In this document: piece after piece, positions 1 through 64,000 of the stretch
Layout: each line of letters starts with the position of its first letter
How positions within the stretch are numbered: position 1 is the stretch's first letter
DNA from: a virus
Taxonomy: Duplodnaviria; Heunggongvirae; Uroviricota; Caudoviricetes
Reading direction: 5' to 3' (one strand)
Virus record (IMG/VR): IMGVR_UViG_3300045988_004821
DNA length: 64,000 nt
Program-made: the position numbers and the translations under genes
The notes under the pieces: generated by a model
What the model was told of the DNA's origin: nothing
The model's database searches: none
The model's input: only the letters and a program-made list of their open reading frames with translations

Positions 1-49
1 GCCCCAGATAAAGAGCTTTACCACTAAATCCTAAACTGGAGATTCAAAA
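1..49 (+). promoter_or_regulatory. Partial copy of conserved early-gene leader cassette (CACTAAAT..CCTAAACTGGAGATTC..ATG)
   Basis: Shares the CACTAAAT / CCTAAACTGGAG / SD-ATG leader with four full copies at 928, 1496, 2090 and 2422. Confidence 0.5.
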
Positions 50-613
50 ATGAAATGCTATCACGGCACTACTCTGAAAAACTTTGTAAACCTGCTGAAT
101 GGTGGCGACAAGCCGGAAGGAATCTGGAACTGCTCCTACATGGATGATTGTTTCTACGTTTACCCAATGAACAAGATTATCAAAACGGAATGTTTGGAAG
201 ATGAGGAAGATTCTTACATTCGTGAACGCTGCATTCAAAACGCTTTAGAATCTGGGCTTATCACGGCAGCTTTCCAAATGGAAACGCAGGACGTAATTGT
301 CATTGAGATGGATATCCCAGAGGAAGAGCTAGAGGATGATTATTCTTGTGACAACATGAGCGATATCGCCAGCTTTACCGGACACTTTGATAAAGATTGG
401 ATTATTGGCCTTCACTCGACGAAATTTAGTGCGATGTATGCACCTTTCTTTGTACCAGATGCAACTAACCGCAATTTAGGCTATGTTGACGATGATTTGT
501 TAAGTATGGCGAAAATTGTACAGAATAGCGGTGATAGTTCCGTGTTTTGTGACCTGCTGGATAAAATCACGGCAAACATCACAGAACGCAATTTAAAAGA
601 CTTTTTAGGTTAA
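50..613 (+). CDS. hypothetical early protein (187 aa)
   Basis: ORF directly after conserved leader with GGAG Shine-Dalgarno; no recognisable motif. Confidence 0.55.
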   Translation: MKCYHGTTLKNFVNLLNGGDKPEGIWNCSYMDDCFYVYPMNKIIKTECLEDEEDSYIRERCIQNALESGLITAAFQMETQDVIVIEMDIPEEELEDDYSCDNMSDIASFTGHFDKDWIIGLHSTKFSAMYAPFFVPDATNRNLGYVDDDLLSMAKIVQNSGDSSVFCDLLDKITANITERNLKDFLG

Positions 614-676
614 TCAGTACAAAGACACCAACTTCCAACTTAAGGCCCATACAGGGCCATTTAAAGGGCTTAAATC

Positions 677-910
677 ATGCTTACAACCGTTTATCTTATC
701 CTTTCTATTTGTAATGGTCATTCATGTGATTTTAAAGGGCTTGAGGAGTTTACAGGGAGTAAAGAAAATACTATTCAAGTTTGCCAGATAGCAAGACAAG
801 ACTATCCCGCCAGTGATGATATTCAATGCTACTTTAAGACAGAAGATGAAGACGGCGTCTATTTTGACAGTGTCGATGGTCAATATGAAATTATCATTGA
901 AAAAGACTAG
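677..910 (+). CDS. hypothetical protein (77 aa)
   Basis: Small ORF in same orientation; upstream hairpin GGCCCATACAGGGCC. Confidence 0.4.
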   Translation: MLTTVYLILSICNGHSCDFKGLEEFTGSKENTIQVCQIARQDYPASDDIQCYFKTEDEDGVYFDSVDGQYEIIIEKD

Positions 911-927
911 ACAAGCCTGATAAAAGT

Positions 928-1001
928 CTGTAAACTGTCAATCAACGGGGAGGGAATGACCTTCCCCACTAAATAAAGTCCTTAAACTAGGAGATTCTAA
1001 A
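928..1001 (+). promoter_or_regulatory. Conserved leader cassette copy (hairpin GGGGAGGG-AATGA-CCTTCCCC + ACTAAATAAAGTCCT + SD)
   Basis: Near-identical ~75-bp element ends at the ATG of the next ORF; 8-bp stem with one G-T wobble. Confidence 0.6.
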
Positions 1002-1343
1002 ATGGCTTATGTAACTGTAATTACCGATAAAGAAGATTCATCTTGGTCAACTCAAGTAAGTGATAAGATGTCACCTATGCAGTGCCTAAAATACTTTGAG
1101 CAGTGGAACAAAGGCGAGGATGTCAGCCCCTTTCAAGTGATGCAAATCATCCATACAGATAACGAAGGGCACAAAACGACACTTAATAGCGAGTATTATG
1201 CAAATCGTTTTGAGAGTCGAGTTGAAACGATGAAGGGGCTGCGTGAGGCCGGATATGGGCACATTGCCGCCTTGTTATGGGATAGCCTACTAAAAAATCA
1301 GCGTATCAGCTATGTAAAACCTGAAAAAATATTCATCAGTTAA
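1002..1343 (+). CDS. hypothetical early protein (113 aa)
   Basis: ORF immediately after leader cassette and SD. Confidence 0.55.
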   Translation: MAYVTVITDKEDSSWSTQVSDKMSPMQCLKYFEQWNKGEDVSPFQVMQIIHTDNEGHKTTLNSEYYANRFESRVETMKGLREAGYGHIAALLWDSLLKNQRISYVKPEKIFIS

Positions 1344-1375
1344 TCAATAACTTACAAAAAACTTTTAAAAAAGTG

Positions 1376-1404
1376 TTGACAATACCCCTTGACATTGGTA
1401 ACTT
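1376..1404 (+). promoter_or_regulatory. candidate sigma70-type promoter (TTGACA-17-TAACTT) with A-rich upstream tract
   Basis: TTGACA at 1376-1381, 17-bp spacer, TAACTT; a second TTGACA lies inside the spacer (tandem box). Confidence 0.35.
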
Positions 1405-1495
1405 TGTTCGAGGGGGTTTATCTAAAAGGGATTCACTTAAAAGATTCTTTATAGATAAGCTCAAAAAAATTACTTGCAATCAACTATCAAAACAA

Positions 1496-1564
1496 GTAAA
1501 TTACTAATCAACGGGAAGGCAATAACCTCCCCACTAAATAAAGTCCTAAACTGGAGATTCTAAA
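1496..1564 (+). promoter_or_regulatory. Conserved leader cassette copy (variant hairpin GGGAAGGC..CCTCCCC)
   Basis: Same leader architecture; stem sequence differs from the other copies but pairing is retained. Confidence 0.55.
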
Positions 1565-2095
1565 ATGAACAAATTTCAAGCTATCAACTTCATTCGTTCA
1601 AATGCTGTAATGTCTAAGCCTGTAAAAGACACATACGAATTCCGTTGTGATGGGGTACATTTCGCAACAATCACCAAATCAGAAAACGGGGCTTATTACG
1701 TTCATCGTCGTAATGTTTCAACCGTTGTAGTCTCTCACTTTATGCAAGCTGTAGCAGAATTATTACCGTTATTCTTAGAGATTTACTTAGATGAGTGTAA
1801 AAACGTTCACAACCACGTTAAAAACCTTTTAAACGGTTATAAAATGGCTTATGAACGTTCTATCAAGTCACTAAACAAGTTTTACAATGCACCTGCAAAT
1901 ACTGTTTCAATGGCTTATGATGTAAACGGTGAGTTAGTTAGTCTCTTTAAAGTGGAAGAAATTAAACTGTATAATCTACGTCCTAGTGGTTACTCTAAGA
2001 CTCTTGGTGAAGGTTTAACGTTCAATATCAAGAACTTAGAAAAAACTTTAAAAGATATTGAAAAAGATATTGACGAGACAATAAAAAGCCTGTAA
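1565..2095 (+). CDS. hypothetical early protein (176 aa)
   Basis: ORF after leader cassette. Confidence 0.55.
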   Translation: MNKFQAINFIRSNAVMSKPVKDTYEFRCDGVHFATITKSENGAYYVHRRNVSTVVVSHFMQAVAELLPLFLEIYLDECKNVHNHVKNLLNGYKMAYERSIKSLNKFYNAPANTVSMAYDVNGELVSLFKVEEIKLYNLRPSGYSKTLGEGLTFNIKNLEKTLKDIEKDIDETIKSL

Positions 2096-2161
2096 ATTGT
2101 CAATCAACGGGGAGGGAATGACCTTCCCCACTAAATAAAGTCCTAAACTGGAGTTATCAAG
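2090..2161 (+). promoter_or_regulatory. Conserved leader cassette copy
   Basis: TGTAAATTGTCAATCAACGGGGAGGGAATGACCTTCCCCACTAAATAAAGTCCTAAACTGGAG then ATG at 2162. Confidence 0.6.
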
Positions 2162-2425
2162 ATGGAAAACGTAGAATTAACCACACTTTTACAAATTGCA
2201 ACTGACAAAGAAGATGTAGCACTGTTTCACCGTATCGAAAGCGATTTATTCAATGGTGAAATCATCAAAGAATCTTATGAAGTTGTCGGATTCAAAGATG
2301 GTAAAGCGTTTGGCTTTTTTGACCTCGACAAAGGCAACGCTGTTACAAAATATGATGTTTTATCTTGTGAGATTCTTACAAGATACAACGAAAAAAGGCT
2401 TGCAACATACGCCAATATGCAGTAA
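2162..2425 (+). CDS. hypothetical early protein (87 aa)
   Basis: ORF after leader cassette. Confidence 0.5.
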   Translation: MENVELTTLLQIATDKEDVALFHRIESDLFNGEIIKESYEVVGFKDGKAFGFFDLDKGNAVTKYDVLSCEILTRYNEKRLATYANMQ

Positions 2426-2505
2426 ATTACTAATCAACGGGGAGGGAATGACCTTCCCCACTAAATAAAGTCCTTAAACTACTTCCTAAACTGGAGAATC
2501 TAAAA
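2422..2505 (+). promoter_or_regulatory. Conserved leader cassette copy (with internal CCTAAACT duplication)
   Basis: Same hairpin and leader; ATG at 2506. Confidence 0.6.
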
Positions 2506-2754
2506 ATGGCAACTATCCGCGCTACTGTTAACGAGTTCGGTTTTTCCTCTCTGGATGTTAAATTTGACATTGCAGGCACTGATAACGCCTTTGAAATGGT
2601 GAAAGGTCTTATCAGTCAGACCATCAAAGATTATAATCCTTCGGATGAGTTCTGGGAGGAAACAAAACAAGAAGTTCTCAAGGATGGTTATACTTATCAC
2701 TATTGGGGAGAAAAAATTGTCTCCCTGTACTACAACAAACAAGATTATAACTAA
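2506..2754 (+). CDS. hypothetical early protein (82 aa)
   Basis: ORF after leader cassette. Confidence 0.5.
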   Translation: MATIRATVNEFGFSSLDVKFDIAGTDNAFEMVKGLISQTIKDYNPSDEFWEETKQEVLKDGYTYHYWGEKIVSLYYNKQDYN

Positions 2755-2792
2755 TCGACGCAGCGGGGCTAAATAGCCCCAGATACCTGAAC

Positions 2793-2817
2793 AGCCCCTT
2801 TAAATAGGGGCTTTTTT
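2793..2817 (+). terminator. rho-independent terminator (AGCCCCT..AGGGGCT + TTTTTT)
   Basis: GC-rich hairpin followed by T-run just after the 2754 stop; a second hairpin GGGGCTAAATAGCCCC lies at 2765-2780. Confidence 0.7.
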
Positions 2818-2820
2818 ACG

Positions 2821-4400
2821 TCTATCCAATCCTTATACAATCCCTTTCCCTTTCCTTTCCAGAATCTTATCAGACCTTAAAAGCAATAACTCTATAGTCC
2901 ACTCTATAACCTTTTATCAAATCAACTTAAATATAAGCCCATAACCCGAAAGGGAAGGGCAACCCCTTAAACGCTCTATAACGCCCTATAACAGCCTTAT
3001 CAACCTAACTTAAGGGGTTGCATTAACTCACCCTAAAAAGCCCTTCCTAGAGCTTCCCAGAGACTTAAAAGAATCTTATAAGGGTGTAAGCTTTATCATC
3101 TCATTAGTATTCTTGTGAATATCTAAAAAGGGTTTGTTAGTGTCTTAAAAGTATGTTATAGGGGGCTATAAAGTTGCTTAAAAGTTACGTAAAAGAGGCT
3201 ATAAAGTTACGTAAATGCTAGCCCCCTTAACATTTTCTTAACAATTTCTTAACAATCCCTACATAGTTATGCTTGTTAGAGACTTGTTAGCCCCTTGTTA
3301 AATCTCTGTTAAGACCACGTAAAAGCCTTGTAAGAGTCTTTGACATAGCCTTAAAAGCTCCTGTAAAGCTCTATAAAGAGGTGTCTGTACAGTTGGGGGG
3401 ATAGATACTAGGAAGAGACTTAAAAGAGCTTATAAAGAGCTATAGAGAGCTTTTAAGAGGTATGTTTAAGAGTTCACTAAGAAGGGAAAGGGAACGATAA
3501 GAAAAGAGTAGTGACCATGTTAATAGCTTGTTAAAAAGATTAAACACTTGTTAGAAACTTGTTAATTACCTTAACAAAATAACTCTTTAAAATTAACTTG
3601 TTAGCTCTTGTTAGTCATCTGTTAAGATTCTGTAAAGCCCTATTAAGTCTTGTTAGAAAACTGTTACAACCTTGTTAGACTTGTTAAGAATCTGTTAAGA
3701 CCTTTGAAGAGTTGTTAAGAAGATGTGAGAACTGTTAAGAGATTGTTAAGGATATTTTAAAATTTTGCAAAGTACTTGTAAGGGAGCTGTTAAGGGCTAC
3801 CAAGCAGATATACATCTTCTACAGATATTTTTCAGTTCCTTCAAAGACCCTAAAAAATGACTTGATAGTCCTATTTTATAAAAATTTTAAGATTCTGAAT
3901 AATTACCTATACAGCCTTTTAAAAATACAGGTAGAAACAGGCTTATAAGATACCTTGTTAGTACCGTGTTAGACCTTGTGAGATAAGGTCTGTAAAGATA
4001 TTCCTGTTAAGTTTGTTAAAACAGTCTATATAGAGGCTTAGTAGTACCTAGTGAACACCTATAGAGAGTAACATAGCTAACCTAGAGATTAAGAGGTGTA
4101 TAGGAGCTTCTAAGAGGGTATAGAGAGATGGTTAAGATGATTGTATAGGTTGTTTAGAAGGCTTGTTAGAAGAGTGTTTAGATGGCTATTTAGAAGGGCT
4201 ATACAGAGGGCTATTAAGACCACTAGATAGTTACTAAGATACTATATAGTACTATATAACTATATAGAGAGTAAGATTAAGAAGGTTGTTAAGAAGGATA
4301 GATATTTTATTCACATATGATGGTGACCCAGAGGTTGGGACAACCGATAAAATTTTATAAAAATTAAAAAGCCCCCAATTAAGGAGGCTCTTAAGATATT
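2821..4400. repeat. ORF-free AT-rich region with dense arrays of short motifs (CTTGTTAG, CTGTTAAGA, CTTAAAAG, CTATAAAG, TTTAGAAGG), many at 11-12 bp spacing
   Basis: No ORF of 60 aa or more on either strand across 1.6 kb; more than 17 TTGTTA-type motifs in 3520-3790 alone. Confidence 0.6.
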
Positions 4401-5024
4401 TTAAATCAGTGTTTCCAGAACTGTCTTCAGTGATGACTTGGTTGTCTGATAAAAATGAGTAAATCCATTGTTGTTATCGAATATCTGCATCATGATATCA
4501 TCACCCTTGATTGGGTAAACTCGGATATCATAGTGAAAACCATTAAAGACACAAGAACCACTACAGAATGCTCTAAAGTCATCCACTGAGATGTACTCTT
4601 CATGACCTGTGATTTTTATACAAACACCTTTACTCGGTCTCTTAGGGTTGATATCTTCCATCACAGACATACTCTGTCCACCAAGAGATACCATAGTGAC
4701 CACTTTACGGTTCTTCTGTTTAAAGTACATCTTAACTTTCTGCAAAGTGTCTTCATAGAACGGATAAGACCTTTCTACAAAGATTCCTTCAAGTGGCTCT
4801 TTACCATTTTCAACTTCTCTGTTATGCCGTACTGCAAAGATAATTTGTTCGAACCAGTCAAGATTTTCTTCGGAGAGTGCTTCCCGAATATCACTCCAAT
4901 CAAGAACTAGATAGTTACCTTCAACTTCTTTTAAGTTATCTTTTTCCATATCTATCACACCATTATCGTAAAACTTGATATTCTGGTACTGCGAATTTAT
5001 TACTATTGTTCTTGATGAGGTCAT
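4401..5024 (-). CDS. hypothetical protein (207 aa; start may be the internal Met giving 4401-4949)
   Basis: Minus-strand ORF; overlaps upstream gene by 62 nt if the first ATG is used. Confidence 0.5.
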   Translation of the reverse strand: MTSSRTIVINSQYQNIKFYDNGVIDMEKDNLKEVEGNYLVLDWSDIREALSEENLDWFEQIIFAVRHNREVENGKEPLEGIFVERSYPFYEDTLQKVKMYFKQKNRKVVTMVSLGGQSMSVMEDINPKRPSKGVCIKITGHEEYISVDDFRAFCSGSCVFNGFHYDIRVYPIKGDDIMMQIFDNNNGFTHFYQTTKSSLKTVLETLI

Positions 5025-5427
5025 CCTCTGAAACTAAAAATGTAATACCACATAAGTGTCTGTAACGACTATCATACTCGAATATCTTAAACAGATATTT
5101 ACCATCATGATAAACCTGTTGCACTTCACCTTCTGCAACAATCTCACCTGTAATAAAATTTTTTAGTTTATACACATTACCAACTTTAGGTACTGTTTTC
5201 ATCTCAGGCTCTTTTAGTGCTACACCTATTTTTGCATCACCGAGTAAATGAGAACTTTCAAAAGCTACGTGTTTCATATAAGCTTCTGAGCATTCCCAGA
5301 TAAAACAATGTACAAGAACCTTAGCAGCATGTCTTGAACAGTTCAACTTATCACAAATTTCTGTGTACATCTCATCTTTAGTCGAGTTGTCAAGCATTGC
5401 TCTTTGCACTATCTCTTTTACTTTCAT
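4963..5427 (-). CDS. hypothetical protein (154 aa)
   Basis: Minus-strand ORF in tightly packed operon. Confidence 0.5.
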   Translation of the reverse strand: MKVKEIVQRAMLDNSTKDEMYTEICDKLNCSRHAAKVLVHCFIWECSEAYMKHVAFESSHLLGDAKIGVALKEPEMKTVPKVGNVYKLKNFITGEIVAEGEVQQVYHDGKYLFKIFEYDSRYRHLCGITFLVSEDDLIKNNSNKFAVPEYQVLR

Positions 5428-5845
5428 AAGCTCTCCGAATAACCCTATTAAGCATCTCTAAAGTCAGCTTTCCAGATTCTAAATGTGGCATAACAAGCTT
5501 TAAAGCTTTTTCAACATCATGCACAACATCTATTATACCTTCCGCGTAGGCTTCTACAAGGATATCTTTTACATTTTGTGATTTACCTTTTTGTGGTATC
5601 ACTAGACGCATATCAAACTCATTTGCTTGAGGATGGTTCTTACCACGCCAGAAACCGTCCTTATCAAAGCTTATAAAGTTATCCTCATTAAAATTAATAC
5701 CACAAACCTTAAACTTATCTAAAACTATGCAGTTGAGAGGGTAATCATCACTTGCATCATTCATTCCAAGAAACTTAACAGTAGCTATATACCTCTGTGT
5801 CTTTGAATCTACAATGTCAAGTTCTTTACCTATGTACTCTTTCAT
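5390..5845 (-). CDS. hypothetical protein (151 aa)
   Basis: Minus-strand ORF. Confidence 0.5.
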   Translation of the reverse strand: MKEYIGKELDIVDSKTQRYIATVKFLGMNDASDDYPLNCIVLDKFKVCGINFNEDNFISFDKDGFWRGKNHPQANEFDMRLVIPQKGKSQNVKDILVEAYAEGIIDVVHDVEKALKLVMPHLESGKLTLEMLNRVIRRAYESKRDSAKSNA

Positions 5846-5848
5846 CTC

Positions 5849-6121
5849 TTAAATCCTATCAATTTGAAACTCTTCAGGTAACTCAGCCACCACTTTTAAA
5901 TAGTAAGCATCAGAGATTGTATGCTTTGTCTCATAGCTACCATTCTTAATCCAGTTATAATTTTCTGGTATTCCATCATCATTACAAAAACCTGAGTACA
6001 TAATTGCTCTGTGGATTATATTTTTATTAGAGTATGCAACATCTACAATATAGTATGTTTTTTCTTTCCAACCACCTTCAGGTTTACAAATACCTGAGAT
6101 ACCCTCTAATTCTGGTGTCAT
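5849..6121 (-). CDS. hypothetical protein (90 aa)
   Basis: Minus-strand ORF. Confidence 0.45.
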   Translation of the reverse strand: MTPELEGISGICKPEGGWKEKTYYIVDVAYSNKNIIHRAIMYSGFCNDDGIPENYNWIKNGSYETKHTISDAYYLKVVAELPEEFQIDRI

Positions 6122-6174
6122 TTCACTACCTTCTAAGTTTCTACAAAGGGGCTATCAAGTAACCCCTTAATCTA

Positions 6175-6399
6175 TTACTCAGACTTTTCAGTCTTCTTAT
6201 CGGATTTCTTACTGGTCTTCTTCTCAGCTTTCTGTTCAGGTTCCTTCTCAGAAGTTGCCTTGATAAACATATCAAGAAGCTCTGATAAGTCACTTTTCAG
6301 CAAAGTAACAGGCTGCTCATTGTAGAAGTTTTTGTCAAGATAAACTTTGAACTCTTCTATAGAAGGAAATCCAAAAATTGGTACAGGTGTCTTAATCAT
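6175..6399 (-). CDS. hypothetical protein with lysine-rich C-terminal tail (74 aa)
   Basis: C-terminus KAEKKTSKKSDKKTEKSE. Confidence 0.4.
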   Translation of the reverse strand: MIKTPVPIFGFPSIEEFKVYLDKNFYNEQPVTLLKSDLSELLDMFIKATSEKEPEQKAEKKTSKKSDKKTEKSE

Positions 6400-6475
6400 T
6401 ACTTAGTCTCTCCATAGGCATCTTTCAAGATTGCCTTGTTAATCATTTCAGCGATTGCAAAACGAACACATACAG

Positions 6476-7009
6476 CTATAATTGTAGGTTGCATTCTTTA
6501 CTTACCTCTTCAAGTTTAATCTCCGAGTCCTTAAGTCGTTTCTTATGAACTCTGAATCTCATTAGTGAGATGATGATACCAACTAAAGGAACAGCATACA
6601 AGTACCAAACATCATATACCTTTGCAGTAATCTGTGTAATAGTCAAGTCTTGAGCTATGTAGCTGATTGCTGATACGGCTAGTAATGTTGCTAAGAAGAA
6701 AACCAGTATCATAACAATATTCAGACAACCTCTGGCATGGTATTCATGCTTAATGCACTTATTCTTTTCGTCAACAACCCTGTTGTAGTCATTTGTAAAG
6801 TCTCTGTAGAAAGCTTTCAAGTATTCTTGAGTGTAGCCTTCAAAGCAACCTGTACCGTACCAATAATCACCACCAAAGTGTGCTATGATACCGGTATCCC
6901 CATTCGGTTTGGTTACTCTCAAAGAGGTGTGATGACGAGTATCTTGATAGTCTATTTTGTATCTTTCTTCATAAATCATTTTCCAATCCCTCTCAGTCGT
7001 TTGTTCCAC
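6476..7009 (-). CDS. hypothetical membrane protein (177 aa)
   Basis: Hydrophobic segment LNIVMILVFFLATLLAVSAISYIA. Confidence 0.5.
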   Translation of the reverse strand: MEQTTERDWKMIYEERYKIDYQDTRHHTSLRVTKPNGDTGIIAHFGGDYWYGTGCFEGYTQEYLKAFYRDFTNDYNRVVDEKNKCIKHEYHARGCLNIVMILVFFLATLLAVSAISYIAQDLTITQITAKVYDVWYLYAVPLVGIIISLMRFRVHKKRLKDSEIKLEEVSKECNLQL

Positions 7010-7194
7010 TCAATGTCAACAAGTCTTTGCAGGACTTTCCCTCTAGGTGTTACACCTTTTAAATCTGCATCGTAGCAACGGTAAAAGTCACCTTCAGCGT
7101 GTTTACTATAGCATTTTCTGATATTCTGACTTCTACGATATTGCTCTAATAGGGACAGCTTGTAGTAATCTTCAACTGTAGTTAGTTTTTTCAT
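6976..7194 (-). CDS. hypothetical protein (72 aa)
   Basis: Small minus-strand ORF. Confidence 0.35.
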   Translation of the reverse strand: MKKLTTVEDYYKLSLLEQYRRSQNIRKCYSKHAEGDFYRCYDADLKGVTPRGKVLQRLVDIEWNKRLRGIGK

Positions 7195-7277
7195 TCTTTC
7201 ACCACGTATCTTCTCAAGAAACTAAAAAGGGAACTACCTCTCGATAGCTCCCATCATAGTTAATGTTGTATATTTGG

Positions 7278-7859
7278 TCAAGAGTATTTTTTAGGCAGTA
7301 ATGCACTGCGCTTGTTCCTCTCTTCACTCAATAGTGCGATAAATTCGTCGCCTTTACCTTTCCACGGGCTGAATGAAGGGATATGCTCACGAATAGCCTC
7401 AATAACCGTCTTAAGTGCTGTATTTTTCATCCACCAATCAGAATCTGCTGATGCCACTACGTAGAATCCACCTTCATCAGTCAGAATTGGCTCTGAGATA
7501 CATGGAGAAATCAAAGTTGTGACGATTGAACCATTGTTCATGTAGTATGTACGCTTAATAACCTTTTCAAGAAGCTTGTGGAGGTCACCAAACAGTGTGA
7601 CAAGCTCTTTATGGTCAATGTCTTTTTCGAGGCTTGCTCGATACTTCAATAGCGCAGCATCAACCTCTCTGTCATTAAACTTGAAGTATTGTACTTCATC
7701 AACAAGGCAAACACTGATATTGTTGACATTCATAGTCAACTTACAGACTTTTGCAGGAGAATTGATACTTGGTTGAAAAAGTGCAACACAACCTTCAATG
7801 TTCCCAAAATGTTGGACTAGTGTTACTTGTGGGGTAATATTCTGTTGCTCTTCGGACAT
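7278..7859 (-). CDS. hypothetical protein (193 aa)
   Basis: Minus-strand ORF. Confidence 0.5.
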   Translation of the reverse strand: MSEEQQNITPQVTLVQHFGNIEGCVALFQPSINSPAKVCKLTMNVNNISVCLVDEVQYFKFNDREVDAALLKYRASLEKDIDHKELVTLFGDLHKLLEKVIKRTYYMNNGSIVTTLISPCISEPILTDEGGFYVVASADSDWWMKNTALKTVIEAIREHIPSFSPWKGKGDEFIALLSEERNKRSALLPKKYS

Positions 7860-8203
7860 TACAGTTTCCTCATTAAATACTTTTTAAGTTGTGTGTTAGG
7901 TTTCTCAAAAACTTCTACAGAAGATATCTTGACAGCTTCACCACGCATACCTGTATGCTTGAATATATAGTACTCTAACATCCCTATGTACTTCGCTGGT
8001 AAATCATGTTTGACATACACCGTTACAGAATCTTCAAATTCAACAACCTTTGTACCATCCTTGTAGTTAAACTCTTTAGGATGGTCGTAGTTGTCGATAT
8101 CGTACATTAAAAAGAGTCTTTTCCGTTGCATGTCAAGCTTGTTGGTTAAAGACTCTTTGATATCTGAGAAGTTTTTGTAGACTACGACATGGAGCTTACT
8201 CAT
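7859..8203 (-). CDS. hypothetical protein (114 aa)
   Basis: Stop/start abutting neighbours. Confidence 0.5.
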   Translation of the reverse strand: MSKLHVVVYKNFSDIKESLTNKLDMQRKRLFLMYDIDNYDHPKEFNYKDGTKVVEFEDSVTVYVKHDLPAKYIGMLEYYIFKHTGMRGEAVKISSVEVFEKPNTQLKKYLMRKL

Positions 8204-8489
8204 CGTTAAACTCTCTGACGAAGAAATAGTTGACTTTGTTGTTACCTACCATAAGGTCAAAGCAGGTATTCTCAAAAGGCTTGTTGTAGGCATCGTATGA
8301 AGTGTACGTATCAGCTACTTGTTTAGTATTGAGCTTTTTACTTGATGGGTTTAAGAGGCCACCATACAGCTTCTTGATAGCCTCTTCTACAACAGACCAG
8401 ATAATTTCGTCAGTAATTTCTTCGTACAGGTCAAGTTCACGCTCTAGTGAGAAGTCACAAATAGGGAAGATAACCTGTACTTTACTCAT
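8196..8489 (-). CDS. hypothetical protein (97 aa)
   Basis: Overlapping start/stop with neighbours. Confidence 0.45.
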   Translation of the reverse strand: MSKVQVIFPICDFSLERELDLYEEITDEIIWSVVEEAIKKLYGGLLNPSSKKLNTKQVADTYTSYDAYNKPFENTCFDLMVGNNKVNYFFVREFNDE

Positions 8490-8884
8490 TAACGAATCAC
8501 CTGTGAGACTTGAATTGCTTCAGTTACTGACAAGTCACCTACCTTCTCTTCTTTAATAAAAGTGAAGGTAAGTTCAACAGGTTCTTGCTCTTCTTGCTCA
8601 ACTGGAACACCATTAAGCTCATCAAAGATTGATTGAGTTGTCCAGTCTTCTCCACCATCTGGATAGTGGATTGCATAAAGAGGAAACTCTAAATTATACC
8701 AAGCGAAAACAGGACAACCATCTGCATCATCTCGACATCTGTGGAGATATGTATTCGTACCTTCAAAATGCAAATGAAGATTACCATTCTTCTCAAAGAG
8801 AAGAGCATCTTGCAGGTCTAATTCTTCATTTTCACTGTAACGACTGACATCAACTTTAACGTGGATATGACTGCTATTATTCAT
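8489..8884 (-). CDS. hypothetical protein (131 aa)
   Basis: Minus-strand ORF. Confidence 0.5.
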   Translation of the reverse strand: MNNSSHIHVKVDVSRYSENEELDLQDALLFEKNGNLHLHFEGTNTYLHRCRDDADGCPVFAWYNLEFPLYAIHYPDGGEDWTTQSIFDELNGVPVEQEEQEPVELTFTFIKEEKVGDLSVTEAIQVSQVIR

Positions 8885-9275
8885 AAAAACCTCTCTCTGC
8901 TTGTTCGATTTTTGCTCTTAAAGCTTCACAATGTTGTAAATGATAGTTAGCTTCTTGTTCATGTGTTGCTAACTGCCTTTCAAGAACAGTTTTATAATAA
9001 CTTGCGAGTTGCTCTTTTGTCAATGGGTGCTCTGAAATAATATCAAGTCCACTTTCACCAAGAGGATTGAATTGTCCATGTTCGTTGACATTGTAAGTCT
9101 CAAACTTGAACAGGCCATTGTTCACAGACTCAATAGGTGACAATTCAACAAGCTCTACAGTAAACCGTGTATATACCTTGTCACCTCTTGAAACCACATT
9201 GTTTCCGACAATGCGTACAAGCGAGCCATTACGAGTGTACTTAAAAGTACCAAAGTCACTAGCCCAAAGTTTCAT
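8877..9275 (-). CDS. hypothetical protein (132 aa)
   Basis: Minus-strand ORF. Confidence 0.5.
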   Translation of the reverse strand: MKLWASDFGTFKYTRNGSLVRIVGNNVVSRGDKVYTRFTVELVELSPIESVNNGLFKFETYNVNEHGQFNPLGESGLDIISEHPLTKEQLASYYKTVLERQLATHEQEANYHLQHCEALRAKIEQAERGFYE

Positions 9276-9294
9276 GGTTTTCTCCTTAGAAAAT

Positions 9295-9324
9295 AAAAAA
9301 AAAAAAAAGGCTCCCGAAGGAGCC
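9295..9324 (-). terminator. rho-independent terminator on minus strand (GGCTCCTTCGGGAGCC + U-run)
   Basis: Plus strand shows A14 then GGCTCCCGAAGGAGCC just downstream of the lysozyme gene. Confidence 0.65.
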
Positions 9325-9334
9325 TATGAAGATA

Positions 9335-9799
9335 TTACTTTGGATATACACTGTCAAGATAAATGTTAGCTTCCATTCTACGTCTGTTTTTCAGGCCGTT
9401 TGAAGTGACCTTCTCACCTTTGACTGTAATCTTGTTCCACCACTGCATAGCTTCTGCACAACCTACCTTATTACCATCATTGTGGCGCTTGATAAATGTA
9501 GAGTCCTGCATAGCTGTGATGCCAATGTTGTATGTTTCACTTACAAGTGCATCAAACTCGTTCTGAGAAGTTGGAACCTTGATGGCTTTGTTCACTGCTG
9601 CAACGAACTTTTCAACATCTGCGAGAAGATACTGTTCAGCTTGTTCAGCGGTAATCTTCATACCCATCTTAACAGGTTTGCCAGCAATACGGATTGTCCC
9701 ATACCCAATTGTGGGGATTCCAGCAGAATCTTCGTAAGCCTCCAGCTTGAGACCTTCAAAGAACTTAATAGCTTCTAAACCTTTTCTTGAGAGTTGCAT
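9335..9799 (-). CDS. phage lysozyme / endolysin (GH24, T4-lysozyme type)
   Basis: N-terminal EGLKLEAYEDSAGIPTIGYG matches the catalytic Glu/Asp/Thr region of T4/P22-type lysozymes. Confidence 0.8.
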   Translation of the reverse strand: MQLSRKGLEAIKFFEGLKLEAYEDSAGIPTIGYGTIRIAGKPVKMGMKITAEQAEQYLLADVEKFVAAVNKAIKVPTSQNEFDALVSETYNIGITAMQDSTFIKRHNDGNKVGCAEAMQWWNKITVKGEKVTSNGLKNRRRMEANIYLDSVYPK

Positions 9800-10935
9800 T
9801 ATGCCCCTCCTGCTGGGTTAACTGTAACTGTTGCTGCATTAGATGTTACAGAGCCACCTGCACCAGTCACTACGCAAGTGTAGCTTCCTGTATCAGTAGT
9901 GGTTGCACCTTCTTTGGTGTAAGTTGCAGTTGTTGCGTCTGGGATGTCTTCCTCACCCTTCTTCCACTGATAACCTGTTGCACCTGTTGCTACAACGTTG
10001 AGTGTCAATGTCTCACCTTCGGTGATTTCCTGATTGGTTGGTTGTTGAGTGATTACCGGAAGAGCATTAACAGTAACTGTCGCTGCATTAGAAGTAACTG
10101 TTGTACCACCTGCACCAGTAACTACACAGGTATATGAACCAGCATCAGCAGGGGCTGCTTTAGCTTTCGTGTAAGTTGCACCAGTTGCACTAGGGATGTT
10201 CACATTGTCTTTCTTCCATTGGTAACCTGTTGCACCTGTTGCAGCCACTTCCAAGTTGATATTTCCACCCTCATTGATGGTCTGACTAGAAGGTTGCTGT
10301 GTAATCACAGGTAGTGCATTAACAGTAACTGTTGCCGCGTCTGAAGTAACACTTGTCCCAGCCTCTCCAGATACAACACAAGTATATGAACCAGCATCAG
10401 AAGGTACTACAGACTGTTTTGTGTAGGTTGCAGATGTGGCGCTAGTGATATCCTCACCATCTTTTTTCCATTGATATCCAGTGGCATTAGTTGCAATAAC
10501 GCTTAGGTTAAGTGTACCACCTTCATTTACTGTTTGATTGGTTGGTTGCTGAGTGATTGCTGGTGGCTTGATAGCATCCTTCAACTTAGCATTCAACATT
10601 GAGAATGGTTTAACTCTTGCCAACCATTCACAATAAACTGTATCAACGTCTTTACCATTGATAATTGCATATTGTAAGTCCATGAAGAAGTCAGAAGTTC
10701 TCATTTGAGCACCAACGCTGTAAAGCAACTCATCACTAAATGGGACTTTGTAGTCTGGTTTGTAGTCAAACTTCTCAACTTCTGCGATATCAGCTTCAGG
10801 CCAATATGAGCTATAGGTGAGTGGTAAAATAGCCTCTTGATATGTTCTAAAATCATATCTCTTACCAGCCTTTACATTTGCAACGAAGCCCTTCACAAAC
10901 TCTTTGAAGTCTGGGTAAGTCTTTGCTTTAATCAT
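9799..10935 (-). CDS. protein with N-terminal domain plus three tandem Ig-like repeats (378 aa)
   Basis: Three ~88-aa repeats each with YQWKK and GSYTCVV motifs; N-terminal 125 aa paralogous to the adjacent 123-aa protein. Confidence 0.6.
   Translation of the reverse strand: MIKAKTYPDFKEFVKGFVANVKAGKRYDFRTYQEAILPLTYSSYWPEADIAEVEKFDYKPDYKVPFSDELLYSVGAQMRTSDFFMDLQYAIINGKDVDTVYCEWLARVKPFSMLNAKLKDAIKPPAITQQPTNQTVNEGGTLNLSVIATNATGYQWKKDGEDITSATSATYTKQSVVPSDAGSYTCVVSGEAGTSVTSDAATVTVNALPVITQQPSSQTINEGGNINLEVAATGATGYQWKKDNVNIPSATGATYTKAKAAPADAGSYTCVVTGAGGTTVTSNAATVTVNALPVITQQPTNQEITEGETLTLNVVATGATGYQWKKGEEDIPDATTATYTKEGATTTDTGSYTCVVTGAGGSVTSNAATVTVNPAGGA
9805..10560 (-). repeat. three tandem ~250-bp coding repeats (Ig-like domain units)
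   Basis: Repeated PVITQQP..GYQWKK..GSYTCVV..ATVTVNA units in the translation. Confidence 0.6.
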
Positions 10936-11303
10936 TTCTTTTTAGCCTCTAAATGTGCGTTTAGTCTAAAATAACCTTTGTGATGCGGAGATACATCACC
11001 AACAACAATGCCTTTAACCTTATAACCTTTACCAATTACATACTGGATATCCATAAGGAATCTTCCAAGTCCAACAATATGGAACATTGGATATAATAGG
11101 TTCTCAGAATCTGGAATATTGATTTCAGGTTTGTAGGTGCGTTGTTCGATTGTTGGTGTAATATCTTCTTCAGGCCATTTACTGAGTCTCCATGTCAAAG
11201 GTGTTGGGATAACATCATTAAGGTTGTACCTTTCACCATTTTGCACGGAATTGATATAGGATTGTAGGAAGCAATAAAAGTCTTTTGCACTCTTAGCTTT
11301 CAT
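10932..11303 (-). CDS. hypothetical protein, paralogue of N-terminal domain of the Ig-repeat protein (123 aa)
   Basis: Shared motifs KAK, GxRY, PLT, WPExDI, YKP, LLY, FMDLQYxI, LNAxL. Confidence 0.55.
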   Translation of the reverse strand: MKAKSAKDFYCFLQSYINSVQNGERYNLNDVIPTPLTWRLSKWPEEDITPTIEQRTYKPEINIPDSENLLYPMFHIVGLGRFLMDIQYVIGKGYKVKGIVVGDVSPHHKGYFRLNAHLEAKKK

Positions 11304-11350
11304 TAAATATCCTTATAAATAGTTAAAGGGGCATCAGCCCCTATTCACAC

Positions 11351-11941
11351 TTAAGCTTTGGTCTTAAGTAGGTTCTTAAGTTTTTTAAGATTCATACTCT
11401 CATCAAACTTAAAACCAAATCCATTGACATAATCAATGAACTCGGATTTCTTACTGAGTGACAATGCGTAACTCATATCAAAGTTCTTACTTGTTTCTGC
11501 GTCTGGACTAGAGTTCACATCAAATGAAATTTCTGTAGGCTCTTGCTTACTTTTTCTCATATTATCAACCAACAAACATGTATAGTTTGCTGGATAGAAA
11601 TTTACACTACCATCAACGTAGCTGTACTTATTATTATGGATAAGGTTTGAAAATACCTTAAGGAATGTTTCTGAGTCGTGGCAAACAAGTTTGAATTGGC
11701 TGCTCTCTCCAAGCGCAACTAATGAGTACGGACTTTCACTATCAAAGTCATAATTTGGATTCGATGCCGTTACTGTTACACGCATCAAATTATTAGCAAT
11801 AGTCTTCTGTTTAAAAGAATTTTGAACATAGTGAAGACCTCTATCACACTGATTGACTAGCTCTTTAAGTAGGTCATTTGCATATGGCGAATTAATTGAT
11901 ACAGAGCCATCACTATTGTAATTAAAACTTACTGTTAACAT
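11351..11941 (-). CDS. hypothetical protein (196 aa)
   Basis: Minus-strand ORF. Confidence 0.5.
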   Translation of the reverse strand: MLTVSFNYNSDGSVSINSPYANDLLKELVNQCDRGLHYVQNSFKQKTIANNLMRVTVTASNPNYDFDSESPYSLVALGESSQFKLVCHDSETFLKVFSNLIHNNKYSYVDGSVNFYPANYTCLLVDNMRKSKQEPTEISFDVNSSPDAETSKNFDMSYALSLSKKSEFIDYVNGFGFKFDESMNLKKLKNLLKTKA

Positions 11942-12168
11942 TTTTCAGTTCTCCTGCGATTTATAATTTTGCTGCAATAGAGAAACGAAGTAAACTCACT
12001 GGAAGAAACCATTAAGTGTTGTTCACTAGATTGAGCCATTGCCCTGAAATACATTCCAGTCAAAGCATCATAGTGACTATTCTTTCCAATTGAGGTTATA
12101 TAGCCATGACTCTTTGCAGTTTGATATAAATCTATAATATCTGCGATTTCTAATTGGGAACTACACAT
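11935..12168 (-). CDS. hypothetical protein (77 aa)
   Basis: Minus-strand ORF. Confidence 0.4.
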   Translation of the reverse strand: MCSSQLEIADIIDLYQTAKSHGYITSIGKNSHYDALTGMYFRAMAQSSEQHLMVSSSEFTSFLYCSKIINRRRTEKC

Positions 12169-12332
12169 AGATAATCCTCTTGTCTTCTGTAATTTTGAAA
12201 GAACAGGTACAGACCAATTTCAGAGGACGAATAGTAGATTAATTCTACCCTTTTTGATTCCTTACAGTGATTGGTATTCTTACCTTTCTTCGGTTTATTT
12301 GATTTTCTCATTAAGTCTCCTTTGTAGGACAA
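12150..12332 (-). CDS. possible small basic protein (60 aa)
   Basis: Short ORF at head of operon; weak. Confidence 0.25.
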   Translation of the reverse strand: MSYKGDLMRKSNKPKKGKNTNHCKESKRVELIYYSSSEIGLYLFFQNYRRQEDYLCVVPN

Positions 12333-12410
12333 GGCAGACCTACAGCTTTAAGTAAGATGGTACAGTAATCCATACAACAAGTCAAGAACTATTGCAAGTT
12401 AAAAAAGTTG

Positions 12411-12445
12411 TTGACAAAGTACTTGACAAGGTGTAGGCTTATAAA
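12411..12445. promoter_or_regulatory. tandem TTGACA box (TTGACAAAGTACTTGACAAGGTG) in divergent intergenic region
   Basis: Same tandem box recurs at 54456-54478 and in similar form at 1376-1393; palindromes AGATATCT nearby. Confidence 0.4.
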
Positions 12446-12560
12446 TACTTAGAAGATAACTTAAAAGGTTCCTCTAAAAAGGCTATTTAAACAGATATCT
12501 TTCTGGATATCTATCTTTTATCTTAAAAGCCTTTTAAGAGGTCTTATAAGAGGCATACCA

Positions 12561-12932
12561 ATGAAAAACAGAACAAACAAAGGCCAGTTTAAAAAAGGCC
12601 AGTCTGGAAACCCATCTGGAAGACCAAAAGGCTCACGTAACAAAAGTTCACTTGTAAAAGCTCAACTGACCATTGATAATTCTGCTGAGTTTGCTGCAAA
12701 GTTGTTTGAGGCGGTTGTTACAAGGGATGCTGCTAAGCTTGCAGAGTTCGGTTTGACGACTGACGATGTAAACCTGAAGTCGATGATGGAGGCTGGTAAA
12801 ACCATCATGACTCACTCAGCAGGTGAGATGAAAGCGATTGCAGCAGACACTAAGAAGACCCCTGATAATGGTGGTCAGTCTCAGACAGATAACAAACCAA
12901 CGTTCTCTGCTGTTGCAACCCTCAAAAAATAA
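12561..12932 (+). CDS. hypothetical protein with AT-hook-like N-terminal motif (123 aa)
   Basis: N-terminus KGQSGNPSGRPKGSRNK (GRP core flanked by basic residues); SD AAGAGG upstream. Confidence 0.5.
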   Translation: MKNRTNKGQFKKGQSGNPSGRPKGSRNKSSLVKAQLTIDNSAEFAAKLFEAVVTRDAAKLAEFGLTTDDVNLKSMMEAGKTIMTHSAGEMKAIAADTKKTPDNGGQSQTDNKPTFSAVATLKK

Positions 12933-13013
12933 TTTTAAAAGATGTTGACAGGCTCTACAAAGTTGCTCTAAAGTCTGTCACATCAAACAACAAATGAGAG
13001 AAGAGAGTAAAAT

Positions 13014-14429
13014 ATGAGCGAATTATTTAAACATGCGCACCTTCATGCAGGTCGAACTGAAAATGGTGCTGTAAACCATACTTCATCAATGTCTGCTCTT
13101 GTGGACTTTTACAAAGCTGCTGGTTCCAGCCGTAGCAATGTAGAAATCTTACCAGACCTGTTCTACAAAGCTTTGCGTGAGGATGTTGATGTTGCAGTTC
13201 GTATTTTACTGCATATGCGAGATGTACGAGAAGGTATGGGTGAGCGTAAAGCCTTCAGAACTGTTTTGCTTCAAGCGATTGAAGACAAAGTTTTAGAACC
13301 TGTACAGGTTCTTCGCATTATGGATAAGATTGCAGAACTTGGTCGTTTTGATGACTTCAAAATCTTCGTAGGTACTCGTTTCGAGACAGATGCCTTCAAA
13401 CATTTAGAAGCAGCATTACTAGACCCTGCAACAGCAGGTTTGGCGGCTAAGTGGTTACCACGAGTCAAACCACGTCATAAGCAGTTTGTAAAACGTTTCT
13501 GCAAGTTTGCCAACTTAAGTGAGAAAGAGTACCGCACACTGTTGTCTGCACTATCTGATACAGTTGAGCAAAAAATCTCTGCTAATGAGTTTGGTAAGAT
13601 TGACTACAGTAAGATTCCTTCACTTGCTGCTGCACGTTACCAAAAACTGTTTAACCGTAAAGATGGAGAACGCTACAAAGCTTACATCGAGTCATTATCA
13701 AAGGGTGAGGCTAAGATTAATGCTGGTGCTGTTTACCCATACGATGTGATTAAATCTGTTAAGTATGGTAATGCAGATGTTGCTAATGAGCAGTGGAAAG
13801 CACTACCAAACTGGATGGCAGAGGGTGAGAACATTTTGTGTATGACTGATGTCTCAAGCTCAATGTCTTGGGTGAATTTCGGTTCAATCACTGCTCTTGA
13901 TATTGGTGTATCTCTTGCACTGTATGTAGCAGAACGCAATACTGGTTGTTTTAAAAATGAGTCAATGGTTTATTCAACAAACCCTCACTTCATCGAACTG
14001 AGTGGTGATTTACGAAACCGTCATCGTCAGGTAATGCGTTATACTGAATATGGTTCAACTAACTTACAAGCAGCTTTTGACCGTATTCTTGAGACAGGTA
14101 AAAGAAACAACTTGACTCAGAAAGATATGCCAAGTAAGCTTATCATCTTCTCCGATATGGAGTTCAATCAGGTTGATGGAGCTAACGGTCGTACAAACTT
14201 TGAAGCAATTCAGAGTAAGTACAAAAAAGCTGGATATGAGATGCCACAACTGGTATTCTGGTACTTAGCAAACCGTAATGGTACTTGCGAAGTATCTGTT
14301 AAGGATAACGGTGTAGCAATGGTATCAGGGTTCTCTCCAGCCACTTTAAAAGCTCTGCTTGGTGGTGAGAAGTTTGACCCAATCAGCGTAATGCTCAAAG
14401 CAGTAATGATTGACCGTTATATCTGGTAA
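13014..14429 (+). CDS. VWA-domain protein with N-terminal helical domain; Ro60 (TROVE-VWA) / DUF2828-like architecture
   Basis: Intact MIDAS motif DVSSSMS in the C-terminal half; N-terminal TENGA motif; 471 aa; sits directly upstream of the tRNA array. Confidence 0.5.
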   Translation: MSELFKHAHLHAGRTENGAVNHTSSMSALVDFYKAAGSSRSNVEILPDLFYKALREDVDVAVRILLHMRDVREGMGERKAFRTVLLQAIEDKVLEPVQVLRIMDKIAELGRFDDFKIFVGTRFETDAFKHLEAALLDPATAGLAAKWLPRVKPRHKQFVKRFCKFANLSEKEYRTLLSALSDTVEQKISANEFGKIDYSKIPSLAAARYQKLFNRKDGERYKAYIESLSKGEAKINAGAVYPYDVIKSVKYGNADVANEQWKALPNWMAEGENILCMTDVSSSMSWVNFGSITALDIGVSLALYVAERNTGCFKNESMVYSTNPHFIELSGDLRNRHRQVMRYTEYGSTNLQAAFDRILETGKRNNLTQKDMPSKLIIFSDMEFNQVDGANGRTNFEAIQSKYKKAGYEMPQLVFWYLANRNGTCEVSVKDNGVAMVSGFSPATLKALLGGEKFDPISVMLKAVMIDRYIW

Positions 14430-14447
14430 AAAGTTTTAAAAAGGGTA

Positions 14448-14476
14448 TTGACAATGTGTTTAATACCCTTTAATAT
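14448..14476 (+). promoter_or_regulatory. sigma70-type promoter (TTGACA-17-TAATAT) upstream of tRNA array
   Basis: Consensus -35, 17-bp spacer, near-consensus -10, A/T-rich upstream tract; a second TTGACA box at 14539. Confidence 0.6.
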
Positions 14477-14594
14477 GTTCTACATAGAAACGAAATGAGA
14501 GCTTTTCTAAGATACTGAAAAATATTTTAAAAAAGTTCTTGACAACCACTAAAAAATAATGTTAAAGTGGTTACATAGAGTTTGAAAAGTTTAT

Positions 14595-14671
14595 CTCTGT
14601 TTAGCTCAGCTTGGTAGAGCGTTCCGTTTGGGGCGGTAAGGCCGGAGGTTCAAGTCCTCCAACAGAGACCA
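14595..14671 (+). tRNA. tRNA-Pro (anticodon TGG)
   Basis: Cloverleaf by eye: acceptor CTCTGTT/AACAGAG, D-arm GCTC..GAGC, T-arm GGAGG-TTCAAGT-CCTCC, encoded CCA; one mismatch in anticodon stem. Confidence 0.6.
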
Positions 14672-14678
14672 AATTAAT

Positions 14679-14756
14679 GTTCCAGTAGACAAAATGGTAA
14701 AGTCACCACTCTTTCAAAGTGGATATTTGAGGGTTCAAATCCCTTCTGGAACGCCA
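14679..14756 (+). tRNA. tRNA-Glu (anticodon TTC)
   Basis: Acceptor GTTCCAG/CTGGAAC, anticodon arm CCACT-CTTTCAA-AGTGG, T-loop TTCAAAT, CCA encoded. Confidence 0.7.
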
Positions 14757-14762
14757 GTTTTG

Positions 14763-14837
14763 ACAGAAGACCAATTACAGCAAACTTAATCTACTCATCT
14801 GAAAGTTAATCGGACAAAGAAGATATTTGGTCTGGTC
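14763..14837 (+). ncRNA. stem-closed spacer element, copy a (AGACCAA..TTGGTCT arms, TTACAGCAA box)
   Basis: One of four copies with conserved ACAGAAGACC..TTACAGCAA 5' end and GGTCTGG 3' end; arm sequence covaries between copies. Confidence 0.4.
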
Positions 14838-14846
14838 ATTAAGAAT

Positions 14847-14923
14847 TGCGGGTATAGAGAAAGGGCGTCTCACATGTCTCATTAGCATGGTATCGGCAGG
14901 TTCGACTCCTGCACCCGCCTCCA
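14847..14923 (+). tRNA. tRNA with CAT anticodon (Met or Ile-lysidine), position 1:72 unpaired
   Basis: Anticodon arm CATGT-CTCATTA-GCATG, T-arm GCAGG-TTCGACT-CCTGC, CCA encoded; T1 opposite C72. Confidence 0.5.
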
Positions 14924-14928
14924 AATTT

Positions 14929-14996
14929 ACAGAAGACCGTTTACAGCAATATTTATTAAATTTTTAGCGGAAAAAATTGAAATATACGGTCTGGTA
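14929..14996 (+). ncRNA. stem-closed spacer element, copy b (AGACCGT..ACGGTCT arms)
   Basis: Same architecture as copy a with compensatory arm change CAA/TTG to CGT/ACG. Confidence 0.4.
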
Positions 14997-15007
14997 ATAC
15001 TAAACAT

Positions 15008-15084
15008 GGTTAGGAAGCACATAAGGTATGTGCGGTCGCCTGTTAAGCGAATGGCACAGGGTTCGAATCCCTGACTAACCGCCA
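15008..15084 (+). tRNA. tRNA-Asn (anticodon GTT)
   Basis: D-arm GCAC..GTGC, anticodon loop CTGTTAA, T-arm CAGGG-TTCGAAT-CCCTG, CCA encoded. Confidence 0.7.
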
Positions 15085-15093
15085 AATTTAAAT

Positions 15094-15181
15094 GTGTCGT
15101 TATCCCGTAGATGGTAGCGGTGGGGACTGTAAATCCCTTGTCATTGAGACTCGGTAGGTTCGACTCCTACACGGCACACCA
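15094..15181 (+). tRNA. tRNA-Tyr (anticodon GTA), long variable arm
   Basis: 88 nt; anticodon arm GGGGA-CTGTAAA-TCCCT; T-arm GTAGG-TTCGACT-CCTAC; CCA encoded. Confidence 0.7.
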
Positions 15182-15186
15182 ATAAA

Positions 15187-15264
15187 GGTTATGTAGTTTA
15201 ATTTGGTTAAAATACTCCCCTGTCACGGGAGATGATGAGGGTTCAAATCCCTTCGTAACCGCCA
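15187..15264 (+). tRNA. tRNA-Asp (anticodon GTC)
   Basis: Anticodon arm CTCCC-CTGTCAC-GGGAG; acceptor GGTTATG/CGTAACC; CCA encoded. Confidence 0.7.
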
Positions 15265-15292
15265 ATTTTGAGAGGGCTATTTAGCCCCTCCC

Positions 15293-15320
15293 TTAAAGGG
15301 TTCTTACGAGTATCCTTTAA
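15293..15320 (+). promoter_or_regulatory. conserved hairpin TTAAAGG-[GTTCTTACGAGTAT]-CCTTTAA
   Basis: Second copy at 18407-18430 has the same 14-nt loop (1-2 changes) and a covarying stem (TAAGG/CCTTA). Confidence 0.45.
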
Positions 15321-15325
15321 AGGAG

Positions 15326-15400
15326 CAGAAGACCAAATACAGCAAGTTACTTAAAATTTCAAGCCAATTTAATTTTGAAAAATTTAAAACTTGGTCTGGC
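15326..15400 (+). ncRNA. stem-closed spacer element, copy c (AGACCAA..TTGGTCT arms)
   Basis: Conserved 5' CAGAAGACC..ACAGCAA and 3' GGTCTGG ends. Confidence 0.4.
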
Positions 15401-15411
15401 TCAACAAATTT

Positions 15412-15545
15412 ACAGAAGACCGTTTACAGCAAAACTTAAACAATCTATTTCTCGGTAAAGAAAAGGCGAAGGTTCGATTCCTTCACTCGGCAGATGTCGA
15501 GTTGGTGTAATGGTAGCACTTAAGATGATAAACAACGGTCTGGTA
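15412..15545 (+). ncRNA. stem-closed element, copy d, containing a circularly permuted tRNA-like module (Y-RNA-like candidate)
   Basis: Outer arms AGACCGTT/AACGGTCT; inside, T-arm GAAGG-TTCGATT-CCTTC, then acceptor-like 7-bp stem ACTCGGC/GTCGAGT closed by loop AGAT, then TG and D-arm GTGT-AATGGTA-GCAC. Confidence 0.45.
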
Positions 15546-15688
15546 ATTATCTTTGTAGATAAGTTATTAAGCTTACCTGTGAGTATGCGACCACAAAGGG
15601 TGAAAGGGTAAATTCTAGATTTAAACCCAAAAAGGCACATCGCTACAGACCTTAAGCAAGTCTGGGTAGCTTATCTACAAAGATAATT
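15545..15688 (+). ncRNA. element bounded by a perfect 19-bp inverted repeat (AATTATCTTTGTAGATAAG / CTTATCTACAAAGATAATT) with 106-nt interior
   Basis: Perfect inverted repeat at 15545-15563 and 15670-15688; interior has a nested hairpin CTACAGAC..GTCTGGGTAG; abuts tRNA-Lys. Confidence 0.35.
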
Positions 15689-15692
15689 TAAT

Positions 15693-15768
15693 GGAAGTGT
15701 AGCAGAATGGTGATGCGGCAGACTTTTAATCTGACAGGCGATGGGTTCGAATCCCTCCACTTCTACCA
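15693..15768 (+). tRNA. tRNA-Lys (anticodon TTT)
   Basis: Acceptor GGAAGTG/CACTTCT, anticodon loop CTTTTAA, T-loop TTCGAAT, CCA encoded; T-stem has a bulge. Confidence 0.6.
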
Positions 15769-15772
15769 ATAT

Positions 15773-15849
15773 GGTTCAGTCGCAGATAAGGTAATGCAAG
15801 GGTCTCATAAGCCCTATGAATGTGGGTTCGATTCCCATCTGAACCTCCA
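15773..15849 (+). tRNA. tRNA with CAT anticodon (Met / Ile-lysidine / initiator-like GGG:CCC anticodon stem)
   Basis: Anticodon arm AGGGT-CTCATAA-GCCCT; acceptor GGTTCAG/CTGAACC; CCA encoded. Confidence 0.6.
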
Positions 15850-15850
15850 A

Positions 15851-15926
15851 GCTGGTATAGTTAAGAAGGTTATAACACTCCCCTGATAAGGGAACATCGG
15901 TGGTTCGATTCCACCTACCAGTACCA
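15851..15926 (+). tRNA. tRNA-Ile (anticodon GAT)
   Basis: D-arm GTTA..TAAC, anticodon loop CTGATAA, T-arm GGTGG-TTCGATT-CCACC, CCA encoded. Confidence 0.7.
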
Positions 15927-15941
15927 ATTTCAATAAAGTTG

Positions 15942-15970
15942 TTGACATTGAGATGTGACTACTTTATAGT
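15942..15970 (+). promoter_or_regulatory. sigma70-type promoter (TTGACA-17-TATAGT) inside tRNA array
   Basis: Consensus -35, 17-bp spacer, TATAGT -10, A/T-rich upstream. Confidence 0.6.
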
Positions 15971-16174
15971 AACCTTAGTTTTCGTTGCGTAGCGTCTATT
16001 TTGCAAATTTAAAATAAATGCAAACGACAATGTTTTTCTGGCAGTAGCTTGATAGGCTAAACACCAGTGAGGTCTTCCAATCCCTCATCAAAGAATTTGG
16101 CGTACTCGCCCACGGTATGATTAATAAGGTGGGCATCTTTAAGGGCTTTCTAAGAGAGTCTTTAAAGATAATTA

Positions 16175-16256
16175 CGGGGCGTATCTCAGCGGTCTTCTAA
16201 ACCGCCGTTAACCGAGTAAGTGGAGTATGCGGGTTCGAGTCCTGCCGCCTCGACCA
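16175..16256 (+). tRNA. atypical tRNA-like element (acceptor/T-arm minihelix; hairpin with TCT in a 7-nt loop where the D-arm should be; possibly degenerate tRNA-Arg)
   Basis: Acceptor CGGGGCG/CGCCTCG, T-arm GCGGG-TTCGAGT-CCTGC, CCA encoded, but no canonical D-arm and no anticodon arm at the expected position. Confidence 0.35.
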
Positions 16257-16399
16257 ATTTAGTTAGCAGATTACTTAGACGACCTTATCGGGTCTTCCTG
16301 TAGGGAGGTGGTCTGTATCTCATGTTTTCCAGAACATGTAAATAATCTGAGAAGGGGCTTTACAGTGTTGAGATAATACGGTAAGCTTCGAATTATAGT

Positions 16400-16482
16400 A
16401 TGGGACGATGTTAAGACTCTAAGGCATGAGCAACGGCTTCCAACACCGTTTCAAAGGGGTTCAACTCCTCCGTCCCATGCCA
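16400..16482 (+). tRNA. tRNA-Trp (anticodon CCA) with extended D region
   Basis: Perfect acceptor ATGGGAC/GTCCCAT, anticodon arm ACGGC-TTCCAAC-ACCGT, T-loop TTCAACT, CCA encoded; D region about 7 nt longer than canonical. Confidence 0.5.
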
Positions 16483-16495
16483 AAGTCTTATTAGG

Positions 16496-16583
16496 GGTAG
16501 GTAGCGGCTAATGGCAGCCAAACAGTCTTGAAAACTGTTGCCACTGTAGAGATACGGTGAGGGTTCGACTCCTTTACTTACCG
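16496..16583 (+). tRNA. tRNA-Ser (anticodon TGA), long variable arm; CCA not encoded
   Basis: Anticodon arm AACAGT-CTTGAAA-ACTGTT; acceptor GGTAGGT/ACTTACC; discriminator G. Confidence 0.65.
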
Positions 16584-16840
16584 CCTAATAAGATTTACAC
16601 CGTCCATGCTTGCTCGCATTTTCGGTTTATCCCTCGTGTATTGTCGTACACACTGATAAAGCACCTAGTAGGTGTCACGGAGAAGAGATAATATCAAGCT
16701 CTCCAAAGGTTCTAGTCACCGGATTAAACAAGACTATGCAAAGACCTTTTTAGGTCTTTTTAGAGGGCTTCTAAGGTTATTACAGCTTGTTGTGGAACCT
16801 TGTTGCTTAGGTTCTTAGAAGTTCTCTAAAAAGATTTAAT

Positions 16841-16918
16841 GGGAGATTGACGGTAATTGGTAAACCTACCATCCTTAGAAGTTGGTGTTTGAGGGTTCGA
16901 ATCCCTTGTCTCCCACCA
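16841..16918 (+). tRNA. tRNA with Leu anticodon TAG but short (class-I) variable region
   Basis: Acceptor GGGAGAT/GTCTCCC, Leu-like D-arm GGT-AATTGGTAA-ACC, anticodon loop CTTAGAA, discriminator A, CCA encoded; 78 nt. Confidence 0.5.
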
Positions 16919-16925
16919 AATTAAT

Positions 16926-17001
16926 GCAGGTGTAGCAAAATGGTTATGCGGCTGACTCTTAATCAGTAAGACGATGGGTTCAATTCCCTCCACCTGTACC
17001 A
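16926..17001 (+). tRNA. tRNA-Lys (anticodon CTT)
   Basis: Anticodon arm GCTGA-CTCTTAA-TCAGT; acceptor GCAGGTG/CACCTGT; CCA encoded. Confidence 0.6.
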
Positions 17002-17007
17002 AACAAT

Positions 17008-17083
17008 GGGGTCATAGTTTATATGGTTAAAATTCGAGTTTTGCAAACTTGGGAACTGAGTTCAATTCTCAGTGACTCCACCA
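17008..17083 (+). tRNA. tRNA-Ala (anticodon TGC)
   Basis: Anticodon arm CGAGT-TTTGCAA-ACTTG; T-arm CTGAG-TTCAATT-CTCAG; CCA encoded. Confidence 0.7.
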
Positions 17084-17089
17084 ATTAGT

Positions 17090-17164
17090 GCATCCATAGT
17101 TTAAACGGGAAAATTACAGTCTTCCAAACTGAGGTTGAGGGTTCGATTCCCTCTGGATGCTCCA
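17090..17164 (+). tRNA. tRNA-Gly (anticodon TCC)
   Basis: Perfect acceptor GCATCCA/TGGATGC; anticodon loop CTTCCAA; T-arm GAGGG-TTCGATT-CCCTC; CCA encoded. Confidence 0.65.
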
Positions 17165-17171
17165 AATTAAT

Positions 17172-17247
17172 GCTCCTATCGTATAATTGGCTATTACGGT
17201 TGCCTTGTAAGTAACTTATCAGGGTTCGAATCCTTGTTGGAGCACCA
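17172..17247 (+). tRNA. tRNA-Thr (anticodon TGT)
   Basis: D-stem CGTA/TACG; anticodon arm GTTGC-CTTGTAA-GTAAC; T-loop TTCGAAT; CCA encoded. Confidence 0.65.
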
Positions 17248-17344
17248 ATTTAGAGGTCAAGTGAAAGACCGCTTTGAGTCAACTGAAGACCGTAACAAAT
17301 CCCACGGAGTTGAGTTAGCGGCACAACTTCAGACCTCTTTTCAC

Positions 17345-17419
17345 ACTCGCTTAGTTTATATGGTAAAACATCACCCTTACAAGATGAAGAAGAAGGTTCA
17401 AGTCCTTTAGTGAGTACCA
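17345..17419 (+). tRNA. tRNA-Val (anticodon TAC)
   Basis: D-stem GTTT/AAAC; anticodon loop CTTACAA; T-arm GAAGG-TTCAAGT-CCTTT; CCA encoded. Confidence 0.65.
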
Positions 17420-17420
17420 T

Positions 17421-17498
17421 GTTCCAGTATCCCAATTGGTAGAGGATGCAAGCTCAAACCTTGTACTAGTGACGGTTCGAATCCGTCTTGGAACACCA
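17421..17498 (+). tRNA. tRNA with Leu anticodon CAA but short (class-I) variable region
   Basis: Leu-like D-arm TCC-CAATTGGTAGA-GGA; anticodon arm GCAAG-CTCAAAC-CTTGT; T-arm GACGG-TTCGAAT-CCGTC; discriminator A; 78 nt. Confidence 0.5.
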
Positions 17499-17503
17499 AT
17501 TTT

Positions 17504-17579
17504 GCAGGATTAGTTCAAATGGATAGAGCAACAGTCTACGAAGCTGTTAATAGGGGTTCGAATCCCTTATCCTGCGCCA
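17504..17579 (+). tRNA. tRNA-Arg (anticodon ACG)
   Basis: Perfect acceptor GCAGGAT/ATCCTGC; anticodon arm ACAGT-CTACGAA-GCTGT; CCA encoded. Confidence 0.7.
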
Positions 17580-17598
17580 ATTTAAAGAGGCTATTTAG

Positions 17599-18156
17599 AT
17601 GAGATATTTGAAGTATGCTTCATGGATTTTCTTAGCTTTGTTAGAGCCATTTGCAGCAATCTTAGCAGTTATCTTAGCACCTTTCGTAGTTCCATTCTAC
17701 AGTGAGAAGAAAGGACATCTGCCTTTCGGGTTCAGATGGATGGAAACTTATGACAACCCAATTGATGGTGATGAAGGTCACGTTAAAAGATGGGCTAATA
17801 TTAGATGGATTGGTAAACTAGGTGTCTACATGCAAAGAGTCGGATGGCTCTGGAGAAACAAAGCTTATAACTTCTCTTACCATGTATTAGGAAGAGATGT
17901 AAAAGATGTTACTAAGTGGAAAGGTAATATCAACGTAAGTTCTGACCCTGAAGATAATCAGACAGGTTATCTCCTAATGTGGAACAGTAATGCTTGGGGA
18001 TTATTCGCTTTTATCCCATCAATTAAAATCTTTGGTAAACAATTCTACTGGAGAATTTATGTTGGATGGAAGCTAAAAAGTGTTGTCCCAGAAGAAAGAG
18101 CATTCTCAAGGGAAAGAGTTATGTTGGCATTCTTTATTCACCCACTAAGAAAGTAA
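17599..18156 (+). CDS. hypothetical membrane protein encoded inside the tRNA array (185 aa)
   Basis: N-terminal hydrophobic stretch WIFLALLEPFAAILAVILAPFVVPF; flanked by tRNA genes. Confidence 0.5.
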   Translation: MRYLKYASWIFLALLEPFAAILAVILAPFVVPFYSEKKGHLPFGFRWMETYDNPIDGDEGHVKRWANIRWIGKLGVYMQRVGWLWRNKAYNFSYHVLGRDVKDVTKWKGNINVSSDPEDNQTGYLLMWNSNAWGLFAFIPSIKIFGKQFYWRIYVGWKLKSVVPEERAFSRERVMLAFFIHPLRK

Positions 18157-18164
18157 AGATTTAA

Positions 18165-18240
18165 AGGGGATTAGTTTACAAGGTTAAAACCTCGGTCTTT
18201 GAAATCGAAGAAGTTGGTTCAATTCCAACATCCCCCGCCA
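18165..18240 (+). tRNA. tRNA-Gln (anticodon TTG)
   Basis: Anticodon arm TCGGT-CTTTGAA-ATCGA; T-arm GTTGG-TTCAATT-CCAAC; CCA encoded; A1 opposite C72. Confidence 0.65.
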
Positions 18241-18242
18241 AT

Positions 18243-18321
18243 GCTCCATTACTCCAATTGGCAGAGAGGCCAGACTTAAAATCTGTGTTATGTATCGGTT
18301 CGAATCCGATATGGAGTACCA
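18243..18321 (+). tRNA. tRNA with Leu anticodon TAA, Leu-like D-arm but short variable region
   Basis: D-arm CTC-CAATTGGCAGA-GAG; anticodon loop CTTAAAA; T-arm ATCGG-TTCGAAT-CCGAT; discriminator A; 79 nt. Confidence 0.55.
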
Positions 18322-18326
18322 AATTT

Positions 18327-18402
18327 AGCGGTATAGCATAACTGGAAATGCAACAGTCTCTGAAGCTGTCCTATTAAGGTTCAAATCCTTATGCCGCTGC
18401 CA
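18327..18402 (+). tRNA. tRNA-Gln (anticodon CTG)
   Basis: D-stem GCAT/ATGC; anticodon arm ACAGT-CTCTGAA-GCTGT; T-arm TAAGG-TTCAAAT-CCTTA; CCA encoded. Confidence 0.6.
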
Positions 18403-18406
18403 CTTC

Positions 18407-18430
18407 TAAGGGTTCTTACGAGAGTCCTTA
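18407..18430 (+). promoter_or_regulatory. conserved hairpin TAAGG-[GTTCTTACGAGAGT]-CCTTA (second copy)
   Basis: Same loop as 15293-15320 with covarying stem. Confidence 0.45.
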
Positions 18431-18433
18431 AAT

Positions 18434-18509
18434 GTGGCCTTATCATAAATGGTAATGACCCATGCTGTGAACATGGTCTATACGGGTTCAAATCCCGTAG
18501 GTCACCCCA
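18434..18509 (+). tRNA. tRNA-His (anticodon GTG)
   Basis: D-stem TCAT/ATGA; perfect anticodon arm CCATG-CTGTGAA-CATGG; T-arm ACGGG-TTCAAAT-CCCGT; no encoded G-1. Confidence 0.7.
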
Positions 18510-18515
18510 ATTTAT

Positions 18516-18591
18516 AGTCCAAGTAGCTTATATGGTTAAAGCGCGTGTCTGAAAAACATGAGAAGAGGGTTCAAATCCCACTGGACTACCA
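18516..18591 (+). tRNA. tRNA-Phe (anticodon GAA)
   Basis: Anticodon arm CGTGT-CTGAAAA-ACATG; T-loop TTCAAAT; CCA encoded. Confidence 0.65.
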
Positions 18592-18607
18592 ATTTCAAAG
18601 GTGCTTA

Positions 18608-19342
18608 ATGAAAGAGATGACAGAACAAGGTAAGGAGATTTTTAATCTCTTAAAAACCGGTAAAGGGTTCTCTAACCCACTTATCACTGGTGCAGCAGTT
18701 CTCGGTGGAACCGTAGCTGCTTCTACATCACTTGTAAGCTCTATTAGTTCTGTAACAGACCCTACAATGAAGGAGAAACTTGTTGCTGCTGGACTTACAA
18801 CAGTCCTTCTAAACAGCTTTACAACAAGCCTTACAAGCACTACAGCAACTACTAAAACTCTGACAGACTACGGTCAAAAGTCTATTGATGAGTTTTCATC
18901 ACGTATGCAGGTAGCAAAGGGGTATTCCAATGTTATGGGTGCAGCAGGAGAACAAGTTGGTTGTACACCATTCAGTGGTATCATGGGTGTTGCTACAGAG
19001 TATGGTCAAAAAGCTATTGACATGATGAACAGTACACTAGATAGTGTTAATGGTGTGTTAAGTGACTTGCAAGATGCTATTGATAAGGGTCTTGATACTG
19101 TTTCTGATTTAGCTAATCAGGCTGTTAGTAAGATTAATGAGGGTATTTCAAAGATTACAGCTTATGCAGATGAAGTTGTGCAGATGATTGAAGAAGAAGC
19201 TGCCCTTATTGCAGAGTACCTTAAAACGAATATCAATGGGTTCTTAGCAGGTATCTTACCAGACTGGTTTGATGATGCCTGTAAAACTGGTGTAATTGAC
19301 ACTATTGCAACACCAGAAATGAAGAGCGCATTACAGAAATAA
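18608..19342 (+). CDS. hypothetical protein with hydrophobic and Ser/Thr-rich N-terminal region (244 aa)
   Basis: Start moved to the ATG at 18608 (SD AAGGTG upstream) because the track start at 18545 overlaps tRNA-Phe. Confidence 0.5.
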   Translation: MKEMTEQGKEIFNLLKTGKGFSNPLITGAAVLGGTVAASTSLVSSISSVTDPTMKEKLVAAGLTTVLLNSFTTSLTSTTATTKTLTDYGQKSIDEFSSRMQVAKGYSNVMGAAGEQVGCTPFSGIMGVATEYGQKAIDMMNSTLDSVNGVLSDLQDAIDKGLDTVSDLANQAVSKINEGISKITAYADEVVQMIEEEAALIAEYLKTNINGFLAGILPDWFDDACKTGVIDTIATPEMKSALQK

Positions 19343-19343
19343 T

Positions 19344-19436
19344 GGAAGATTAACCCTAAAAGGTAAGGGAGCAGTTTGCTAAACTGCCAGTAGCTGAGAA
19401 ATCGGTGTACCAGTTCAAGTCTGGTATCTTCCTCCA
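19344..19436 (+). tRNA. tRNA-Ser (anticodon GCT), long variable arm
   Basis: 93 nt; perfect anticodon arm GCAGT-TTGCTAA-ACTGC; T-arm ACCAG-TTCAAGT-CTGGT; CCA encoded. Confidence 0.7.
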
Positions 19437-19440
19437 ATTT

Positions 19441-19516
19441 GAATCCGTGACAGAAATGGCTATGTGCCTGTCTGCAAAACAGGTTTATAAGGGTTCGAGT
19501 CCCTTCGGATTCTCCA
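19441..19516 (+). tRNA. tRNA-Cys (anticodon GCA)
   Basis: Perfect acceptor GAATCCG/CGGATTC and anticodon arm CCTGT-CTGCAAA-ACAGG; CCA encoded. Confidence 0.7.
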
Positions 19517-19553
19517 AGTTATTTTACTCTCTCTCAATTAAAATAATAATAAT

Positions 19554-19613
19554 GCCCTGCTATCAGTATTCTTCCTTTCGCTACCGAAGAGTATTTTTAG
19601 ACAGGGCTTTTTT
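19554..19613 (+). terminator. rho-independent terminator closing the tRNA array (GCCCTG..CAGGGC + TTTTTT)
   Basis: Long GC-clamped hairpin followed by T6. Confidence 0.65.
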
Positions 19614-19688
19614 ACAGAGTTATACTTTATAAGAAGCCTTATACAGTATGTCTCTGACGTACATTGTGGTTTCTCCTTGACGGTCTCT

Positions 19689-19712
19689 GTACCGTCTTTT
19701 TTAAGGGGAAAC
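19689..19712 (+). terminator. second terminator-like hairpin (GACGGT-CTCTGT-ACCGTC + TTTTTT)
   Basis: 6-bp stem followed by T6, upstream of the packaging genes. Confidence 0.55.
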
Positions 19713-19738
19713 ATGATTAACTATTTGGAGAAAACATA

Positions 19739-19939
19739 ATGAGCGAGACCGTTTATAAAGAACTTTATGAAGCTAATAAGAAGCTAGAATTTATGCAGAA
19801 TACTATCATGGCAATTGCAGACAGATTGTCTGTAGCAACAGGTATTGATATTAAAGAAGCATCTATGGATGCACTTCTTGATGCTGTTGATGCAAAGTTC
19901 GAAGTTAAGAAAGAAGAGACTGCTACAGACTCTGAATAA
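19739..19939 (+). CDS. hypothetical small protein upstream of terminase (66 aa)
   Basis: SD GGAGAAAACATAATG; position only, too small to call terminase small subunit. Confidence 0.45.
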   Translation: MSETVYKELYEANKKLEFMQNTIMAIADRLSVATGIDIKEASMDALLDAVDAKFEVKKEETATDSE

Positions 19940-19960
19940 TTCTATTTGCGGAGGTGCTTA

Positions 19961-21562
19961 ATGGACTTAAATGCTGTTAAGCAGAAGCGAGTGGAAGATG
20001 TTAGGAAAGTCCTAGCTGGAGAGTTGGGGCTTTCTGATGAAGTAAAAGAAATTATCAAATCATTCGGTAAAGACCCCTCTAAATTCCTTCCAACTCAAAT
20101 TCTGACTTTATTAAGATACACACCAGACCAAGTTCGCCTTATCTTTAAATTGATGACTGATAAGAACTATGTAGCCCCTCAGCCGGGTTCTCAAGAGGTC
20201 TTTTTAAATACTAATGCTGACTTGGTTCTCTATGGTGGTGCTGCTGGTGCTGGTAAGACTGCTGCATTGTTAATGGACTCTTTAAGATTTATTGAAGACC
20301 CTAACTATAATGCTGTATATTTCCGTCGAAATACAACACAGTTACAAGGTGGTTTATGGCCTGCTGCAAAGAAACTGTTTGGTAAGTTTGGTGGGATTCC
20401 TCACGAGCAGAAAATGACTATCACATTCCCTTCTGGGGCGACTATCAAGTTTACCTACCTAGAACTTGAAAAGCACGCTGAAGGTCATCAGGGTATTGAA
20501 TACTCAGCTATTTACTTTGACGAAGGTACACACTTCTCTGCTTCACAGATTTCATACCTACAAACCCGTCTACGTTCTGGTGCTGAAGGCGATTCATACA
20601 TGAAGATTTCCATGAACCCAGACAGAGACCATTTTATTTATGATTGGGTAGAACCATTCTTAGATGAAGAAGGTTATCCAGACCCTGAAAAGTGTGGTCG
20701 TATTCGTTGGTATGTAATGAACGATGGTGTGATGGTTTCTGATTGGGAGAGAGACAAGATTCTTGAAATGTTCCCTCTTGAGATTCCTCAAACATACACC
20801 TTCATCTCTGGTACGATTGATGATAACCCAATTCTTGACTTCTTAGAACCAAAGTATCGCGGTAAGCTTGAAAACAACACTCCTGTAAACGTTGCAAGAC
20901 TTCGTTTCGGTAACTGGAAGGCTCGTGCAGAAGGTTCAAACTATTGGCAAAGACAATGGTGTGAAATTGTTGATTCACTCCCAGAAGATGTATTTGATGT
21001 TAGAGCATGGGACTTAGCAGCAACTTTACCATCTGAGATTAACCCTAATCCAGACTGGACAGCAGGTGTTAAGATGGGTAAATCTAAAAAAGACGGTTGC
21101 TATTATATCATTGATGTAGTAAGATTTAGAGATAGACCCTCTGGAGTCGAAACACAAATTAATTTGACTGCTGAAAGTGACGGTAAGCGAACTGGTATTT
21201 TTATCCCTCAAGACCCAGGCGCTGCTGGTAAATCCTACGCAACATCCCTCATCAGGAAACTTGCCGAGAAAGGCTATCGTGCAAGAGCTAAACCAACAAA
21301 TAAAGATAAAGTTACCCGCTTTGCGGGATTTTCTGCTGCTTCTGAAGCTGGACTTGTAAAAGTCTTGAGAGGTAGTTGGAACGAAGCTTACTTTCAAGAG
21401 CTTGAAGGCTTTTGTGGTGATGGCAAAACTAAAGATGACCAAGTGGATGCTACCAGTGATGCTTTCAACAGTCTTAACGAAGTTAAATTATTCAAGCCAC
21501 CATCAATGGGTGCTCACACAGACTTAGTGAGAGGAAACCCATATGAGGGGCTTAGACGTTGA
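19961..21562 (+). CDS. terL: terminase large subunit
   Basis: Walker A-like LYGGAAGAGKTAAL; about 530 aa; directly upstream of portal; start set at the ATG with SD GGAGGTG. Confidence 0.8.
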   Translation: MDLNAVKQKRVEDVRKVLAGELGLSDEVKEIIKSFGKDPSKFLPTQILTLLRYTPDQVRLIFKLMTDKNYVAPQPGSQEVFLNTNADLVLYGGAAGAGKTAALLMDSLRFIEDPNYNAVYFRRNTTQLQGGLWPAAKKLFGKFGGIPHEQKMTITFPSGATIKFTYLELEKHAEGHQGIEYSAIYFDEGTHFSASQISYLQTRLRSGAEGDSYMKISMNPDRDHFIYDWVEPFLDEEGYPDPEKCGRIRWYVMNDGVMVSDWERDKILEMFPLEIPQTYTFISGTIDDNPILDFLEPKYRGKLENNTPVNVARLRFGNWKARAEGSNYWQRQWCEIVDSLPEDVFDVRAWDLAATLPSEINPNPDWTAGVKMGKSKKDGCYYIIDVVRFRDRPSGVETQINLTAESDGKRTGIFIPQDPGAAGKSYATSLIRKLAEKGYRARAKPTNKDKVTRFAGFSAASEAGLVKVLRGSWNEAYFQELEGFCGDGKTKDDQVDATSDAFNSLNEVKLFKPPSMGAHTDLVRGNPYEGLRR

Positions 21563-21579
21563 TAGCTAGGTGAAGAAGA

Positions 21580-23046
21580 ATGGCAGATATTACAGAAACA
21601 CAAGAAAGCTTACCACCATTTAGAATGGGTGAAGTAGGTTCTTTGGGTCTGAAGGTTAAGAATGGAAGAATCTATGAAGAACCTCGTCAGGCACTAAGGT
21701 TCCCTGAAAGTATTAAAACTTTCCAATTAATGATGCGTGACCCTGCTGTAGCAGCATCTGTAAATATTATTAAGATGTTTGTCAGAAAAGTCAACTGGAG
21801 ATTTGTACCTCCAAAGGGAAAAGAGCAAGACCCTAAAATGCTTGAAAGAGCAGACTTCTTTAATTCTTTAATGGATGACATGGAGCATGATTGGGCAGAT
21901 TTTATTAACTCTGTAATGTCATTCTGCACTTATGGGTTCTGTGTTAACGAGAAAGTTTATAAGAAGCGTCAGGGTAAAAAAGGAAAGTACCAGTCAAAAT
22001 TTGATGATGGTCTAATTGGATGGGCTAAATTACCAATCAGAAACCAATCAACACTTGATAAGTGGTATTTTGACGAAGACTTTAGAAAAGTTACTGGTGT
22101 TAGACAGAATCTGAGAAATGTTTCACATATTGCTGGAGCAATTAATCTTGGAGAAAGACCACTAACAAGAAAACTTCCACGAGCTAAATTCATGCTGTTT
22201 AAGTATGATGATGAATATGGAAACCCAGAAGGTCGTTCACCATTACTTAATGCCTATGTACCGTGGAAGTATAAAGTTCAGATTGAAGAGTACGAAGCTG
22301 TTGGTGTTTCAAGAGACTTGGTAGGTATGCCAAAGATTGGTTTACCACCAGATTATCTGGATGAAAATGCAGAACCTGAAAAGAAAGCTTTCGTACAATA
22401 CTGCAAAACTGTTGTTAACGATATGATTGCTAATGATAGAGCAGGTTTAATCTGGCCTAGATATATCGACCCAGATACTAAAGAGGATATTTTCGAGTTC
22501 TCATTAGTTTCTAGACAGGGTGCTAAAGCATACGATACAGGTTCTATTATTGACAGATATTCCAAGCAGATTATGATGGCATTTATGTCAGATGTTCTTG
22601 CTATGGGTCAGTCAAAATATGGTTCATTCTCTCTTGCAGATTCTAAGACAAGCTTACTAGCAATGTCAGTAGATATTCTGCTGAAGCAAATTAAGAATGT
22701 AATTAACCGTGATTTAGTTGCACAGACTTATGCTCTTAATATGTGGGATGATGAAGAACATGTACAAATCACATATGATGATATCGAAACTCCAGACCTT
22801 GAAGCAATTGGTTCTTATATTCAGAAGACTGTTGCAGTAGGTGCTTTGGAAGTTGACAAAGAGCTATCTAACAAACTTAGAGAGCATATTGGTCTTCCTC
22901 CTGCTGATGAGTCTCAACCAGTATCTGAAAAGCTTTCTCCAAATAGCCAAAGCCGCTCAGGAGATGGTTATAAGACCGCTGGAGAAGGTACTGCAAAGAC
23001 ACCTTCAGCGAAAGACCCAAGCACAGCAAATAAGGCAAATAAATAA
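21580..23046 (+). CDS. portal protein (putative)
   Basis: 488 aa, immediately downstream of terminase large subunit and upstream of prohead protease. Confidence 0.65.
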   Translation: MADITETQESLPPFRMGEVGSLGLKVKNGRIYEEPRQALRFPESIKTFQLMMRDPAVAASVNIIKMFVRKVNWRFVPPKGKEQDPKMLERADFFNSLMDDMEHDWADFINSVMSFCTYGFCVNEKVYKKRQGKKGKYQSKFDDGLIGWAKLPIRNQSTLDKWYFDEDFRKVTGVRQNLRNVSHIAGAINLGERPLTRKLPRAKFMLFKYDDEYGNPEGRSPLLNAYVPWKYKVQIEEYEAVGVSRDLVGMPKIGLPPDYLDENAEPEKKAFVQYCKTVVNDMIANDRAGLIWPRYIDPDTKEDIFEFSLVSRQGAKAYDTGSIIDRYSKQIMMAFMSDVLAMGQSKYGSFSLADSKTSLLAMSVDILLKQIKNVINRDLVAQTYALNMWDDEEHVQITYDDIETPDLEAIGSYIQKTVAVGALEVDKELSNKLREHIGLPPADESQPVSEKLSPNSQSRSGDGYKTAGEGTAKTPSAKDPSTANKANK

Positions 23047-23070
23047 TGGCTGAAGTTATCTCTATTTCAA

Positions 23071-23547
23071 ATGCTACACGAGTGCATTCGTATAGGGGGT
23101 GTCCTTATCATTACTGATAAGTTATCTGTAGAGGCTGGCTCAAGGGTCAGCCTTTCAGGTTATGTTAGTGATGGTGGAATCTCTGACGTTTTCACTATTT
23201 GCAGGTTACTTGATGCACCAATGAGTGGAAAACCGTTTATTTTAGGAAATTGTAGTGAAATTGTTAAAATTCCATTTGACAGTTCATGCCTTTTGGGTGT
23301 AAAGTTATATAACTGCGAGAATAAACGTATCAATGTTAATAGCATTGAAGCCGCTTTCATTACCATCGACACTGCATTTCAATCTCCAATGACAGTTAAT
23401 AAAGAAACAAACAGACTTGAATACATTTTTTCACAAAATGATTACAAAGTACTTGTCAAAGGCAAAGTATATGATATGATTGTAAATGTGGTAGATGAAT
23501 CTGGTAACCATTCAACAGTCCTTAAACAAAAAGTAAGGTTTAATTAA
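23071..23547 (+). CDS. hypothetical head-morphogenesis-region protein (158 aa)
   Basis: ORF between portal and protease; start uncertain. Confidence 0.45.
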   Translation: MLHECIRIGGVLIITDKLSVEAGSRVSLSGYVSDGGISDVFTICRLLDAPMSGKPFILGNCSEIVKIPFDSSCLLGVKLYNCENKRINVNSIEAAFITIDTAFQSPMTVNKETNRLEYIFSQNDYKVLVKGKVYDMIVNVVDESGNHSTVLKQKVRFN

Positions 23548-23879
23548 TGGGAACATTAACTATTGATGGTAAGAATAAAATCCTCGCCACGCTAACCCCA
23601 ACGACTATTATTTTACACAATGTAGACCCAACGGCAGACCCTACAGCAAATAAGGTTACTCAGCCAGTGGCTATTTATTTTTCTGAACCGGATAATGGCT
23701 TAATTGCCTCAGAAGATACAGTTAATATTACTGTTCCAGCTTCTGCAACGGTCTCACACTATAGCTTGTGGGATGCTAACGATAAATGCGTGGCAACTGG
23801 TGCTCTTAGCAAACCTCAATTCTTTGCTGAAGAAGGTATCTATGTTATCTCTTCAGTCTCTGTAGATTTAAACAAATAG
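23547..23879 (+). CDS. hypothetical protein (110 aa)
   Basis: ORF between portal and protease. Confidence 0.45.
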   Translation: MGTLTIDGKNKILATLTPTTIILHNVDPTADPTANKVTQPVAIYFSEPDNGLIASEDTVNITVPASATVSHYSLWDANDKCVATGALSKPQFFAEEGIYVISSVSVDLNK

Positions 23880-23890
23880 GGTGAGTAAAA

Positions 23891-25237
23891 ATGAGTTCGA
23901 ATATCTTCAGACTTGCTGATAGATTATTCAACCAACCTTTACTAGCCACTGAATCATTAGCTCACTCAGCAGCAACTTATGTGAATAACAGATTGCTGGG
24001 TGATGTCCAAGCAGCAGTAAACTTTGATAAACCTAAAGGTGAAGCAAGAAGTCTTTTAAAAGTAAAAGATGATATTGCTATTATCCCTATTATGGGTGGC
24101 TTAACCCATCGTATGACATTCATTGATGCAATGTGCACAGGTGGTTTAAGTTCTTATGAAGGTTTACGCAGAGGCTTTGACGAAGCTTTAGCAGATGAGT
24201 CAATTAAGACTATTGTTCTGCACATTGATTCTGGTGGTGGTGAAGCTTCAGGTTGCTTTGAATTAGCACGTCACATTATGGCTTCAAGAGGCCAAAAGAA
24301 AATTATTGCTTATGTAGATGAGTTCGCTTGTTCCGCTGCATATGCTCTTGCATCTTCTGCTGAAGAAATTATTGCATCACCAGATGCAGATGTTGGTTCT
24401 ATTGGTGTAATCATGGTTCATCAGGAATTAACTAAGGCATTTGAAAAGAATGGCGTAACAATTAACGTCATCAAAGCTGGTGAGTTTAAAGGTATGGGTT
24501 CACCATTCCAAGCACTTTCAGAAGAAAGCAAAGAAAGACTTCAAAAGAGAATTAACGATACCTACGCAACCTTTACAGGTTTTGTAGCTGAATCTCGTAA
24601 TCTCTCTGAAGAAGCTGTAAAGAATACTGAGGCGAATGTTTATTCTGCTCAGGAAGCTCTTGAACTTGGTTTAATTAACTCAATCATGTCTCAAGATGAT
24701 TTCTTAAATTACTTACAAGGTTCTGAAGAGGCTCCTGTAAGTTTAAACGTTAACAATTCAGGTGAAGAAATGACTGAACAAGAAAAGCAAGAACTAGAAG
24801 CTTTGCGTCTTCAGGTTGCTCAAATGAAAGCTAAAGAACAGGAAGCTGCTTTGTCAGATTTGACTAATAAGATTTCTGCTTCTGCTGAAGCTTTTGGGTT
24901 TGATGCAAAAGAAGCTGCAACGACTATTTTAGGTGCTGGTCTTGACAACCCTCTGAGTGTTCTGTTTATGAATGCTATGGAAGGTGCTAACCAGAAACTT
25001 AATGAAACTATCGCGTCCCATGCTTCTGCAATGGAAGAAAAAGAATCAGAAATTACCAAGCTGAAAGAAACTGCTGGTGCTGTTCTTGAACATTCCAACG
25101 CTATGGAAGAAATGGGTAATGACGGCGAAGCTGATTTGGTTGAAGAAGAAAAAGAACCAGCTAAGAATGCTTCCGAAGACACCGCTGAACAACGCAAACT
25201 GGCTCTCCAGAATGCTCTAAAATCTCTTATCAAATAA
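23891..25237 (+). CDS. prohead protease (S49/ClpP-like) with C-terminal scaffold-like acidic coiled-coil region
   Basis: Motifs HIDSGGGEASGCFELARHI and AYVDEFACSAAYALASSAEEIIAS typical of S49 peptidases; lies between portal and capsid genes. Confidence 0.75.
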   Translation: MSSNIFRLADRLFNQPLLATESLAHSAATYVNNRLLGDVQAAVNFDKPKGEARSLLKVKDDIAIIPIMGGLTHRMTFIDAMCTGGLSSYEGLRRGFDEALADESIKTIVLHIDSGGGEASGCFELARHIMASRGQKKIIAYVDEFACSAAYALASSAEEIIASPDADVGSIGVIMVHQELTKAFEKNGVTINVIKAGEFKGMGSPFQALSEESKERLQKRINDTYATFTGFVAESRNLSEEAVKNTEANVYSAQEALELGLINSIMSQDDFLNYLQGSEEAPVSLNVNNSGEEMTEQEKQELEALRLQVAQMKAKEQEAALSDLTNKISASAEAFGFDAKEAATTILGAGLDNPLSVLFMNAMEGANQKLNETIASHASAMEEKESEITKLKETAGAVLEHSNAMEEMGNDGEADLVEEEKEPAKNASEDTAEQRKLALQNALKSLIK

Positions 25238-25248
25238 GGAACACAATA

Positions 25249-25626
25249 ATGGCATATGAAGGTTTTACTCACTTAGGTAAAAGAGAACCTCTGAATGATA
25301 TCATTCTTTGGGAACAGGTTACCCCAACAGGTCACTCTCGCAAAGAGTACACTCCAGTTGCTTCAACAGAATACCGTGTAGGTGAAGTCCTGAAAGCAGA
25401 TGGTACTAAAGTTGCAGCAGGGGAAGAAGCTCAGGCTGATTCTGTATGTATCGTTAACTTTTACGCAGACCTACAACTGTCTTATCACGGTCAGTTGAAA
25501 GTAGTTGGTATTCACCGTGACGCAGAACTGAAAGACCTGCTTACTCTTGAATCCGGTGTTAATGCTGAGAACGTCAAGAAAGCTCTGGCTGCTAAAGGTA
25601 TTGATTTCGTACCAACTGGCCTGTAA
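25249..25626 (+). CDS. putative head decoration protein (125 aa)
   Basis: Small ORF between protease and major capsid gene (lambda D-like position). Confidence 0.4.
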   Translation: MAYEGFTHLGKREPLNDIILWEQVTPTGHSRKEYTPVASTEYRVGEVLKADGTKVAAGEEAQADSVCIVNFYADLQLSYHGQLKVVGIHRDAELKDLLTLESGVNAENVKKALAAKGIDFVPTGL

Positions 25627-25659
25627 TAACAATAATAAGACATTCTGGAGAATTTTACA

Positions 25660-26763
25660 ATGTTGACTAATTCTGAAAAAAGCAGATTTTTCCTTGCTGA
25701 CCTGACTGGTGAAGTCCAGTCTATCCCAAATACTTATGGGTATATTTCCAACTTAGGTCTGTTCCGTTCAGCACCAATCACCCAAACTACTTTCCTTATG
25801 GACTTGACTGATTGGGATGTTAGCTTGCTTGATGCGGTAGACCGTGATAGCCGTAAAGCAGAGACTAGCGCACCTGAGCGTGTTCGTCAAATCAGCTTCC
25901 CAATGATGTATTTCAAAGAAGTTGAAAGCATTACTCCTGATGAGATTCAGGGTGTACGTCAGCCAGGCACTGCAAATGAACTGACTACCGAAGCTGTAGT
26001 CCGTGCTAAGAAGCTGATGAAGATTCGTACCAAGTTCGATATTACTCGTGAGTTCCTGTTTATGCAAGCTCTGAAGGGTAAAGTTGTTGATGCTCGTGGT
26101 ACTCTGTATGCTGACCTGTACAAGCAGTTTGATGTTCAGAAGAAGACTGTTTACTTCGACCTTGATAACCCTAATGCGGATATCGATGCTTCTATCGAAG
26201 AACTGCGTATGCACATGGAAGATGAAGCTAAGACTGGCACTGTAATCAACGGTGAAGAAATTCACGTAGTTGTTGACCGTGCATTCTTCAGCAAGCTGAC
26301 TAAACACCCTAAGATTCGTGATGCTTACCTTGCACAGCAGACTCCGCTGGCTTGGCAGCAGATTACTGGTTCTCTGAGAACTGGTGGTGCTGACGGCGTT
26401 CAGGCTCACATGAACACTTTCTACTACGGTGGCGTTAAGTTTGTCCAGTATAACGGTAAGTTTAAAGACAAGCGTGGTAAGGTTCATACTCTGGTTAGCA
26501 TTGATGGTGCTGGTGCAGACGTTGGTGTAGGGCACGCTTTCCCTAATGTATCTATGTTGGGTGAAGCTAACAACATCTTTGAAGTTGCATACGGCCCATG
26601 TCCTAAGATGGGTTATGCAAATACACTTGGTCAGGAACTATACGTATTCGAATACGAAAAAGACCGTGACGAAGGTATTGACTTCGAAGCTCACTCTTAC
26701 ATGCTGCCATACTGTACTCGCCCTCAGTTGCTGGTAGATGTTCGTGCTGACGCTCAAGGCTAA
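25660..26763 (+). CDS. major capsid protein (putative)
   Basis: 367 aa ORF after protease and decoration genes; SD GGAG upstream. Confidence 0.7.
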   Translation: MLTNSEKSRFFLADLTGEVQSIPNTYGYISNLGLFRSAPITQTTFLMDLTDWDVSLLDAVDRDSRKAETSAPERVRQISFPMMYFKEVESITPDEIQGVRQPGTANELTTEAVVRAKKLMKIRTKFDITREFLFMQALKGKVVDARGTLYADLYKQFDVQKKTVYFDLDNPNADIDASIEELRMHMEDEAKTGTVINGEEIHVVVDRAFFSKLTKHPKIRDAYLAQQTPLAWQQITGSLRTGGADGVQAHMNTFYYGGVKFVQYNGKFKDKRGKVHTLVSIDGAGADVGVGHAFPNVSMLGEANNIFEVAYGPCPKMGYANTLGQELYVFEYEKDRDEGIDFEAHSYMLPYCTRPQLLVDVRADAQG

Positions 26764-26784
26764 TATTCTTAAGGAGGGTTATGA

Positions 26785-27234
26785 ATGTGTTATACAGGCG
26801 ACCCAGCCAATAACCCTCTTGATAGAGTAAGAATCCTCTGCACAGACACCAATAATGATGAAATTCTTATTGAACAGTCTGTGCTAGAGTGGTTCTATCT
26901 AGAATCTGGAAAGGATGAAAAGAAAGCAGCCATCAAAGCTCTTAAATATTTACTCTTTCAAGTAGCCAAGATGGGAGATGAGAAGGTTGGTGGTGTTTAT
27001 TTACGTAACTCTTCCAGATTCAAATCTCTGAAAGCTGTTTATGACGACCTTGTTAAAAGCTCTGTTTCAGGACTACCCTATGCAGGTGGTATTAATCAGT
27101 GTGATATTGACATGCGTCGTCAGAATCCTTGCTCTGTCAAGAAATACACAGAATATGGTGATGCTGCCAGATACGAAGGCAGAGATTACTGCAACCGTGT
27201 TAATGGCGTATTTATTATCGAGCGAGATGAATAA
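26785..27234 (+). CDS. putative head-tail connector / completion protein (149 aa)
   Basis: Position after capsid gene. Confidence 0.4.
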   Translation: MCYTGDPANNPLDRVRILCTDTNNDEILIEQSVLEWFYLESGKDEKKAAIKALKYLLFQVAKMGDEKVGGVYLRNSSRFKSLKAVYDDLVKSSVSGLPYAGGINQCDIDMRRQNPCSVKKYTEYGDAARYEGRDYCNRVNGVFIIERDE

Positions 27235-27716
27235 TGGTTAAAAGGGTTATTCACCCCGCGAGAGCAAAATTAGTCGGGGCTATGAAGAACTTGCAAACGG
27301 CTAATGCTCAAGTTGGGTATTTTCAAGAACAAGGTCAACATAGCTCTGGTTTTTCTTATCCTGCTTTAATGTATTTACAAGAAGTTATTGGGGTTCCTTC
27401 AGCTTCTGGTAAAGTATATCGTAGGTTGTTTGAAATCACTATGATGCTAAACAAACAGACCTTGTTAGAGCAGACTAAGAAGAATCTATATAAGCAACTT
27501 AGCAGTCTCAACACAGACCCTTCAAATACCTTAGAAGCATTTGCAAAGAATGCTCAAAAGGCAATTAAAAGGGGTTTTGGTAATTCTGCTATCCTCCCTC
27601 CTAACGCACCTTCCACAGTCAAGAAAAAAGGCTTTAACGCACCTCTTGTTGAGACAGGTGACTTAAGAGATAACCTTGCTTATAAAATTTCTACTAAGAA
27701 GGGTATTAAGAAATGA
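27234..27716 (+). CDS. putative head-tail joining protein (160 aa)
   Basis: Translationally coupled ORF in structural operon. Confidence 0.4.
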   Translation: MVKRVIHPARAKLVGAMKNLQTANAQVGYFQEQGQHSSGFSYPALMYLQEVIGVPSASGKVYRRLFEITMMLNKQTLLEQTKKNLYKQLSSLNTDPSNTLEAFAKNAQKAIKRGFGNSAILPPNAPSTVKKKGFNAPLVETGDLRDNLAYKISTKKGIKK

Positions 27717-28114
27717 GACTCTTAAACAGACACAGCTTTGTAGTAAAGCGTAAAGTCTCTGAAGATGGTTATTATAATGATGATGGTGATTGGGTAGCTT
27801 CACAAGATATTGTAGAGGTTAACTGTAAAGGTAATATCCAGCCATATATCAAAGGTTCTGTAAAGAACGGTACACAGATTGCTTTACCGGAAGGTATTAG
27901 ACTAACCGATACAAGAATCCTGTATACTACATATAAACTTAGAACTTCAGATGATGTAGAGTGGAATGAGTCTGATATTGTTATGATTGATGGTCATGAG
28001 TATGAAGTATTTATGACTATGGATTGGTCACAGCAATTAGCCCATACATCCCATTATGAATATATCATTATTAGAAGGGATAAAATGAATGCAGTTAGAA
28101 ACAGCAGAACTTGA
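27713..28114 (+). CDS. hypothetical structural protein (133 aa)
   Basis: Overlapping start/stop in structural operon. Confidence 0.4.
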   Translation: MRLLNRHSFVVKRKVSEDGYYNDDGDWVASQDIVEVNCKGNIQPYIKGSVKNGTQIALPEGIRLTDTRILYTTYKLRTSDDVEWNESDIVMIDGHEYEVFMTMDWSQQLAHTSHYEYIIIRRDKMNAVRNSRT

Positions 28115-28688
28115 AAAAGGTCTAGTTAGAACCTTAGTGGATGTTATTGGTCACAGATTAGCTCGTGATAAAAATAATAGACCAAACGTAATTAGAGCTT
28201 ACCCTTCTGATAACTCAAATGACAAAGGTTTAAAACCTGACCAGCCATTTATTACCGTATATTGTCAAGATGCTGCAACACCTTATGGTTGGGTTCTTGA
28301 TAAGTTTGTTGAAGATGATGTAGTTTGTTACAGAATTGCTTTTCAGATTCCAGTATTAATTACGGTGAATGGTAAAGGTGCTCACAGTATTATGCTTGAG
28401 CTTAAACAAAGATTAGAGATGAGTTCAGTCAGAGATTTAATCCTTGAAGAAACAGGAGCTACAGTACTGGACACTGGAGCAATCCCAAATGATTACACTT
28501 ATCTCAATACAGATTTCGAAAATTCTGCACCTCTTGTTGTAACTCTTGTAAAAAACTCAGTCCTGAAAGATGAACGTGGAAGTATTATTGAGCGTGTCAT
28601 TGTTGATGGTGAGTTAGTTTATGAAGAAGGACAAGAGCCACCAGAATATATTATCCATCTAGATGTAGACTCCAAAGGGGTAAAATAA
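28089..28688 (+). CDS. hypothetical structural protein (199 aa)
   Basis: Structural operon. Confidence 0.4.
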   Translation: MQLETAELEKGLVRTLVDVIGHRLARDKNNRPNVIRAYPSDNSNDKGLKPDQPFITVYCQDAATPYGWVLDKFVEDDVVCYRIAFQIPVLITVNGKGAHSIMLELKQRLEMSSVRDLILEETGATVLDTGAIPNDYTYLNTDFENSAPLVVTLVKNSVLKDERGSIIERVIVDGELVYEEGQEPPEYIIHLDVDSKGVK

Positions 28689-30041
28689 ATGTGGAATCCA
28701 ATTGTTAATGTAGATATTACATTGAACACCGCAGGAACTACAAGAGAAGGTTTTGGTTTGCCACTATTCTTAGCTTCAACAGATAACTTTGAAGAAAGAG
28801 TCCGTGGTTACACTTCCTTAACTGAAGTTGCTGAAGATTTCGATGAAAACTCTGCTGCATATAAGGCTGCTAAACAACTTTGGAGTCAGACTCCTAAAGT
28901 AACTCAGCTTTATATTGGTAGACGCGCTATGCAGTACACTGTATCAATTCCTGATGAGGTTACTGAGAGCACGGACTACTCAATTACTGTAGCTGTCGGT
29001 GGGGGAATGTCACAACCATTCCAGTACACCTCACAAGGTGAAGATACTGCCGAGAATGTATTACAACAGTTTAAAACACAGATTGAAGCTGACCAATCAA
29101 TTAAAGATAAAGTTTCAGTCAATGTTACTGGTAGCAACGGTTCTGCCACAATGGTCATCTCCAAAGCTGGTGACAATGATTTCGTGAAGGTAACCACTAC
29201 AGCACAAACTGTGTCTATTGCAAGCACAACTGCTGATACAGCGTCAACTGCTCTGGCAGCTATTGAAGCTTATTCTACCGACTGGTATTTCATTGCAGCA
29301 GAAGACAGAACTCAACAGTTTGTTTTGGCAATGGCTTCTGAGATTCAGGCTCGTAAGAAAATCTTCTTCACAGCTAACTCTGATGTAGCAGCACTGCAAG
29401 GTACAGAATTAAATGGTGCAAATGATGTTCCAGCACAGCTTGCTAAGAGTATGTATACTCGCACAGTTTGCTTGTGGCATCACACAGCGGCAGAAGATTA
29501 TCCAGAGATGGCATATATTGCTTATGGCGCTCCATACGATGCAGGGTCAATTGCTTGGGGTAATGCTCAGTTGACTGGTGTAGCTGCTTCTTTACAGCCA
29601 GCTAATAAGAGACCTCTGACAAGCATTCAGAAGTCAGCTTTAGATGTACGTCACTGTAACTTTATCGACCTTGATGGTGGTGTTCCAGTGGTTCGTAGAG
29701 GGATTACTTCTGGTGGGGAATGGATTGATATCGTCCGTGGTGTTGACTGGTTAGAATCAGACCTGAAAACTTCTCTGAGAGACTTGCTAATTAACCAGAA
29801 GGGTGGTAAGATTACTTATGATGATACTGGTATTACCCGTATTCGTCAAGTCATTGAAACCTCTCTACAAAGAGCAGTCAACAGAAACTTCCTGTCATCT
29901 TACACAGTTAATGTTCCTAAAGCCTCTCAAGTTGCTTTGGCAGACAAGAAAGCTCGTATCCTGAAAGATGTTACCTTCGCAGGTATCTTAGCAGGGGCTA
30001 TCTTGGATGTTGACTTGAAAGGTACAGTGGCTTACGAATAA
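28689..30041 (+). CDS. putative tail sheath protein (450 aa)
   Basis: Large ORF followed by a ~150-aa ORF, two small ORFs and the tape measure gene: sheath-tube-chaperone-TMP order of contractile tails. Confidence 0.55.
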   Translation: MWNPIVNVDITLNTAGTTREGFGLPLFLASTDNFEERVRGYTSLTEVAEDFDENSAAYKAAKQLWSQTPKVTQLYIGRRAMQYTVSIPDEVTESTDYSITVAVGGGMSQPFQYTSQGEDTAENVLQQFKTQIEADQSIKDKVSVNVTGSNGSATMVISKAGDNDFVKVTTTAQTVSIASTTADTASTALAAIEAYSTDWYFIAAEDRTQQFVLAMASEIQARKKIFFTANSDVAALQGTELNGANDVPAQLAKSMYTRTVCLWHHTAAEDYPEMAYIAYGAPYDAGSIAWGNAQLTGVAASLQPANKRPLTSIQKSALDVRHCNFIDLDGGVPVVRRGITSGGEWIDIVRGVDWLESDLKTSLRDLLINQKGGKITYDDTGITRIRQVIETSLQRAVNRNFLSSYTVNVPKASQVALADKKARILKDVTFAGILAGAILDVDLKGTVAYE

Positions 30042-30056
30042 TAGAGGTAAATTGGA

Positions 30057-30503
30057 ATGGCTATGTATCAGCAATATTCCCCTAAAGACGTTGTATGTAG
30101 CTGGAATGGTATTGCCATTGAAGGCTTTGCCCCAGACTCATTTTTACGTCTACAGAGAACATCACCACTTATCACACCAGTTGTAGGTGCAGGTGGTCAG
30201 GTTGCTCTGACAAGAAATGCAGACAAGACAGGTACTATTGAGATTGAGCTAATGCAGACTTCTCTCTCTAACCAGATGCTTTCTGCAATTCAAGCTAAAC
30301 AAGACAACATGGAACTTGAAGAAGATATCTCTTCTAACTTCGTAATCTACGACCCATCAGGCTCTGTTCTGGCAACTGGTATTAATGCTTGGTTGCAGGA
30401 ATTACCACAGATTGAACTTGGGCGTGACCAGAACTCTAAAACTTGGATTTTTGGTTGTGAGAAGCTAGACTACACTTCTACAATTCCAGCGTCAAGTGTT
30501 TAA
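30057..30503 (+). CDS. putative tail tube protein (148 aa)
   Basis: Position after sheath candidate; terminator-like hairpin downstream. Confidence 0.5.
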   Translation: MAMYQQYSPKDVVCSWNGIAIEGFAPDSFLRLQRTSPLITPVVGAGGQVALTRNADKTGTIEIELMQTSLSNQMLSAIQAKQDNMELEEDISSNFVIYDPSGSVLATGINAWLQELPQIELGRDQNSKTWIFGCEKLDYTSTIPASSV

Positions 30504-30576
30504 TAAATCCTATAAGGGGGAGACTTTAAAAGGTCTTCCCCTTTTTTGTTTCTTTTAAAAGTATTAAGGAATCACA

Positions 30577-30975
30577 ATGAAAACAGAATCTAAAGTAATT
30601 AATGGTAAGAAAGTAAATATCGTTCTGCTTGGGGCAAGAGATGGGATTAAGATGTCTATGAAGCTGGGTAAAATTGTTGTTCCAACATTTGCACAGATGC
30701 TATCAAGTCTGACTGATAAAGATAAGAAAGAAGCTCCAATGGTTCCATTTAAAGACCTTGTTGAAGCTTGTTTTGACAGAATTGAAGAAATTAACCTTGA
30801 AGAAATGGCTACCCTGTTATTTCAAGGGGCAACTGTTGATGACTTCCCACTCAATATTGATACATACTTCCAAGCAAACTACGGTGAGTTTATTGATTAC
30901 TTAGCATTTGCGCTGGAGGCAAACTTCGGAAGTTTTTTCGAAGCAAGCATTTTCAAAAGCCTAACTTCTCAGTAA
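30577..30975 (+). CDS. putative tail assembly chaperone (132 aa)
   Basis: Small ORF immediately upstream of tape measure gene. Confidence 0.45.
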   Translation: MKTESKVINGKKVNIVLLGARDGIKMSMKLGKIVVPTFAQMLSSLTDKDKKEAPMVPFKDLVEACFDRIEEINLEEMATLLFQGATVDDFPLNIDTYFQANYGEFIDYLAFALEANFGSFFEASIFKSLTSQ

Positions 30976-30977
30976 AC

Positions 30978-31216
30978 ATGGGTAATACTCTACAGACACC
31001 ACTAACTGATGCTGCTGTAGAGGCAACCTATGAAGAAGCAGACGAGATGAAATTTGTGCTTGCTATTTATGGTATGGAAGGGTGTAAAGAAACACTTGAC
31101 CAACTCTTTGCTATGACATTCTCTGATTTATTATCATTGAGACAATTTCTTGAAATTCAGAGGTCGTATAAAGAGGAAATTGCTTACAACGAACTTAGAA
31201 GAGCAGGAAAAATGTA

Positions 31217-31217
<1 letters not shown>
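30978..31217 (+). CDS. putative tail assembly chaperone, second ORF (79 aa)
   Basis: Second small ORF before tape measure, in a different frame from the first. Confidence 0.4.
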
Positions 31218-39233
<8,016 letters not shown>

Positions 39234-39235
39234 TA

Positions 39236-40408
39236 ATGGCAGTAGGTGAAATTCAAATTAGTGCCTTGCCTCAAGCATCCTTACCAATTGACCTTAGTGA
39301 TATCTTCCATCTTAAGCAGGGTATTGAGGATAAGAGGTGTACTCTTGAGCAATTACTTGCTCCACACGCAAGCCTAAGAAATAACCCTCATGGTGTTACT
39401 AAAACACAAATTGGTTTAGATAATGTTATTAATGCTCTTCAGTTAGTCGCTGCAAATAACTTATCAGATATTGTTAATGTAGCTGAGGCAAGAGCAAATC
39501 TACAGATTATGTCTTCAGAAGAGGTTAATAACCTTGTCCAGCAACATATCAAGGACAAGAGTAACCCACACAATACAACTAAGGCACAGGTTGGTTTAAG
39601 TAATGTTCAGAACTGGACAACATCTAATCTGTATAACGAAGATGCAGATAAGTATGCTACAGCAAGAGCAGTAAATAACTTGTACAAGGCTGTTCAGGCT
39701 TCTTATCCAGTAGGTACTATCCATCTTTCTATGAACTCTGCAAACCCTTCCACATACTTAATTTGTGGAGGTACTTGGGAGTTAGTTTCAAAAGGCAGGG
39801 CATTGGTTGGCTATGACTCTGATACAAGACCAGCAGGTTCTGTATTTGGCGCTTCAACTGTCACTTTGTCAGTTAATAACATGCCTCAGCACTCCCACTC
39901 TGTGTCTCTTAGCGGTGGTGGTCACACTCATAATGCAACTGTGTCAATTTCAGCTTTTGATTATGGGACTAAGACTACAAACTCTTTTGACTATGGGACA
40001 AAAGCTACTAACACAACTGGTAACCATACACACAGTGTGTCAGGTAACACTAGCACCAATGGTACTCACAACCATGATGTGTATCCTAGAGAAAATGATG
40101 GCACTGGTAATGCTGTGGCTGACTCTGATGGTGGTGGTGCAAGAAGGACATCAAGGACTTCTAGTGATGGTGCGCACTCACACAGCTTTAACGTCACATC
40201 TGGTGCATCAGGTGACCACAGCCACACGGTTGGTATTGGTGCTCACAGTCATACAGTTGGTATTGGTTCACATACGCATAGTGGCACTGTAACAGTTTCT
40301 TCTTCTGAACATACACATAGTGGCAATACAAATAGTGTTGGTGGAGGTCAGGCAGTTAATATTGAACAGCCATCCTTCGTACTGTATGTATGGCAGAGAA
40401 CAGCTTAA
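39236..40408 (+). CDS. tail fibre protein with C-terminal His-box (HxH) repeats
   Basis: Repeated HTHS/HSHT/AHSHTVGIG motifs and FDYGTK repeats; C-terminus similar to the next ORF. Confidence 0.7.
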   Translation: MAVGEIQISALPQASLPIDLSDIFHLKQGIEDKRCTLEQLLAPHASLRNNPHGVTKTQIGLDNVINALQLVAANNLSDIVNVAEARANLQIMSSEEVNNLVQQHIKDKSNPHNTTKAQVGLSNVQNWTTSNLYNEDADKYATARAVNNLYKAVQASYPVGTIHLSMNSANPSTYLICGGTWELVSKGRALVGYDSDTRPAGSVFGASTVTLSVNNMPQHSHSVSLSGGGHTHNATVSISAFDYGTKTTNSFDYGTKATNTTGNHTHSVSGNTSTNGTHNHDVYPRENDGTGNAVADSDGGGARRTSRTSSDGAHSHSFNVTSGASGDHSHTVGIGAHSHTVGIGSHTHSGTVTVSSSEHTHSGNTNSVGGGQAVNIEQPSFVLYVWQRTA

Positions 40409-40454
40409 TTTCTTTACAGGGGCTTTATAGCCCCTTTTAAGAGGAAAATTTATA

Positions 40455-42809
40455 ATGGCAGATTACAAATTGAGTGAGCTAAACTCAATCGACACAATCC
40501 GTTCAGATGACCTTCTTCATGTCAGAGTTAAAAAGAGACCTGAAATGCTGGGTGATGAAGACCGTCGAATGACCTATCAAGATTTCTTAGCATCTTTTAA
40601 GCTTGAAAGATTTGTTCAGATTGCTGGTAGCACTATGACGGGTGACTTAGGAATTGTTAAGCTACTTTACGGTGGCAAGGCTGTATTCGACCCCACAGGC
40701 TCTTCTGAGATTACTGTTGGTGATGTTTTAAAGACTTTTAAAATCAACGCAAACGGCCTTAAACTAACTATTGCAGACGCTTCAAGGTCGGCAACTGTTT
40801 ATCATACTTTGAATAAGCCAAGCCCTAATGAACTTGGGATGAGAACTAATGAAGAGAATGACGCAAGGTATGCAAGACTAGCCGTGAATAATACCTTTAG
40901 AGGTACTCAAGCTATCCTCTCTGACAATGAAGCGCTCATTATTAAAAATATCACTCAAGGTGCTCCACTCTATCTTCGTGGTCAAGATGCAGATGGTACT
41001 AACAGATGGTATCTAGGTAATGATAATAGGGGTACAAATAATCTTGTATTGAAGAATGTAAAGTCTGACGTTTCAATTGCTATTTTAGAGAATTTGGTGA
41101 CAGTCAACAGAACTCTTCAAATTGCTGGCCAAGTTCAGCCTTCAAGTTTTGCTAACTTAGATGCTAGGTATTTTACCCAGACAGCAGCTAATCAGAGATT
41201 TGCGCAGTTAGCTGGTAATAACACTTTTACTGGTACTAACACTTTCTCTAATTTTGTTGCTAAGAAGAATGCTGAAGCCATCACTCTGCAAAATGTGGAC
41301 ACTGCTCCCTCTTTATATATCCGAGCAAGAAAGTCAGATGGGAATTATAAGTGGTACATTGGTAATGACGGTGATGAGAACATTTTAAAAATCTATAACT
41401 ATCTAACAAAAACACAAGTCTCACTAGGTAACACTATTGCCATGAGCAAAACAGTTCAAATTGATGGTCAAGTACAACCTTCTGATTGGACTAACATTGA
41501 TTCTAGATATATTCCGGCAGCCAATTTGAGTAATCTCCCTAAACTTAATGTGTCTAATACTTTTACAAATGTGCAAACTATTGTATCTAACAACGAGGGT
41601 TTGGTATTAAGGAACTTGACACAGGGGCAGCCACTATATATCCGTGGTGTTGATACTGAGAATGTTTCTAGATGGTGGTTAGGTGTAGGTGGTCCAAACT
41701 CTAATGTGGTAACACTTAACAACACCTATTCTGACACTAAAATCTCACTTGGTGGCTCATCAGTAATGACTAATAAGAGCTTAGCTATTACTGGTCAAGT
41801 ACAACCTTCTGACTTCTCTAACTTAGATGCTAGATACTATACCCAAGCTGCCGCAAACGCAAGATATATGCTTGCAAGCATCACTGGTTCGGCTTCTGAA
41901 GCAGATGGTGGTGATGGTGTTGCATGGGATGCAAAAACAGGTCTTTATAAGGTTACTAACACCACTGGACAGTCTTCTTCACTTGTATATAACATGTTTT
42001 TAGGGACTAGTTCTACACCATCTGCACAATTAAAGTTTTCGTTTAAAAATGGTGGGATGTGGTATAGAACATCAAGAGATGCCTATGGCTTCGAAGTTAA
42101 TTGGTCTAAAGTTTACACGGAAGCACAAAAACCAACCCCTTCAGAGATTGGTGCATACACTAAAGCTGAAACTGACCAGAAAATTGCAACAGCAATTAGT
42201 GACTCTACAGACCTTAACAAAATCTATCCAGTTGGTATTGTAACGTGGTTTAACAGTAATGTTAACCCTAATACAGCACTCCCTGGTCTAACTTGGACGT
42301 ACCTGAATAATGGTGTTGGTAGAACTATCAGAATCGCAGCAGCAAACGGTTCAGATGTTGCTACAACTGGTGGTTCAGATTCTGTGACATTAGCTGTTGG
42401 TAACTTACCATCACACACTCACAGTTTCTCTGCTACCACTTCATCTTTTGATTATGGTACGAAGAACACTAACAGTACTGGTGCACATACCCATTCAGTT
42501 AGTGGTACTGCTGCATCTGCTGGGCAACACGCACACAGAATTTCACAGGGTGACAACGCTAACGTTTCATCAGGTAGAGTCGCATCTTCAAACTCTGCTC
42601 AGACCCATGTTGGTTGGACTGAAAATGATGGTGTTCACACCCACTCAGTTAGTGGTACTGCTGCATCTGCTGGTGGACATGCTCACTCTGTAGGTATTGG
42701 TGCTCATAGCCACACAGTTAGTGGTAACACTGGTGGTACAGGTTCTGGTTCAGCATTTAGTGTTACTAACCAGTTCTACAAGTTAATGGCTTGGGTAAGA
42801 ACTGCTTAA
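40455..42809 (+). CDS. long tail fibre protein with C-terminal His-box repeats (784 aa)
   Basis: Internal repeated LxIxGQVQPSDxxNxDxRY segments; C-terminal HTHS/AHSH repeats; ends FYKLMAWVRTA (paralogous to SFVLYVWQRTA). Confidence 0.7.
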   Translation: MADYKLSELNSIDTIRSDDLLHVRVKKRPEMLGDEDRRMTYQDFLASFKLERFVQIAGSTMTGDLGIVKLLYGGKAVFDPTGSSEITVGDVLKTFKINANGLKLTIADASRSATVYHTLNKPSPNELGMRTNEENDARYARLAVNNTFRGTQAILSDNEALIIKNITQGAPLYLRGQDADGTNRWYLGNDNRGTNNLVLKNVKSDVSIAILENLVTVNRTLQIAGQVQPSSFANLDARYFTQTAANQRFAQLAGNNTFTGTNTFSNFVAKKNAEAITLQNVDTAPSLYIRARKSDGNYKWYIGNDGDENILKIYNYLTKTQVSLGNTIAMSKTVQIDGQVQPSDWTNIDSRYIPAANLSNLPKLNVSNTFTNVQTIVSNNEGLVLRNLTQGQPLYIRGVDTENVSRWWLGVGGPNSNVVTLNNTYSDTKISLGGSSVMTNKSLAITGQVQPSDFSNLDARYYTQAAANARYMLASITGSASEADGGDGVAWDAKTGLYKVTNTTGQSSSLVYNMFLGTSSTPSAQLKFSFKNGGMWYRTSRDAYGFEVNWSKVYTEAQKPTPSEIGAYTKAETDQKIATAISDSTDLNKIYPVGIVTWFNSNVNPNTALPGLTWTYLNNGVGRTIRIAAANGSDVATTGGSDSVTLAVGNLPSHTHSFSATTSSFDYGTKNTNSTGAHTHSVSGTAASAGQHAHRISQGDNANVSSGRVASSNSAQTHVGWTENDGVHTHSVSGTAASAGGHAHSVGIGAHSHTVSGNTGGTGSGSAFSVTNQFYKLMAWVRTA

Positions 42810-42888
42810 TCCCTTGTTGACTGATTGTTAAGATGGTGTTAATATTCTTTATGGGTATTCTCACCATCTTGGCTGATGAGGTGATTAA

Positions 42889-43086
42889 ATGCCTACAATC
42901 CTAGCAATTCTTCTAAAAAATCTAGGTAGCTTCTTCTGGAAACTCATTTTATCCCTTCTAAGTGAATACATGATTGAGAAAGTGTTCTTTAAGCTTGCAA
43001 GATATCTTGCGAGTAAGACAGACACACCTATTGATGATGAGTTCGTAGATAACTTAGAAAAAGCTTTTAAGGGGGAGAATAAATGA
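42889..43086 (+). CDS. small membrane protein, possible holin (65 aa)
   Basis: Hydrophobic N-terminal half, charged C-terminus, after the fibre genes. Confidence 0.35.
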   Translation: MPTILAILLKNLGSFFWKLILSLLSEYMIEKVFFKLARYLASKTDTPIDDEFVDNLEKAFKGENK

Positions 43087-43454
43087 AGTGGCTAGAGGAA
43101 GCTTTTAAAAATAATATTGGTGCAATTGTAGTTGGTATTTTTAGTGTTATTGGGATGTATACCACCATGCAAGTTTCGGATGGTAAGCAAGAAGTGTCTG
43201 TCACAACAAAGTTACAGCAGCTAGATAATTACAGCAAAGCTAATTACTCAGCTATTCGTGATTTACAGTCTGACATGAGACTGATTCAGCTAGGGATGGA
43301 GAACCAGAAAGTTCAGTTAGAGAATGTTAAGGGCGAGAACGCAAAACTTACTAAAACCCTTGATAAATTCTCTGACAGCGTGAACAATCTGGCTCAATCA
43401 GTATCAGCCTTGCAAGCTATTACTGAAAAGAACACAAAGAATACTGAAAAATAA
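43083..43454 (+). CDS. membrane-anchored coiled-coil protein, possible spanin-like (123 aa)
   Basis: N-terminal transmembrane segment IGAIVVGIFSVIGMYTT followed by predicted coiled coil. Confidence 0.35.
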   Translation: MKWLEEAFKNNIGAIVVGIFSVIGMYTTMQVSDGKQEVSVTTKLQQLDNYSKANYSAIRDLQSDMRLIQLGMENQKVQLENVKGENAKLTKTLDKFSDSVNNLAQSVSALQAITEKNTKNTEK

Positions 43455-43462
43455 AATTTAAG

Positions 43463-43488
43463 GCTCCTTTTTTACGGGAGCCTTTTTT
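43463..43488. terminator. bidirectional terminator between convergent operons (GGCTCC..GGGAGCC flanked by A and T runs)
   Basis: Hairpin with poly-T on both strands between the 43454 and 43493 gene ends. Confidence 0.7.
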
Positions 43489-43492
43489 GTTT

Positions 43493-44392
43493 TTACTTGC
43501 CTACTGACAGAGGTGCTTCAATCTTTCCTGCATGTTGGTAGTTGTTAATGCCACCAATAAAATCACTTGCAGTAAGATGTTTCAGGTCACTTAAAGTATT
43601 AAGTGGTAGACCAATCTCAAAAGTTGGTGCATGGAACTCTTCATTGTTCAGTAGTTCATAAACCTGTTTCATGTGGTTCTGATAAATCTGAGTATCTCCA
43701 AAGACACCTATCAAGTACCGTGGAGTGTATCCAGTCATCTTACAAAGAACTTCCAGAATAAAACCATAAGATGCAATATTAAACGGGAGTCCTAAAAAGG
43801 TGTCTACTGAACGCTGATACCATTGTAAGTCAACTTCACCCTCGTTAGTGATATAAATCTGAAACAGAACATGACAAGGTGCTAAAGCCATTGAGTTTGC
43901 TGCAATATCTGCTGCATTCCAAGCATTAACAAGCATGTAACGGTCTGTGATATCACCCTTCATCTTCGTTACTAAGGTCTCTAGTTGGTCTACAACACAA
44001 CCATTATGACCTTCAAAGTTTCTCCACTGAACCCCATAAATCCTTCCACCTGCATCATCTAACCAATCTTGTTCAGAAGAATAATTAGAGCTTAACCAGC
44101 GTTTAAAATCATCTGACCAGATAGTCCAGCGTTCTCCGTCATTTTCACCCCAAGTACGGTAACGAAGTTCGCCCAACTTATTCTCGCCATTCAGGAACCA
44201 TAAAGCCTCCCCAATAACTTGCCGTGTAAACACCTGTTTAGATGTTAAGAGTGGGAAACCAGTTCGCATATCAAAGCGAAACTTAGGTGGAGCAAATGCA
44301 GAGATAACATCTCCAGTTCGTGTAGTACGCAGTTCACCAACTGATAAAACATGGTTCAGGATATTTTTGTAACTTGTATCTGCTTGTGACAT
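43493..44392 (-). CDS. thyA: thymidylate synthase
   Basis: Catalytic-site motif ALAPCHVLFQ and overall ThyA-like sequence; adjacent to DHFR. Confidence 0.9.
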   Translation of the reverse strand: MSQADTSYKNILNHVLSVGELRTTRTGDVISAFAPPKFRFDMRTGFPLLTSKQVFTRQVIGEALWFLNGENKLGELRYRTWGENDGERWTIWSDDFKRWLSSNYSSEQDWLDDAGGRIYGVQWRNFEGHNGCVVDQLETLVTKMKGDITDRYMLVNAWNAADIAANSMALAPCHVLFQIYITNEGEVDLQWYQRSVDTFLGLPFNIASYGFILEVLCKMTGYTPRYLIGVFGDTQIYQNHMKQVYELLNNEEFHAPTFEIGLPLNTLSDLKHLTASDFIGGINNYQHAGKIEAPLSVGK

Positions 44393-44393
44393 A

Positions 44394-44939
44394 TCAAAAG
44401 TGTCCTTTCACTTGTGGAACATAAATTTCAAAAGTTGCTTTACCATCCTCTGATGGTTTTGACTGTACCTTTGTAAATACACGGTTATCATACAGCTTCT
44501 CAAAGAAGTTTTCAAAAGGTAAATGCACAGTGGCCTCTTCAGTAACTTTATGGAAAACTGTATGGAAAACTACACCAGCATACGGTAAAGCATTGACAAG
44601 GACACCTGCACCACCAATTACAAAGACATCTTCATCAATAGAGCTATCAAGATACTTCAAAAATGCTCCAAAGGATTCTTTGCTGGCCTTAGCATACATT
44701 ACCTCATCTTTGCCAAAGTCTATGCCTAAGTATGGTACAGAATTTGTTAAGATGAGGTTTGCACGTTCTGGTAAAGGTTTACTACCCAGAGTCTTAAAAG
44801 TCTCATTACCCATGACTACTAAGTTATTTTTAGTGAGTCTCTTAAACTCTTGCATGTCCTGTTTATGTCGAGGCCACGGCATACCAGTTGGAGTACCAAA
44901 TTCACCGTTTTCACCACTTGCAAATATTAGCTTAATCAT
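44394..44939 (-). CDS. folA: dihydrofolate reductase
   Basis: N-terminal MIKLIFASGENGEFG..MPW and LVVMGNETFKTLG match DHFR; immediately upstream of thyA. Confidence 0.85.
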   Translation of the reverse strand: MIKLIFASGENGEFGTPTGMPWPRHKQDMQEFKRLTKNNLVVMGNETFKTLGSKPLPERANLILTNSVPYLGIDFGKDEVMYAKASKESFGAFLKYLDSSIDEDVFVIGGAGVLVNALPYAGVVFHTVFHKVTEEATVHLPFENFFEKLYDNRVFTKVQSKPSEDGKATFEIYVPQVKGHF

Positions 44940-45196
44940 TTTGTAAACCCTTTCTTAATGAACCAGTTGATGACACTCTTCACAGCTTTATTGCTATGGT
45001 AGACTAAGTGTGGTGTAGGTTGGTATGAACCATAAGCCCAGAAAGCAATGATTTCATTACATCCTGTACACCTTGTACTCTCTTCAGCAATATGACCGTT
45101 GACTATTTCACTTACCTCACCTTGTAAGTCTGTACACCCACAATGTGGACATCGGATAGGTGTTCCATCAGACTCATAGCAGTGTTCAATTTTCAT
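44936..45196 (-). CDS. small Cys-rich zinc-ribbon-like protein (86 aa)
   Basis: CPHCGC..CTGC motifs. Confidence 0.45.
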   Translation of the reverse strand: MKIEHCYESDGTPIRCPHCGCTDLQGEVSEIVNGHIAEESTRCTGCNEIIAFWAYGSYQPTPHLVYHSNKAVKSVINWFIKKGFTK

Positions 45197-45712
45197 CTAT
45201 TTAACCTCAAAAACTGGCTCAAGAACCAATATAAAGTCTACACAGTCATCTTCTTCATCCAGAATACCATCAAAGTTCTTAGGAACGAAGTCGAAGAGGC
45301 TCATCACAAAGCAGTCAGAAGTGACCCTGATAGTTCCTCCCATGTTCTCTACAGTTAACACTGTACGACTTTCTTTTACCTCCCTCAGAAGATTACCCAC
45401 AAAGTCATCTAAGAAGTACTTCATCAGTGACTTAAAACCTTTAGGATAATCTGTACCAGAGTATGTTTCAATCTGAGGCACAAGCTTAACATTTATACTA
45501 GTCTTTGTTAAGAACGTGTTAGAGAACATACTATCAGGTAACTTACAAACACTCTTTCCAGTACCTTCATGTTCAATCTCAACAAAACCAGCTTCGTCGC
45601 CACATGTAACTATTTTAAAAGATGCTTCATTCTCATACTGTGAAGCCATAAACTTTTTAAGCATCTCTTTAAGGAAATCTGCATGAGCATCTTGTAAGTA
45701 GATATCAATCAT
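45197..45712 (-). CDS. hypothetical protein (171 aa)
   Basis: Minus-strand ORF. Confidence 0.5.
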   Translation of the reverse strand: MIDIYLQDAHADFLKEMLKKFMASQYENEASFKIVTCGDEAGFVEIEHEGTGKSVCKLPDSMFSNTFLTKTSINVKLVPQIETYSGTDYPKGFKSLMKYFLDDFVGNLLREVKESRTVLTVENMGGTIRVTSDCFVMSLFDFVPKNFDGILDEEDDCVDFILVLEPVFEVK

Positions 45713-45725
45713 AGTTAATCACCTA

Positions 45726-46085
45726 TTATGGGAACAAACACTTAATGTCATCGTTTTTGAAAACGAAACTTGTGTAGTTATGACCATCAACATCCAACCA
45801 AACAGCCTGAACATCTACACCATCAAGATTCTGGTAAAGCTCTTTGATGAAGTGGTCTTTCACAATCTGGCTACTAGTGGTTTCCAGCTTGATGTTTGAG
45901 ATTGCTGAACCTACAGCCATATAGCCCATGACACGTTTCTTCTCAGTATGCTTAATCTTACCATCTTTGTAAGCCATAATGAGATTGGAGAGAATCTTCA
46001 CACCATAATACTTTTCAAGGTGAGTGGGTACGCCATAAAAGCCTAATGCGAAGTTTTCAGAGTGGATAATGTTTTCACGTTTCAT
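45726..46085 (-). CDS. hypothetical protein (119 aa)
   Basis: Minus-strand ORF. Confidence 0.5.
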   Translation of the reverse strand: MKRENIIHSENFALGFYGVPTHLEKYYGVKILSNLIMAYKDGKIKHTEKKRVMGYMAVGSAISNIKLETTSSQIVKDHFIKELYQNLDGVDVQAVWLDVDGHNYTSFVFKNDDIKCLFP

Positions 46086-46086
46086 A

Positions 46087-46416
46087 TTAATCTGCCAACC
46101 TTAAATTGAAATTAACACCAAATTTTTCACATACTTCCAACATATACTCAAGGGAAACATTACCAGTGAGGTGGATTATGTTGGATACACGAGCCTGAGA
46201 GATACCACAAATTTTAGCAACTTGCTCTTGAGAAAGACCTCTGGATTTAATCTCTCTCTTAAAACGATGTGCAACGAAGTCTCTCATTTCGTCTACATCC
46301 ATTGGACAAATATAACTCTCCATTTCAGCCTCTCTATCAGCCTCCCAATCATCTTGTGGGGCATAAGGGTCAAAAACCTCATTCATCTTTCTTCTTCCGT
46401 TTGCGTGAAGTGTCAA
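46087..46416 (-). CDS. helix-turn-helix DNA-binding protein (XRE/Cro-like)
   Basis: LSQEQVAKICGISQARVSNI helix-turn-helix pattern. Confidence 0.6.
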   Translation of the reverse strand: MTLHANGRRKMNEVFDPYAPQDDWEADREAEMESYICPMDVDEMRDFVAHRFKREIKSRGLSQEQVAKICGISQARVSNIIHLTGNVSLEYMLEVCEKFGVNFNLRLAD

Positions 46417-46591
46417 TCAATGAATCTATGTTTGTAGCCCTAACCTTTTCACGTTCATCATTAAGATAATCATCAAGAGCCTTTTCAATCTGTGAATCAT
46501 CTTGACAGATGACTGTAAAGACTGTAAAGCCGTCTGTATCGTCAATTATCTTACCATAACCGCTTCTGGGATGTAACTTTTTAAGAGCCAT
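46379..46591 (-). CDS. hypothetical small protein (70 aa)
   Basis: ORF with basic C-terminus; overlaps neighbour start. Confidence 0.35.
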   Translation of the reverse strand: MALKKLHPRSGYGKIIDDTDGFTVFTVICQDDSQIEKALDDYLNDEREKVRATNIDSLIDTSRKRKKKDE

Positions 46592-46592
46592 A

Positions 46593-46976
46593 TCAAATAC
46601 CTGTGCAGCTTCTGTTTTCTAAGAAATACTCAACACCATACATAGCTTTTTGCATCAAATCTTCTTTAAACTGAATACGATGATTGAGCATAGCCTGTAC
46701 ATCAATATCATTAGGGTGCTTCTCTTTAATGTTTGCAGATTGCAGGAAATACTCTGCAAGAACACGATATTGGTAGTCAGTTACCTTATCAGTCATCTCT
46801 GTCAAAGACTCTTCAGAGATTGGTTTAAGTAGCTCACCATTCGCTAGAGCAACACCTTTAACAATCTGGCAAGTGTCTTCTGGAACACCTGATAAGTCCA
46901 CATTTGGAAGTTCTGTTGCATTGACTGGTAAATTCATTGCCATAACCATTGCAGCAGCTAATAAAATCTTTTTCAT
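46593..46976 (-). CDS. secreted/periplasmic protein with signal peptide (127 aa)
   Basis: N-terminus MKKILLAAAMVMAMNLPVNA; two Cys in mature part. Confidence 0.55.
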   Translation of the reverse strand: MKKILLAAAMVMAMNLPVNATELPNVDLSGVPEDTCQIVKGVALANGELLKPISEESLTEMTDKVTDYQYRVLAEYFLQSANIKEKHPNDIDVQAMLNHRIQFKEDLMQKAMYGVEYFLENRSCTGI

Positions 46977-47089
46977 AATGACCTCAAAGTTATATTAAAT
47001 TTTGTATTACATTGAGTATAAAAATAAGCTATAACACCTGACTTGTCAACAGACTTTATAGCTTATTTGGCAGATTTTTTATAAGGTTA

Positions 47090-47470
47090 CTGCCATCCTT
47101 CCATACCTTACCTTACCACACCTAACCATACCTAACCAAACTACACCATACAATACCTTATTAAAAGACCCTCTTAAAGACCTTTTAAAAAGGTAAGTCT
47201 CATTTTAATGTAGCTGAGACTAACTACCCATACCTCACCCTACCAGACCCTACCAGACCAGACCTTACCCTACCAGACCCTACCGAACATCACTTAAAAA
47301 CCCTCTTAGAAGACTCTTAAGTGATGTAATCGAATTTTAATGTAGCTCCGATTAACTACCCATACCTCACCTCACCCAACCATACCATGCCTTGCCAGAC
47401 CGCACCTTACCTCATTAAAAGACCCTCTTAAAAGACCTTTTAAAAAGGAGCCTCCGAAGAGGCTACCTAG
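47090..47470. repeat. complex repeat region R1: ACC-rich degenerate short tandem repeats plus conserved hairpin modules
   Basis: Paralogous to 48595-48880; contains modules TTAAAAGACCCTCTTAAAGACCTTTTAAAAAGG, hairpin AGTCTCA..TGAGACT and hairpin CATCACTTAA..TTAAGTGATG. Confidence 0.65.
47442..47464 (-). terminator. rho-independent terminator on minus strand (GGAGCCTC-TTCG-GAGGCTCC + U-run)
   Basis: Plus strand shows AAAAA then GAGCCTCCGAAGAGGCT just downstream of the 47476 gene end. Confidence 0.6.
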
Positions 47471-47475
47471 TCAAC

Positions 47476-47916
47476 TTAGAAAGGTTTTCTACGTTGCTTG
47501 TTAATGTTAGCTTTCATAGCAGCTAAATGGTTTTGCTGTTCAATCAGTCGTGAACGTTCTTGATGACTAAGCGCCATAGTGTTCACATTCTCAATTGCTT
47601 GAGTGGCTTGCTTTAAAGCTCGACCAATCTTACCAGACATTTTGCGTTTTGCAATAGTTGCTTGATGCTTAGGTTCAACCACACGATAACCAACACCCAT
47701 TGAAGCAACCAGATAAATCTTCTCTTCTTTAAGAAGCTTTTCAATAAACTTCTCAAGTCGGTTTAGACGTGTAAGTGCATAAGCCTTCATTTCATCTTCG
47801 TACTTAACAATGTCACCTTGATAAGTTGGCTTCACAATACCTAAGAAGGTGTCCATCTCGGAATGTGATACAGTGTCGCCGTAACTAAACTTTGCTGCTA
47901 ATGCTTTTGTATTCAT
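47476..47916 (-). CDS. hypothetical protein (146 aa), in repeat-flanked two-gene cassette
   Basis: Minus-strand ORF; no recognised motif. Confidence 0.5.
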   Translation of the reverse strand: MNTKALAAKFSYGDTVSHSEMDTFLGIVKPTYQGDIVKYEDEMKAYALTRLNRLEKFIEKLLKEEKIYLVASMGVGYRVVEPKHQATIAKRKMSGKIGRALKQATQAIENVNTMALSHQERSRLIEQQNHLAAMKANINKQRRKPF

Positions 47917-47918
47917 AA

Positions 47919-48524
<606 letters not shown>

Positions 48525-48594
48525 TTAGTTGATTGTTAAATTGTTTGTAAAGAACCCTCAACAGAAGACTCTTTAGAAACTTGGTAGATTTTTA

Positions 48595-48880
48595 ACGTGG
48601 CTACTACCATCCACCCATACCATGCCACACCACACCGGACCTTACCTAACCCGACCTTACCATACCTGACCTAACCCTACCATACCTTATTAAAAGACCC
48701 TGTTTAAAGACCTTTTAAAAAGGTAAGTCTCATTTTTATGTAGCTGAGACTAACTACCCACACCAAACCATAGCATACATCGCATTACCGGACAGAACCA
48801 TACTTTACCAAACATCACTTAAAAACCCTCTTAGAAGACTCTTAAGTGATGCTGGTGAGTACCCGTTGGTTTATGCTGCT
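48595..48880. repeat. complex repeat region R2 (paralogue of R1)
   Basis: Same ACC-rich tract and the same three hairpin modules as R1, in the same order. Confidence 0.65.
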
Positions 48881-48905
48881 CAGTATACTCACCAAATTTT
48901 CTATG

Positions 48906-49094
48906 TCAACAACTTTCTAATAAAGTTTTATGAAGATTTTGCTTAACGACCCGCCTAACATGCCTATGCTCTTTCTTAATAAAGAGTGACCTCTTCTTGA
49001 TAGAGCGCCTATTCTTGTAAGTGTTGCTAGGATACTTATCATGAACCGGACAACAACTCCCCGGTTTTACAAACTTGATAATCTCTCTTTTCAC
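48906..49094 (-). CDS. possible small basic protein (62 aa)
   Basis: Short ORF, lysine/arginine-rich; weak. Confidence 0.3.
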   Translation of the reverse strand: MKREIIKFVKPGSCCPVHDKYPSNTYKNRRSIKKRSLFIKKEHRHVRRVVKQNLHKTLLESC

Positions 49095-50194
49095 TATTCA
49101 TAATCCCTAATAACGAGACCAACAGGGAACTGTAAAGAACCCTTACGAGTCATCTTCTGGAACTGAACCGTTAAAGGCTTCCCGATAAACTCTTCAGGGT
49201 GCTCAGCAAGATACTGTTTCTTCTCGTGTGTAGTTTTCCATGAGACATCTACAAAGACGTTAGGAAGAGTCTCTACAACGAACTTGCCATGACCACGTTT
49301 ATCGGTCTTTACACCAGTCACTTTAAACTCTTCAGTGTGCATCTTCTTATGCTTAATCAAGAAGTATGAACGGTGACAACACTCATAGAAGGAGTCTTTA
49401 GAGATTGAACGGTACATTGCACCTTCAAACTTAGCTTCAACCCACTTATCATGGGCTTCATCAAACTCTTCCCAAGAATTTACACGGATAGTCTGTACAG
49501 GAACCACTCTACAGGTATCCCCAAGCTGAACGATAGGTGAACTATCAATAACTTCACGACGCTCAGGCCAAGATTTTGAATTGTCACAGATATCATACCA
49601 GTAGAATTTAAGAAGGTGACGGTCTGGATTGTCAGCATTCTTAATCATGGATACAATATCTTCTAAGTCCCAACCATGAGCATAAATCTCTCCATCAAAG
49701 TCTTCAACTTGTGGATGTAATTTAAGCAACAAAAGCAAATCTGGAATTAGTTCTGCTGGAACGTTGTAAACAGTATTCTCACGAGAATAAGCCGTGAAGC
49801 TAACTGAATCATCATCTCTTGAAATTCTACAACGGACACCATCAAGTTTTGGTTGAGCATCAGCAGGGAACTTCAGATACTTTGCATGGCTAACCTTTGC
49901 AGCATCATGAGCAAGCTGTACACCTACCTTCTCAGTATTCTGTGCAGATTCTTTTGTGTAAGCATAACCTTTACGGTCAACTTGCTTTTTATACTTAGCA
50001 GTAACTTCAAAGAGAGCTTGCTGTTCAGCGTTACGCTCATTCTTTTTACCGATGTTCTTAGGCTCTGCTGTATACTCTTCAAACATCATCTTGCCATTCT
50101 CTTTACCATAGGTTGTAATAACTTTGTCACCTACAGCAACACATGACCAGACGTTGAAGGAACCATCTTTATTTTGTTTGTACAGAATTGTCAT
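49094..50194 (-). CDS. ATP-dependent DNA ligase
   Basis: Adenylation motif I KLDGVR; about 366 aa; start set at the second ATG, which has a GAGG Shine-Dalgarno. Confidence 0.8.
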   Translation of the reverse strand: MTILYKQNKDGSFNVWSCVAVGDKVITTYGKENGKMMFEEYTAEPKNIGKKNERNAEQQALFEVTAKYKKQVDRKGYAYTKESAQNTEKVGVQLAHDAAKVSHAKYLKFPADAQPKLDGVRCRISRDDDSVSFTAYSRENTVYNVPAELIPDLLLLLKLHPQVEDFDGEIYAHGWDLEDIVSMIKNADNPDRHLLKFYWYDICDNSKSWPERREVIDSSPIVQLGDTCRVVPVQTIRVNSWEEFDEAHDKWVEAKFEGAMYRSISKDSFYECCHRSYFLIKHKKMHTEEFKVTGVKTDKRGHGKFVVETLPNVFVDVSWKTTHEKKQYLAEHPEEFIGKPLTVQFQKMTRKGSLQFPVGLVIRDYE

Positions 50195-50387
50195 TTTTAA
50201 CCTCTGAGTGATACCAAGTATTGCAAGCATTACATGCGTAAAGCTCTAAGTCATTTTTATCTGGTTTGTGGAAACAGTTTGACCCACAACGACACCGGAA
50301 TAGCTTACCATCAACACGAAGAATGAATGTTTCAAGCTCACCATCTTCTGTAAGAACTGCGTTCTTAAATTTATCTTCTACAGTCAT
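50169..50387 (-). CDS. small zinc-ribbon protein (72 aa)
   Basis: CRCGSNC..CNACNTW motifs. Confidence 0.45.
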   Translation of the reverse strand: MTVEDKFKNAVLTEDGELETFILRVDGKLFRCRCGSNCFHKPDKNDLELYACNACNTWYHSEVKNDNSVQTK

Positions 50388-50590
50388 TTTCTCTTACCAC
50401 CAATCTCTACGTCGATAACTTGAACATCGCCAGCAACATCAAACTTATGAATGATGCTTTCCACAGTGTAAGTCCAACCCTCAATGCGAACCAACTCACC
50501 TTCTCGTGGGACGATTGGATTACGTTGAGCTACGGTTGTAGTGGAGTGAACAACATCATAACAATAGATATAGTTTACTAGGACTTCCAT
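50384..50590 (-). CDS. hypothetical protein (start uncertain; track ORF 50384-50689 overlaps the lipoprotein gene)
   Basis: Internal Met chosen to avoid an 89-nt overlap with the strongly supported lipoprotein ORF. Confidence 0.3.
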   Translation of the reverse strand: MEVLVNYIYCYDVVHSTTTVAQRNPIVPREGELVRIEGWTYTVESIIHKFDVAGDVQVIDVEIGGKRK

Positions 50591-50600
50591 CGTGAAAACC

Positions 50601-50837
50601 TCACTCAATAACCGTAGTGTGTGATTGACCATTTTTTCCATAACTATAAGATGTTGTTGTTTGAGAGTTTGGACATCTGACAACAACAATATCTCTGCTT
50701 ATGGCATCACCATGCAACTTATAGACTTTACAATCTTGCATCTCTGGTGGGAGACTATAAGAAGCATTTTTATCTTCATAAGAAGGGTTGCAGCCAGCTA
50801 GAAAAATAACACCAAGCACAATTACTGGTTTCCACAT
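50601..50837 (-). CDS. small lipoprotein (78 aa), candidate Llp-like superinfection-exclusion protein
   Basis: Lipoprotein signal MWKPVIVLGVIFLAGC (lipobox LAGC); mature part about 60 aa with two Cys. Confidence 0.55.
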   Translation of the reverse strand: MWKPVIVLGVIFLAGCNPSYEDKNASYSLPPEMQDCKVYKLHGDAISRDIVVVRCPNSQTTTSYSYGKNGQSHTTVIE

Positions 50838-50994
50838 AATACTTCTCCTGTCTGTTGTTCACGATACTCAAGCTCTCTGAAAGTTTTGTAGTAATGAGCT
50901 TTGTAGTACGCTATCTCATTACTTTTTACGTTTGTTTTTAGTAGGTTCCAATCAGAGTCTTTACCCATCCTTCCCCAGAGACTATACAACCTAT

Positions 50995-51228
50995 TCATAA
51001 CAATTCCAAAATATCAATACGTTCACCCTTAAGAACACCTGTGCGGTCTCTTGCAATCTTACCGTCAACAATAAGGATATGCACACTCCTTAAAGTGTCC
51101 CGATTAAAACCTTTTACGAACTTACAAGGCATTACCACAATAGACATCTCCTGAATCAACTCTGGAGTATAGCAATTGTCGTGAAGTTGCTGAATAACGT
51201 CTGCAAGTGTCATTTTTGATGTCTCCAA
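50995..51228 (-). CDS. small protein, tandem paralogue A (77 aa)
   Basis: Shares IVDGKIARDRTGVLKGERIDILELL with the 51416-51634 product (IAGGKIAKDKTGYLKGERVNIESLL). Confidence 0.5.
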   Translation of the reverse strand: METSKMTLADVIQQLHDNCYTPELIQEMSIVVMPCKFVKGFNRDTLRSVHILIVDGKIARDRTGVLKGERIDILELL

Positions 51229-51419
51229 TACTCAATATCAATAAGTTCTTGTGCAATGCTTTTCAGATTGCCTTTCAAGAAAACCTTCTCAGAACCTGAA
51301 AGAGATGAATTGTCAATTAACCTGTTCATTCTCTCAAACAACTTCTGCTTACGATTCTTGATAGTTTCCTTTGAAGCACCTTTCATCATCGCTGCATGGG
51401 TTCTTCCACGGTGGCTCAT
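51210..51419 (-). CDS. hypothetical basic protein (69 aa)
   Basis: ORF between the two paralogues. Confidence 0.35.
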   Translation of the reverse strand: MSHRGRTHAAMMKGASKETIKNRKQKLFERMNRLIDNSSLSGSEKVFLKGNLKSIAQELIDIEYWRHQK

Positions 51420-51634
51420 AGTAAACTCTCAATATTTACACGCTCACCTTTCAAGTATCCTGTCTTATCTTTTGCGATTTTGCCTCCAGCGATAAAGATA
51501 TCTACTCTACGTAGAACTTCAGGGTTTACCTTCAAATTCCTACAGCTACTGCAAAGAACAATAAACAGCCCTTCAATCTCTTTTTGAGAGTAACCAGCAC
51601 ATTGCAACTGGACTTCAATTTCTGAAAGTGTCAT
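51416..51634 (-). CDS. small protein, tandem paralogue B (72 aa)
   Basis: Paralogous to the 50995-51228 product. Confidence 0.5.
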   Translation of the reverse strand: MTLSEIEVQLQCAGYSQKEIEGLFIVLCSSCRNLKVNPEVLRRVDIFIAGGKIAKDKTGYLKGERVNIESLL

Positions 51635-51695
51635 GTGACCTCCTATACAAGATACAGTATAAGGTACTCTTCCATGAGCACCTTGTCAATACTAA

Positions 51696-54395
51696 TTAGT
51701 GTACTTCAAGCCAGCTTTTACCAACCTTACCAGTACCTGTTACAAGTGTTTCTTTCTTAAGACCTAAGTTCTTAGAAGCTTGTCCATAATACCAGTCAGT
51801 AACTGCTTTCACTTCTGCCGTCATACTCTCTGGACATTCCCAGCTTGTTTCATCGTGATATGCACAGAGTAAACGAGCACCAATAGCTGGTTGACGACCA
51901 TTTAACTTCATCAAACCTTCGTCAATCATACGACGACAAGCAAGGTTAATTGCCTCATTTTGAATCTGAGCCTCTGAACCCATCAAAAGATAGTTCAACA
52001 GCTTGTGTGGAGATTTACACCACAACCAAGCTCCAGCAACCTTTACAAATCCCCCTTTAGAGATTGCAGCAGTCTTACCAAACACCTCTTCAAGTGCCTT
52101 TTTAGTTGCTTTGTAGTCAGCTTCCAAGTTATCTAATAGTTTCTTAATCTTTGGCAAACGCACAAAGTAAGTCTGTTTAGTTAATGCACCTTCCTGAGTA
52201 GTGGCTGCCTTAATAGTTTTAGCAAACTTCTCATCACCTGCACCAAACAGTAGTGCATAGATACCATTCTTAGCTTTCTTACGACCTTTGCTAATCTCAT
52301 GAAGAAGATTCTCATCCTGAGTAGCTCGACAAGTCAAGATGTCCTGCTCATCGTTCAAGCTAAAGTAGATACTGTTCAGTGTATGTGCATCAGTCCCTGA
52401 ATAGACAACGTACAGGTCATTCTCAGAGTCATAGCGAAGGTACTTATCAATCTCTGGGTTGAGGTACTCATCAAAATGTTTGCAGTAATAGCGTCCATCT
52501 TCTTGACGAATGAACTCAATTTCCTCTTTACCTTGCGTTACCGCTTTGGTGAAGTCTTTATCACCCATAAAGTTACAAAGAAGAACTAGCTGGGCTGAGT
52601 TCATATCTACAGAGACAACGTTAGTGCCTTCCTCACAAATCCACACTGCCCTCATTGGTTCCCCATAGACAGCAGCACCAGACGGTACGTTTACAATACC
52701 ATATTGTGTCATACGTCCAGTTGAAGTACCAAACACCATTGCACCAGCACTAAGGCGACCATCTGGACGAATCTGGTTCAACCAGCCTTTTTCATCGTCC
52801 TTTGAGTTCTCAATAGTTCTGCGTCGGTGCATCAAAGTGTAGTATTTCGCAATCTTCTGTCCAAGCTCACCTTCAATCGTATCATAAGATGATTCAGTAA
52901 GTTTTGGTGAAGTACGGATTAAGCAAGGCTCAAGCAAATCTGTGTACTTCTTCACAGACCAGTTATGTTCAATGTACTGTACACCTTCATGTTCAACATA
53001 ACTCAAACCACACCGCTCAACCATTTCCTGCCACTTAGGATGTTTTGTAATCATCTTTTTATTGTCTTTGAAACGACAAACTTTGACAGGGCGACCATCA
53101 GAGTCTTTCTTGTAGTTCCAGTCATCTGGAATCCAACCAACTGATTTCAAGTAGTCTTTAACAACTGCTACCTGAGTCATACGAGAAACTTCAAACTCAA
53201 TTGGTGTATATGGTGCATCAATCAAACCTGTGTAGCGACTTGACTCAAGTTCAAAGTGGTTAACAACGTGGCTGTTATAATACTTCACAGTCTTAACTGT
53301 TTTTACTGGCTTCCAGTCTTTGCATTTCTTACCAATCTTTGCGTTCAACTCGTTGCAAATTGCACGAGCATCCTTCATTGCTACAAAACCTTCCTTGTAC
53401 TCTTCACCAGTTACAGAGTTGGTTGGTGTATAGCAATTTCTCTTTTCAATGTTAAAAATCTTTGTAGTTGGCTTACCAAATGGCTTGATTTCATATGTCT
53501 GCATCTCACCGTTACGTACCTGCTGACGGTACTTCGTCTTAGGGTACTTGGTAATTCTCTTCAGTCCATCTGCATGACCGAACGCTTCAACATACTCATT
53601 CCAAGCTTTTGCAAACTCTTCTCCAGTAACTTTACCTTTAGTCTTAATAGTTGGAGGAAGATGTGGTTCAACTTCTGAAGCAAGCTCATTAGTCAACTTG
53701 TCAAGTTCCTTCACATGGAACTCCATAAGCTCTTTATCAGCTTTCCAACCATTGATAGCTTGTTGACTCATCCAGAAAGATGTTTCTTTAGCTCGCATAT
53801 AGGTTTCATAAGTGTCTATACCACACTTCTTTAACTTCAGGTATTCATTATCCAGTGCACGTTTAGTTTTGGCGTTAATACGGATATCTTCTACAACACG
53901 AGTGAAGATTTCTGCATTCCACACACCCCAATGTTCAATCTCTGGTTTACGTACACCAACACGAGCACCCCATGCTGCCAAGCCATGAGCACCTTTATAG
54001 CCTTTTGGAGTTGGTCTATCCATCCACTGAACACGAGATTGGATAAGAGAATCCTGAAAGAAATTACTCCACGGCTTACACTTTGGATTATCAAAGTTCC
54101 ATAAATCAGGTGCAATGTGATTGAAAACCCACCAGTCATAACCCAGACCATTATGGATGCAAAGTCGTTTCGCCTTTAGTGCAAACTCAATACCTTCACG
54201 CAAACCACCCTTAATGTACTTGGTGTACTTGTGACCGAGGATAGGCTCATCTGTAAAAACCCATACAGGTGGCTCTTCATCATCAGATTTATAGTCTGCG
54301 AAAGCCATTACGTGCACTTTAGTGAACTCAAGGAGTAAACCATCAGTTTCTGTATCACCAACTAAATGTAAGTTTTTAAAATCTACGTTTTCCAT
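51696..54395 (-). CDS. DNA polymerase, family A, with 3'-5' exonuclease domain
   Basis: Exo I motif LVGDTETDGL; Pol A motifs VSVDMNSAQL, RKKAKNGIYALLFGAG and YHDE; start set at MENVDF with SD GAGGGAG. Confidence 0.85.
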   Translation of the reverse strand: MENVDFKNLHLVGDTETDGLLLEFTKVHVMAFADYKSDDEEPPVWVFTDEPILGHKYTKYIKGGLREGIEFALKAKRLCIHNGLGYDWWVFNHIAPDLWNFDNPKCKPWSNFFQDSLIQSRVQWMDRPTPKGYKGAHGLAAWGARVGVRKPEIEHWGVWNAEIFTRVVEDIRINAKTKRALDNEYLKLKKCGIDTYETYMRAKETSFWMSQQAINGWKADKELMEFHVKELDKLTNELASEVEPHLPPTIKTKGKVTGEEFAKAWNEYVEAFGHADGLKRITKYPKTKYRQQVRNGEMQTYEIKPFGKPTTKIFNIEKRNCYTPTNSVTGEEYKEGFVAMKDARAICNELNAKIGKKCKDWKPVKTVKTVKYYNSHVVNHFELESSRYTGLIDAPYTPIEFEVSRMTQVAVVKDYLKSVGWIPDDWNYKKDSDGRPVKVCRFKDNKKMITKHPKWQEMVERCGLSYVEHEGVQYIEHNWSVKKYTDLLEPCLIRTSPKLTESSYDTIEGELGQKIAKYYTLMHRRRTIENSKDDEKGWLNQIRPDGRLSAGAMVFGTSTGRMTQYGIVNVPSGAAVYGEPMRAVWICEEGTNVVSVDMNSAQLVLLCNFMGDKDFTKAVTQGKEEIEFIRQEDGRYYCKHFDEYLNPEIDKYLRYDSENDLYVVYSGTDAHTLNSIYFSLNDEQDILTCRATQDENLLHEISKGRKKAKNGIYALLFGAGDEKFAKTIKAATTQEGALTKQTYFVRLPKIKKLLDNLEADYKATKKALEEVFGKTAAISKGGFVKVAGAWLWCKSPHKLLNYLLMGSEAQIQNEAINLACRRMIDEGLMKLNGRQPAIGARLLCAYHDETSWECPESMTAEVKAVTDWYYGQASKNLGLKKETLVTGTGKVGKSWLEVH

Positions 54396-54455
54396 TTTTA
54401 CTCCCTCTAAAATCATTAACCTCATACATTACTGCAAAAAATTATAAAAAGCAAG

Positions 54456-54478
54456 TTGACAATGTACTTGACAAGGTG
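54456..54478. promoter_or_regulatory. tandem TTGACA box (TTGACAATGTACTTGACAAGGTG), second copy
   Basis: Near-identical to 12411-12433; divergent intergenic region; palindrome AACGTATAGAATACGTT at 54588-54605. Confidence 0.4.
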
Positions 54479-54652
54479 TTAATCTTTGCGAAGTGGGTTT
54501 TTACTTAAAAGGTTACTTAACAGTTTAACTATACAGATACTTTAAAACTCTTAAAAGATTATTTAATAGCTTTTAAAAAGCTTTAAAGTATAACGTATAG
54601 AATACGTTAAGATAAAAGATTAAAACTTAATAGTTACTTAAAAGAGGCTTAC

Positions 54653-55075
54653 ATGCAGAAAATGTTTGTTCACCCAGACATAGCTGACTTTGTTAGAGCT
54701 TTGCAGAAGTTGGAAGAACTTGACATTGCTGCTCAACGGGAATATGCTCACCATCACAGGAGAATGGTTGATATACAACATGAAATAGAGTTGTCTGAAA
54801 ACTATGAAGATGACTTAAAATGCTCTGTATTTGAGCATATGAAAGATGTTGCTACAGCTAGACGTAAAGCTAAAGACACAGTTGCTTTACTAGATTCTCT
54901 TAAAAAGAGGTTGCAAAGTGGTACAGACCTGTGTAATCTAGCGTCACTGATTAATGATGTTGAAACTTCTTGGGATAGACATTACTATCCACGTTCTGAA
55001 AAGACACTTGACTTTTCTTCATCCGAAAACTTAAAATGTTCTAGAAAGAAACTTAACCAACTGAGAGAGAAATAA
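54653..55075 (+). CDS. hypothetical protein (140 aa)
   Basis: Plus-strand ORF. Confidence 0.5.
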   Translation: MQKMFVHPDIADFVRALQKLEELDIAAQREYAHHHRRMVDIQHEIELSENYEDDLKCSVFEHMKDVATARRKAKDTVALLDSLKKRLQSGTDLCNLASLINDVETSWDRHYYPRSEKTLDFSSSENLKCSRKKLNQLREK

Positions 55076-55076
55076 T

Positions 55077-55889
55077 ATGAATATCAATGTAGAACAAATG
55101 CTTGAAGAAAAAGGTATTGACGAAGCATTCTTAATCAATGCCGTAGAAAGCATGGCTATGATTCTTCGTGGAAACAACTATACAGAACAGTTTATGCCTG
55201 CAAGCTATAACCTGCCTAAAGACAAGTCTGATAACGGTGCTTTTGCAGAACAGGTTAATATGATGCTGTGTGACAAAACACTTGCTTTAGCATCTATTGT
55301 TGTAGGTGTTGATGCTCTTGCAGAGTTCATTTTTTATGAGATGCAGAAAAATGACTATATTGCCATGACCTCTGAAGAAAAAGACTCGCTACTGCTCTTA
55401 GGTTATGATGAGCTAGTTAACCTATTAATTTCGTCAACGAGTGCTGTTATGGCTGCTCTTGAGAAGCGCATGGAAGAGAAGCTTTCACGATATGAAAAAC
55501 TTGATTGGGGTGTAGAGGAATTAAACCCACGAATCAAAGAGATTATCCAGCAAACCAAAGATTCTTTGGAAGAAGCTGTAAAAAATGATTCTGTAGCTGA
55601 CATAGAGCCACTTCAGGTGAAAGTTGCATTGATGATTCCAGCCATCTCCACGATGATGAATATCGTTGCACTAATCCAGCTTTCACAGATGATGGGCACA
55701 AGCATTGAGTTCATTGAGAGTATGACTGGTGGTGTGAGTATGCAAGCAATCAATGATGTTCTGGTGAGTATTGGTGCTTCAATCATTGAAGAGAAGCTGC
55801 GCATTAACTTTGGTGATGATTTTGTGAAGCAAATCTCAGCTATGGCTGAAAAAGAGTATTCACAGACTAATACTGACCAACTGCACTAA
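55077..55889 (+). CDS. hypothetical protein (270 aa)
   Basis: Plus-strand ORF; hairpin plus T-run downstream. Confidence 0.5.
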   Translation: MNINVEQMLEEKGIDEAFLINAVESMAMILRGNNYTEQFMPASYNLPKDKSDNGAFAEQVNMMLCDKTLALASIVVGVDALAEFIFYEMQKNDYIAMTSEEKDSLLLLGYDELVNLLISSTSAVMAALEKRMEEKLSRYEKLDWGVEELNPRIKEIIQQTKDSLEEAVKNDSVADIEPLQVKVALMIPAISTMMNIVALIQLSQMMGTSIEFIESMTGGVSMQAINDVLVSIGASIIEEKLRINFGDDFVKQISAMAEKEYSQTNTDQLH

Positions 55890-55950
55890 GTCTTTATAAA
55901 CCTTACAAGCCTCCTTAGTTGGGGGCTTTTTAGTAATTAAGGGAGATAGA

Positions 55951-56694
55951 ATGAGTAATATTATCGCATTTACTGGAAAGGCACGTTCTGGAAAAGACAC
56001 CTCATGTTCTATTGTTAAGAATATCCTAGAAGATGAGTATGGCTACAATGTTGCAGTAATGGCCTATGCAGACAACCTTAAACTCTCTGCATCAAGGATA
56101 TTTGACTTGACTTGGAATGACCTGTACGGTGAAACTAAAGAGACTCCACAGGTTTTTGATTTATCATACTCTGAACTGATGTTCAAGGTCACAGAAGCTA
56201 TGGAGTTTACCTTCAGAGGCGAACGTTATCATACGGACTTCAAACTCATGTCAGAGTTAACCGGACGATTAATTATGGAACTAAAGAAGGTTGCTAAACC
56301 GACTCTATTAACACGTCTGGGATTTAGTAAAAAGTATAAATTTTCATCAAGACAGATTCAACAGATTTGGGGTACTGAAGTTATCCGTAAAGTTATGGGT
56401 GACAAATTCTGGGCTAAAGACCTCGAAAAACGAATGGTAAATTTCTTTGACGTTTGCTCACTTAAGAATCAGGACGGTGTTGTTTTAATCAGTGACTTAA
56501 GGTTTGACTCTGAAGCTGAGTGGCTGAGCAGATTTGCACACCAAACTATTGAAGTAAAAAGAGACAATGTGGATAAGGTTTCGTCACATGTTTCAGAAAA
56601 TGGGATTTCTACCAAATATGCGCGTGACATTATTCATAATAATGGTACTCTTGCAGACCTTGAAAGCAAGTTAAGAGCTATCCTGAAAATTTAA
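55951..56694 (+). CDS. P-loop kinase, deoxynucleoside monophosphate kinase-like
   Basis: N-terminal FTGKARSGKDT P-loop resembling phage dNMP kinases. Confidence 0.5.
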   Translation: MSNIIAFTGKARSGKDTSCSIVKNILEDEYGYNVAVMAYADNLKLSASRIFDLTWNDLYGETKETPQVFDLSYSELMFKVTEAMEFTFRGERYHTDFKLMSELTGRLIMELKKVAKPTLLTRLGFSKKYKFSSRQIQQIWGTEVIRKVMGDKFWAKDLEKRMVNFFDVCSLKNQDGVVLISDLRFDSEAEWLSRFAHQTIEVKRDNVDKVSSHVSENGISTKYARDIIHNNGTLADLESKLRAILKI

Positions 56695-56702
56695 AAGAGA
56701 GA

Positions 56703-56903
56703 ATGAAGATGAGAGTAAAAGATAATTTTAAAGTTATTGACCATCGTTTAGTGGAACTCTCATCTCTTTCCAATGAGGTAATGATTGAACGTCTTAAGAG
56801 AGTTGAATCACGAAGGAAAGAGATTGCAGATGAGATTCATGAACTGGACAAGATTGAAAATGGATTGAAGGCAGAACTACAACGAAGAGGTGCTAATGTC
56901 TAA
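56703..56903 (+). CDS. hypothetical small coiled-coil protein (66 aa)
   Basis: Short ORF immediately upstream of primase-helicase. Confidence 0.4.
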   Translation: MKMRVKDNFKVIDHRLVELSSLSNEVMIERLKRVESRRKEIADEIHELDKIENGLKAELQRRGANV

Positions 56904-58881
56904 AGGTCGTAAATTGAAAGAGGCTGGTCAGTTTGTTGGTCATTGTGCATGTCCACGTTGTGGTTCATCAGATGCTGGTTCAATCTACCATCACGACGAT
57001 GATTCTTATTCAATGACTTGCTTTAGTTGTAATAAAGGTTTCCCAGAGTGGGATTTTGATAAAGGACAAATTGTGAGCACTTATTCTACTGGTTCAGATA
57101 ATAAAAACCGTACTTTCCGTGGAATGGATTTAGACGATGTAAAAGAAAACCTTGAAGCAATGGACTTGAAAGACAGGAAGATTCCTGCAAAAGTTCTTGA
57201 ACGCTTAGGTATCAAGGTTGACATTGACAGTGATGGTGAAATTGATGCACATTTCTATCCGACTTACAAACGTAATGAAGATGGCAAACTAGAACATGTT
57301 GGCTACCGTGTTCGTCACCGTTACCCAGAGGACCATCCAAAAGAACACCTACGTGGTAAGCTAAAAGACTTTTCAGGTGGTGTTGGAGACATTAAAGGTG
57401 AACTGGCAATGTTCGGTTCATGGATTGCTCCAGAAGGTGGCAACCGTCTATTCATCTGGGAAGGTGAGATGGAATGTGCTACGGCAATCTACATGACTTC
57501 TCTGGCAATTAAAGATAAGTCTCGTCGTAAGAACTACTGTCACGTATCTGTTCCATCAGGTGCAAACATTAAGTCTATCAAAGACAACTATCAGTACATT
57601 ACATCATTTGATGAGATTTACTTGTGCTTTGATAACGATGAAGCAGGTGCTAAAGCAACAAAAGAGGCTGCTGGCATCCTACCTATTGAGAAGGTTCGTT
57701 TATTCCAGTATCCAGAAGGTGTAAAAGACCTTAATGAATGGTGGACAAAGTTCTATAAAGAGAAAGATACAGTTCTGGAAGGGTTTAAGCAGCGTATCTA
57801 CAATGCACCTCGTTACTGCCCTGCTGGTATCAAGAACTTTGCAGACGGTTTTGAGGCAATGAAGAATCGTGGTCAGATTCCATTGATTCCTTTTCCAGAA
57901 TCTTTCGGAGACTTGAACAGGCTAACTTACGGTGGTTACGGTTTAGGTGAGATTACGACTATTGCAGCACCATCTTCAGTAGGTAAGTCAGCTTACACTC
58001 GTGAGATGATTTATTCAGCTTGGAAAGAAACTGATTATAATATCGGTGTAATTCCTGTAGAAGATACCTATGAAGAGTTGATGGAAATGCTCTGTGCAAT
58101 CCACCTGAGCAAACAGATTTCTGAGATTCCTTATGATGAACGGGATTGGGATGAATTAAAGGGAGCACACGCAGAGCTTTCAAAAGGTCGTCGCATCCAT
58201 ATCGTTGACCATCAAGGGGCGATTGACCAAGATAACCTGCTGGAGTTTGTTGACTATCTTGTTAACAGTTTAGACTGTAAGATTATTATTCTTGACCCTA
58301 TTACATTGGCTCTGTCACGTTCTGATACGGATGAAGAGGAAGTCTTGTCTGAACTATTGCGTCGTTGCAAACGCTACCAGTATGCACAGGTAAACGTTTG
58401 TCACGTTCGTAAGAGTGCAGGTGGTCAGAAAGCTAACTCTGAAGGTGGAGATATCTCTGAAGAGGATATTAAGGGTTCTGGTGCGTATTTCCAGATTTCC
58501 ATGAACAACATTCTGTTAATGCGTAACAAGGTTGACCCAGACCCTGTTAAGAAAAACTTGACAAAAATCAAGTTAACTAAGTGTCGTCGTCATGGTAAGT
58601 CAACAGGTATTGCTGGTCATACTTGGTACAATCCAGACACAGGACGTCTTATCAAAGCTTCTGGATGTGGTGTTGACATTGATGGTGCAGCAGAAAATAT
58701 TCGTCAACAGTTTGGTATTGGTGAAGCTGAAGACCATTATGACGACTCTTTACCTCATTATGAGGATGAAGTGTTTGACCGTGAGACTGGTGAAGTCTAT
58801 ACTGAAGAACAGCGTCAAAGCTCAACGATTCCACCTGTATTAAGTGAGGATGCAGATGACTGCCCGTTTGAAACTGAGTGA
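56890..58881 (+). CDS. bifunctional DNA primase / DnaB-like helicase
   Basis: N-terminal zinc-binding CPRCGS..CFSCNKGF; TOPRIM-like EGEMECATA and CFDNDEAGAKAT; Walker A APSSVGKSAYT. Confidence 0.8.
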   Translation: MLMSKGRKLKEAGQFVGHCACPRCGSSDAGSIYHHDDDSYSMTCFSCNKGFPEWDFDKGQIVSTYSTGSDNKNRTFRGMDLDDVKENLEAMDLKDRKIPAKVLERLGIKVDIDSDGEIDAHFYPTYKRNEDGKLEHVGYRVRHRYPEDHPKEHLRGKLKDFSGGVGDIKGELAMFGSWIAPEGGNRLFIWEGEMECATAIYMTSLAIKDKSRRKNYCHVSVPSGANIKSIKDNYQYITSFDEIYLCFDNDEAGAKATKEAAGILPIEKVRLFQYPEGVKDLNEWWTKFYKEKDTVLEGFKQRIYNAPRYCPAGIKNFADGFEAMKNRGQIPLIPFPESFGDLNRLTYGGYGLGEITTIAAPSSVGKSAYTREMIYSAWKETDYNIGVIPVEDTYEELMEMLCAIHLSKQISEIPYDERDWDELKGAHAELSKGRRIHIVDHQGAIDQDNLLEFVDYLVNSLDCKIIILDPITLALSRSDTDEEEVLSELLRRCKRYQYAQVNVCHVRKSAGGQKANSEGGDISEEDIKGSGAYFQISMNNILLMRNKVDPDPVKKNLTKIKLTKCRRHGKSTGIAGHTWYNPDTGRLIKASGCGVDIDGAAENIRQQFGIGEAEDHYDDSLPHYEDEVFDRETGEVYTEEQRQSSTIPPVLSEDADDCPFETE

Positions 58882-59137
58882 TAGTTACAAAAGAGAGGGG
58901 TTCATACCCTTCTTTGAAGAAAAAAGTTTAAATGAATTTCAGGAAGAGTGTTTGACAAAGGTTGATAGGTTCTATAGAATGCTCTACATGAAATGTGATG
59001 GAGGCGTTGAGGTAGAAGAAAAGTTCCATCACAGTATGATAACAGTCACTATTACTATACCTCGACATAATATTGGTTGGCTGTTTATAATTAAAGAAAA
59101 TGTGTTTGAATATCAAGTATATCGGAGAATATCATGA
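58844..59137 (+). CDS. hypothetical protein (97 aa)
   Basis: ORF overlapping the primase-helicase 3' end. Confidence 0.35.
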   Translation: MRMQMTARLKLSDSYKREGFIPFFEEKSLNEFQEECLTKVDRFYRMLYMKCDGGVEVEEKFHHSMITVTITIPRHNIGWLFIIKENVFEYQVYRRIS

Positions 59138-59290
59138 AACACTCTAAAGCATTTGAACAAGTTTTTGGGGATTCCTTAAAAGCCACTGCTGGTAAACCAG
59201 CAAAATACTATGAAGAGAAGCGTGTAAGAACTGGAAAAACTGCACGTAAAGCAGCTTCTAAAGATAAGCACAACTTCCAGTAATTAATGT

Positions 59291-59319
59291 TTGACAATAG
59301 AGTATCAACAAATTAGAAT
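59291..59319 (+). promoter_or_regulatory. sigma70-type promoter (TTGACA-17-TAGAAT)
   Basis: Consensus -35, 17-bp spacer, TAGAAT -10, about 35 nt upstream of the 59356 gene. Confidence 0.55.
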
Positions 59320-59355
59320 TGGTACTCTTCATAAATTGAGATAGAGGTTTAAATA

Positions 59356-60213
59356 ATGTCTAAAGTTGTTAAAATGAAAGCTCCGGTAGAGAAGTACAAT
59401 GGTACTGAACGTCAAACTCTGCGTTACCTTCTGAAAGATGTTTGGTTTTATTACCTGAACACTTCACCACGTCCGGGTAAAGGTAAATCTATTGACAAGA
59501 AATTCCCAGGAAAAGATTGTAACTACAGCGTATCAATTCTGGCAGAAGACGGTAACAAACTCTTTAAAGAGTTTACTAAGTCTAAGAAGAACCCAGAAGG
59601 TTGGGATAAAGTTACTACTGAAGCAGTTGATGCAGATGACTTCGAAGAGAAGTTTGGTTGTAAACCACCTTTTGAAGCAGACACTTACTACATCTTGAAA
59701 GTAAGTCGTGCAGCAGCTTATAAAGATGGTGCTGTATGGACAGCTAAACAGTCATTCCCTGTAATGCTGATTGAAGAAGTAAATGGTAAGCGTGTAGCTG
59801 TTAAACAGCCGATGAAGAAAATCAAAGCTCAAGCATCCGATAAGCATGAAGATGACAAGAACTATGATGTAATTCATCCAGATATTGCAGTTGGTAACGG
59901 TTCTTTTGGTAGTGTGATTCTTTCTACTCACTTCTACACTTTTGAGAACAATGTTCTGACAAAACCTATTCAGGAACAGTTTATCATTGATACTCTTGTA
60001 CCTTACACTGGTGGTAACGGTGCTAACGGTGAACCTGAACTGGATGAAGACGAACTGGCTATGCTTGGTCTTGATGGTGTTGAAGATAATGGTGAAATCA
60101 CTGAAGAAGACGCAACAGACCACAAACCTTCGAACAATTCTGATGATGGTGACGATGAAGACTTGCCAGACCCAGATGACGAAGAAGATGAAGACTTCGA
60201 TACAGAAGACTAA
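59356..60213 (+). CDS. putative ssDNA-binding protein with acidic C-terminal tail (285 aa)
   Basis: C-terminus DDGDDEDLPDPDDEEDEDFDTED resembles the acidic tails of phage SSBs; sits in the replication block. Confidence 0.35.
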   Translation: MSKVVKMKAPVEKYNGTERQTLRYLLKDVWFYYLNTSPRPGKGKSIDKKFPGKDCNYSVSILAEDGNKLFKEFTKSKKNPEGWDKVTTEAVDADDFEEKFGCKPPFEADTYYILKVSRAAAYKDGAVWTAKQSFPVMLIEEVNGKRVAVKQPMKKIKAQASDKHEDDKNYDVIHPDIAVGNGSFGSVILSTHFYTFENNVLTKPIQEQFIIDTLVPYTGGNGANGEPELDEDELAMLGLDGVEDNGEITEEDATDHKPSNNSDDGDDEDLPDPDDEEDEDFDTED

Positions 60214-60275
60214 TCTCTAAAAGTTACTTTAAAGCCCTGTACTTAGTATGGGGCTTTTTCATATGGAGAGTCACA

Positions 60276-61316
60276 ATGGAGAAGTATACACTAACAAAAC
60301 TTCCCGATTCAGTTACACATGTCTTTATTGACTCTGATAGCATTGCCTATAAAGGTGCTTGTGTAGTTGAGAAAGCAAAATATAAATATGTCAATAAACT
60401 CACAGCAGAAGAATCTGAACCATTTGATAATGCAAAAGATGCTGCAAGATGGTTAGCAGACCAGAGAATCCTTGTGGAAGAGCTTGGCCTGACATTTGAT
60501 GAAGATGAATGGGAAAGACAGACTTGGAAAGAAGCTAAGAGTGAAAAAGAAGCTATCATGGCTACTCAGCAGGTTCTTCAGGAATGGCTTAAGGTTGTTG
60601 GTAAAGAAAGAACTTGGGTAGGCTACTTAACAGAGAAGGGTGTACATAAACATAAAGACATTAAAGGTCTTGAGCACCAATATCAAGGTAACCGTAAAGA
60701 TGCTGTCACACCAACACACTTAGTTGCTTGTCGTGAATATCTTCTGTCAAGACCAGAGTTCAAGCTCTTAAAGGGAGGCTTCGAAGCCGATTCCATCGTA
60801 ATTGCTAAAGCTGAAAAGATGGGTAAGAAGGCTGCTCTTATGAGTATTGATAAAGACCTTCGACAAGCTGAAGGGACTTATTGTATTGATATGACTTATG
60901 AAAAGTCACCACTAATTTTTATTGCTGATAATAATGTTGGTGATATCTGGGATTGTCCTATCAAATCAAAACCAAAAGCTGCAAAAACAGTTGGTGTAGG
61001 TTTTAAATTTTTGTGTTATCAGGCTGTTGCTGGAGATAATGCAGACAACTACTTCGGCCTTAAAGGTGCTGGCAAAGTAGCTGTGATGAATGCTTTAGAT
61101 GGTAAAGAGACCTATAAAGAGTGTCTTGATGCTATCTATGAACTCTATGCTAAAAAAGAGTCTTACACCTATGTGTCATGGGATGGACAGACTGTTACCA
61201 AAACACCATTAGAGTTAATGGAACAACATTTCTGGGTAGCATATCAAGAGAGAAATCCAAAAGATAATTTCTCTTTTAAGAAATATAATTGGGAGCCGTG
61301 TATGAATGAAGATTAA
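60276..61316 (+). CDS. 5'-3' exonuclease / flap endonuclease (FEN family)
   Basis: N-terminal VFIDSDSIAYKG, GFEADSIVI and helix-3-turn-helix region AGDNADNYFGLKGAGKVA. Confidence 0.7.
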   Translation: MEKYTLTKLPDSVTHVFIDSDSIAYKGACVVEKAKYKYVNKLTAEESEPFDNAKDAARWLADQRILVEELGLTFDEDEWERQTWKEAKSEKEAIMATQQVLQEWLKVVGKERTWVGYLTEKGVHKHKDIKGLEHQYQGNRKDAVTPTHLVACREYLLSRPEFKLLKGGFEADSIVIAKAEKMGKKAALMSIDKDLRQAEGTYCIDMTYEKSPLIFIADNNVGDIWDCPIKSKPKAAKTVGVGFKFLCYQAVAGDNADNYFGLKGAGKVAVMNALDGKETYKECLDAIYELYAKKESYTYVSWDGQTVTKTPLELMEQHFWVAYQERNPKDNFSFKKYNWEPCMNED

Positions 61317-61803
61317 AGGATTTGGCAATTGCCCCACCTATGGTCATTGGGTATCTTTGTGTGGGGAAGTTGACCCCACTAAACATTTTGGCTTTGTCTA
61401 TTTAGTATACTGTAAGAAAACCGGACAATATTATATCGGAAAGAAACAGCTTAATAGTGTGACCAAAAGAAAAGTTGCTGGCAAGACTCGGAAGAAGGTA
61501 GTCACTAAGGAAAGTGATTGGATGACTTATGAGACTTCTTCTGAGTATATTAAAAAAGATATTGAGAGCTTTGGAAAAGAATTTTTTGACTTTTATATTA
61601 TTCAAACCTACCACACAAAAGGTGGTCTAGTTTATGGTGAAGCAAACCTTCAACATAAATTCGATGTAATGACAAAAAGGATTGACTCTAAGCTCAGACT
61701 CTTCTACAATGCCAATATTGCAGCAATTAAGTTTATTACTAAAGAAACTTATGAAGATGCTGAAAAAAGAATCCATAAGGTAATGAAAGCAAACTGTGCT
61801 TGA
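61306..61803 (+). CDS. GIY-YIG homing endonuclease-like protein
   Basis: GFVYLVYCKKTGQYYIGK matches the GIY-(10-11)-YIG motif; overlaps the 3' end of the FEN gene. Confidence 0.6.
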   Translation: MKIKGFGNCPTYGHWVSLCGEVDPTKHFGFVYLVYCKKTGQYYIGKKQLNSVTKRKVAGKTRKKVVTKESDWMTYETSSEYIKKDIESFGKEFFDFYIIQTYHTKGGLVYGEANLQHKFDVMTKRIDSKLRLFYNANIAAIKFITKETYEDAEKRIHKVMKANCA

Positions 61804-61809
61804 TAACTA

Positions 61810-62073
61810 TTGAGAGAGAATAAAATGTTTAACAAAAGTAAAGCTGTGAGTCATGTAGCAAAAGTTGACAGCAAGATTGAAGAACTTGAGCGCATTCTTG
61901 CAAATGCCAGAGAGTCAATAATTAAAGAGGTTGAAGCTGTTGAATCTCAAATGCAGCACCTAATGCTTAAACGTCAAGAGCTACGTGAGCATCTGGAATA
62001 TATTGAAACACGAGAGCTAAAGGTTAACAGATATTTTAAGGAGTCAGAATGTTTAACTCAAGAGAATCAGTAA
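61810..62073 (+). CDS. hypothetical coiled-coil protein (87 aa)
   Basis: Plus-strand ORF. Confidence 0.4.
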   Translation: MRENKMFNKSKAVSHVAKVDSKIEELERILANARESIIKEVEAVESQMQHLMLKRQELREHLEYIETRELKVNRYFKESECLTQENQ

Positions 62074-62804
62074 AAAACTGGAATCTTCGTTGTGGAAACA
62101 CTCAAAAGCAACCCTACAGCAATGAGTATTGGGAATCTTTGAAATCTCAATCTCTATGTATGCTTGAAGAAGCAAAAGAGCTTGTAAAAGCAATTGAAGA
62201 GAAAGACCCCATTGAGACACTGGATGCTCAGGCAGATTTGCAATATGTTCTTGACGGTTTGATTTACCTGTCACAACATGACCATAATGGTGCTATGGAA
62301 GCTGTTTGCCATAACAATGACCTAAAATACACAGACAACTATGAAGAAGCTTTAAAACGTCTTGCAGATATTGAGAAGCGTACTGGTCAAGAGTGTATCA
62401 TCAGAATGTCAGTAGTTGATGGCAAAGAATGGTATGCAATTGTTCGTGCAGCCGATGGGAAGATTATGAAGCAATCTAATCTCCCTAAAGTTCAGCTTGG
62501 TGAATACATTGTAGAACTTGAAAGCCAAGAACTTTTTGTGGTAGTATCTGAGACATGCGTTATCTGCAAAGGTATTGTATGTAGCTTAAAGGATTTGGGT
62601 GTAGATGGTTTTGTAGAAGTTAATCCAATTACCTCTAAAGCAGATAAAGATTTCTGTAAAGAGAATGGACTATGGATTGCAGATATTGTCTACTATGATG
62701 GTGAGCAGTTCCATGTAACCTCATACCCAAAACTGAATTATGATGCTAATAACCTGAAGTGCTGGTTAAAAGGGGTTGGTTATAATGGATTCACAGAACA
62801 TTAA
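62049..62804 (+). CDS. protein with MazG-like NTP pyrophosphohydrolase-type N-terminal region (251 aa)
   Basis: LEEAKELVKAIEEKD..LDAQADLQYVLDGL resembles the MazG EExxE..D helix pair. Confidence 0.4.
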   Translation: MFNSRESVKNWNLRCGNTQKQPYSNEYWESLKSQSLCMLEEAKELVKAIEEKDPIETLDAQADLQYVLDGLIYLSQHDHNGAMEAVCHNNDLKYTDNYEEALKRLADIEKRTGQECIIRMSVVDGKEWYAIVRAADGKIMKQSNLPKVQLGEYIVELESQELFVVVSETCVICKGIVCSLKDLGVDGFVEVNPITSKADKDFCKENGLWIADIVYYDGEQFHVTSYPKLNYDANNLKCWLKGVGYNGFTEH

Positions 62805-63108
62805 TAAAGAAGGTGTGGCTCAGAAGAGCCACTTCTCAAACTACAATATCTCTATGACGGTGTTTATGAATGACCCGTTACTTGAGAAGTATGGTGAGAC
62901 TCCAGATACACTTCTGGATAATGAACAAGTTTTAAAAGCAGTTCTGTACAAATACGGGATTGATATTGAGAAAGAGTATTCTTTTGAAATCTGTCAACAC
63001 AGGAATACTTTTGGTAAAGTTGTAATGGCTCCACTCTTCATGGGTGTAGAAAGAACTGACTATGGTTGGTTATATCTAAAAAGAAACTTGGAGAAATACC
63101 GTGTCTAA
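62776..63108 (+). CDS. hypothetical protein (110 aa)
   Basis: Plus-strand ORF. Confidence 0.4.
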   Translation: MVIMDSQNINKEGVAQKSHFSNYNISMTVFMNDPLLEKYGETPDTLLDNEQVLKAVLYKYGIDIEKEYSFEICQHRNTFGKVVMAPLFMGVERTDYGWLYLKRNLEKYRV

Positions 63109-63436
63109 AGCAAAAAAGCTATCTTATGATGACATTATCTCAGGTGCTAAATTAGGTGTTGATAGTATCGGACAAGATGTTAAGCACGGTGACACAGTTA
63201 TGTACTGTGACGACCGAAGAGGCAGAAGTGCAATCTTGTTTGGAAGAATTGTTTGCAAGATGCGAGGTAATTACGTTGTTGCAGACATGGATGTGAATGT
63301 CACACAAAAACTTGAAACAATTATGGATGCTAGTGCACCGTCATGGTTCCTGAATTGTATGCACACCTCTTCAGTCACAAAAGTAAGTGATAAGTTTTAC
63401 GATATGTGGCAGAATGAGCAAATTTTCAAGATTTAA
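63101..63436 (+). CDS. hypothetical protein (111 aa)
   Basis: Plus-strand ORF followed by terminator. Confidence 0.45.
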   Translation: MSKAKKLSYDDIISGAKLGVDSIGQDVKHGDTVMYCDDRRGRSAILFGRIVCKMRGNYVVADMDVNVTQKLETIMDASAPSWFLNCMHTSSVTKVSDKFYDMWQNEQIFKI

Positions 63437-63441
63437 ACTAG

Positions 63442-63464
63442 GGAGCCTCTTCGGAGGCTCTTTT
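63442..63464 (+). terminator. rho-independent terminator (GGAGCCTC-TTCG-GAGGCTC + TTTT)
   Basis: GC hairpin plus T-run between the 63436 stop and the nrdA start. Confidence 0.65.
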
Positions 63465-63482
63465 CATCTGTAGGATTCAAAA

Positions 63483-64000
63483 ATGATTAAGACAATTAAA
63501 AAATCAAACGGTACAGTAGTAAGCTTTGACCCAGAAAGACTGAATAAGTGGGCATCATGGGCAGACAAGCGTGGAATCATCTGGTCAGAAGTCACTATGG
63601 AAGCCATGAAACGTGTCTATGAAGGTTGCACCACAAAAGAGATGCACCAAGCCATGATTGATGTTTGTGTTGATAAACAAACTCAAGAGTACTCAGACAT
63701 GGCTGGACGGCTACTTCTGGGGATTATCTACAAAGAAGCCTTTGGAGGCTTTACTAAGGTTCCTACGCTGGTTACCTTCGTTAAAAATATGGAGAGAGCA
63801 GGACTTTGGGAGAAGATGGACTATTCTCAGGAAGAGCTTGAATATCTGCAAGGGTACATTGTGCACTCAAAAGATATCTCTTACGGCTATGCAGTGTTGA
63901 AACAGTTCAGAGATAAATATGGAATCCGTGATATTAAAACGGGAAGACTTTTTGAGTCACCACAATTTATGTTTATGGGTATGGCTATGAAAGCCTTCGA
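63483..64000 (+). CDS. nrdA: ribonucleotide reductase large subunit, 5' partial (continues past window end)
   Basis: N-terminal ATP-cone-like MIKTIKKSNGTVVSFDPERLNKWASWA; reading frame open to the window edge. Confidence 0.7.
   Translation, partial: MIKTIKKSNGTVVSFDPERLNKWASWADKRGIIWSEVTMEAMKRVYEGCTTKEMHQAMIDVCVDKQTQEYSDMAGRLLLGIIYKEAFGGFTKVPTLVTFVKNMERAGLWEKMDYSQEELEYLQGYIVHSKDISYGYAVLKQFRDKYGIRDIKTGRLFESPQFMFMGMAMKAF

What the first reader, a model, noticed from the sequence alone, without database searches (positions are those of the whole stretch)
1..2505. Five copies of a conserved hairpin-plus-leader cassette in front of consecutive small early ORFs
Each of five ORFs (50, 1002, 1565, 2162, 2506) is preceded by a near-identical ~75-bp unit: TCAATCAACGG, an 8-bp hairpin GGGGAGGG/CCTTCCCC, then ACTAAATAAAGTCCTAAACTGGAGATTCTAAA and the ATG. 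One copy (1496) has a different stem sequence but keeps the pairing. This looks like a repeated transcriptional or translational control element (promoter, processing site or regulator-binding site) used to express a set of early genes in concert.
Basis: seen in the sequence. Interest (0 to 1): 0.5.

Follow-up and report, generated by a model that had tools for sequence, protein, structure and literature searches.

The report
Repeated promoter–hairpin–RBS cassettes in phage
The repeats are modular expression cassettes of a Felix O1-like phage (host-type promoter, G/C hairpin, standard ribosome-binding leader) placed before small early genes of unknown function; they closely match the "PeSL" cassettes known from T4-type phages, so this is a real but largely ordinary feature.

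Summary
The window comes from a Felixounavirus (Felix O1-like myovirus; 94% identical to Escherichia phage VpaE1_ev108).

**What is there.** Four of the five claimed copies are real, near-identical "type A" cassettes. The fifth (bases 1-49) is the cut-off 3' half of a different "type B" cassette. It shares only the last ~30 nt of leader.

**Anatomy.**
- an A-tract;
- a -35 hexamer;
- exactly 17 nt of spacer;
- a -10 hexamer (TAAAYT in the window);
- 7 nt, then AAC, then the hairpin.

This geometry holds in all 37 copies from six genomes, across 12 unrelated spacer classes.

**The hairpins.** The stem changes sequence but keeps pairing. G·T wobbles far outnumber A·C mismatches, most clearly in type B (28 to 1), so the sense strand, most likely the RNA, is what folds. 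No T-run follows either hairpin, so neither is a canonical intrinsic terminator.

**Distribution.** In the close relative, 13 cassettes form one ~6-kb array in the early region. ORFs between cassettes are gained, lost and moved among relatives, and one junction is a chimera of two cassettes.

**Comparison.** This matches the published PeSL definition, but in Ounavirinae rather than T4-like phages. No transcription start has been mapped, and the hairpin's exact role is unresolved.

The parts
1..49 (+). 3' half of a type B cassette, cut by the window edge. End of the hairpin 3' arm GCCCC (1-5), AGATAAAGAGCTTTAC (6-21), shared leader with SD GGAG (38-41). ATG at 50.
   Evidence: Identical to complete type B cassettes of relatives, e.g. 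L003 11916-12004 upstream of the same ORF family.
50..613 (+). ORF, 187 aa, unknown function (phrog_3303)
900..1001 (+). Type A cassette 1. A-tract 900-904; -35 TAGACA 908-913 (its TAG is the stop codon of ORF 677-910); 17-nt spacer; -10 TAAACT 931-936; predicted start near A944/A945; hairpin 947-967; leader 968-1001 with SD GGAG 990-993.
1002..1343 (+). ORF, 113 aa, unknown function (phrog_4318)
1463..1564 (+). Type A cassette 2 (weak-stem variant). A-tract 1463-1469; -35 TTGCAA 1474-1479; -10 TAAATT 1497-1502; AAC 1510-1512; hairpin 1513-1532 (6 pairs with a bulge/mismatch); leader to 1564.
1565..2095 (+). ORF, 176 aa, unknown function (phrog_4725). Its stop codon TAA (2093-2095) is the first half of the next -10.
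2061..2161 (+). Type A cassette 3. A-tract 2061-2065; -35 TTGACG 2070-2075 (inside the upstream ORF); -10 TAAATT 2093-2098; AAC 2106-2108; hairpin 2109-2129; leader to 2161.
2162..2425 (+). ORF, 87 aa, unknown function (phrog_7022). Its stop codon TAA (2423-2425) overlaps the next -10.
2391..2505 (+). Type A cassette 4. A-tract 2391-2396; -35 TTGCAA 2400-2405; -10 TAAATT 2423-2428; AAC 2436-2438; hairpin 2439-2459; leader with a partial internal duplication (CCTTAAACTA|CTTCCTAAACTGGAG, about 2472-2496).
2506..2754 (+). Last ORF of the array, 82 aa, unknown function (phrog_4559)
2765..2787 (+). Type-B-like hairpin remnant GGGGCTA AA TAGCCCC followed by AGATACC. No promoter and no ORF follow it.
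   Evidence: Read from the sequence; fold.
2793..2818 (+). Canonical intrinsic terminator closing the array (stem AGCCCC..GGGGCT followed by TTTTTT). Corresponds to t23 of Felix O1.

Best explanation
Each unit is a self-contained early-gene expression cassette of a Felix O1-like phage. It works like the PeSL (promoter-early stem-loop) cassettes of T4-type phages.

**Type A layout.** An A-rich upstream tract, a host sigma-70 promoter (-35, 17 nt, TAAAYT), and a start predicted at the A's of AACGGG. A G-run/C-run hairpin begins 2-3 nt from the RNA 5' end. A standardised A/U-rich leader follows, with GGAG 7-10 nt before the ATG.

**Type B layout** (window 1-49, complete in relatives). The same leader is used, but an 8-9-bp hairpin spans the promoter spacer and the -10. 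It is therefore transcribed only by read-through from upstream.

**Inferred mechanism.**
- Host RNA polymerase fires from many of these promoters at once right after infection. Each small ORF is then expressed independently of its position.
- The hairpins act in the sense RNA. As a 5'-terminal stem-loop (type A) the hairpin would protect the message from 5'-end-dependent decay. As an intercistronic stem-loop in read-through RNA (both types) it would attenuate transcription or block 3' exonucleases.
- Because the ~100-nt cassettes are near-identical, they also serve as homologous-recombination sites. Through these sites, cassette-plus-ORF modules are deleted, inserted and moved.

**Shown here:** the repeat, promoter geometry, hairpin conservation, strand asymmetry, array restriction and cassette-bounded gene shuffling.
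**Inferred, not shown:** promoter activity, the start site and the hairpin's molecular role.
For: **Identity and spread.** The window is a Felixounavirus. The cassette occurs in 246 phage records, all but one named Ounavirinae or enterobacterial phages, and on 87-90-kb viral contigs.

**Promoter.**
- All 37 type A copies from the window and five relatives show -35, exactly 17 nt, -10, 7 nt, AAC, hairpin.
- In 12 spacer classes with unrelated spacers, all 12 have a -35 match of at least 4/6 (chance about 0.05 each). All 12 have a TAnnnT-type -10 (chance about 0.03 each).
- Information peaks at TTG, at TA...T and at an A-tract around -44, and is low in the spacer.
- The -10 changes between genera but stays promoter-like: TAAATT, TAAAGT, TAATAT, TAGTAT.
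- In type B, TTTACA plus 17 nt leads to a TAnnnT hexamer in about 94 of 100 distinct copies.
- Felix O1 encodes no RNA polymerase, and VpaE1 and Felix O1 genomes give phage in E. coli cell-free extract.
- Felix O1 ORFs 13, 16, 20, 21 and 22 peak at 5 min.

**Hairpin.**
- Type A has 28 distinct stems of 4-8 bp, always starting 3 nt after AAC. Loops range from 4 to 9 nt with no shared sequence.
- On 108 model hits, 94% of cells are paired. The covariation score is 0.151 against 0.085 in shuffles (0 of 500 reach it) and at most 0.06 when partners are slid.
- Type B has 47 variants with compensatory changes at pairs 3, 7, 8 and 9.
- In type B, G·T cells number 28 against 1 A·C. This asymmetry points to folding of the sense strand.
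- The distance from AAC to GGAG varies from 26 to 54 nt, while the -10-to-hairpin distance is fixed.

**Modularity.**
- 13 cassettes (7 A, 6 B) lie in one 6-kb array of VpaE1_ev108 and nowhere else in that genome.
- ORF families are present, absent or moved between cassettes. The same ORF follows type A in one phage and type B in another.
- The VpaE1_ev108 junction where one ORF is missing is a chimera of the two AYO145A cassettes that flank that ORF.
- The ORFs have no known function.

**Match to PeSL.** The published definition fits point by point.
Against: - No transcription start, transcript end or reporter data exist for these elements in the literature I could search.
- The -10 hexamers match the consensus only 4/6, and a generic promoter scan of the region finds no more sites than in shuffles. 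The case therefore rests on comparative conservation, not motif strength.
- Types A and B place the hairpin on opposite sides of the predicted start, so '5'-end protection' cannot be the shared role.
- Neither hairpin is followed by a T-run, which weakens the 'terminator' half of the PeSL analogy.
- Covariation is modest: 3 of 7 pairs change on both sides, and the three outer G-C pairs hardly vary. G-run/C-run stems also pair well when slid by 1-2 columns.
- Copies are related by descent and recombination, so counts are not independent events.
Confidence: 0.75

Rival explanations
1. The hairpins are rho-independent terminators, and the unit is simply terminator plus ribosome-binding site between genes. 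This is how some GenBank records annotate it. Under this reading the conserved upstream hexamers are incidental.
For: The ASO1A record labels these hairpins 'rho-independent terminator predicted by WebGeSTer'. The PeSL paper reports that one stem-loop reduced lacZ expression about as much as the rrnB T1 terminator. The G·T asymmetry shows that the type B hairpin matters in read-through RNA.
Against: The sequence after the stem is ACTAAATAAA (type A) or AGATAAAGAG (type B), with no T-run. The terminator scan finds only the true terminator at 2793-2812 on the + strand of the array. A type A hairpin sits about 3 nt after its own predicted start, so it would abort its own transcript if it were efficient. 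The -35/17/-10 conservation across unrelated spacers is unexplained by this reading.
Confidence: 0.1
2. The cassettes are RNA processing sites in one long early transcript, as in the T7 early region. A host RNase (E or III) would cut at or next to the hairpin, separating cistrons and leaving stable hairpin ends. Internal promoters would not be needed.
For: A stem-loop followed by a single-stranded A/U-rich stretch is the usual context of RNase E cleavage (general knowledge). The sense-strand asymmetry supports an RNA-level role. The array is bracketed by canonical terminators.
Against: Stems of 4-9 bp are far shorter than RNase III substrates (general knowledge). This reading does not explain the strictly spaced -35 and -10 hexamers. 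It could coexist with promoters rather than replace them.
Confidence: 0.1
3. The hairpin, or the flanking ATAAAG-type motifs, is the binding site of a phage-encoded regulator. Candidates are a translational repressor, an antiterminator of the lambda N/boxB kind, or a repressor that shuts off early promoters together.
For: The element is repeated before a co-regulated gene set. Some relatives carry GNRA-type loops, GAAA and GAGA. In type B, two palindromic ATAAAG-NN-CTTTAC copies flank the promoter and hairpin.
Against: Loop sequence and length vary freely (AAUGA, AAUAA, GAAA, GAGA, AAGCAA, AAGAUAAA, AACA) and stems range from 4 to 8 bp. That argues against sequence-specific recognition of the hairpin. 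ATAAAGAGCT is only marginally enriched in the window: 14 matches against 7.5 expected, a count reached by 2 of 100 shuffles. No candidate regulator was identified.
Confidence: 0.1
4. The hairpins are DNA-level elements: recombination sites or small mobile hairpin repeats that spread through the early region. Any effect on expression would be secondary.
For: Cassettes mark indel and translocation boundaries, and one junction is chimeric. In type B the hairpin is flanked by direct repeats of ATAAAGNNCTTTAC. The PeSL authors speculated that a protein might recognise GGGG...CCCC stems.
Against: All copies share one orientation, lie exactly upstream of ORFs and sit in fixed register with promoter hexamers. 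The chimeric junction crosses over in the leader, not the hairpin, as plain homologous recombination would. The G·T over A·C bias needs single-strand folding of one strand.
Confidence: 0.08

Closest known systems
PeSL (promoter-early stem-loop) cassettes of T4-type phages RB49/phi1, T4/PST and KVP40/nt-1 (Arbiol et al. 2010, PMC2839356; Comeau et al. 2014, PMC4122927)
   Same: - A-rich tract, then a sigma-70-like promoter with a 17-nt spacer.
- A G-run/C-run stem-loop containing G·T pairs.
- The stem-loop position relative to the promoter differs between subclasses (after the -10, or spanning the spacer and -10).
- A Shine-Dalgarno sequence and ATG at the 3' end.
- About 100 nt long, intergenic, clustered before small ORFs of unknown function.
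- Located at the boundaries of ORF gain, loss and replacement between close relatives.
- The TTTACA -35 of type B matches the TTTACW reported for T4/PST.
   Different: - The host phages are Ounavirinae, not T4-like.
- blastn found no match outside Felix O1-like phages, so the elements are analogous rather than demonstrably homologous.
- The leader is far more uniform here.
- The type A stem-loop lies just after the predicted start, not before it.
- All copies sit in one array rather than in several hyperplastic regions.
- Promoter activity, terminator activity and mini-circles are untested here.
Direct repeats listed in the Felix O1 genome paper (Whichard et al. 2010, PMC3185647)
   Same: The 57-bp repeat CTTTACATGGGGCTTAAAAG...CCCCAGATAAAGAGCTTTACCACT is type B. 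The 39-bp repeat TTGACACTGGTTTTTAGATAGATTAAATTACACATCAAC is the promoter part of type A. Both lie between genes 15-21 of the same array.
   Different: The paper lists them only as direct repeats. It does not call them promoters, and it states that the source and timing of transcription in the phage are unknown.
5'-terminal stem-loop mRNA stabilisers of E. coli, such as the ompA 5' UTR (general knowledge, not checked here)
   Same: A stable hairpin is predicted within 2-3 unpaired nt of the RNA 5' end in type A.
   Different: The start site is predicted, not mapped. Type B places its hairpin upstream of the start, so this cannot be the role common to both types.
RNase III sites between T7 early genes
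   Same: Repeated intercistronic hairpins in a phage early region.
   Different: The stems here are 4-9 bp and each has its own promoter. T7 sites are long irregular duplexes in a single transcript (general knowledge).

Membership tests
PeSL cassettes (Arbiol 2010 / Comeau 2014) | Sigma-70-like early promoter with -35 and -10 boxes about 17 nt apart | tested here: met
   All 37 type A copies have a 17-nt spacer. All 12 spacer classes carry a -35 match of at least 4/6 and a TAnnnT -10. Type B has TTTACA, 17 nt, then TAnnnT in about 94 of 100 copies. This is sequence evidence only.
PeSL cassettes (Arbiol 2010 / Comeau 2014) | [quoted passage not shown] | tested here: met
   An A-tract with 1.0-1.6 bits sits 7-9 nt upstream of the -35 hexamer (positions -45 to -43 counted from the AAC). 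Type B carries ATAAAGTAC before TTTACA.
PeSL cassettes (Arbiol 2010 / Comeau 2014) | Stable stem-loop, often G-run/loop/C-run, beside or overlapping the promoter, at positions that differ between subclasses | tested here: met
   In type A the stem-loop follows the -10. In type B, and in further classes of phiEa21-4, it spans the spacer and -10.
PeSL cassettes (Arbiol 2010 / Comeau 2014) | Ends in a Shine-Dalgarno sequence and start codon; intergenic, before small ORFs of unknown function | tested here: met
   GGAG lies 7-10 nt before the ATG. The ORFs match only PHROGs of unknown function and no Pfam family.
PeSL cassettes (Arbiol 2010 / Comeau 2014) | Clustered in a plastic region and associated with ORF insertion, deletion or replacement between close relatives | tested here: met
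   There is a single 6-kb array. The synteny map shows presence/absence and translocation of ORFs between cassettes. One junction is a chimera of two cassettes.
PeSL cassettes (Arbiol 2010 / Comeau 2014) | Demonstrated promoter activity, stem-loop attenuation, and mini-circle formation | not testable with these tools
   These need reporter fusions, transcript mapping and inverse PCR.
PeSL cassettes (Arbiol 2010 / Comeau 2014) | Described so far only in T4-like myoviruses | tested here: not met
   The window and all hits are Ounavirinae. The PeSL papers do not mention Felix O1-like phages. This is a matter of host range, not of architecture.
Rho-independent terminator | G+C-rich stem-loop immediately followed by a T/U-run | tested here: not met
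   The stem is present, but the tails are ACTAAATAAA and AGATAAAGAG. The scan reports only 2793-2812 on the + strand of the array.
Lambda-type nut/boxB antitermination site | Short stem with a conserved GNRA-like loop recognised by an N protein | tested here: not met
   Loops vary in length (4-9 nt) and sequence among copies. Dozens of copies per genome would also be atypical.
RNase III processing site (T7 early type) | Long (about two helical turns) irregular RNA duplex | tested here: not met
   Stems are 4-9 bp.
Any Rfam family | Match to a curated covariance model | tested here: not met
   Nothing matches the cassettes in bases 1-4500 at E-values up to 5.

The most novel reading that the evidence does not exclude
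The cassettes could be an active, integron-like gene-cassette exchange system of virulent phages. In that reading the sense-strand G/C hairpin is recognised, as single-stranded DNA or RNA, by a phage or host factor. That factor would drive excision and reinsertion of ORF-plus-cassette mini-circles. ORFs of unknown function would then move between Felix O1-like genomes by a dedicated mechanism rather than by passive homologous recombination.
Probability: 0.08. Interest if true: 0.75.

Novelty: new member of a known kind. Interest (0 to 1): 0.38.

Why it matters
**For Felix O1 biology.** The genome paper left open where early transcription starts. These cassettes give a concrete, testable answer: a dozen or so host-type promoters, each driving one or two small ORFs.

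**For phage evolution.** PeSL-style promoter, stem-loop and RBS modules would not be a peculiarity of T4-like phages. They would be a recurrent way for virulent phages to plug small accessory genes in and out without disturbing neighbours.

**For practice.** Felix O1-like phages are used for Salmonella and E. coli biocontrol and can be rebuilt in cell-free systems. The cassettes are therefore ready-made insertion points and expression parts for engineering. Current GenBank labels for these hairpins ('terminator') are probably misleading.

Tried and rejected
- **Rfam.** A scan of bases 1-4500 at a permissive threshold found nothing on the cassettes.
- **Generic promoter scan.** It gives no more sites than shuffles for the region (14 against 13.5). 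It lists only two of the four type A promoters, so motif matching alone was not informative.
- **MAFFT alignment of the hairpins.** It put the short stems out of register. I replaced it with a covariance-model alignment and an outside-in pair table.
- **Alternative type B promoter.** I tested the leading TAAAGT as a -10. No -35 is conserved 16-18 nt upstream: most copies match 2-3 of 6, which is chance level. Rejected.
- **ATAAAGAGCT as an operator-like motif.** Enrichment in the window is marginal: 14 matches against 7.5 expected, reached by 2 of 100 shuffles. Not pursued.
- **Literature.** Searches for Felixounavirus start-site mapping, or for PeSL in Felix O1-like phages, found nothing. The VpaE1 paper does not mention promoters. 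The phiEa21-4 genome paper (Lehman 2009) and a 2026 preprint on promoter-terminator coupling could not be opened.
- **Not checked.** Whether the phage has a T4 RegB-like nuclease that cuts GGAG. There was no direct comparison with RB49/phi1 PeSL sequences; membership rests on the published description.
Full report
**Source of the window.** Bases 1-6000 match 259 phage records, and the best is Escherichia phage VpaE1_ev108 at 94% identity. All close hits are Felix O1-like myoviruses (Ounavirinae, Felixounavirus). Window position 1 corresponds to about 11.96 kb of that record. It lies in the block of small ORFs downstream of rIIA/rIIB.

**Checking the observation.**
- The repeat is real. The 31-nt core AATCAACGGGGAGGGAATGACCTTCCCCACT occurs three times exactly (940, 2102, 2432), with none expected by chance.
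- A fourth, diverged copy lies at 1508-1532.
- The leader core occurs five times, all on the + strand in the first 2.5 kb and nowhere else in the 64 kb.
- The main hairpin folds as 8 bp including one G·U. The variant at 1513-1532 keeps six pairs with a bulge and is much weaker.
- The element before ORF 50 is not a fifth copy. Bases 1-49 are the 3' half of a different cassette, cut by the window edge, and share only the ~30-nt leader.
- ORF 677-910, inside the run, has no cassette.

**Anatomy.**
- an A-tract;
- a -35-like hexamer (TAGACA 908, TTGCAA 1474, TTGACG 2070, TTGCAA 2400);
- exactly 17 nt of spacer;
- TAAAYT as the -10;
- 7 nt, then AAC, then the hairpin.

In copies 3 and 4 the -35 and spacer lie inside the upstream ORF, and that ORF's TAA stop is the first half of the -10. 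In copy 1 the TAG stop of ORF 677-910 is the first half of the -35.

**The array in relatives.** In AYO145A, ASO1A and VpaE1_ev108 the array continues about 4 kb upstream of the window start. About 14 consecutive 60-100-nt gaps carry one of two cassette types.
- Type A is as described above.
- Type B reads ATAAAGTAC-TTTACA, then 17 nt, then TAAAGT or TATCTT. An 8-9-bp hairpin (GGGGCTTA...TAAGCCCC) spans the spacer and -10. AGATAAAGAGCTTTAC and the same leader follow.

**Comparative test of the promoter.**
- I fetched the array from Suspvirus phiSUSP1, Mooglevirus Maleficent and Kolesnikvirus phiEa21-4. I also took 40 loci from viral contigs.
- All 37 type A copies from six genomes keep the same geometry.
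- The 72 distinct upstream sequences fall into 12 spacer classes with unrelated spacers. All 12 have a -35 match of at least 4/6 at exactly 17 nt (chance about 0.05 each). All 12 have a TAnnnT -10 (chance about 0.03 each).
- Column information peaks at TTG, at TA...T and at an A-tract, and is low in the spacer.
- The -10 differs between genera yet stays promoter-like.
- In type B the hexamer 17 nt after TTTACA is TAnnnT in about 94 of 100 distinct copies, even though it lies within the loop and 3' arm of the hairpin.
- An alternative promoter placement for type B has no conserved -35.
- Felix O1 encodes no RNA polymerase. Felix O1 and VpaE1 genomes yield phage in E. coli extract.
- Felix O1 ORFs 13, 16, 20, 21 and 22 of this array peak at 5 min.
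- I therefore regard sigma-70 promoters as the best-supported core function, although no start site has been mapped.

**The hairpins.**
- Type A shows 28 distinct stems of 4-8 bp, for example GGGGAGGG/CCTTCCCC, GGGAGG/CCTCCC, GGGGC/GCCCC, GGGA/TCCC and GGGC/GCCC.
- They always begin 3 nt after AAC. Loops are 4-9 nt with no common sequence.
- A covariance model found 108 copies. On these, 94% of cells pair and 3 of 7 pairs change on both sides.
- The covariation score is 0.151 against 0.085 in shuffles (0 of 500 reach it) and at most 0.06 for slid partners.
- The signal is modest. The three outer G-C pairs hardly vary, and G/C runs still pair when slid.
- Type B shows 47 variants with compensatory changes at pairs 3, 7, 8 and 9. 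One is G-C to T-A in phiEa21-4.
- Type B has 28 G·T cells against one A·C. Type A shows the same direction of bias (12 against 2, tallied from the pair table).
- That asymmetry means the sense strand folds, most simply as RNA.
- The type B hairpin lies upstream of its own predicted start. It can therefore act only in read-through transcripts from upstream cassettes.
- The type A hairpin would sit 2-3 nt from the 5' end of its own message. Its distance to the -10 is fixed, while its distance to GGAG varies from 26 to 54 nt. This ties it to the promoter or start rather than to the ribosome-binding site.
- Neither hairpin is followed by a T-run. The only canonical + strand terminator at the array is at 2793-2812, at the array's end.
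- The 'terminator' labels in the ASO1A record are therefore doubtful.
- My inference is a generic structural RNA role: 5' protection in type A, plus attenuation or a 3'-exonuclease barrier in read-through RNA for both types. The variable loops argue against a loop-specific binding protein.

**Modularity.**
- In VpaE1_ev108 the 13 cassettes (7 A, 6 B) all lie between 8.4 and 14.5 kb on one strand. None lies elsewhere in the genome.
- I clustered the ORFs and mapped cassette types across seven arrays. ORF families are present in some phages and absent in others.
- One family sits at different places in two phages.
- Three families follow type A in one phage and type B in another.
- In phiEa21-4 the shared ORFs appear in a different order.
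- VpaE1_ev108 lacks one ORF that AYO145A has. At that site its single cassette matches AYO145A's upstream cassette for about 73 nt. It then switches to the leader allele of AYO145A's downstream cassette, a crossover within the leader.
- The six window ORFs match only PHROGs of unknown function and no Pfam family.

**Comparison with known systems.** The PeSL cassettes of T4-type phages are defined as follows:
- an AT-rich tract;
- a sigma-70-like early promoter with N17 spacing;
- a G-run/C-run stem-loop with G·T pairs, in one of five positions relative to the promoter;
- a Shine-Dalgarno sequence and ATG;
- clustering before small ORFs of unknown function in plastic regions;
- location at indel boundaries.

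Every sequence-level criterion is met here. Promoter activity, termination and mini-circles cannot be tested with these tools. The differences are as follows:
- The host phages are Ounavirinae.
- blastn found no similarity outside Felix O1-like phages.
- The leader is unusually uniform.
- There is a single array.
- The type A stem lies just after, not before, the predicted start.

The Felix O1 genome paper lists the 57-bp and 39-bp direct repeats that are type B and the type A promoter. It gives them no function and says the origin and timing of transcription are unknown. I found no paper that links these repeats to PeSLs or maps starts in this group. The phiEa21-4 paper could not be read.

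**Verdict.** The element is a new member of a known kind rather than a new kind. Interest is moderate. It explains early transcription in a widely used phage group and extends the PeSL idea beyond T4-like phages. It would not surprise a specialist, and the hairpin's precise role remains open.

Noticed in passing
window 1344-1486 (homologues: L001 5138-5356, L003 13299-13522, L005 10842-11038, L006 9014-9210): The unusually long gap before cassette 2 is highly conserved across three genera, but it carries 1-nt indels that rule out coding. It contains another promoter-like site (TTGACA 1376-1381, 17 nt, TAACTT 1399-1404) overlapped by a CCCC...GGGG inverted repeat. A conserved stretch GGGGGTTTATCTAAAAGGGATTCACTTAAAAGATTCTTTATAGATAAGC follows. 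It could be a small RNA or a protein-binding region. Rfam has no match.
   Followed up: partly
window 2830-4400: A 1.6-kb non-coding stretch lies between convergent gene blocks. It is packed with short repeats of 10-11-bp period: CTTGTTAG, CTTAACAATTT, AAGAGCTTATA, TGTTAAGAATC, and a 31-nt unit repeated about 4 times at 3620-3750. Many inverted repeats are also present. Its function is unknown; an origin, a packaging site or a protein-binding array are possibilities. The Andreotti record marks 'repeat_region' features in the homologous place.
   Followed up: partly
window 2472-2496 (same in L003 14412-14458): The leader of cassette 4 carries a partial internal duplication, CCTTAAACTA|CTTCCTAAACTGGAG. 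It joins the two leader alleles and looks like the scar of an unequal crossover between cassettes.
   Followed up: no
all cassettes; in the window, leaders at 980-993 versus 30-41, 1545-1556, 2142-2153: Two leader alleles exist: CCTAAACTGGAG (211 copies) and CCTTAAACTAGGAG (79 copies in 54 contexts). The extra T and extra A always occur together, with no single-insertion forms. They would extend a small stem (UCC/GGA to UCCU/AGGA) that pairs with the Shine-Dalgarno sequence. phiEa21-4 has an analogous CCUU...AAGG arrangement. This may be a weak SD-masking hairpin or simply tight linkage.
   Followed up: partly
type B cassettes of relatives, e.g. L003 11916-12004; window 6-21 is the second copy: The type B hairpin is flanked by two copies of a palindromic motif, ATAAAG-NN-CTTTAC. 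One overlaps the -35 and the other lies at about +3 to +17. A third ATAAAG often forms the -10. It may be operator-like or a duplication scar. ATAAAGAGCT is only marginally enriched in the window.
   Followed up: partly
window 614-676: ORF 677-910 is the only ORF in the run without a cassette. Its 63-nt upstream gap has a different small hairpin (GGCCC ATACA GGGCC, 644-658). The gap is conserved in AYO145A and VpaE1_ev108 but replaced by another sequence in ASO1A.
   Followed up: no
window 2765-2787: After the last ORF there is a hairpin GGGGCTA AA TAGCCCC followed by AGATACC. It resembles the 3' arm and start region of a type B cassette, but no promoter or ORF goes with it. It sits just before the true terminator at 2793-2818 and is probably a decayed cassette.
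   Followed up: no
GU169904.1 (Staphylococcus phage SA1), 133834-133936: A record labelled as a Staphylococcus phage carries six copies of this enterobacterial-phage cassette at 92% identity. This suggests that the record contains Felix O1-like sequence, either as a mixed assembly or through mislabelling.
   Followed up: no

Follow-up and report, generated by a model that had tools for sequence, protein, structure and literature searches.

Helically phased TGTTA arrays as candidate packaging-complex sites in the probable chromosome-terminus region of a Felix O1-like myophage

The stretch of DNA analysed here, referred to as the window, comprises 64 kb of a tailed-phage genome that, from its BLAST matches, is a Felixounavirus, and the region of interest is a gene-free gap at positions 2755 to 4400. 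The initial annotation stated that no open reading frame of 60 aa or more exists on either strand of this region, and the longest ones found between 2754 and 4401 were indeed of 37 aa (4110-4223, minus strand), 35 aa (3440-3547, minus strand) and 31 aa (3765-3860, plus strand). In the corresponding gap of ten relatives the maximum was 49 aa, and none of the reading frames was positionally conserved. The gap was also described as lying between convergent operons, which agrees with the terminator-like hairpins found at 2793-2812 (plus strand) and 4392-4367 (minus strand). The former is part of an intrinsic terminator at 2793-2820 on the plus strand (stem AGCCCCTTTAAATAGGGGCT followed by a T-run) that ends the upstream plus-strand operon at the left edge of the gap; it is kept in 10 of 10 aligned phages and is an annotated terminator in AYO145A and Mordin. 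The latter is part of an intrinsic terminator at 4357-4392 on the minus strand (AAGAGCCTCCTTAATTGGGGGCTTTT), which ends the downstream minus-strand operon at the right edge and is likewise annotated in AYO145A. The genes flanking the gap matched PHROG families of unknown function only and had no significant Pfam match. Since no CDS is annotated in the gap, the PhageMaP essentiality screen of phage Bas63 included zero guides for it.

With the gap used as the BLAST query, 257 phage records were matched, and 201 of them cover at least 80% of the query. The organisms tallied were Felix O1-type genera and enterobacterial hosts, apart from three entries, of which one carries a Staphylococcus label, one is Enterobacter and one is unnamed. 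The counterpart in over 200 relatives, which belong to three genera, is a non-coding gap of 1.6-1.7 kb with 82-93% identity, and for Mordin, Sf17 and SUSP2 the identity of the gap is 82-85%, in comparison to 64-76% for the flanking coding sequences. Where the initial annotation had allowed for related phages carrying unrelated sequence or protein-coding genes at this place, what they carry is thus homologous non-coding DNA that is conserved above the level of the flanking genes. A T5-like injection-stop region, which in T5 pauses DNA ejection, was also considered as an identity for the gap and was dropped once BLAST gave Felixounavirus. The genome papers of Felix O1, wV8 and VpaE1 contain no discussion of the gap, and the literature search returned no Felixounavirus transcriptome paper.

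Alignment to the mapped repeats of relatives showed that positions 3221-3801 on the plus strand, about 581 bp, are the equivalent of their direct terminal repeat (DTR) in both location and boundaries. The assembly holds this segment in a single copy, as is expected of a collapsed repeat. The 581-bp DTR of Pr103Blw, which is identical at both ends of its record, aligned to 3221-3801 at 93% identity; the 570-bp repeat_region of HP1 (Mooglevirus) is present as identical copies at both record ends and has the same boundaries; and the feature annotated as 'DTR' in UAB_69 aligns to 3219-3803. The records of H12, E9, CRP22 and others begin exactly at the position equivalent to 3221, with some of these starts possibly copied from earlier records instead of mapped independently. 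The right-end point (...AAATGCTA|) is where the records of H12 and Hena2 stop and where the DTR copy at the right end of Pr103Blw and of HP1 starts. The DTR of UAB_Phi87 was measured at 608 bp by Bal31 digestion and run-off sequencing (PMC4837284), in comparison to 614 bp between the boundary motifs in its genome, a match by length, as the record is not opened at the ends. Overall, the DTRs of UAB_Phi87, Pr103Blw, HP1 and UAB_69 share 85-93% identity with the present segment, place the boundaries within 2 nt and have the same flanking genes.

Among the three roles that had been proposed for the region, namely a replication origin, a partition-like site and a packaging or terminus-proximal region, the last is therefore the one that holds, and in a more literal sense than had been suggested, since the whole DTR lies inside it at about 3221-3801 (PMC4837284, PMC8303462), while the first two gained no positive support. 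By homology, the physical ends of this genome probably lie at about 3221 and 3801, which would allow the genome to be correctly oriented and annotated, and a chromosome-end location would explain why a 1.65-kb gene-free stretch outdoes the neighboring genes in conservation. The reports on Ounavirinae DTRs (PMC4837284; PMC8303462) give repeat length and position only, and the phased arrays, the mirrored terminal units and the conservation of the arms, all dealt with below, are not described in the searchable papers on these DTRs. The terminal repeat itself is thus already known, and the repeat layout together with a candidate small terminase (TerS) are the new leads that the sequence offers.

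The DTR equivalent is bordered by two unique non-coding arms. The arm preceding it (2755-3220, plus strand), which corresponds to the right end of the virion DNA, stops at the homologous point where records of relatives end or their DTR starts, and its column conservation is 0.86. Abutting the left DTR boundary, it contains an array of CTTAAAAG, CTATAAAG and ACGTAAA(A/T)G units (3060-3220, plus strand), in which the indels between relatives correspond to units of 11 and 22 bp; the last motif (ACGTAAAWG) is confined to the gap within the 64-kb window, with copies at 3187, 3209 and 3317. The arm following the DTR (3802-4400, plus strand), which corresponds to the left end of the virion DNA, holds more TGTTA units at 3955-4018, a 12-bp TTTAGAAGG array at 4147-4220 and CTATATAG units at 4240-4270, and its portion 3802-4330 is the best conserved part of the gap (0.894). 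Directly outside the right DTR boundary is a AAGCAGATATACA box (3802-3814, plus strand) with 12 of 13 positions invariant in 10 aligned phages; in the Kolesnikvirus genomes SB18 and Hena2 it is present as AAGCAGATATACA or AAGTAGATATACA, and this genus retains the TGTTAAG arrays as well, with a changed motif in the upstream arm. That the arms are as conserved as the DTR suggests that functions beyond terminase recognition, such as replication priming, end protection or ejection control, may be present.

Within the DTR, the left terminal box (3221-3255, minus strand) consists of GCCCCC and three inverted TTAACA units at 3227, 3238 and 3249, with 11-bp spacing. The right end, read inward, has the same arrangement (GGTAGCCC-TTAACA-N4-CTTAACA), so that each physical end presents, from the outside in, a C-rich box and then two or three outward-pointing units at 11-bp spacing. 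These mirrored terminal units are kept in Felixounavirus, Mooglevirus and Suspvirus, and partly in Kolesnikvirus; the symmetry of the boundary cuts is imperfect, with the nearest TTAACA being 6 nt away in one case and 8 nt in the other. The left box is followed by four CTTGTTA/CTGTTA units at exact 11-bp spacing (3272-3312, plus strand), whose copy number varies among relatives through 11- or 22-bp indels, and by a central array of CTTAAAAG, CTGTAAAG, CTATAAAG and TTATAAAG units with a period of 10-11 bp (3344-3460, plus strand; about four copies at 3413-3463). The main array (3518-3794, plus strand) contains 16 TGTTA(R) cores on the same strand and stops 8 nt short of the right DTR boundary.

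The claim that TTGTTA-type motifs recur more than 30 times was found to hold for the 5-mer core, as the gap contains 28 copies of TGTTA on the plus strand and 6 of TAACA, or 34 in total. The stricter motif YTGTTAR occurs 24 + 3 times, at a density 25 times that outside the gap. With the remaining 64-kb window as background, CTTGTTA was observed 13 times in comparison to 0.18 expected, TTGTTAG 10 times in comparison to 0.12, TGTTAAG 10 times in comparison to 0.39, CTTGTTAG 9 times in comparison to 0.03, and CTTAAAAG 6 times in comparison to 0.25.

A spacing of 11-12 bp had been put forward for these motifs. The distances between cores are 11,11,11 at 3274-3307 and 11,20,11,39,10,11,31,11,11,9,11,20,20,11,44 at 3518-3788, so the value of 11 bp mostly stands and that of 12 bp does not, except in the TTTAGAAGG family (4154, 4166, 4178, 4190). 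The periodicity analysis recommended at that stage gave a phase of 10.2-10.3 bp with a Rayleigh R of 0.76-0.84, in agreement with the suggested one-helical-turn period, in comparison to 0.46 +/- 0.06 for random placements, 0 of 2000 of which equaled the observed phase-locking. For the main array R is 0.84 at a period of 10.3 bp, and the DTR as a whole holds about 20 TGTTA(A/G) cores on one strand, phase-locked at about 10.3-10.4 bp. A phase lock near 10.3 bp places all the TGTTA cores on one face of the helix. The same analysis in 11 phages with DTRs of 569 to 614 bp gave phases of 10.2-10.5 bp and R values of 0.72-0.81. In the aligned relatives conservation is 96-98% for the cores and 78-82% for the spacers; in the main array the values are 0.985 for core and 0.81 for non-core positions (Mann-Whitney p 5e-10), and the 11 phages behave likewise. 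The AA-dinucleotide power at 10-11 bp has its peak for the entire 64-kb window at 3101-3400 (20.4, in comparison to 13.1 for the 99th percentile). The proposal that the arrays are nucleoprotein-assembly sites is thereby supported indirectly, by cores that stay constant while the spacers between them vary, by indels that correspond to units of 11, 22 and 12 bp, and by one-face phasing.

Based on these results, we regard the gap as the chromosome-terminus region of a Felix O1-like myophage and its phased TGTTA arrays as candidate sites for the packaging complex, with a probability of roughly 0.7. The TGTTAAG motifs would most likely act as putative docking sites for the DNA-packaging machinery. 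In replicating DNA the gap would form the concatemer junction, in the order right-end arm, DTR and left-end arm, with the convergent terminators excluding transcription from the region. The cores would serve as minor-groove or AT-core sites for an oligomeric packaging-recognition protein around which the DTR is wrapped, and the complex would place the large terminase (TerL) for cutting or nicking at the two mirror-image boundary sites; the single DTR copy of the concatemer would then be duplicated in the way that the T7 model describes. A role in extending or regulating this complex is also conceivable for the motif fields of both arms. The cut sites are separated from the last unit of each terminal array by a short, constant distance, which suggests that the motif is tied to cleavage. 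The nuclease and motor expected to cut at the DTR boundaries is the TerL encoded at 19946-21562 on the plus strand (Pfam Terminase_6N, E 2e-43; Terminase_6C, E 4e-33), and in a terminase tree the TerL of Felix O1-type phage groups with DTR-type terminases (PMC4837284). For the engineering of Felix O1-type phages in Salmonella or E. coli diagnostics and biocontrol, this reading would make the region a large cis-acting element instead of space for inserts.

Felix O1-type phages have long been described as being without a small terminase. The best candidate for this role, and for the binder of the arrays, may be a 123-aa protein with an AT-hook-like N-terminus encoded at 12561-12932 on the plus strand, which matches the DUF5681 family (Pfam PF18932; E 7e-14, 52.5 bits, cut-off 27.5) and is conserved across the same subfamily. 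The initial annotation had named it, as AT-hook-like, among its candidate DNA-binding proteins, and the DUF5681 match, the AT-hook-like motif and the position of some of its homologues beside TerL make it a good lead as far as sequence can tell. The motif GNPsGRPKGSrN is invariant in the family, and the best PDB profile match is the HMG-I/Y AT-hook PRGRPKGSKNKG (E 0.19). The family pattern P-s-G-R-P-K-G-S-r-N-k agrees with PRGRPKGSKNKG of HMGA (PDB 2EZD) at 10 of 12 positions, but at E 0.19 the likeness is confined to this 12-residue motif, and the remainder is modeled as an unrelated helical domain. The AlphaFold2 model (mean pLDDT 67) has a predicted disordered basic N-terminus (residues 1-27) and helices at 28-99; Foldseek of this model against the PDB returned nothing at E <=0.001, with no solved TerS fold matched, and a sequence search against the PDB found no TerS. 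No AT-hook is known to read a G-containing core such as TGTTA with such precision.

Genomic context was compared for six distant DUF5681 homologues. Two of the six (P0041 and P0042) are directly upstream of a Pfam-verified TerL, two (P0053 and P0051) are immediately followed by ORFs of 442-470 aa, the size of TerL, one of which has a weak Terminase_6N match (E 0.002), one (P0040) shares an operon with TerL and the portal gene and lies about 2 kb upstream of them, and one was uninformative on TerL context. In the present genome the DUF5681 gene is 7 kb upstream of TerL on the same strand, with a Ro60-like gene and a tRNA cluster, annotated in relative H12, in between. No repeat arrays comparable to the present ones were seen up to 4 kb from the gene on the contigs of the distant DUF5681 phages. 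As for other genes, PHROG or Pfam families of unknown function were the only matches of a 66-aa ORF that immediately precedes TerL and of four others that lie close to TerL or beside the gap. It is conceivable, if rather doubtful, that DUF5681 is a new TerS family with a eukaryote-like AT-hook, an oligomer of which wraps the 580-bp DTR via about 20 minor-groove contacts, each a helical turn from the next, and directs the two mirror-image cuts. If true, packaging recognition by DUF5681 at the DTR would be distinct from cos, pac and T7 pacB, and the DUF5681 proteins of many other phages would gain a function. Together with the mirrored end units, the DUF5681 protein and the field of phased TGTTAAG motifs would provide a testable model of how DNA is chosen and cut by phages in which no TerS is recognized.

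The layout is most readily compared with that of T7, whose terminal repeat is flanked by short-repeat arrays (SRL/SRR) at the concatemer junction; three ACCTAAAG heptamers are in the 160-bp repeat, and a further run of about 12 copies, with a spacing of mostly 13 bp, is at 175-355. In both phages the direct terminal repeat is short and exact and lies in non-coding DNA, heptamer-class motifs occur within and beside it, and the replication genes are a T7-type set. The differences are that the repeat is 581 bp here in comparison to 160 bp, that the units follow each other every 11 bp, with a phase lock at about 10.3 bp, in comparison to 13 bp, that convergent terminators bracket the region here while the T7 end region has promoters (A0, phiOL and phiOR), that mirrored terminal units are present at both ends here and are not seen in T7, that TerS is gp18 in T7 and only a candidate here, and that the motif sequences are unrelated. 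No T7-type phage was among the listed near and distant BLAST matches, and a literature search with the T7 heptamer returned unrelated uses of the string only. In the headful or cos systems represented by the P1 pac hexamers, the lambda cosB R sites and SPP1 pacL/pacR, 3-7 motif copies within 100-200 bp flank the terminase cut and probably serve to build up a TerS oligomer on bent DNA, whereas the present DTR holds at least 20 copies over 580 bp and has two cut sites in mirror orientation.

A rival reading, which we regard as unlikely, is that the arrays bind a phage or host protein of nucleoid or end-binding type which is unrelated to packaging and serves protection of the ends from nucleases, pausing of ejection or end-to-end recombination into concatemers. 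The one-face phasing and an AA periodicity that ranks among the highest 1% of the window do suggest bent or wrapped DNA, the arrays run well past the DTR into both arms, and the same inward-reading units at both physical ends are what an end-binding factor would be expected to have. For such a binder, however, no candidate protein was found, while there is a TerS-like AT-hook protein whose conservation extends over the same subfamily, and the fixed short distance between the last terminal-array units and the cut sites ties the motif to cleavage.

An iteron-type origin, in which the phased repeats would bind an initiator that melts an adjacent AT-rich stretch, could coexist with the DTR and is likewise judged unlikely. 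Iteron origins such as lambda ori, P1 oriR and those of plasmids have 4-8 copies of 17-22 bp in or beside the initiator gene; the gap shares with them the many direct repeats in helical phase beside AT-rich DNA, including invariant AT-rich blocks that adjoin the arrays (e.g., CTATTTTATAAAAATTTTA at about 3870-3890), but their unit length, copy number and adjacency to an initiator are all absent. No initiator gene is adjacent, as the flanking genes have PHROG assignments of unknown function only, and no Rep-like product is annotated in relative H12, for which a Pharokka annotation was used. A single perfect match to the DnaA-box consensus (TTATTCACA, matching TTATNCACA) at 4307-4315 is not conserved, being TTGTTCACA or TTTATCACA in relatives. 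The secondary origins of T7 adjoin its ends at the annotated features phiOL and phiOR and offer a parallel, but the replication genes here (polymerase, primase-helicase, exonuclease and ligase) form a T7-type set, and replication of this type works without iterons. GC skew, which had been recommended in cumulative form for locating an origin or termini, turns only where gene orientation turns and gives no information on an origin. With regard to a partition site, no ParA or ParB is annotated in the full Pharokka annotation of H12, and the lifestyle is virulent, without a plasmid-prophage stage.

Readings of the gap as clustered phage-specific promoters or as one long, structured non-coding RNA are hardly tenable: although some units (TATAAAG) are reminiscent of an AT-rich -10 element, there is no enrichment of sigma-70-like sites (10 in comparison to 7.0 +/- 2.5 expected) and units spaced by 11 bp cannot each be a promoter; although the left arm folds better than shuffled sequences (z -3.5 on the plus and -4.9 on the minus strand), the right arm does not (z -0.3 and -0.7), 0 of 67 predicted pairs are compensatory with a covariation term of -0.71, and the sole Rfam match at E <=1 is Phe_leader, over the terminator, with 26 bits in comparison to a gathering score of 55; and for both, the flanking terminators point into the gap. 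The low folding energy of the left arm is due to inverted repeats, which relatives do not keep.

The region at 2755-4400 was found to be a real and strongly non-random feature. It lies between an 82-aa gene on the + strand ending at 2754 and a gene on the - strand ending at 4401, and both the lack of any ORF of 60 aa or more (the largest within it being 35, 31 and 37 aa) and the position between convergent operons were as described in the initial annotation, the operons being closed by terminator-like hairpins at 2793-2812 on the + strand and 4392-4367 on the - strand. A second conserved hairpin, GGGGCTAAATAGCCCC at 2763-2782, follows the 82-aa gene directly after its stop codon and forms a tandem pair with the terminator at 2793-2812. 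With expected counts derived from the rest of the 64-kb window, CTTGTTA was observed 13 times in comparison to 0.18 expected, TTGTTAG 10 times (0.12), TGTTAAG 10 times (0.39) and CTTAAAAG 6 times (0.25), while ACGTAAAWG and CTATA(T/G)AG were confined to the gap within the window. The more than 30 recurring TTGTTA-type motifs were also recovered, with 28 TGTTA cores on the + strand and 6 copies of the complement. These counts are far from random, and the earlier description was thus correct except for the spacing of 11-12 bp, of which 11 bp dominates the TGTTA family and 12 bp occurs only in the TTTAGAAGG units at 4154-4190.

Matches to the gap sequence were found in 257 phage records and covered at least 80% of the gap in 201 of these; by organism tally the records belong to Felix O1-like phages or to phages of the same enterobacterial hosts, with the exception of one Staphylococcus-labelled entry. 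A gap of 1.6-1.7 kb with identical neighbor genes was present in all relatives examined, which were Felix O1, AYO145A, fjerdesal, UAB_69, HK3, JH2 and Bas63 of Felixounavirus, Mordin, Sf17 and HP1 of Mooglevirus, SUSP2 of Suspvirus and, in a more diverged form, SB18 and Hena2 of Kolesnikvirus. The possibility that related phages carry unrelated sequence or protein-coding genes here was not borne out, as the gaps are homologous and hold no conserved ORF (maximum 49 aa, at positions that vary among phages). The identity between genera was 82% to 85% for the gap in comparison to 64% to 76% for the flanking protein genes, and because the gap is non-coding yet conserved above its coding neighbors, it is taken to be a cis-acting element. 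Palindromic mini-insertions of 22-29 bp and of two kinds (GATTCGATAGAATC-type and TTGGTATTGTTACCAA-type) were seen in relatives only and are absent from the window; their window-equivalent sites (~2860 in fjerdesal, ~3130 and ~3598 in UAB_69, ~3820 in JH2, ~2805, ~2960 and ~3598 in SUSP2, and ~4390 in Mordin) differ between phages, as if the insertions were mobile.

Several relatives place a direct terminal repeat (DTR) inside the gap. The annotated 581-bp "short direct terminal repeat" of Pr103Blw, a PhageTerm result (PMC8303462), is identical at both record ends and aligns to 3221-3801 with 93% identity; a 570-bp repeat is identical at the two ends of Citrobacter phage HP1, where it starts with GCCCCCTTAACA and ends with GGGCTACC, the same boundaries; the annotated "DTR" of UAB_69 aligns to 3219-3803; and H12, E9, CRP22, ECP2307 and other records either start or end precisely at the equivalent of 3221. 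In UAB_Phi87, experimental mapping of the ends (Bal31 digestion, run-off sequencing) yielded a DTR of 608 bp (PMC4837284), and this genome has 614 bp between the two boundary motifs. Since these repeats and record ends map to 3221-3801, homology places the predicted DTR at approximately these positions with the chromosome ends inside the gap, which can be read as a right-end arm (2755-3220), the DTR (3221-3801) and a left-end arm (3802-4400); the window assembly holds a single repeat copy. Among the origin, partition and packaging or terminus sites initially suggested, the last is favored by this homology, and the gap is most probably a DTR terminus and concatemer junction, an element of known kind.

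The boundaries of the repeat carry mirrored units. Read inward, the left end is GCCCCC-TTAACA-tttt-CTTAACA-attt-CTTAACA, and the right end on the complement strand is GGTAGCCC-TTAACA-gctc-CCTTACA in the window and GGTAGCCC-TTAACA-gccc-CTTAACA in Felix O1, so that the three leftmost DTR units are flipped. The predicted cut sites are each found 6-8 nt beyond a unit that points outward, and the boundaries form an inverted pair, TAGCCC on the left and GGGCTA on the right. Directly outside the right boundary lies AAGCAGATATACA, in which 12 of 13 positions do not vary among three genera and which is kept in Kolesnikvirus. The latter also retains TGTTAAG arrays in a predicted 438-bp repeat, while its upstream-arm motif differs (TCTTCTAAG), which suggests that the repeat is recognised by a single conserved system and that accessory sites in the arms evolve faster.

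Within the DTR, 20 TGTTA cores were located on the + strand, four at 3274-3307 (11 bp apart) and 16 at 3518-3788, with local spacings of 9-11 bp or near multiples (20, 31, 39, 44). The periodicity analysis upheld the proposed helical phasing: all 20 cores share one phase of 10.2-10.3 bp, with a Rayleigh R of 0.76 to 0.84 in comparison to 0.46 +/- 0.06 at random, a value reached by none of 2000 random placements, and the two groups keep register across 211 bp. In 11 phages from three genera the phase was 10.2-10.5 bp (R 0.72 to 0.81) for DTRs of 569-614 bp, whose length variation is largely due to the gain or loss of 11- or 22-bp array units, with a further contribution from small palindromic insertions. 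In an alignment of ten genomes, conservation was 96% to 98% at core positions in comparison to 78% to 82% for the 3-5 nt spacers (Mann-Whitney p = 5e-10), the footprint expected of putative protein-binding sites on one side of the helix. The sequence statistics thus show some 20 conserved cores, AT-centred and sharing one face of the helix, together with mirrored units at each boundary.

An oligomeric recognition protein could bind the phased cores via the minor groove and wrap the repeat; the complex would place the large terminase (TerL) at the two boundary sites, where it would nick or cut, and the single concatemer copy of the repeat would be duplicated by strand-displacement synthesis, as in T7-type packaging. 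The T7 terminal region is the closest functional analogue, with three ACCTAAAG units in its 160-bp repeat followed by an array of about 12 more, mostly at 13-bp spacing; the two lack sequence homology, and spacing, repeat size and transcriptional setting all differ. The Felix O1-type DTR itself was known before and is an annotated feature of several GenBank records. In the literature searched we found no account of phase-locked TGTTAAG motifs, of mirrored units at the termini, of conservation above that of coding sequence across the whole 1.65 kb or of a DUF5681 small terminase (TerS) candidate. The value of the finding is a concrete and testable model of packaging recognition, rather than the existence of the DTR.

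The best candidate for the recognition protein would be the 123-aa AT-hook-like protein encoded at 12561-12932 on the + strand, already named in the initial annotation (a Pfam DUF5681 member with E 7e-14, which passes the curated cut-off), in phages where TerL has been the only recognisable terminase (PMC4837284). The protein is conserved throughout the subfamily and beyond, and its N-terminus bears an invariant motif, GNPsGRPKGSrN, that differs little from the HMG-I/Y AT-hook PRGRPKGSKNKG, a peptide that was also the top, statistically weak PDB match of the family profile (E 0.19). Among six distant homologues, two run into the start of a TerL confirmed by Pfam, and two are followed directly by an ORF (442-470 aa), with a weak Terminase_6N match for one of these ORFs; in a marine relative a DUF5681-like gene is followed after ~2 kb by TerL and then a Mu-type portal, and the sixth, a short contig without DNA, was uninformative. 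This context points to a terminase function. In the window the gene is the first of a + strand block that includes TerL (19946-21562), with a Ro60-like gene and a tRNA cluster (annotated in the relative H12) in between. In the AlphaFold2 model, of modest confidence (pLDDT 67), a basic N-terminus is disordered and the core is helical; the model gave no matches to solved structures, so that the candidate TerS assignment is drawn from synteny and motif only. An alternative or additional candidate packaging accessory is a predicted helical 66-aa ORF at 19739-19939, directly upstream of TerL in the classical TerS position, which belongs to phrog_4397 (unknown function) and had no significant match in Pfam or NCBIfam. 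The Ro60/TROVE-like "RNA-binding protein" gene (13014-14429) lies directly 5' of the large tRNA cluster, placed at ~14300-19300 by mapping from H12; some "tRNAs" of these phages have been speculated to be Y RNAs (PhageMaP preprint).

A replication origin in part of the arms is an unlikely possibility. TTATTCACA at 4307-4315 fits the DnaA-box consensus TTATNCACA, but this single match varies in relatives (TTGTTCACA or TTTATCACA), an initiator gene is neither adjacent to the gap nor annotated in one fully annotated relative, and the GC skew, examined as initially proposed, changes with gene orientation only. For a structured RNA, the left arm folds better than shuffles (z -3.5 and -4.9), but none of 67 predicted pairs showed compensatory changes in relatives, the right arm folds no better than shuffles, and Rfam gave no meaningful match. 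The promoter cluster named earlier as the competing explanation was unsupported, as sigma-70-like sites were unenriched (10 in comparison to 7.0 +/- 2.5 expected) and units spaced by 11 bp cannot each be a promoter. A partition site was likewise unsupported, as ParA/ParB genes are unannotated in the fully annotated relative and the phage is virulent.

AA/TT periodicity of 10-11 bp in the top 1% of the window was also observed at ~300-700 and 1650-2000, inside or between small upstream genes. An exact 39-nt cassette, CAACGGGGAGGGAATGACCTTCCCCACTAAATAAAGTCC (hairpin plus leader), occurs at 943-981, 2105-2143 and 2435-2473 (3 copies in comparison to 0 expected), directly 5' of the ribosome-binding site in successive small + strand genes, with a variant at ~1505-1550 and the tail of a further copy at 1-45; it may serve the early-gene block as a terminator or processing site or as a translation cassette.

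Follow-up and report, generated by a model that had tools for sequence, protein, structure and literature searches.

Particles of Ro60 and Y RNA have been conserved all the way from bacteria to humans, and only part of what they do is understood. A second point of reference for the RNAs described here is given by permuted tRNA genes and two-piece tmRNA, where the 3' half (the T arm and the 3' strand of the acceptor stem) precedes the 5' half (the 5' strand of the acceptor stem and the D arm). The bacterial partnership of Ro60 (Rsr) with Y RNAs and YrlA has been described by Chen et al. 2014 (PMC4201824). Among phages, the Ro60 protein of phiLo binds the adjacent Yrl RNAs, Yrl1 and Yrl2, as well as host PNPase (PMC12135203). 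In addition, gp130 of the Felixounavirus Bas63, encoded upstream of tRNAs, has been called Ro60-like and was found in a knockout screen to counter the Ppl defence system; the same study guessed that some of the annotated "tRNAs" near this gene might be Y RNAs (PhageMaP preprint 2024, PMC11482910).

We analysed a 64-kb stretch of DNA, hereafter the window, whose source is a Felix O1-type phage. A sequence-only reading had drawn attention to a gene for a VWA protein next to stem-closed RNA elements, proposed that these form a module like that of Ro60 and Y RNA, and knew of no such pairing in a phage of this type. Our analysis confirms the observation and for the most part upholds the interpretation. 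Of the refuting conditions that the reading had set, those on covariation and on linkage to the gene came out in favour of the interpretation. The novelty is partly pre-empted by the Bas63 preprint; judging from genus and synteny, Bas63 gp130 is almost certainly the orthologue of our protein. However, neither the RNAs nor the family-wide motif was identified there, and our candidates sit in the spacers between tRNAs.

A DUF2828 protein with the architecture of Ro60

The gene and the predicted promoters around it are as follows.

12945..12974, + strand: sigma-70-like promoter ahead of the Ro60-like gene (TTGACA-18-TAAAGT, 10/12 matches; consensus match only)
13014..14429, + strand: Ro60-fold protein gene, 471 aa (Pfam DUF2828 and DUF7788; helical ring and VWA domain)
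14448-14476 and 14539-14568, + strand: two sigma-70-like promoters ahead of the tRNA and small-RNA array (promoter scan)

The open reading frame at 13014-14429 encodes, as the sequence-only reading had it, an N-terminal helical domain and a C-terminal VWA domain with the MIDAS sequence DVSSSMS (residues 279-285, with DVSSS at 279-283). Because D279, S281, S283, T349 and D381 are all invariant among 38 homologues, we consider the MIDAS motif to be intact. Two Pfam families match the protein above their curated cut-offs, namely DUF2828 (PF11443; 102.8 bits against a cut-off of 29, E 2.4e-29) and DUF7788 (PF25043; residues 275-455, 147.5 bits against 27.1, E 4.6e-43). It also matches PHROG 850, "RNA-binding protein". 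The Pfam matches at E<=1 do not include TROVE. In a profile search of PDB sequences, four of the five matches were Ro60/TROVE proteins, which were non-significant (E 0.23-0.45) and whose alignment is confined to the VWA region, where it covers the MIDAS motif. The best whole-chain structural match is Ro60, and the protein has the fold that characterizes Ro60, in which a VWA domain with its MIDAS motif closes a ring of helical repeats. In short, the protein has Ro60 architecture, but its sequence family is DUF2828/DUF7788. DUF2828 is common in large phages and, according to a record note and the Pfam description, occurs in plants too. Genes for the ligases RtcB and Rnl2 are found close to the DUF2828 gene in phages of Listeria and Aeromonas. 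A literature search on DUF2828, UCP015417 and DDB_G0281243 returned nothing useful.

Stem-closed RNAs among the tRNAs

Downstream of the gene we distinguish five elements, the fifth of which (e) is uncertain as a part of the module.

14761..14838 (core 14767-14836), + strand: element a, short stem-closed RNA in the tRNA-Glu/tRNA-Met spacer (R1 32.3 bits, E 1.5e-6)
14927..14997 (core 14933-14995), + strand: element b, short stem-closed RNA in the tRNA-Met/tRNA-Asn spacer (R1 37.5 bits, E 5.1e-8)
15329..15400, + strand: element c, short stem-closed RNA (R1 35.3 bits, E 2.1e-7)
15410..15546, + strand: element d, closing stem and UUACAGCAA (15424-15432) around a circularly permuted tRNA-like domain
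15468-15484, 15485-15502 and 15504-15520, + strand: T arm, acceptor-like hairpin and D arm of element d (predicted fold)
15546..15692, + strand: element e, an RNA of about 145 nt closed by a 23-bp stem (fold z-score -5.7)

The sequence-only reading had placed the gene directly against the tRNA array, and the gap to the first of 25 tRNAs on the same strand is in fact 165 nt. Elements a-d lie 330-1100 nt downstream of the gene, interleaved with tRNAs. A scan of 14471-19646 found no terminator-like site on the + strand, so elements a-e and the tRNAs are probably co-transcribed. We rejected the idea that a-d are themselves promoters or terminators, as the scans put the predicted promoters ahead of the array and found no + strand terminator inside it.

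The four elements with conserved ends that had been reported, a-d, are borne out. CAGAAGACCNNNTACAGCAA is present at exactly four places (14764, 14930, 15326 and 15413), always on the + strand, against a chance expectation of 0.2, and none of 100 shuffles gave four occurrences. All four elements share a common plan: (A/U)AG, a variable stem, UUACAGCAA (as TTACAGCAA at 14775-14783 in element a), an A/U-rich interior, the 3' strand of the stem and CUG, with the copies in the window ending in CUGG. Elements a-c are 63-72 nt long and element d about 135 nt. The ends are paired in the predicted fold of every copy. Single copies have modest folding z-scores (-1.1 to -3.1), and it is therefore the comparison between phages, and not folding energy, that supports a real structure.

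For this comparison we used R1, a covariance model built from distant phages only, with no Ounavirinae sequence. Its top three matches in the window are elements a, b and c (E 5e-8 to 1.5e-6). Element d is matched only locally (11 bits) because of an insert of about 100 nt. Two further weak matches, at 45865-45920 (- strand) and 55537-55595 (+ strand), lie inside open reading frames and were dismissed. Regarding element e, none of 200 shuffles was equally stable, its inner hairpin CAGAC-CUUAAGCAA-GUCUG resembles a minimal form of the motif, and, on a by-eye reading, both the outer stem and the inner hairpin carry compensatory changes in Moogle, SUSP2 and Sf16.

An inside-out tRNA-like domain in element d

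Element d had been described as enclosing a T arm, an acceptor-like stem of 7 bp and a D arm. The predicted fold agrees: within the closing stem AGACCGUU/AACGGUCU come, in order, a small hairpin, the T arm (GAAGG-UUCGAUU-CCUUC), the acceptor hairpin (ACUCGGC-AGAU-GUCGAGU, 7 bp) and the D arm. The acceptor hairpin also covaries. Across four Ounavirinae orthologues three of its seven pairs are doubly changed with 100% pairing, and its flanks are invariant while its pairs change. In the Moogle orthologue the loop is GCCAAACA, and in several relatives the joining loop starts with NCCA. The same three parts, within the same type of closing stem, are found in Mycobacterium, Enterococcus and uncultured phages.

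The order of the two halves in d is that of circularly permuted tRNAs and two-piece tmRNA. Unlike permuted tRNAs, however, d has no anticodon arm but, in that position, the closing stem with its motif, and its product therefore could not mature into a decoding tRNA.

An RNA family beside DUF2828 genes

We searched for the elements in other phages in two ways. When R1 was applied to 51 other DUF2828 loci (460 kb), all 31 matches were on the strand of the gene, mostly less than 1 kb from it, at loci with or without tRNAs nearby. A descriptor was also run over 65 IMG/VR DUF2828 loci (39-46% identity) and matched 80 times on the plus strand and 23 times on the minus strand, versus about 17 and about 11 in shuffled sequence. 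Copies less than 1 kb from the gene occur at 45 of these 65 loci and cluster in two ranges, 27-420 nt beyond the gene and 3-250 nt ahead of it; the scan found no element at about 20 of the 65, including those of Aeh1-like and KVP40-like phages. Elements flank DUF2828 genes in Mycobacterium, Listeria, Enterococcus, Campylobacter, Aeromonas and Yersinia phages, and also in many IMG/VR contigs without a nearby tRNA. Altogether, 48 of 73 DUF2828 loci are free of tRNAs out to 4 kb, and most of these still carry an element. As to whether such elements exist without the VWA gene, their distribution follows the DUF2828 gene rather than tRNA arrays or promoters.

In sequence the closing stems are freely variable, while their pairing persists across 61 elements; each inner pair occurs as 3-5 pair types. 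These alignments were made from trimmed elements and a fixed-register pseudo-alignment, and percent-paired figures for the closing stems are inflated because the elements were chosen for pairing. In some relatives, the motif is located inside an otherwise ordinary, non-permuted tRNA body. A search with the motif string retrieved siRNA sequences only. The ACAGCAA RNAs associated with DUF2828, which we define provisionally by model R1, are an undescribed family that lies beside this gene in many unrelated phages.

Comparison with Y RNAs and YrlA

The resemblance to Ro60 and Y RNA extends over several features. The proteins share a fold, a HEAT-like ring with a VWA domain and MIDAS. The RNAs adjoin the protein gene, as do the small RNA genes of Ro60-Y RNA particles, on the same strand and often in several copies. 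Their 5' and 3' ends form a stem, with a conserved motif by the 5' strand. However, the phage protein belongs to DUF2828/DUF7788 and has no TROVE match, and the motif of the phage RNAs is UUACAGCAA rather than GGUCCGA, GNCGAANG or CGAA. The closing stem lacks the canonical Ro60-binding motif (GGUCCGA, GNCGAAN0-1G or CGAA) and has (U)UACAGCAA conserved instead. A string of the GNCGAAG type occurs once in d (15466-15472), where it overlaps the T stem, and we judged it to be coincidental.

As in YrlA, one RNA per locus has a T arm, a closed acceptor stem and a D arm, in that order, inside a stem of paired ends; the 7-bp acceptor stem of d also fits the RNase P determinant noted for Mycobacterium smegmatis YrlA, an RNA that RNase P cuts in the acceptor loop and that then receives CCA. 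On the other hand, the CGAA-type motif is replaced by ACAGCAA, and the phage RNAs score below the gathering threshold of the YrlA model. The Rfam YrlA model (RF02553) gave no match to element d at E<=10, and its one match in the window (18455-18577, 17 bits) is a dimeric-tRNA artefact that spans the tRNA-His/tRNA-Phe junction. Long copies beside DUF2828 genes in relatives score 34.2-44.9 bits, below the threshold of 69 bits. A further difference from YrlA is that most phage copies are minimal, at about 60 nt, without a tRNA module. In the window and seven loci, Rfam at gathering thresholds reported tRNAs only, with a-d below the gathering score of every family.

Proposed function and alternative explanations

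Our preferred explanation, to which we assign a probability of roughly 0.7, is that the region is a phage ribonucleoprotein module of the Ro60/Y-RNA type whose protein family and RNA motif both differ from those of Ro60 and Y RNA. Elements a-d, perhaps with e, would be the cognate small RNAs of the DUF2828 protein. The array promoters at 14448 and 14539 would drive a-d together with the tRNAs, from which they would probably be released by tRNA-processing enzymes (RNase P at the tRNA that follows and 3' trimming at the one that precedes); the paired ends might then protect them from exonucleases. The protein would putatively recognize the end of the closing helix and the adjoining single-stranded UUACAGCAA, which by analogy would parallel Ro60 on the stem and GGUCCGA/CGAA motif of Y RNAs. 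Two types of RNA can be envisaged, with a-c as minimal forms of about 65 nt and d carrying an added YrlA-like tRNA module that could mimic tRNA or recruit tRNA-binding enzymes. The particle probably acts on RNA during infection, either in counter-defence or in RNA quality control and repair. Our data show the fold, the RNA family, the covariation and the linkage to the gene, from which binding, processing and function are inferred.

It is important to consider that the RNAs might not need the protein but act on a host factor as decoys or sponges, and be linked to the gene only through a shared counter-defence cassette. Conceivable targets include a tRNA-targeting nuclease, RNase E, PNPase or an RNA chaperone that recognizes AGCAA; many copies contain extra internal AGCAA repeats, some contain whole tRNA-like bodies of either topology, and phage tRNA arrays have been linked to evasion of tRNA nucleases in work that the Bas63 preprint cites (PMC11482910). 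However, the linkage to DUF2828 is tight (31/31 on the same strand, usually within 0.5 kb) in unrelated phages whose neighbouring genes otherwise differ, and the protein has the fold of a dedicated small-RNA binder whose known relatives bind adjacently encoded RNAs. We therefore regard decoys as unlikely.

That the elements are cis-regulatory, as operators in the 5' or 3' UTR for the protein's own mRNA or for the downstream tRNA transcript, is suggested by the many loci with one copy either 27-60 nt past the stop or, ahead of the start, at 3-250 nt; a single copy about 30 nt past the stop codon, as is seen at many loci, is a position that would also fit a cis-acting 3' UTR element. The copies in the window, by contrast, number four or more and lie 330-1100 nt away, behind two promoters and among tRNAs, and in Aeromonas phage 4_4572 there are at least eight, with some as far as 4 kb from the gene. 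A tRNA-like module would also be unexpected in an operator, and we consider this explanation decidedly improbable. Finally, the view that the elements are spacer sequence without a function of its own in the tRNA array (signals for processing, degenerate tRNA genes or, for d, the junction of a tandem tRNA duplication) is already largely refuted and very hard to sustain: they do lie between tRNAs, d has the order of a junction between two copies of one tRNA, and adjacent tRNAs yield the spurious YrlA match mentioned above, but most tRNA-free loci have an element, a-c are recognized by a model trained on distant phages, and the acceptor hairpin of d keeps its pairing through double changes between invariant flanks.

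Similarity to Dictyostelium Class I RNAs

Dictyostelium Class I RNAs, an abundant and developmentally regulated class in social amoebae, have been reported to be unique to dictyostelids (Kjellin et al. 2021, PMC7919456). The short phage RNAs are similar to them in size (about 55-65 nt, with lengths of 63-72 nt for phage copies against 42-65 nt for Class I) and in having a short covarying end stem, an A/U-rich variable interior and an arrangement in tandem clusters. Directly after the 5' strand, UUACAGCAA agrees with 9 of the 11 positions of the Class I motif CCUUACAGCAA. Phage copies start with AAG and end in CUGU in the Aeromonas phage and CUGG in the window. The Rfam model Dicty_Class_I_RNA (RF01414) gives 21.1 bits for b and 15.3 bits for c, among other equally weak chance matches. 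With copies from Aeromonas phage 4_4572 it gives 25.7-29.8 bits (E 0.012-0.14) and is the only non-tRNA family at E<=1. All of these scores are below the gathering score of 41.5; the candidate cut-off of Kjellin et al. 2021 is >=25 (PMC7919456).

It is tempting to suppose that UUACAGCAA RNAs are dedicated partners of the whole DUF2828 branch of the Ro60 superfamily, and that Class I RNAs are its eukaryotic members and bind a dictyostelid protein of DUF2828 type, in which case the module may have been acquired from bacteria or phages. We offer this idea tentatively and think it rather doubtful. A difference is that the direct binder shown for Class I RNAs is an RRM protein (Rnp1A/CIBP). A candidate dictyostelid partner is DDB_G0281243, a protein of unknown function that was pulled down with DdR-21.

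Implications

If the likeness to Class I RNAs reflects common descent, then RNAs that have been orphans for 20 years would gain a hypothesis for their protein partner. For phages, our observations point to a putative second branch of the Ro60 fold, DUF2828, that is distinct in sequence and has recognizable RNA partners of its own. These candidate partners have a simple, searchable signature, and three forms can be told apart, one minimal, one permuted tRNA-like and one non-permuted tRNA-like. In phage tRNA arrays, several "spacers" and odd "tRNAs" would accordingly be reclassified, and a phage protein that a knockout screen has tied to evasion of the Ppl defence would gain candidate RNA ligands.

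A Ro60-like protein encoded next to a tRNA array

Across 13014-15700, identity to many Felixounavirus genomes is 94-98%, with Salmonella phage Felix O1 at 97%, and relatives annotate its gene variously as 'RNA-binding protein', 'vWFA protein', 'DUF2828 family protein' or 'hypothetical protein'. The ORF (13014-14429, + strand) encodes 471 aa that match Pfam DUF7788 (E 4.6e-43) and DUF2828 (E 2.4e-29), as well as PHROG 850, 'RNA-binding protein'. An earlier, sequence-only reading had likened the protein to both TROVE and DUF2828 proteins; the second likeness stands, but the Pfam search gave no TROVE match at E<=1, so that by sequence the protein falls outside TROVE. The same reading's claim of an intact MIDAS motif (DVSSSMS, residues 279-285) is borne out, because D279, S281, S283, T349 and D381 are unchanged throughout 38 homologues (40-88% identity).

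We compared an AlphaFold2 model (38 homologues as input; pLDDT 85.8, pTM 0.85) with the PDB using Foldseek. The best ten matches were all Ro60, from Thermus phage phiLo, X. laevis, human and D. radiodurans (Rsr), with alignments covering both domains (E 8e-10 to 1.2e-7; TM 0.40-0.63, or 0.54-0.63 without Rsr). In sequence, matches to Ro60 were non-significant only (E 0.23-0.45), with the MIDAS motif aligned wherever an alignment was printed. Because the Ro60 fold is recognized in structure and sequence matches are non-significant only, the protein as modelled is a structural homologue of Ro60 that belongs to a sequence family of its own. Phage records with homologues (29-46% identity) number 710, and among the hosts are Vibrio, Aeromonas, Campylobacter, Listeria, Staphylococcus, Enterococcus and Bacillus; the mycobacteriophage homologues already carry the annotation 'Ro-like RNA binding protein'.

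Elements within the array

ARAGORN finds 25 tRNAs on the + strand (14595-19516). Among them, CAGAAGACCNNNTACAGCAA occurs four times, all on one strand, where 0.2 occurrences would be expected by chance, and the ends are paired in the predicted fold of every copy, in agreement with the four stem-closed elements proposed earlier. The Felixounavirus closing helix appears to continue, past an AGA/G internal loop, into an outer helix of 4 bp.

Elements carrying CAGAAGACCNNNTACAGCAA (all + strand)
a: CAGAAGACCNNNTACAGCAA at 14764; outer helix UGAC/GUCA
b: CAGAAGACCNNNTACAGCAA at 14930; outer helix UUAC/GUAA
c: CAGAAGACCNNNTACAGCAA at 15326; outer pairing ambiguous
d: CAGAAGACCNNNTACAGCAA at 15413; outer helix UUAC/GUAA

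Other features of the array
15265-15325: two conserved hairpins, GAGGGGCUAAAUAGCCC-type and CCUUUAAAGG...CCUUUAAAGG, between tRNA-Asp and element c; almost invariant in four Ounavirinae
15546-15692 (+), element e: ~145-nt RNA, 23-bp closing stem, fold z-score -5.7
15868-16173: weak tmRNA-type matches
15942-15970: strong sigma-70-like promoter, 11/12 matches (region 15927-16495)
16175-16253, downstream of that promoter: tRNA-like sequence (Rfam tRNA, 31.7 bits), uncalled by ARAGORN
~16400-16485: tRNA-like (acceptor stem, T arm, CCA), uncalled by ARAGORN
17599-18156 and 18545-19342: protein ORFs (185 and 265 aa); in some relatives the array instead carries genes for HNH homing endonucleases, e.g., Sf16 gp31 and SeKF_63

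In element e, the inner hairpin CAGAC-CUUAAGCAA-GUCUG becomes CAAACC-CUUUAGCAA-GGUUUG in Moogle, SUSP2 and Sf16, and the outer stem likewise shows compensatory changes; the module may include e as a fifth member that has diverged.

An RNA family associated with DUF2828 genes

Distant loci, read individually, share a common RNA design that adjoins the gene on the same strand. It opens with a stem (7-9 bp) whose sequence varies, continues through a linker of 0-3 bases, (A>U>G,C)CAGCAA and an interior rich in A/U, and closes with the second strand of the stem and UG.

Copies of the design in distant phages (all on the gene's strand)
Mycobacterium phage Finnry: 3, immediately downstream of the gene
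Campylobacter phage F371: 2, upstream
Listeria phage LP-083-2: 3, upstream
Enterococcus phage EFDG1: present
Aeromonas phage 4_4572: at least 8
Yersinia phage P778: present

A simple descriptor run over 65 further IMG/VR DUF2828 loci (proteins 39-46% identical) gave 80 plus-strand and 23 minus-strand hits, versus ~17 and ~11 in shuffled sequence. A copy lies within 1 kb of the gene in 45 of the 65, and distances cluster at 27-420 nt past the stop codon or 3-250 nt ahead of the start codon. We placed 61 elements in one fixed register. Pairing is essentially complete at the inner seven pairs, a percentage that is biased since the elements were picked for pairing; the variety of the stem (3-5 pair types at each inner pair) beside an invariant motif is unbiased. 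The covariation score is 0.81; shuffles score 0.20, and sliding the register gives no more than 0.17.

We also trained a covariance model, R1, on 32 short elements (alignment A6), every one of them from a distant phage. In the 64-kb window b scores highest (37.5 bits, E 5.1e-8), followed by c (35.3 bits, E 2.1e-7) and a (32.3 bits, E 1.5e-6), while d is matched only locally because of its ~100-nt insert. On both strands of 51 other loci (460 kb), every one of the 31 matches at E<=0.01 is on the gene's strand, and 26 lie within ~1 kb of the gene, as counted from coordinates. A tRNA lies within 4 kb in just 25 of 73 loci, and the element therefore tracks the gene, not tRNA arrays. The analysis shows a Ro60-fold protein and, beside its gene, a conserved family of RNAs whose stems covary and whose single-stranded motif is invariant. 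We found no description of this family among searchable papers, and Rfam 15 has no model of it.

Short RNAs in many IMG/VR loci (e.g., L037 5408-5469 and L049 3793-3846) have 2-3 extra interior AGCAA repeats, a sequence pattern that suggests multivalent binding.

A tRNA-like module

The fold of d agrees with the inside-out tRNA described previously: within the closing stem follow a small hairpin, a T arm, a 7-bp hairpin ACUCGGC/GUCGAGU (loop AGAU) and a D arm. In four Ounavirinae (the window, Moogle, SUSP2 and Sf16), both arms and the closing stem are essentially invariant, and the acceptor-like helix varies (ACUCGGC/GUCGAGU, ACCCUUC/GAAGGGU, ACACGUU/GGCGUGU) with 100% pairing and double changes in 3 of 7 pairs. 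The Moogle acceptor loop, GCCAAACA, reads as discriminator, CCA and linker. Beside DUF2828 genes of Finnry, EFDG1 and uncultured phages, the closing stem and ACAGCAA are likewise followed by T arm, acceptor hairpin and D arm, and NCCA starts several of the acceptor loops. A YrlA-like tRNA module is established, in one copy per locus. The acceptor stem of M. smegmatis YrlA is 7 bp long; RNase P cleaves this RNA in the loop of that stem, and CCA is added (Chen et al., PMC4201824); by analogy, d may be processed similarly.

In other relatives the motif is set into a tRNA body that is not permuted, where it either takes the position of the anticodon arm or lies between acceptor strand and D arm.

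Non-permuted tRNA bodies with the motif
L007 2494-2613
L050 5895-6018 and 6025-6140
L076 6328-6430
L080 6191-6315

The Aeh1 'tRNA-Val' (L006 9184-9305, 122 nt) is probably another. The over-long 'tRNAs' of L007, L050 and L006, all close to DUF2828 genes, retain acceptor stem and CCA, D arm and T arm, with a hairpin and then UUACAGCAA or AUUCAGCA replacing the anticodon arm; they are probably not decoding tRNAs. Finnry gene 55 (L001 6520-6735), annotated as a hypothetical CDS, overlaps a tRNA-like ACAGCAA RNA (6523-6651) and is probably a mis-call. In EFDG1 (L010), the region of tRNAs and small RNAs that contains the DUF2828 gene also holds a phage tmRNA (71-421; Rfam, 140.6 bits).

Comparison with known RNAs

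The module looks functionally like Ro60 and Y RNA. With the Rfam YrlA model, permuted copies beside DUF2828 genes score 34.2-44.9 bits; the alignment is full length in four copies and covers the tRNA-like core (model positions 23-89) in Finnry. The scores lie below the gathering score of 69, and by this threshold and by the Ro60-binding motif the RNAs fall outside YrlA: bacterial and phiLo Y RNAs carry a CGAA-type motif, from which the conserved motif of the present RNAs differs. As for novelty, a 2024 preprint had raised the idea of a Ro60-like protein with Y RNAs among Felixounavirus 'tRNAs', but did not identify the RNAs (PMC11482910).

Dicty_Class_I_RNA is the sole non-tRNA Rfam family matching Aeromonas phage copies at E<=1 (four copies, full length, 25.7-29.8 bits, E 0.012-0.14); b and c score 21.1 and 15.3 bits (E 2-4.6, beside other weak chance matches). 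Class I RNAs are clustered, 42-65 nt long, begin with AAG, end with CUGU, and have a 6-bp covarying end-joining stem and an 11-nt motif beside its 5' strand (PMC7919456). Their Rfam consensus, GaUcuCCUUACAGCAA...GagAuCUG, is almost superimposable on that of R1, AAGGaUgcuUACAGCAA...AAaagcAuCCUGuu. Class I RNAs are reported absent outside dictyostelids, and pull-downs with DdR-21 recovered Rnp1A/CIBP (a direct binder), GuaB, NdkC and DDB_G0281243, of unknown function (bioRxiv 10.1101/2020.04.05.026054). The resemblance may reflect homology, and so a cross-kingdom link, or convergence.

Proposed function

The RNAs would be transcribed from tRNA-array promoters at 14448 and 14539 and, because a and b lie ~10 nt from the adjoining tRNAs on either side, released from the transcript by tRNA-processing enzymes. 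The protein would bind the helix end plus UUACAGCAA. The RNP may work in RNA-level counter-defence or repair, a role for which published work offers support. The gp130 protein of Bas63, a Felixounavirus, is 'highly similar in structure to Ro60' and encoded immediately upstream of tRNA genes, and phage without it grow poorly on hosts with the Ppl defence system (PMC11482910). The Ro60 of phage phiLo binds two Y-like RNAs encoded next to it as well as host PNPase (PMC12135203). Some phages have RNA ligase genes (RtcB, Rnl2) close to DUF2828. In LP-083-2 (L011) and 4_4572 (L007), RNA repair genes are found no more than a few kb from it: in the former for an RtcB-like ligase, a phosphohydrolase, DUF1768 and a tRNA amidotransferase, in the latter for RNA ligase 2.

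We consider the finding real and its initial interpretation supported. The Ro60-type system itself was already known; what is new here is an RNA family without earlier description and its possible link across kingdoms.

Follow-up and report, generated by a model that had tools for sequence, protein, structure and literature searches.

Four small folded elements in the tRNA array of a Felix O1-like phage, here called a, b, c, and d, are probably genes for Y RNA-like noncoding RNAs whose partner is the Ro60-like protein of the gene immediately upstream. The window (the whole 64,000-nt stretch of DNA that was analyzed) is from a Felixounavirus; all four elements lie on the + strand within the array, directly 3′ of an ORF encoding 471 aa, at a distance of 332 to 1117 nt downstream and on the same strand as the ORF. 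We read them as candidate RNAs of a variant Ro60/Y RNA system with a signature of its own. Bacteria and humans alike have conserved Ro60/Y RNA particles, and human Ro60 is an autoantigen in lupus and Sjögren's syndrome; what the particles do for bacteria and phages is, to our knowledge, not yet well understood. A literature search found no paper describing elements a to d.

The four elements share a common architecture: an outer stem of 4 bp is separated by an internal loop (AGA on the 5′ side, G on the 3′ side) from an inner stem of 7 bp, which encloses an unpaired UACAGCAA box and an interior that varies. An earlier sequence-only reading of the region had described four copies of a stem-closed spacer element, and these are located where it placed them, with inner arms AGACCAA/TTGGTCT in a and c and AGACCGT/ACGGTCT in b and d, each pair forming a perfect 7-bp stem; the 3′ GGTCTGG that it called invariant is present in 4 of 4 copies, and c and d, said to be tandem, lie 7 nt apart. 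The invariant 5′ box it proposed does exist, but extends only over TACAGCAA and not over TTACAGCAA, since copy c has ATACAGCAA; overlooked were the outer 4-bp stem and the tRNA-like domain of copy d. The outer stem, divided from the inner stem by the fixed AGA/G loop, is UGAC/GUCA in a, UUAC/GUAA in b and d, and GAGC/GCUC in c, so that pairing is kept while sequence varies, and its presence sets the true outer limits at 14761-15546. The pattern CAGAAGACCRWWTACAGCAA occurs four times in 64 kb (at 14764, 14930, 15326, and 15413), always on the + strand, where shuffled sequences lead one to expect 0.04 occurrences; an additional TACAGCAA at 18841 lies inside an ORF and was rejected as a further element. 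The apical part of b is a U-run/GCGG/A-run hairpin. Folded singly, the elements gain modestly over shuffles in energy (z -1.7 to -2.9), and our argument for structure rests on covariation rather than energy. A terminator scan called no + strand intrinsic terminator at any of the four, the 3′ arms being followed by GGUCAUUAAG, GGUAAUACUA, GGCUCAACAA, and GGUAAUUAUC; and a self-cleaving ribozyme, a K-turn, and a BHB motif were each considered and rejected, as the sequence has no CUGAUGA...GAAA core, tandem G.A pairs, or 3-4-3 bulge-helix-bulge, and no program output favoured any of the three.

Features of the Ro60-like gene and candidate Y RNA locus (positions are those of the window)
Feature	Position	Strand	Description
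Ro60-like gene	13014..14429	+	471 aa; predicted helical ring + vWA domain, DxSxS MIDAS D279/S281/S283
Putative promoters, tandem, sigma-70-like	14448-14476, 14539-14568 (region 14448..14568)	+	Ahead of tRNA-Pro; consensus matches only
Element a	14761-14838	+	Short (YrlB-like) Y RNA candidate, between tRNA-Glu and tRNA-Met
Element a, stems	outer 14761-14764/14835-14838; inner 14768-14774/14827-14833	+	
Element a, loop and box	AGA 14765-14767, G 14834; box 14776-14783	+	Box TACAGCAA; apical hairpin inside
Element b	14927-14997	+	Short Y RNA candidate, between tRNA-Met and tRNA-Asn
Element b, stems and box	outer 14927-14930/14994-14997; inner 14934-14940/14986-14992; box 14942-14949	+	
Element c	15323-15402	+	Short Y RNA candidate
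Element c, stems and box	outer 15323-15326/15399-15402; inner 15330-15336/15391-15397; box 15338-15345	+	
Element d	15410-15546	+	YrlA-type Y RNA candidate with tRNA-like domain
Element d, stems and box	outer 15410-15413/15543-15546; inner 15417-15424/15534-15541; box 15425-15432	+	
Element d, variable-arm hairpin	15444-15466	+	
Element d, T arm	15468-15484	+	GAAGG-UUCGAUU-CCUUC
Element d, closed acceptor-like hairpin	15485-15502	+	7 bp, loop AGAU
Element d, D arm	15505-15519	+	GUGU-AAUGGUA-GCAC, preceded by UG linker
147-nt structured RNA	15546..15692	+	23-bp closing stem, inner hairpin loop CCUUAAGCAA; outside the four-copy family

Element d alone contains the tRNA-like domain characteristic of YrlA, in which variable (V), T, acceptor-like (AS), and D arms follow one another in the order V-T-AS-D with tRNA-type loops; a, b, and c have no such domain. 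Elements a to c resemble d minus its T/AS/D core, and have the same UACAGCAA box. The T arm and 3′ acceptor strand of d precede the 5′ acceptor strand and D arm, as they would if d were a tRNA gene, permuted or split, whose rearrangement gives a decoding tRNA, with a to c as its decayed copies; permuted tRNA genes, 3′ half first, occur in some algae, and one GenBank record puts a 129-nt 'tRNA-Thr-GGT' here. We consider such an origin highly improbable, specifically because i) d has no anticodon stem-loop, the closing stem with the family signature occupying the position of the anticodon arm, and its acceptor is closed by AGAU; ii) neither ARAGORN nor the Rfam tRNA model calls a tRNA on d, the T arm alone scoring in the Rfam model (14.9 bits); iii) the annotated tRNA-Thr runs across the junction from c into d, with no acceptor pairing; and iv) we know of no bacterial route for circularizing RNAs of this type.

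The arm changes among the four copies had been taken to argue for selection on a folded nucleic acid, and this is borne out by homologues, which keep the pairing despite sequence change. Across 17 Ounavirinae loci the stems of the elements stay paired: the outer stem of b changes from UUAC/GUAA to UUGC/GCAA in seven of them (and also in locus L083), the internal hairpin of d is wholly rewritten, and the acceptor-like stem of d is ACUCGGC/GUCGAGU in the window, ACACGU/GCGUGU in L012 and L013, and ACCCUUC/GAAGGGU in L014 and L015. In Suspvirus and Mooglevirus relatives the sequence of the acceptor-like stem is entirely changed with pairing intact, and in more distant phages the inner stem is of unrelated sequence, each with its complementary 3′ arm. 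Even when 17 divergent elements are aligned crudely with MAFFT, 16 of 18 RNAalifold pairs show double changes. In an alignment of 57 sequences, the statistics of which overstate independence because these are model-aligned matches fitted to a covariance model and many of the loci are interrelated, 94.7% of cells are paired (versus 61.5% when shuffled and 36-43% with slid partners), double changes are found in 20 of 22 pairs (280 double-change cells), and 0 of 500 shuffles reach the observed pairing; the closing helix is 97.4% paired with double changes in 6 of its 7 pairs, and the T, AS, and D helices, also with double changes, are 98%, 88%, and 90% paired. The invariant family signature is a stem ending in AG...CUG together with the UNCAGCAA box: the stem, 7 to 8 bp long, always begins with A-G and ends with C-U, followed by an unpaired G. 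At the YUAY positions of the family alignment, U19 is present in 54 of 57 sequences and C21 in 55 of 57.

The protein encoded upstream is linked to Ro60 by predicted fold only. Pfam assigns the 471-aa ORF to DUF2828 and DUF7788, and matches it with neither TROVE (PF05731) nor vWA_Ro60 (PF25045), both of which match Bxz1 gp220; no sequence-level similarity to Ro60 was found either by a profile search against PDB sequences or by BLASTP against Bxz1 gp220. An AlphaFold model built from the single sequence was unusable (pLDDT 44) and was remade with an 88-sequence alignment, giving an AF2 model (pLDDT 91.6, pTM 0.90) with the arrangement that defines Ro60, a ring of helical repeats and, after it, a MIDAS-bearing vWA domain. 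The best 11 Foldseek matches to this model in the PDB are all Ro60/TROVE proteins, among them the Thermus phage phiLo Ro60, Deinococcus Rsr, and Xenopus Ro, and all are full length (E about 2e-8, TM 0.52-0.66, 513-561 aligned columns); the matches that follow are to isolated vWA domains alone, so that only Ro60/TROVE proteins match over the full length. The three MIDAS residues are invariant among homologues. The ortholog in phage Bas63, gp130, has been reported to be Ro60-like and to counter the Ppl defence, and the authors of the Bas63 study guessed that some of the 'tRNA genes' beside gp130 may be Y RNAs (PMC11482910).

Gene and RNA are linked across phages. A covariance model (R1) built from 17 elements scores a at 36.0 bits (E 3e-7), b at 45.7 bits, c at 27.8 bits (E 2e-5, detected only with filters off), and d at 106.5 bits; searched against both strands of 688 kb, it yields 157 matches in 73 sequences, 157 of 157 being on the strand of the gene. 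Where the protein is only 39-46% identical, R1 matches 61 times at full length, in 38 of 65 loci, and 51 of the 61 matches lie within 600 nt of the gene (16% expected, P about 1e-30); at E ≤ 0.05, R1 finds no match in the remaining 27 of these 65 distant loci, which include two KVP40-like Vibrio phages. A loose scan for any 7-bp stem with G-U allowed, in which boxes were closed 47% of the time on the + strand and 25% on the - strand, was dropped for its high background and replaced by a stricter rule (box plus AG...CU-G closed stem) that matches 85 times on the + strand and twice on the - strand. Two + strand window matches to the strict rule, at 17643-17851 (within a 185-aa ORF) and at 42501-42662, were counted as false positives. 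The DUF2828 gene and the elements are linked, on the same strand, across 39-99% protein identity, and the pairing of protein with RNA most likely recurs in many unrelated phages; a protein homology search returns 2,816 proteins at E ≤ 1e-5, from small and jumbo phages both.

Three further explanations were weighed. One would place the repeats at the level of DNA, as MITEs, homing-endonuclease targets, or a short minus-strand gene (wV8 gp048), and the terminal inverted repeats are indeed MITE-like, HNH endonuclease genes occur in the same tRNA region of wV8, and a 76-aa minus-strand ORF overlaps d. We find this scarcely credible, as the compensatory arm changes include G-U pairs that are workable only in RNA and only on one strand, the orientation bias in both searches is absolute, the elements are syntenic rather than scattered, and the 76-aa ORF is not conserved among relatives. 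The elements could also be cis-acting hairpins of the tRNA precursor, serving as RNase III/E entry sites or folding insulators and having no life after cleavage; they fill tRNA-sized slots between tRNAs, and stem/internal-loop/stem is the classical shape of a phage RNase III site, as in T7. Most tRNAs of the array, however, are 2-10 nt apart without any such element between them; in many distant phages (loci L024, L026, L028, L038, and L073, for instance) elements flank the Ro60-like gene with no adjoining tRNA; and processing sites would need neither a conserved unpaired UNCAGCAA box nor a complete, covarying T/AS/D core, all of which makes this explanation unlikely. An equally doubtful reading takes the elements to be free-standing tRNA mimics or decoys that soak up tRNA-targeting defence nucleases or tRNA enzymes of the host without involvement of the Ro60-like protein. 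A role in countering tRNA-cleaving defences has been proposed for the tRNA arrays of phages, and in d the T and D arms make up a tRNA elbow alongside an acceptor-like stem of 7 bp; but 3 of the 4 copies have no tRNA-like part, it is the basal stem and box rather than the tRNA mimic that all copies have in common, and the tight same-strand linkage to the DUF2828 gene would be left unexplained. We conclude that a to d are best explained as Y RNA-like genes, and that their description as spacers was incomplete rather than wrong: they do fold, but appear to be a small-RNA gene family tied to the adjacent Ro60-like gene and not mere spacers.

The folded structures and their covariation, the predicted Ro60 fold of the protein, and the linkage of gene and RNA in other phages are results of the analysis; for the proposed Y RNAs, we infer transcription, processing, protein binding, and function. 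The tandem promoter-like sites ahead of the array (TTGACA-17-TAATAT and TTGACA-18-TAAAGT, the next such site being at 15942) probably drive a single precursor of tRNAs and Y RNAs, from which tRNA end-processing of the neighbours would release a to d. Each RNA has a basal module (terminal 4-bp stem, AGA/G loop, 7-8-bp stem, and unpaired UUAC-AGCAA box), which we propose as the protein-binding site, and an apical module that would serve as an exchangeable 'effector' end: in a, b, and c a U-rich/A-rich hairpin as in YrlB-type Y RNAs, and in d a tRNA mimic in circular permutation, with arms in the order variable, T, closed acceptor, D, as in YrlA. By analogy with Ro60/Y RNA particles, the RNA would act as a gate on the protein ring or would anchor the ring to host factors, such as PNPase or enzymes that handle tRNA, and the role of the particle in infection is plausibly counter-defence. 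More speculatively, it is possible, although we would not lean on it, that DUF2828/DUF7788 proteins form a large unrecognized phage branch of Ro60 with a Y RNA family of its own (A-G...C-U-G stem plus UNCAGCAA), multi-copy, carrying swappable apical 'cargo' (hairpins, tRNA mimics, perhaps the 147-nt RNA), and housed in tRNA operons, the whole acting as a programmable RNP that disarms defences such as Ppl or hijacks host RNA decay.

The 147-nt RNA that follows d has an MFE of -47 kcal/mol (z -5.7), and its structure is kept with other stem sequences in loci L083 and L085; the homologue in L084 is closed by a Y-like stem with an UUCAGCAU box, and the 147-nt RNA may be a related cargo RNA. Public records carry a spurious tRNA-Thr and a hypothetical protein on these RNAs, annotations that are corrected here; the tRNA-Thr annotated in phage ASO1B is an artefact joining c and d. 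Should the RNAs prove to partner the DUF2828 protein, the Ro60/Y RNA system would reach far more phages than the TROVE-annotated set; the E. coli and Salmonella phages Felix O1, wV8, and Bas63 would become tractable experimental models; and the published guess about Y RNAs near the anti-Ppl gene gp130 would gain candidates with coordinates.

How, then, do the elements compare with known systems? Stable non-tRNA RNAs are also found among the tRNA genes of T4 (species 1 and 2, or rnaC and rnaD), and like a to d these are small, structured, and presumably cut from a tRNA precursor; we know of no Ro60-like partner or shared motif for them. Against Rfam, at gathering scores and at E ≤ 10, no family was found for a to d, and matches of a, b, and d to Dictyostelium class I RNA (13-21 bits, below threshold) were dismissed. 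The YrlA model RF02553 matches nothing in the window at its gathering score (69 bits), nor at E ≤ 10 in 2.2 kb or, for element d, in 161 nt; on the YrlA of mycobacteriophage Bxz1 it scores 32.5 bits (E 4.5e-5). R1, in turn, recovers the true YrlA of Bxz1, which lies upstream of that phage's TROVE Ro60 gene, the match covering the tRNA-like part only and not the basal module.

In all four copies the ends are paired in a stem with an internal loop, as in Y RNAs, and all lie within 4 kb and on the same strand as the presumed Ro60 ortholog, which is the proximity criterion of Chen et al. 2014, the protein here being Ro60-like by fold only. The Ro-binding sequence (GGUCCGA in animals; GNCGAAN0-1G / CGAA in bacteria and phages) is absent from the four copies: at this site they have ACAGAAGACC, with GAAG alone in common (AGAAG in the Felix type), in the wider family conservation is limited to A-G in stem pairs one and two, and the Bxz1 controls have GGCCGAGAG and GGCCGAAGG. 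The YUAY motif is present, reading AUAC in c and UUAC in the other three copies, compared with GGUUAC and GGUUAU in Bxz1 YrlA and YrlB.

YrlA differs from d in carrying GNCGAAN0-1G/CGAA and in the size of its internal loop (about 8/5, versus 3 nt/1 nt here), whereas the present RNAs have an invariant signature (A-G...C-U-G stem end, UNCAGCAA), alternate with tRNA genes in 4-6 copies per phage, and would partner a DUF2828/DUF7788 protein rather than a Pfam TROVE/vWA_Ro60 protein. The 471-aa protein is about 60-80 residues shorter than Ro60/Rsr and has no detectable sequence similarity to it, yet its predicted fold matches Ro60/Rsr (TROVE; phiLo 9KOP/9L5Y; Bxz1 gp220) over the full length. Elements a to c, like YrlB and Yrn2-type RNAs (Salmonella, Mycobacterium, Deinococcus) and phiLo Yrl1/Yrl2, are short and end-paired with an internal loop and an apical hairpin, and like them adjoin a tRNA-like Y RNA and a Ro60-type gene, although the known RNAs have CGAA, and a to c share the UACAGCAA box of d. 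A locus normally encodes more than one Y RNA, including a tRNA-like one; Deinococcus Yrn2-tRNAAsp-Yrn1 is a single precursor, Deinococcus Yrn2 needs Rsr, and phiLo Ro60 binds two phage Y-like RNAs together with host PNPase. Element d and YrlA, a tRNA-mimicking Y RNA of bacteria and phages bound by Rsr/Ro60 (RF02553; Chen et al. 2014; crystal structure 6CU1), have the same stem / internal loop / stem ends; the same order V-T-AS-D, 2-nt AS-D linker, and closed acceptor loop, as described for S. Typhimurium YrlA (PMC4201824; bioRxiv 10.1101/312249); a variable region that starts with YUAY (UUAC in d) after the upper stem; and a position beside a Ro60-fold gene, on the same strand and alongside shorter Y RNAs.

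The 1.6 kb around the four elements is 99% identical to Escherichia and Salmonella Felixounavirus phages (wV8 and O157 typing phages), and 304 phage records match this region at identities of 80% and up. Most tRNA genes in the array that holds the elements are separated by 2-10 nt. Element a fills a tRNA-sized slot of its own between tRNA-Glu and tRNA-Met, and b another between tRNA-Met and tRNA-Asn; c and d follow tRNA-Asp.

Coordinates of the elements and of the features discussed with them
Feature	Position	Strand	Remark
DUF5681 ORF, 123 aa	12561-12932	+	directly 5′ of the 471-aa ORF
471-aa ORF	13014-14429		tRNA array begins 166 nt downstream
tRNA array, 25 genes	14595-19516	+	contains elements a-d
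Element a	14761-14838	+	
Element b	14927-14997	+	
Two adjacent hairpins	15265-15322	+	between tRNA-Asp and element c
Element c	15323-15402	+	
'tRNA-Thr-GGT' of phage ASO1B	~15364-15492		129 nt; 1458-1586 in L002, the ASO1B locus
Element d	15410-15546	+	
gp048 ORF, 76 aa	15410-15640	-	over c, d and the 147-nt structure
Hairpin of d	15444-15466	+	first interior part
T arm of d	15468-15484	+	GAAGG-UUCGAUU-CCUUC, perfect
7-bp hairpin of d	15485-15502	+	ACUCGGC-AGAU-GUCGAGU; 3′-acceptor strand precedes 5′-acceptor strand
D arm of d	15505-15519	+	GUGU-AAUGGUA-GCAC, after UG linker
147-nt RNA-like structure	15546-15692	+	directly 3′ of d
Rfam tRNA model match	16175-16253	+	31.7 bits, just above gathering
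GGTCTGG cluster	47243-47401	-	five copies within 160 nt

The sequence-only reading correctly saw four copies: CAGAAGACCRWWTACAGCAA, a pattern of 20 nt, is present in four places, always on the + strand, against 0.04 expected, and 44-110 nt after each occurrence stands the exact complement of that copy's own AGACCNN arm, within an invariant GGTCTGG. The accompanying box cannot stand as first given, and becomes TACAGCAA, because c reads ATACAGCAA; the closing stem holds as an inner stem, but folding reveals an outer, covarying 4-bp stem that had been missed, which differs between copies and is nonetheless paired in all four (UGAC/GUCA, UUAC/GUAA, GAGC/GCUC, and UUAC/GUAA in a to d). Between the two stems lies a fixed internal loop, in which AGA in the 5′ strand faces a single G in the 3′ strand. 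Folding energies of single copies are unremarkable (z -1.7 to -2.9), and the structural argument must therefore rest on comparative data. GGTCTGG itself occurs 18 times in the window against 4.8 expected; its minus-strand cluster probably reflects a coding repeat that has nothing to do with the elements.

DNA-level repeats or a minus-strand ORF might be suspected here, and no ORF conserved across the elements was found in the relatives compared. The ORF of the hypothetical protein gp048 annotated in wV8 is not preserved in related phages, and is probably a spurious gene call.

The interior of d is a permuted tRNA-like core, without an anticodon arm and with the closing stem in its place. One might read it as a functional permuted tRNA; neither ARAGORN nor the Rfam tRNA model calls it as a tRNA. 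Its order of variable arm, T arm, closed acceptor-like stem, and D arm, enclosed by paired ends, is exactly the one given for YrlA, a tRNA-mimicking Y RNA bound by bacterial Ro60, by Chen et al. (2014, PMC4201824) and in a 2018 crystal-structure preprint (bioRxiv 10.1101/312249). [quoted passage not shown] The tRNA-Thr-GGT that tRNAscan-SE places in the ASO1B record has no acceptor pairing and fuses the 3′ part of c with the 5′ part of d up to the T arm, a misannotation owed to the tRNA-like core in d. Further along the array, the match to the Rfam tRNA model at 16175 draws no ARAGORN call, and could represent either a tRNA in decay or a further tRNA-like RNA; a tRNA-OTHER pseudogene is annotated farther along this region in wV8.

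Two other structures flank c and d. The hairpins before c (GAGAGGGCU...AGCCCCUCCC and UUAAAGG...CCUUUAA) are not typical terminators, since no U tract follows them; the first is altered in sequence with pairing retained in the comparison locus L083. The 147-nt structure after d (MFE -47 kcal/mol, z -5.7) is closed by a stem of 23 bp and encloses an inner hairpin, AGAC-CUUAAGCAA-GUCU, whose loop is similar to the UACAGCAA box; it has no Rfam match. Homologous spacers in L083 and L085 retain the long stem with different sequences, and in the L084 homolog the closing stem is Y-like and accompanied by a UUCAGCAU box; the structure may be a fifth, differently packaged family member.

That pairing is kept despite sequence change, as had been proposed, is borne out in relatives: 17 loci (Felixounavirus, Suspvirus, and Mooglevirus) carry all four elements in synteny with every 7-bp inner stem intact. 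Specifically, i) the outer stem of b changes from UUAC/GUAA to UUGC/GCAA, with both strands altered; ii) the acceptor-like stem of d reads ACUCGGC/GUCGAGU in Felix-type, ACACGU/GCGUGU with a UACG loop in SUSP-type, and ACCCUUC/GAAGGGU in Michonne-type phages; and iii) the interiors of a and b are swapped for unrelated sequences, with a U-run/A-run hairpin persisting. A more distant sample comprised contigs with proteins 51-63% identical and 80 IMG/VR loci down to 39% identity. Intermediate phages have three to five elements each in the tRNA array after the gene, whose inner stems differ entirely in sequence (AGUAUCU, AGACUCU, AGUGUCU, GAAGAU, AGAAGCU, GUAGUU, and AGAAGGU) and each have a matching 3′ arm; two or three elements per phage contain the core of T arm, acceptor-like stem, and D arm.

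Even when 17 tRNA-like elements are aligned only crudely, with MAFFT, RNAalifold recovers the closing, T, and acceptor-like helices, with double changes in 16 of 18 pairs. A covariance model (R1) built from this alignment, using these helices and the D stem, gave 157 matches in 73 sequences (688 kb, both strands), every one on the gene's strand. In the 57 matches at E<=1e-3, standard pairs fill 94.7% of cells, against 61.5% when shuffled and 36-43% with slid partners, and 20 of 22 pairs show double changes, values attained in 0 of 500 shuffles; these figures are upper bounds, because R1 itself shaped the alignment, a few of the matches are tRNA cross-hits, and some sequences are related, and the unfitted MAFFT alignment agrees in direction. 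With filters off, R1 scores d at 106.5, b at 45.7, a at 36.0, and c at 27.8 bits in the window. Inner stem pair 1 is A-U in 49/56 and pair 2 G-C in 55/56, the other five pairs being free to vary and still paired; an unpaired G follows the 3′ arm in 54/56, and the unpaired box reads N-U-W-C-A-G-C-A-A, with U, C, G, C, and A near invariant. GGTCTGG and TTACAGCAA, given in the sequence-only reading, are thus the local version of a wider CUG / UNCAGCAA signature.

Linkage to the gene was examined in 65 distant loci (39-46% protein identity), 38 of which hold 61 full-length R1 matches (E<=0.05), all on the gene's strand, 25 upstream and 36 downstream; 51 of the 61 lie within 600 nt of the gene, against 16% expected by position (P about 1e-30, indicative only, with some loci near-duplicates). 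A model-free scan for the box plus an AG...CU-G-closed 6-8-bp stem gave 85 + strand matches but just 2 - strand matches in distant loci; in the window it found the four elements, two + strand chance matches (one within a 185-aa ORF), and none on the - strand. Many distant loci have no adjacent tRNA gene, and the elements therefore travel with the gene, not with tRNA arrays, which speaks against reading them as pure precursor-processing hairpins or as protein-independent tRNA decoys. Neither of these, nor a functional permuted tRNA, nor DNA-level repeats or a minus-strand ORF, accounts at once for the absolute strand bias, RNA-type covariation, unpaired conserved box, and gene linkage. In the KVP40-like Vibrio phage loci L018 and L019 (245 kb; DUF2828 protein 46% identical) no R1 element was found within 4 kb, and the RNA has either diverged beyond the model or is encoded elsewhere.

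Other neighbors of the gene may be mentioned. Phage tmRNA, a further tRNA mimic, is encoded a few kb from the DUF2828 gene in three distant loci (L050 1806-2210, L066 7710-8199, and L075 6760-7250). A 143-kb phage contig (L086, 9393-9440 and 998-3566) has a Ro60-like gene and five tandem Y-like RNAs; genes for PRPP synthetase and NAPRTase, which belong to NAD salvage, and an IS605 OrfB/TnpB-like gene lie on either side. The DUF5681 ORF may be part of the same module as the Ro60-like gene, because their pairing is retained in L083-L085 (53-63% identity).

Pfam assigns DUF2828 and DUF7788, not TROVE, to the 471-aa protein, and neither phmmer nor a profile made from 88 homologs found a similar PDB sequence. 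AlphaFold gave a poor model from the single sequence; the 88-sequence alignment raised it to pLDDT 91.6 and pTM 0.90. The best 11 PDB structure matches are all Ro60/TROVE, aligned over full length (E about 2e-8, TM 0.52-0.66), and include Thermus phage phiLo Ro60, Xenopus and human Ro60, and Deinococcus Rsr; the next tier consists of isolated vWA domains only. All family members keep the DxSxS MIDAS motif unchanged. The protein is thus predicted to have a Ro60 fold, in agreement with a preprint on the Felixounavirus Bas63 (PMC11482910), whose ortholog gp130 was reported to be structurally Ro60-like and to counter the Ppl defense system.

Next to the gene for this predicted Ro60-fold protein stand four RNA structures, of two kinds, that are conserved, strand-specific, and covarying, and gene and RNA family are co-inherited across very divergent phages. 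We suggest that the sigma-70-like promoters at 14448 and 14539 would drive transcription of the RNAs together with the tRNAs, for which the Deinococcus Yrn2-tRNAAsp-Yrn1 precursor is a precedent; that RNase P and 3′ trimming of flanking tRNAs would release them, the outer stem shielding their ends; that the basal module (stems, loop, and UACAGCAA) would bind the Ro60-like ring; that the apical module would recruit or block other factors, in d perhaps tRNA-recognizing enzymes or PNPase, on the model of the Ro60-Y RNA-PNPase machine and the phiLo complex; and that the particle might aid the phage against host defense, as the Bas63 protein counters Ppl.

Bacteria, and a few phages (mycobacteriophages, CcrColossus, Bacillus phage G, and phiLo), are already known to have Ro60 proteins with Y RNAs. 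Our literature search found no paper in which Y RNAs were identified for a DUF2828-type protein or in any Felixounavirus, and the Bas63 preprint offers Y RNAs near gp130 as a guess. A genuine Ro60/YrlA locus, that of mycobacteriophage Bxz1, served for comparison; its protein, gp220, matches Pfam TROVE and vWA_Ro60 and shows no BLASTP similarity to the 471-aa protein. In the 7 kb around gp220, R1 has a single match, intergenic, just upstream and on the same strand, spanning only model positions 36-128, the tRNA-like part; the Rfam YrlA model RF02553 scores 32.5 bits at the same spot and does not match d, even with the threshold relaxed to E<=10 and a query of 161 nt. The elements lack CGAA as that motif is defined, and the wider DUF2828-linked family does not conserve it, Felix-type copies having AGAAG in place of the CGAAG of canonical Y RNAs; by this motif and the Rfam model the elements fall outside YrlA, as the protein falls outside Pfam TROVE. 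The Bxz1 RNAs have the canonical layout, in which a lower stem and a loop with GGCCGAGAG or GGCCGAAGG precede an upper stem that leads into GGUUAC or GGUUAU. The elements are laid out the same way on a smaller scale: the outer stem and AGA(AG) loop precede an inner stem that leads into a UUAC, which fits the YUAY motif of Chen et al. By architecture, fold, and synteny, we would say that the candidate RNAs and protein form a system that works like Ro60/Y RNA, relevant both to Ro60/Y RNA research and to phage counter-defense.
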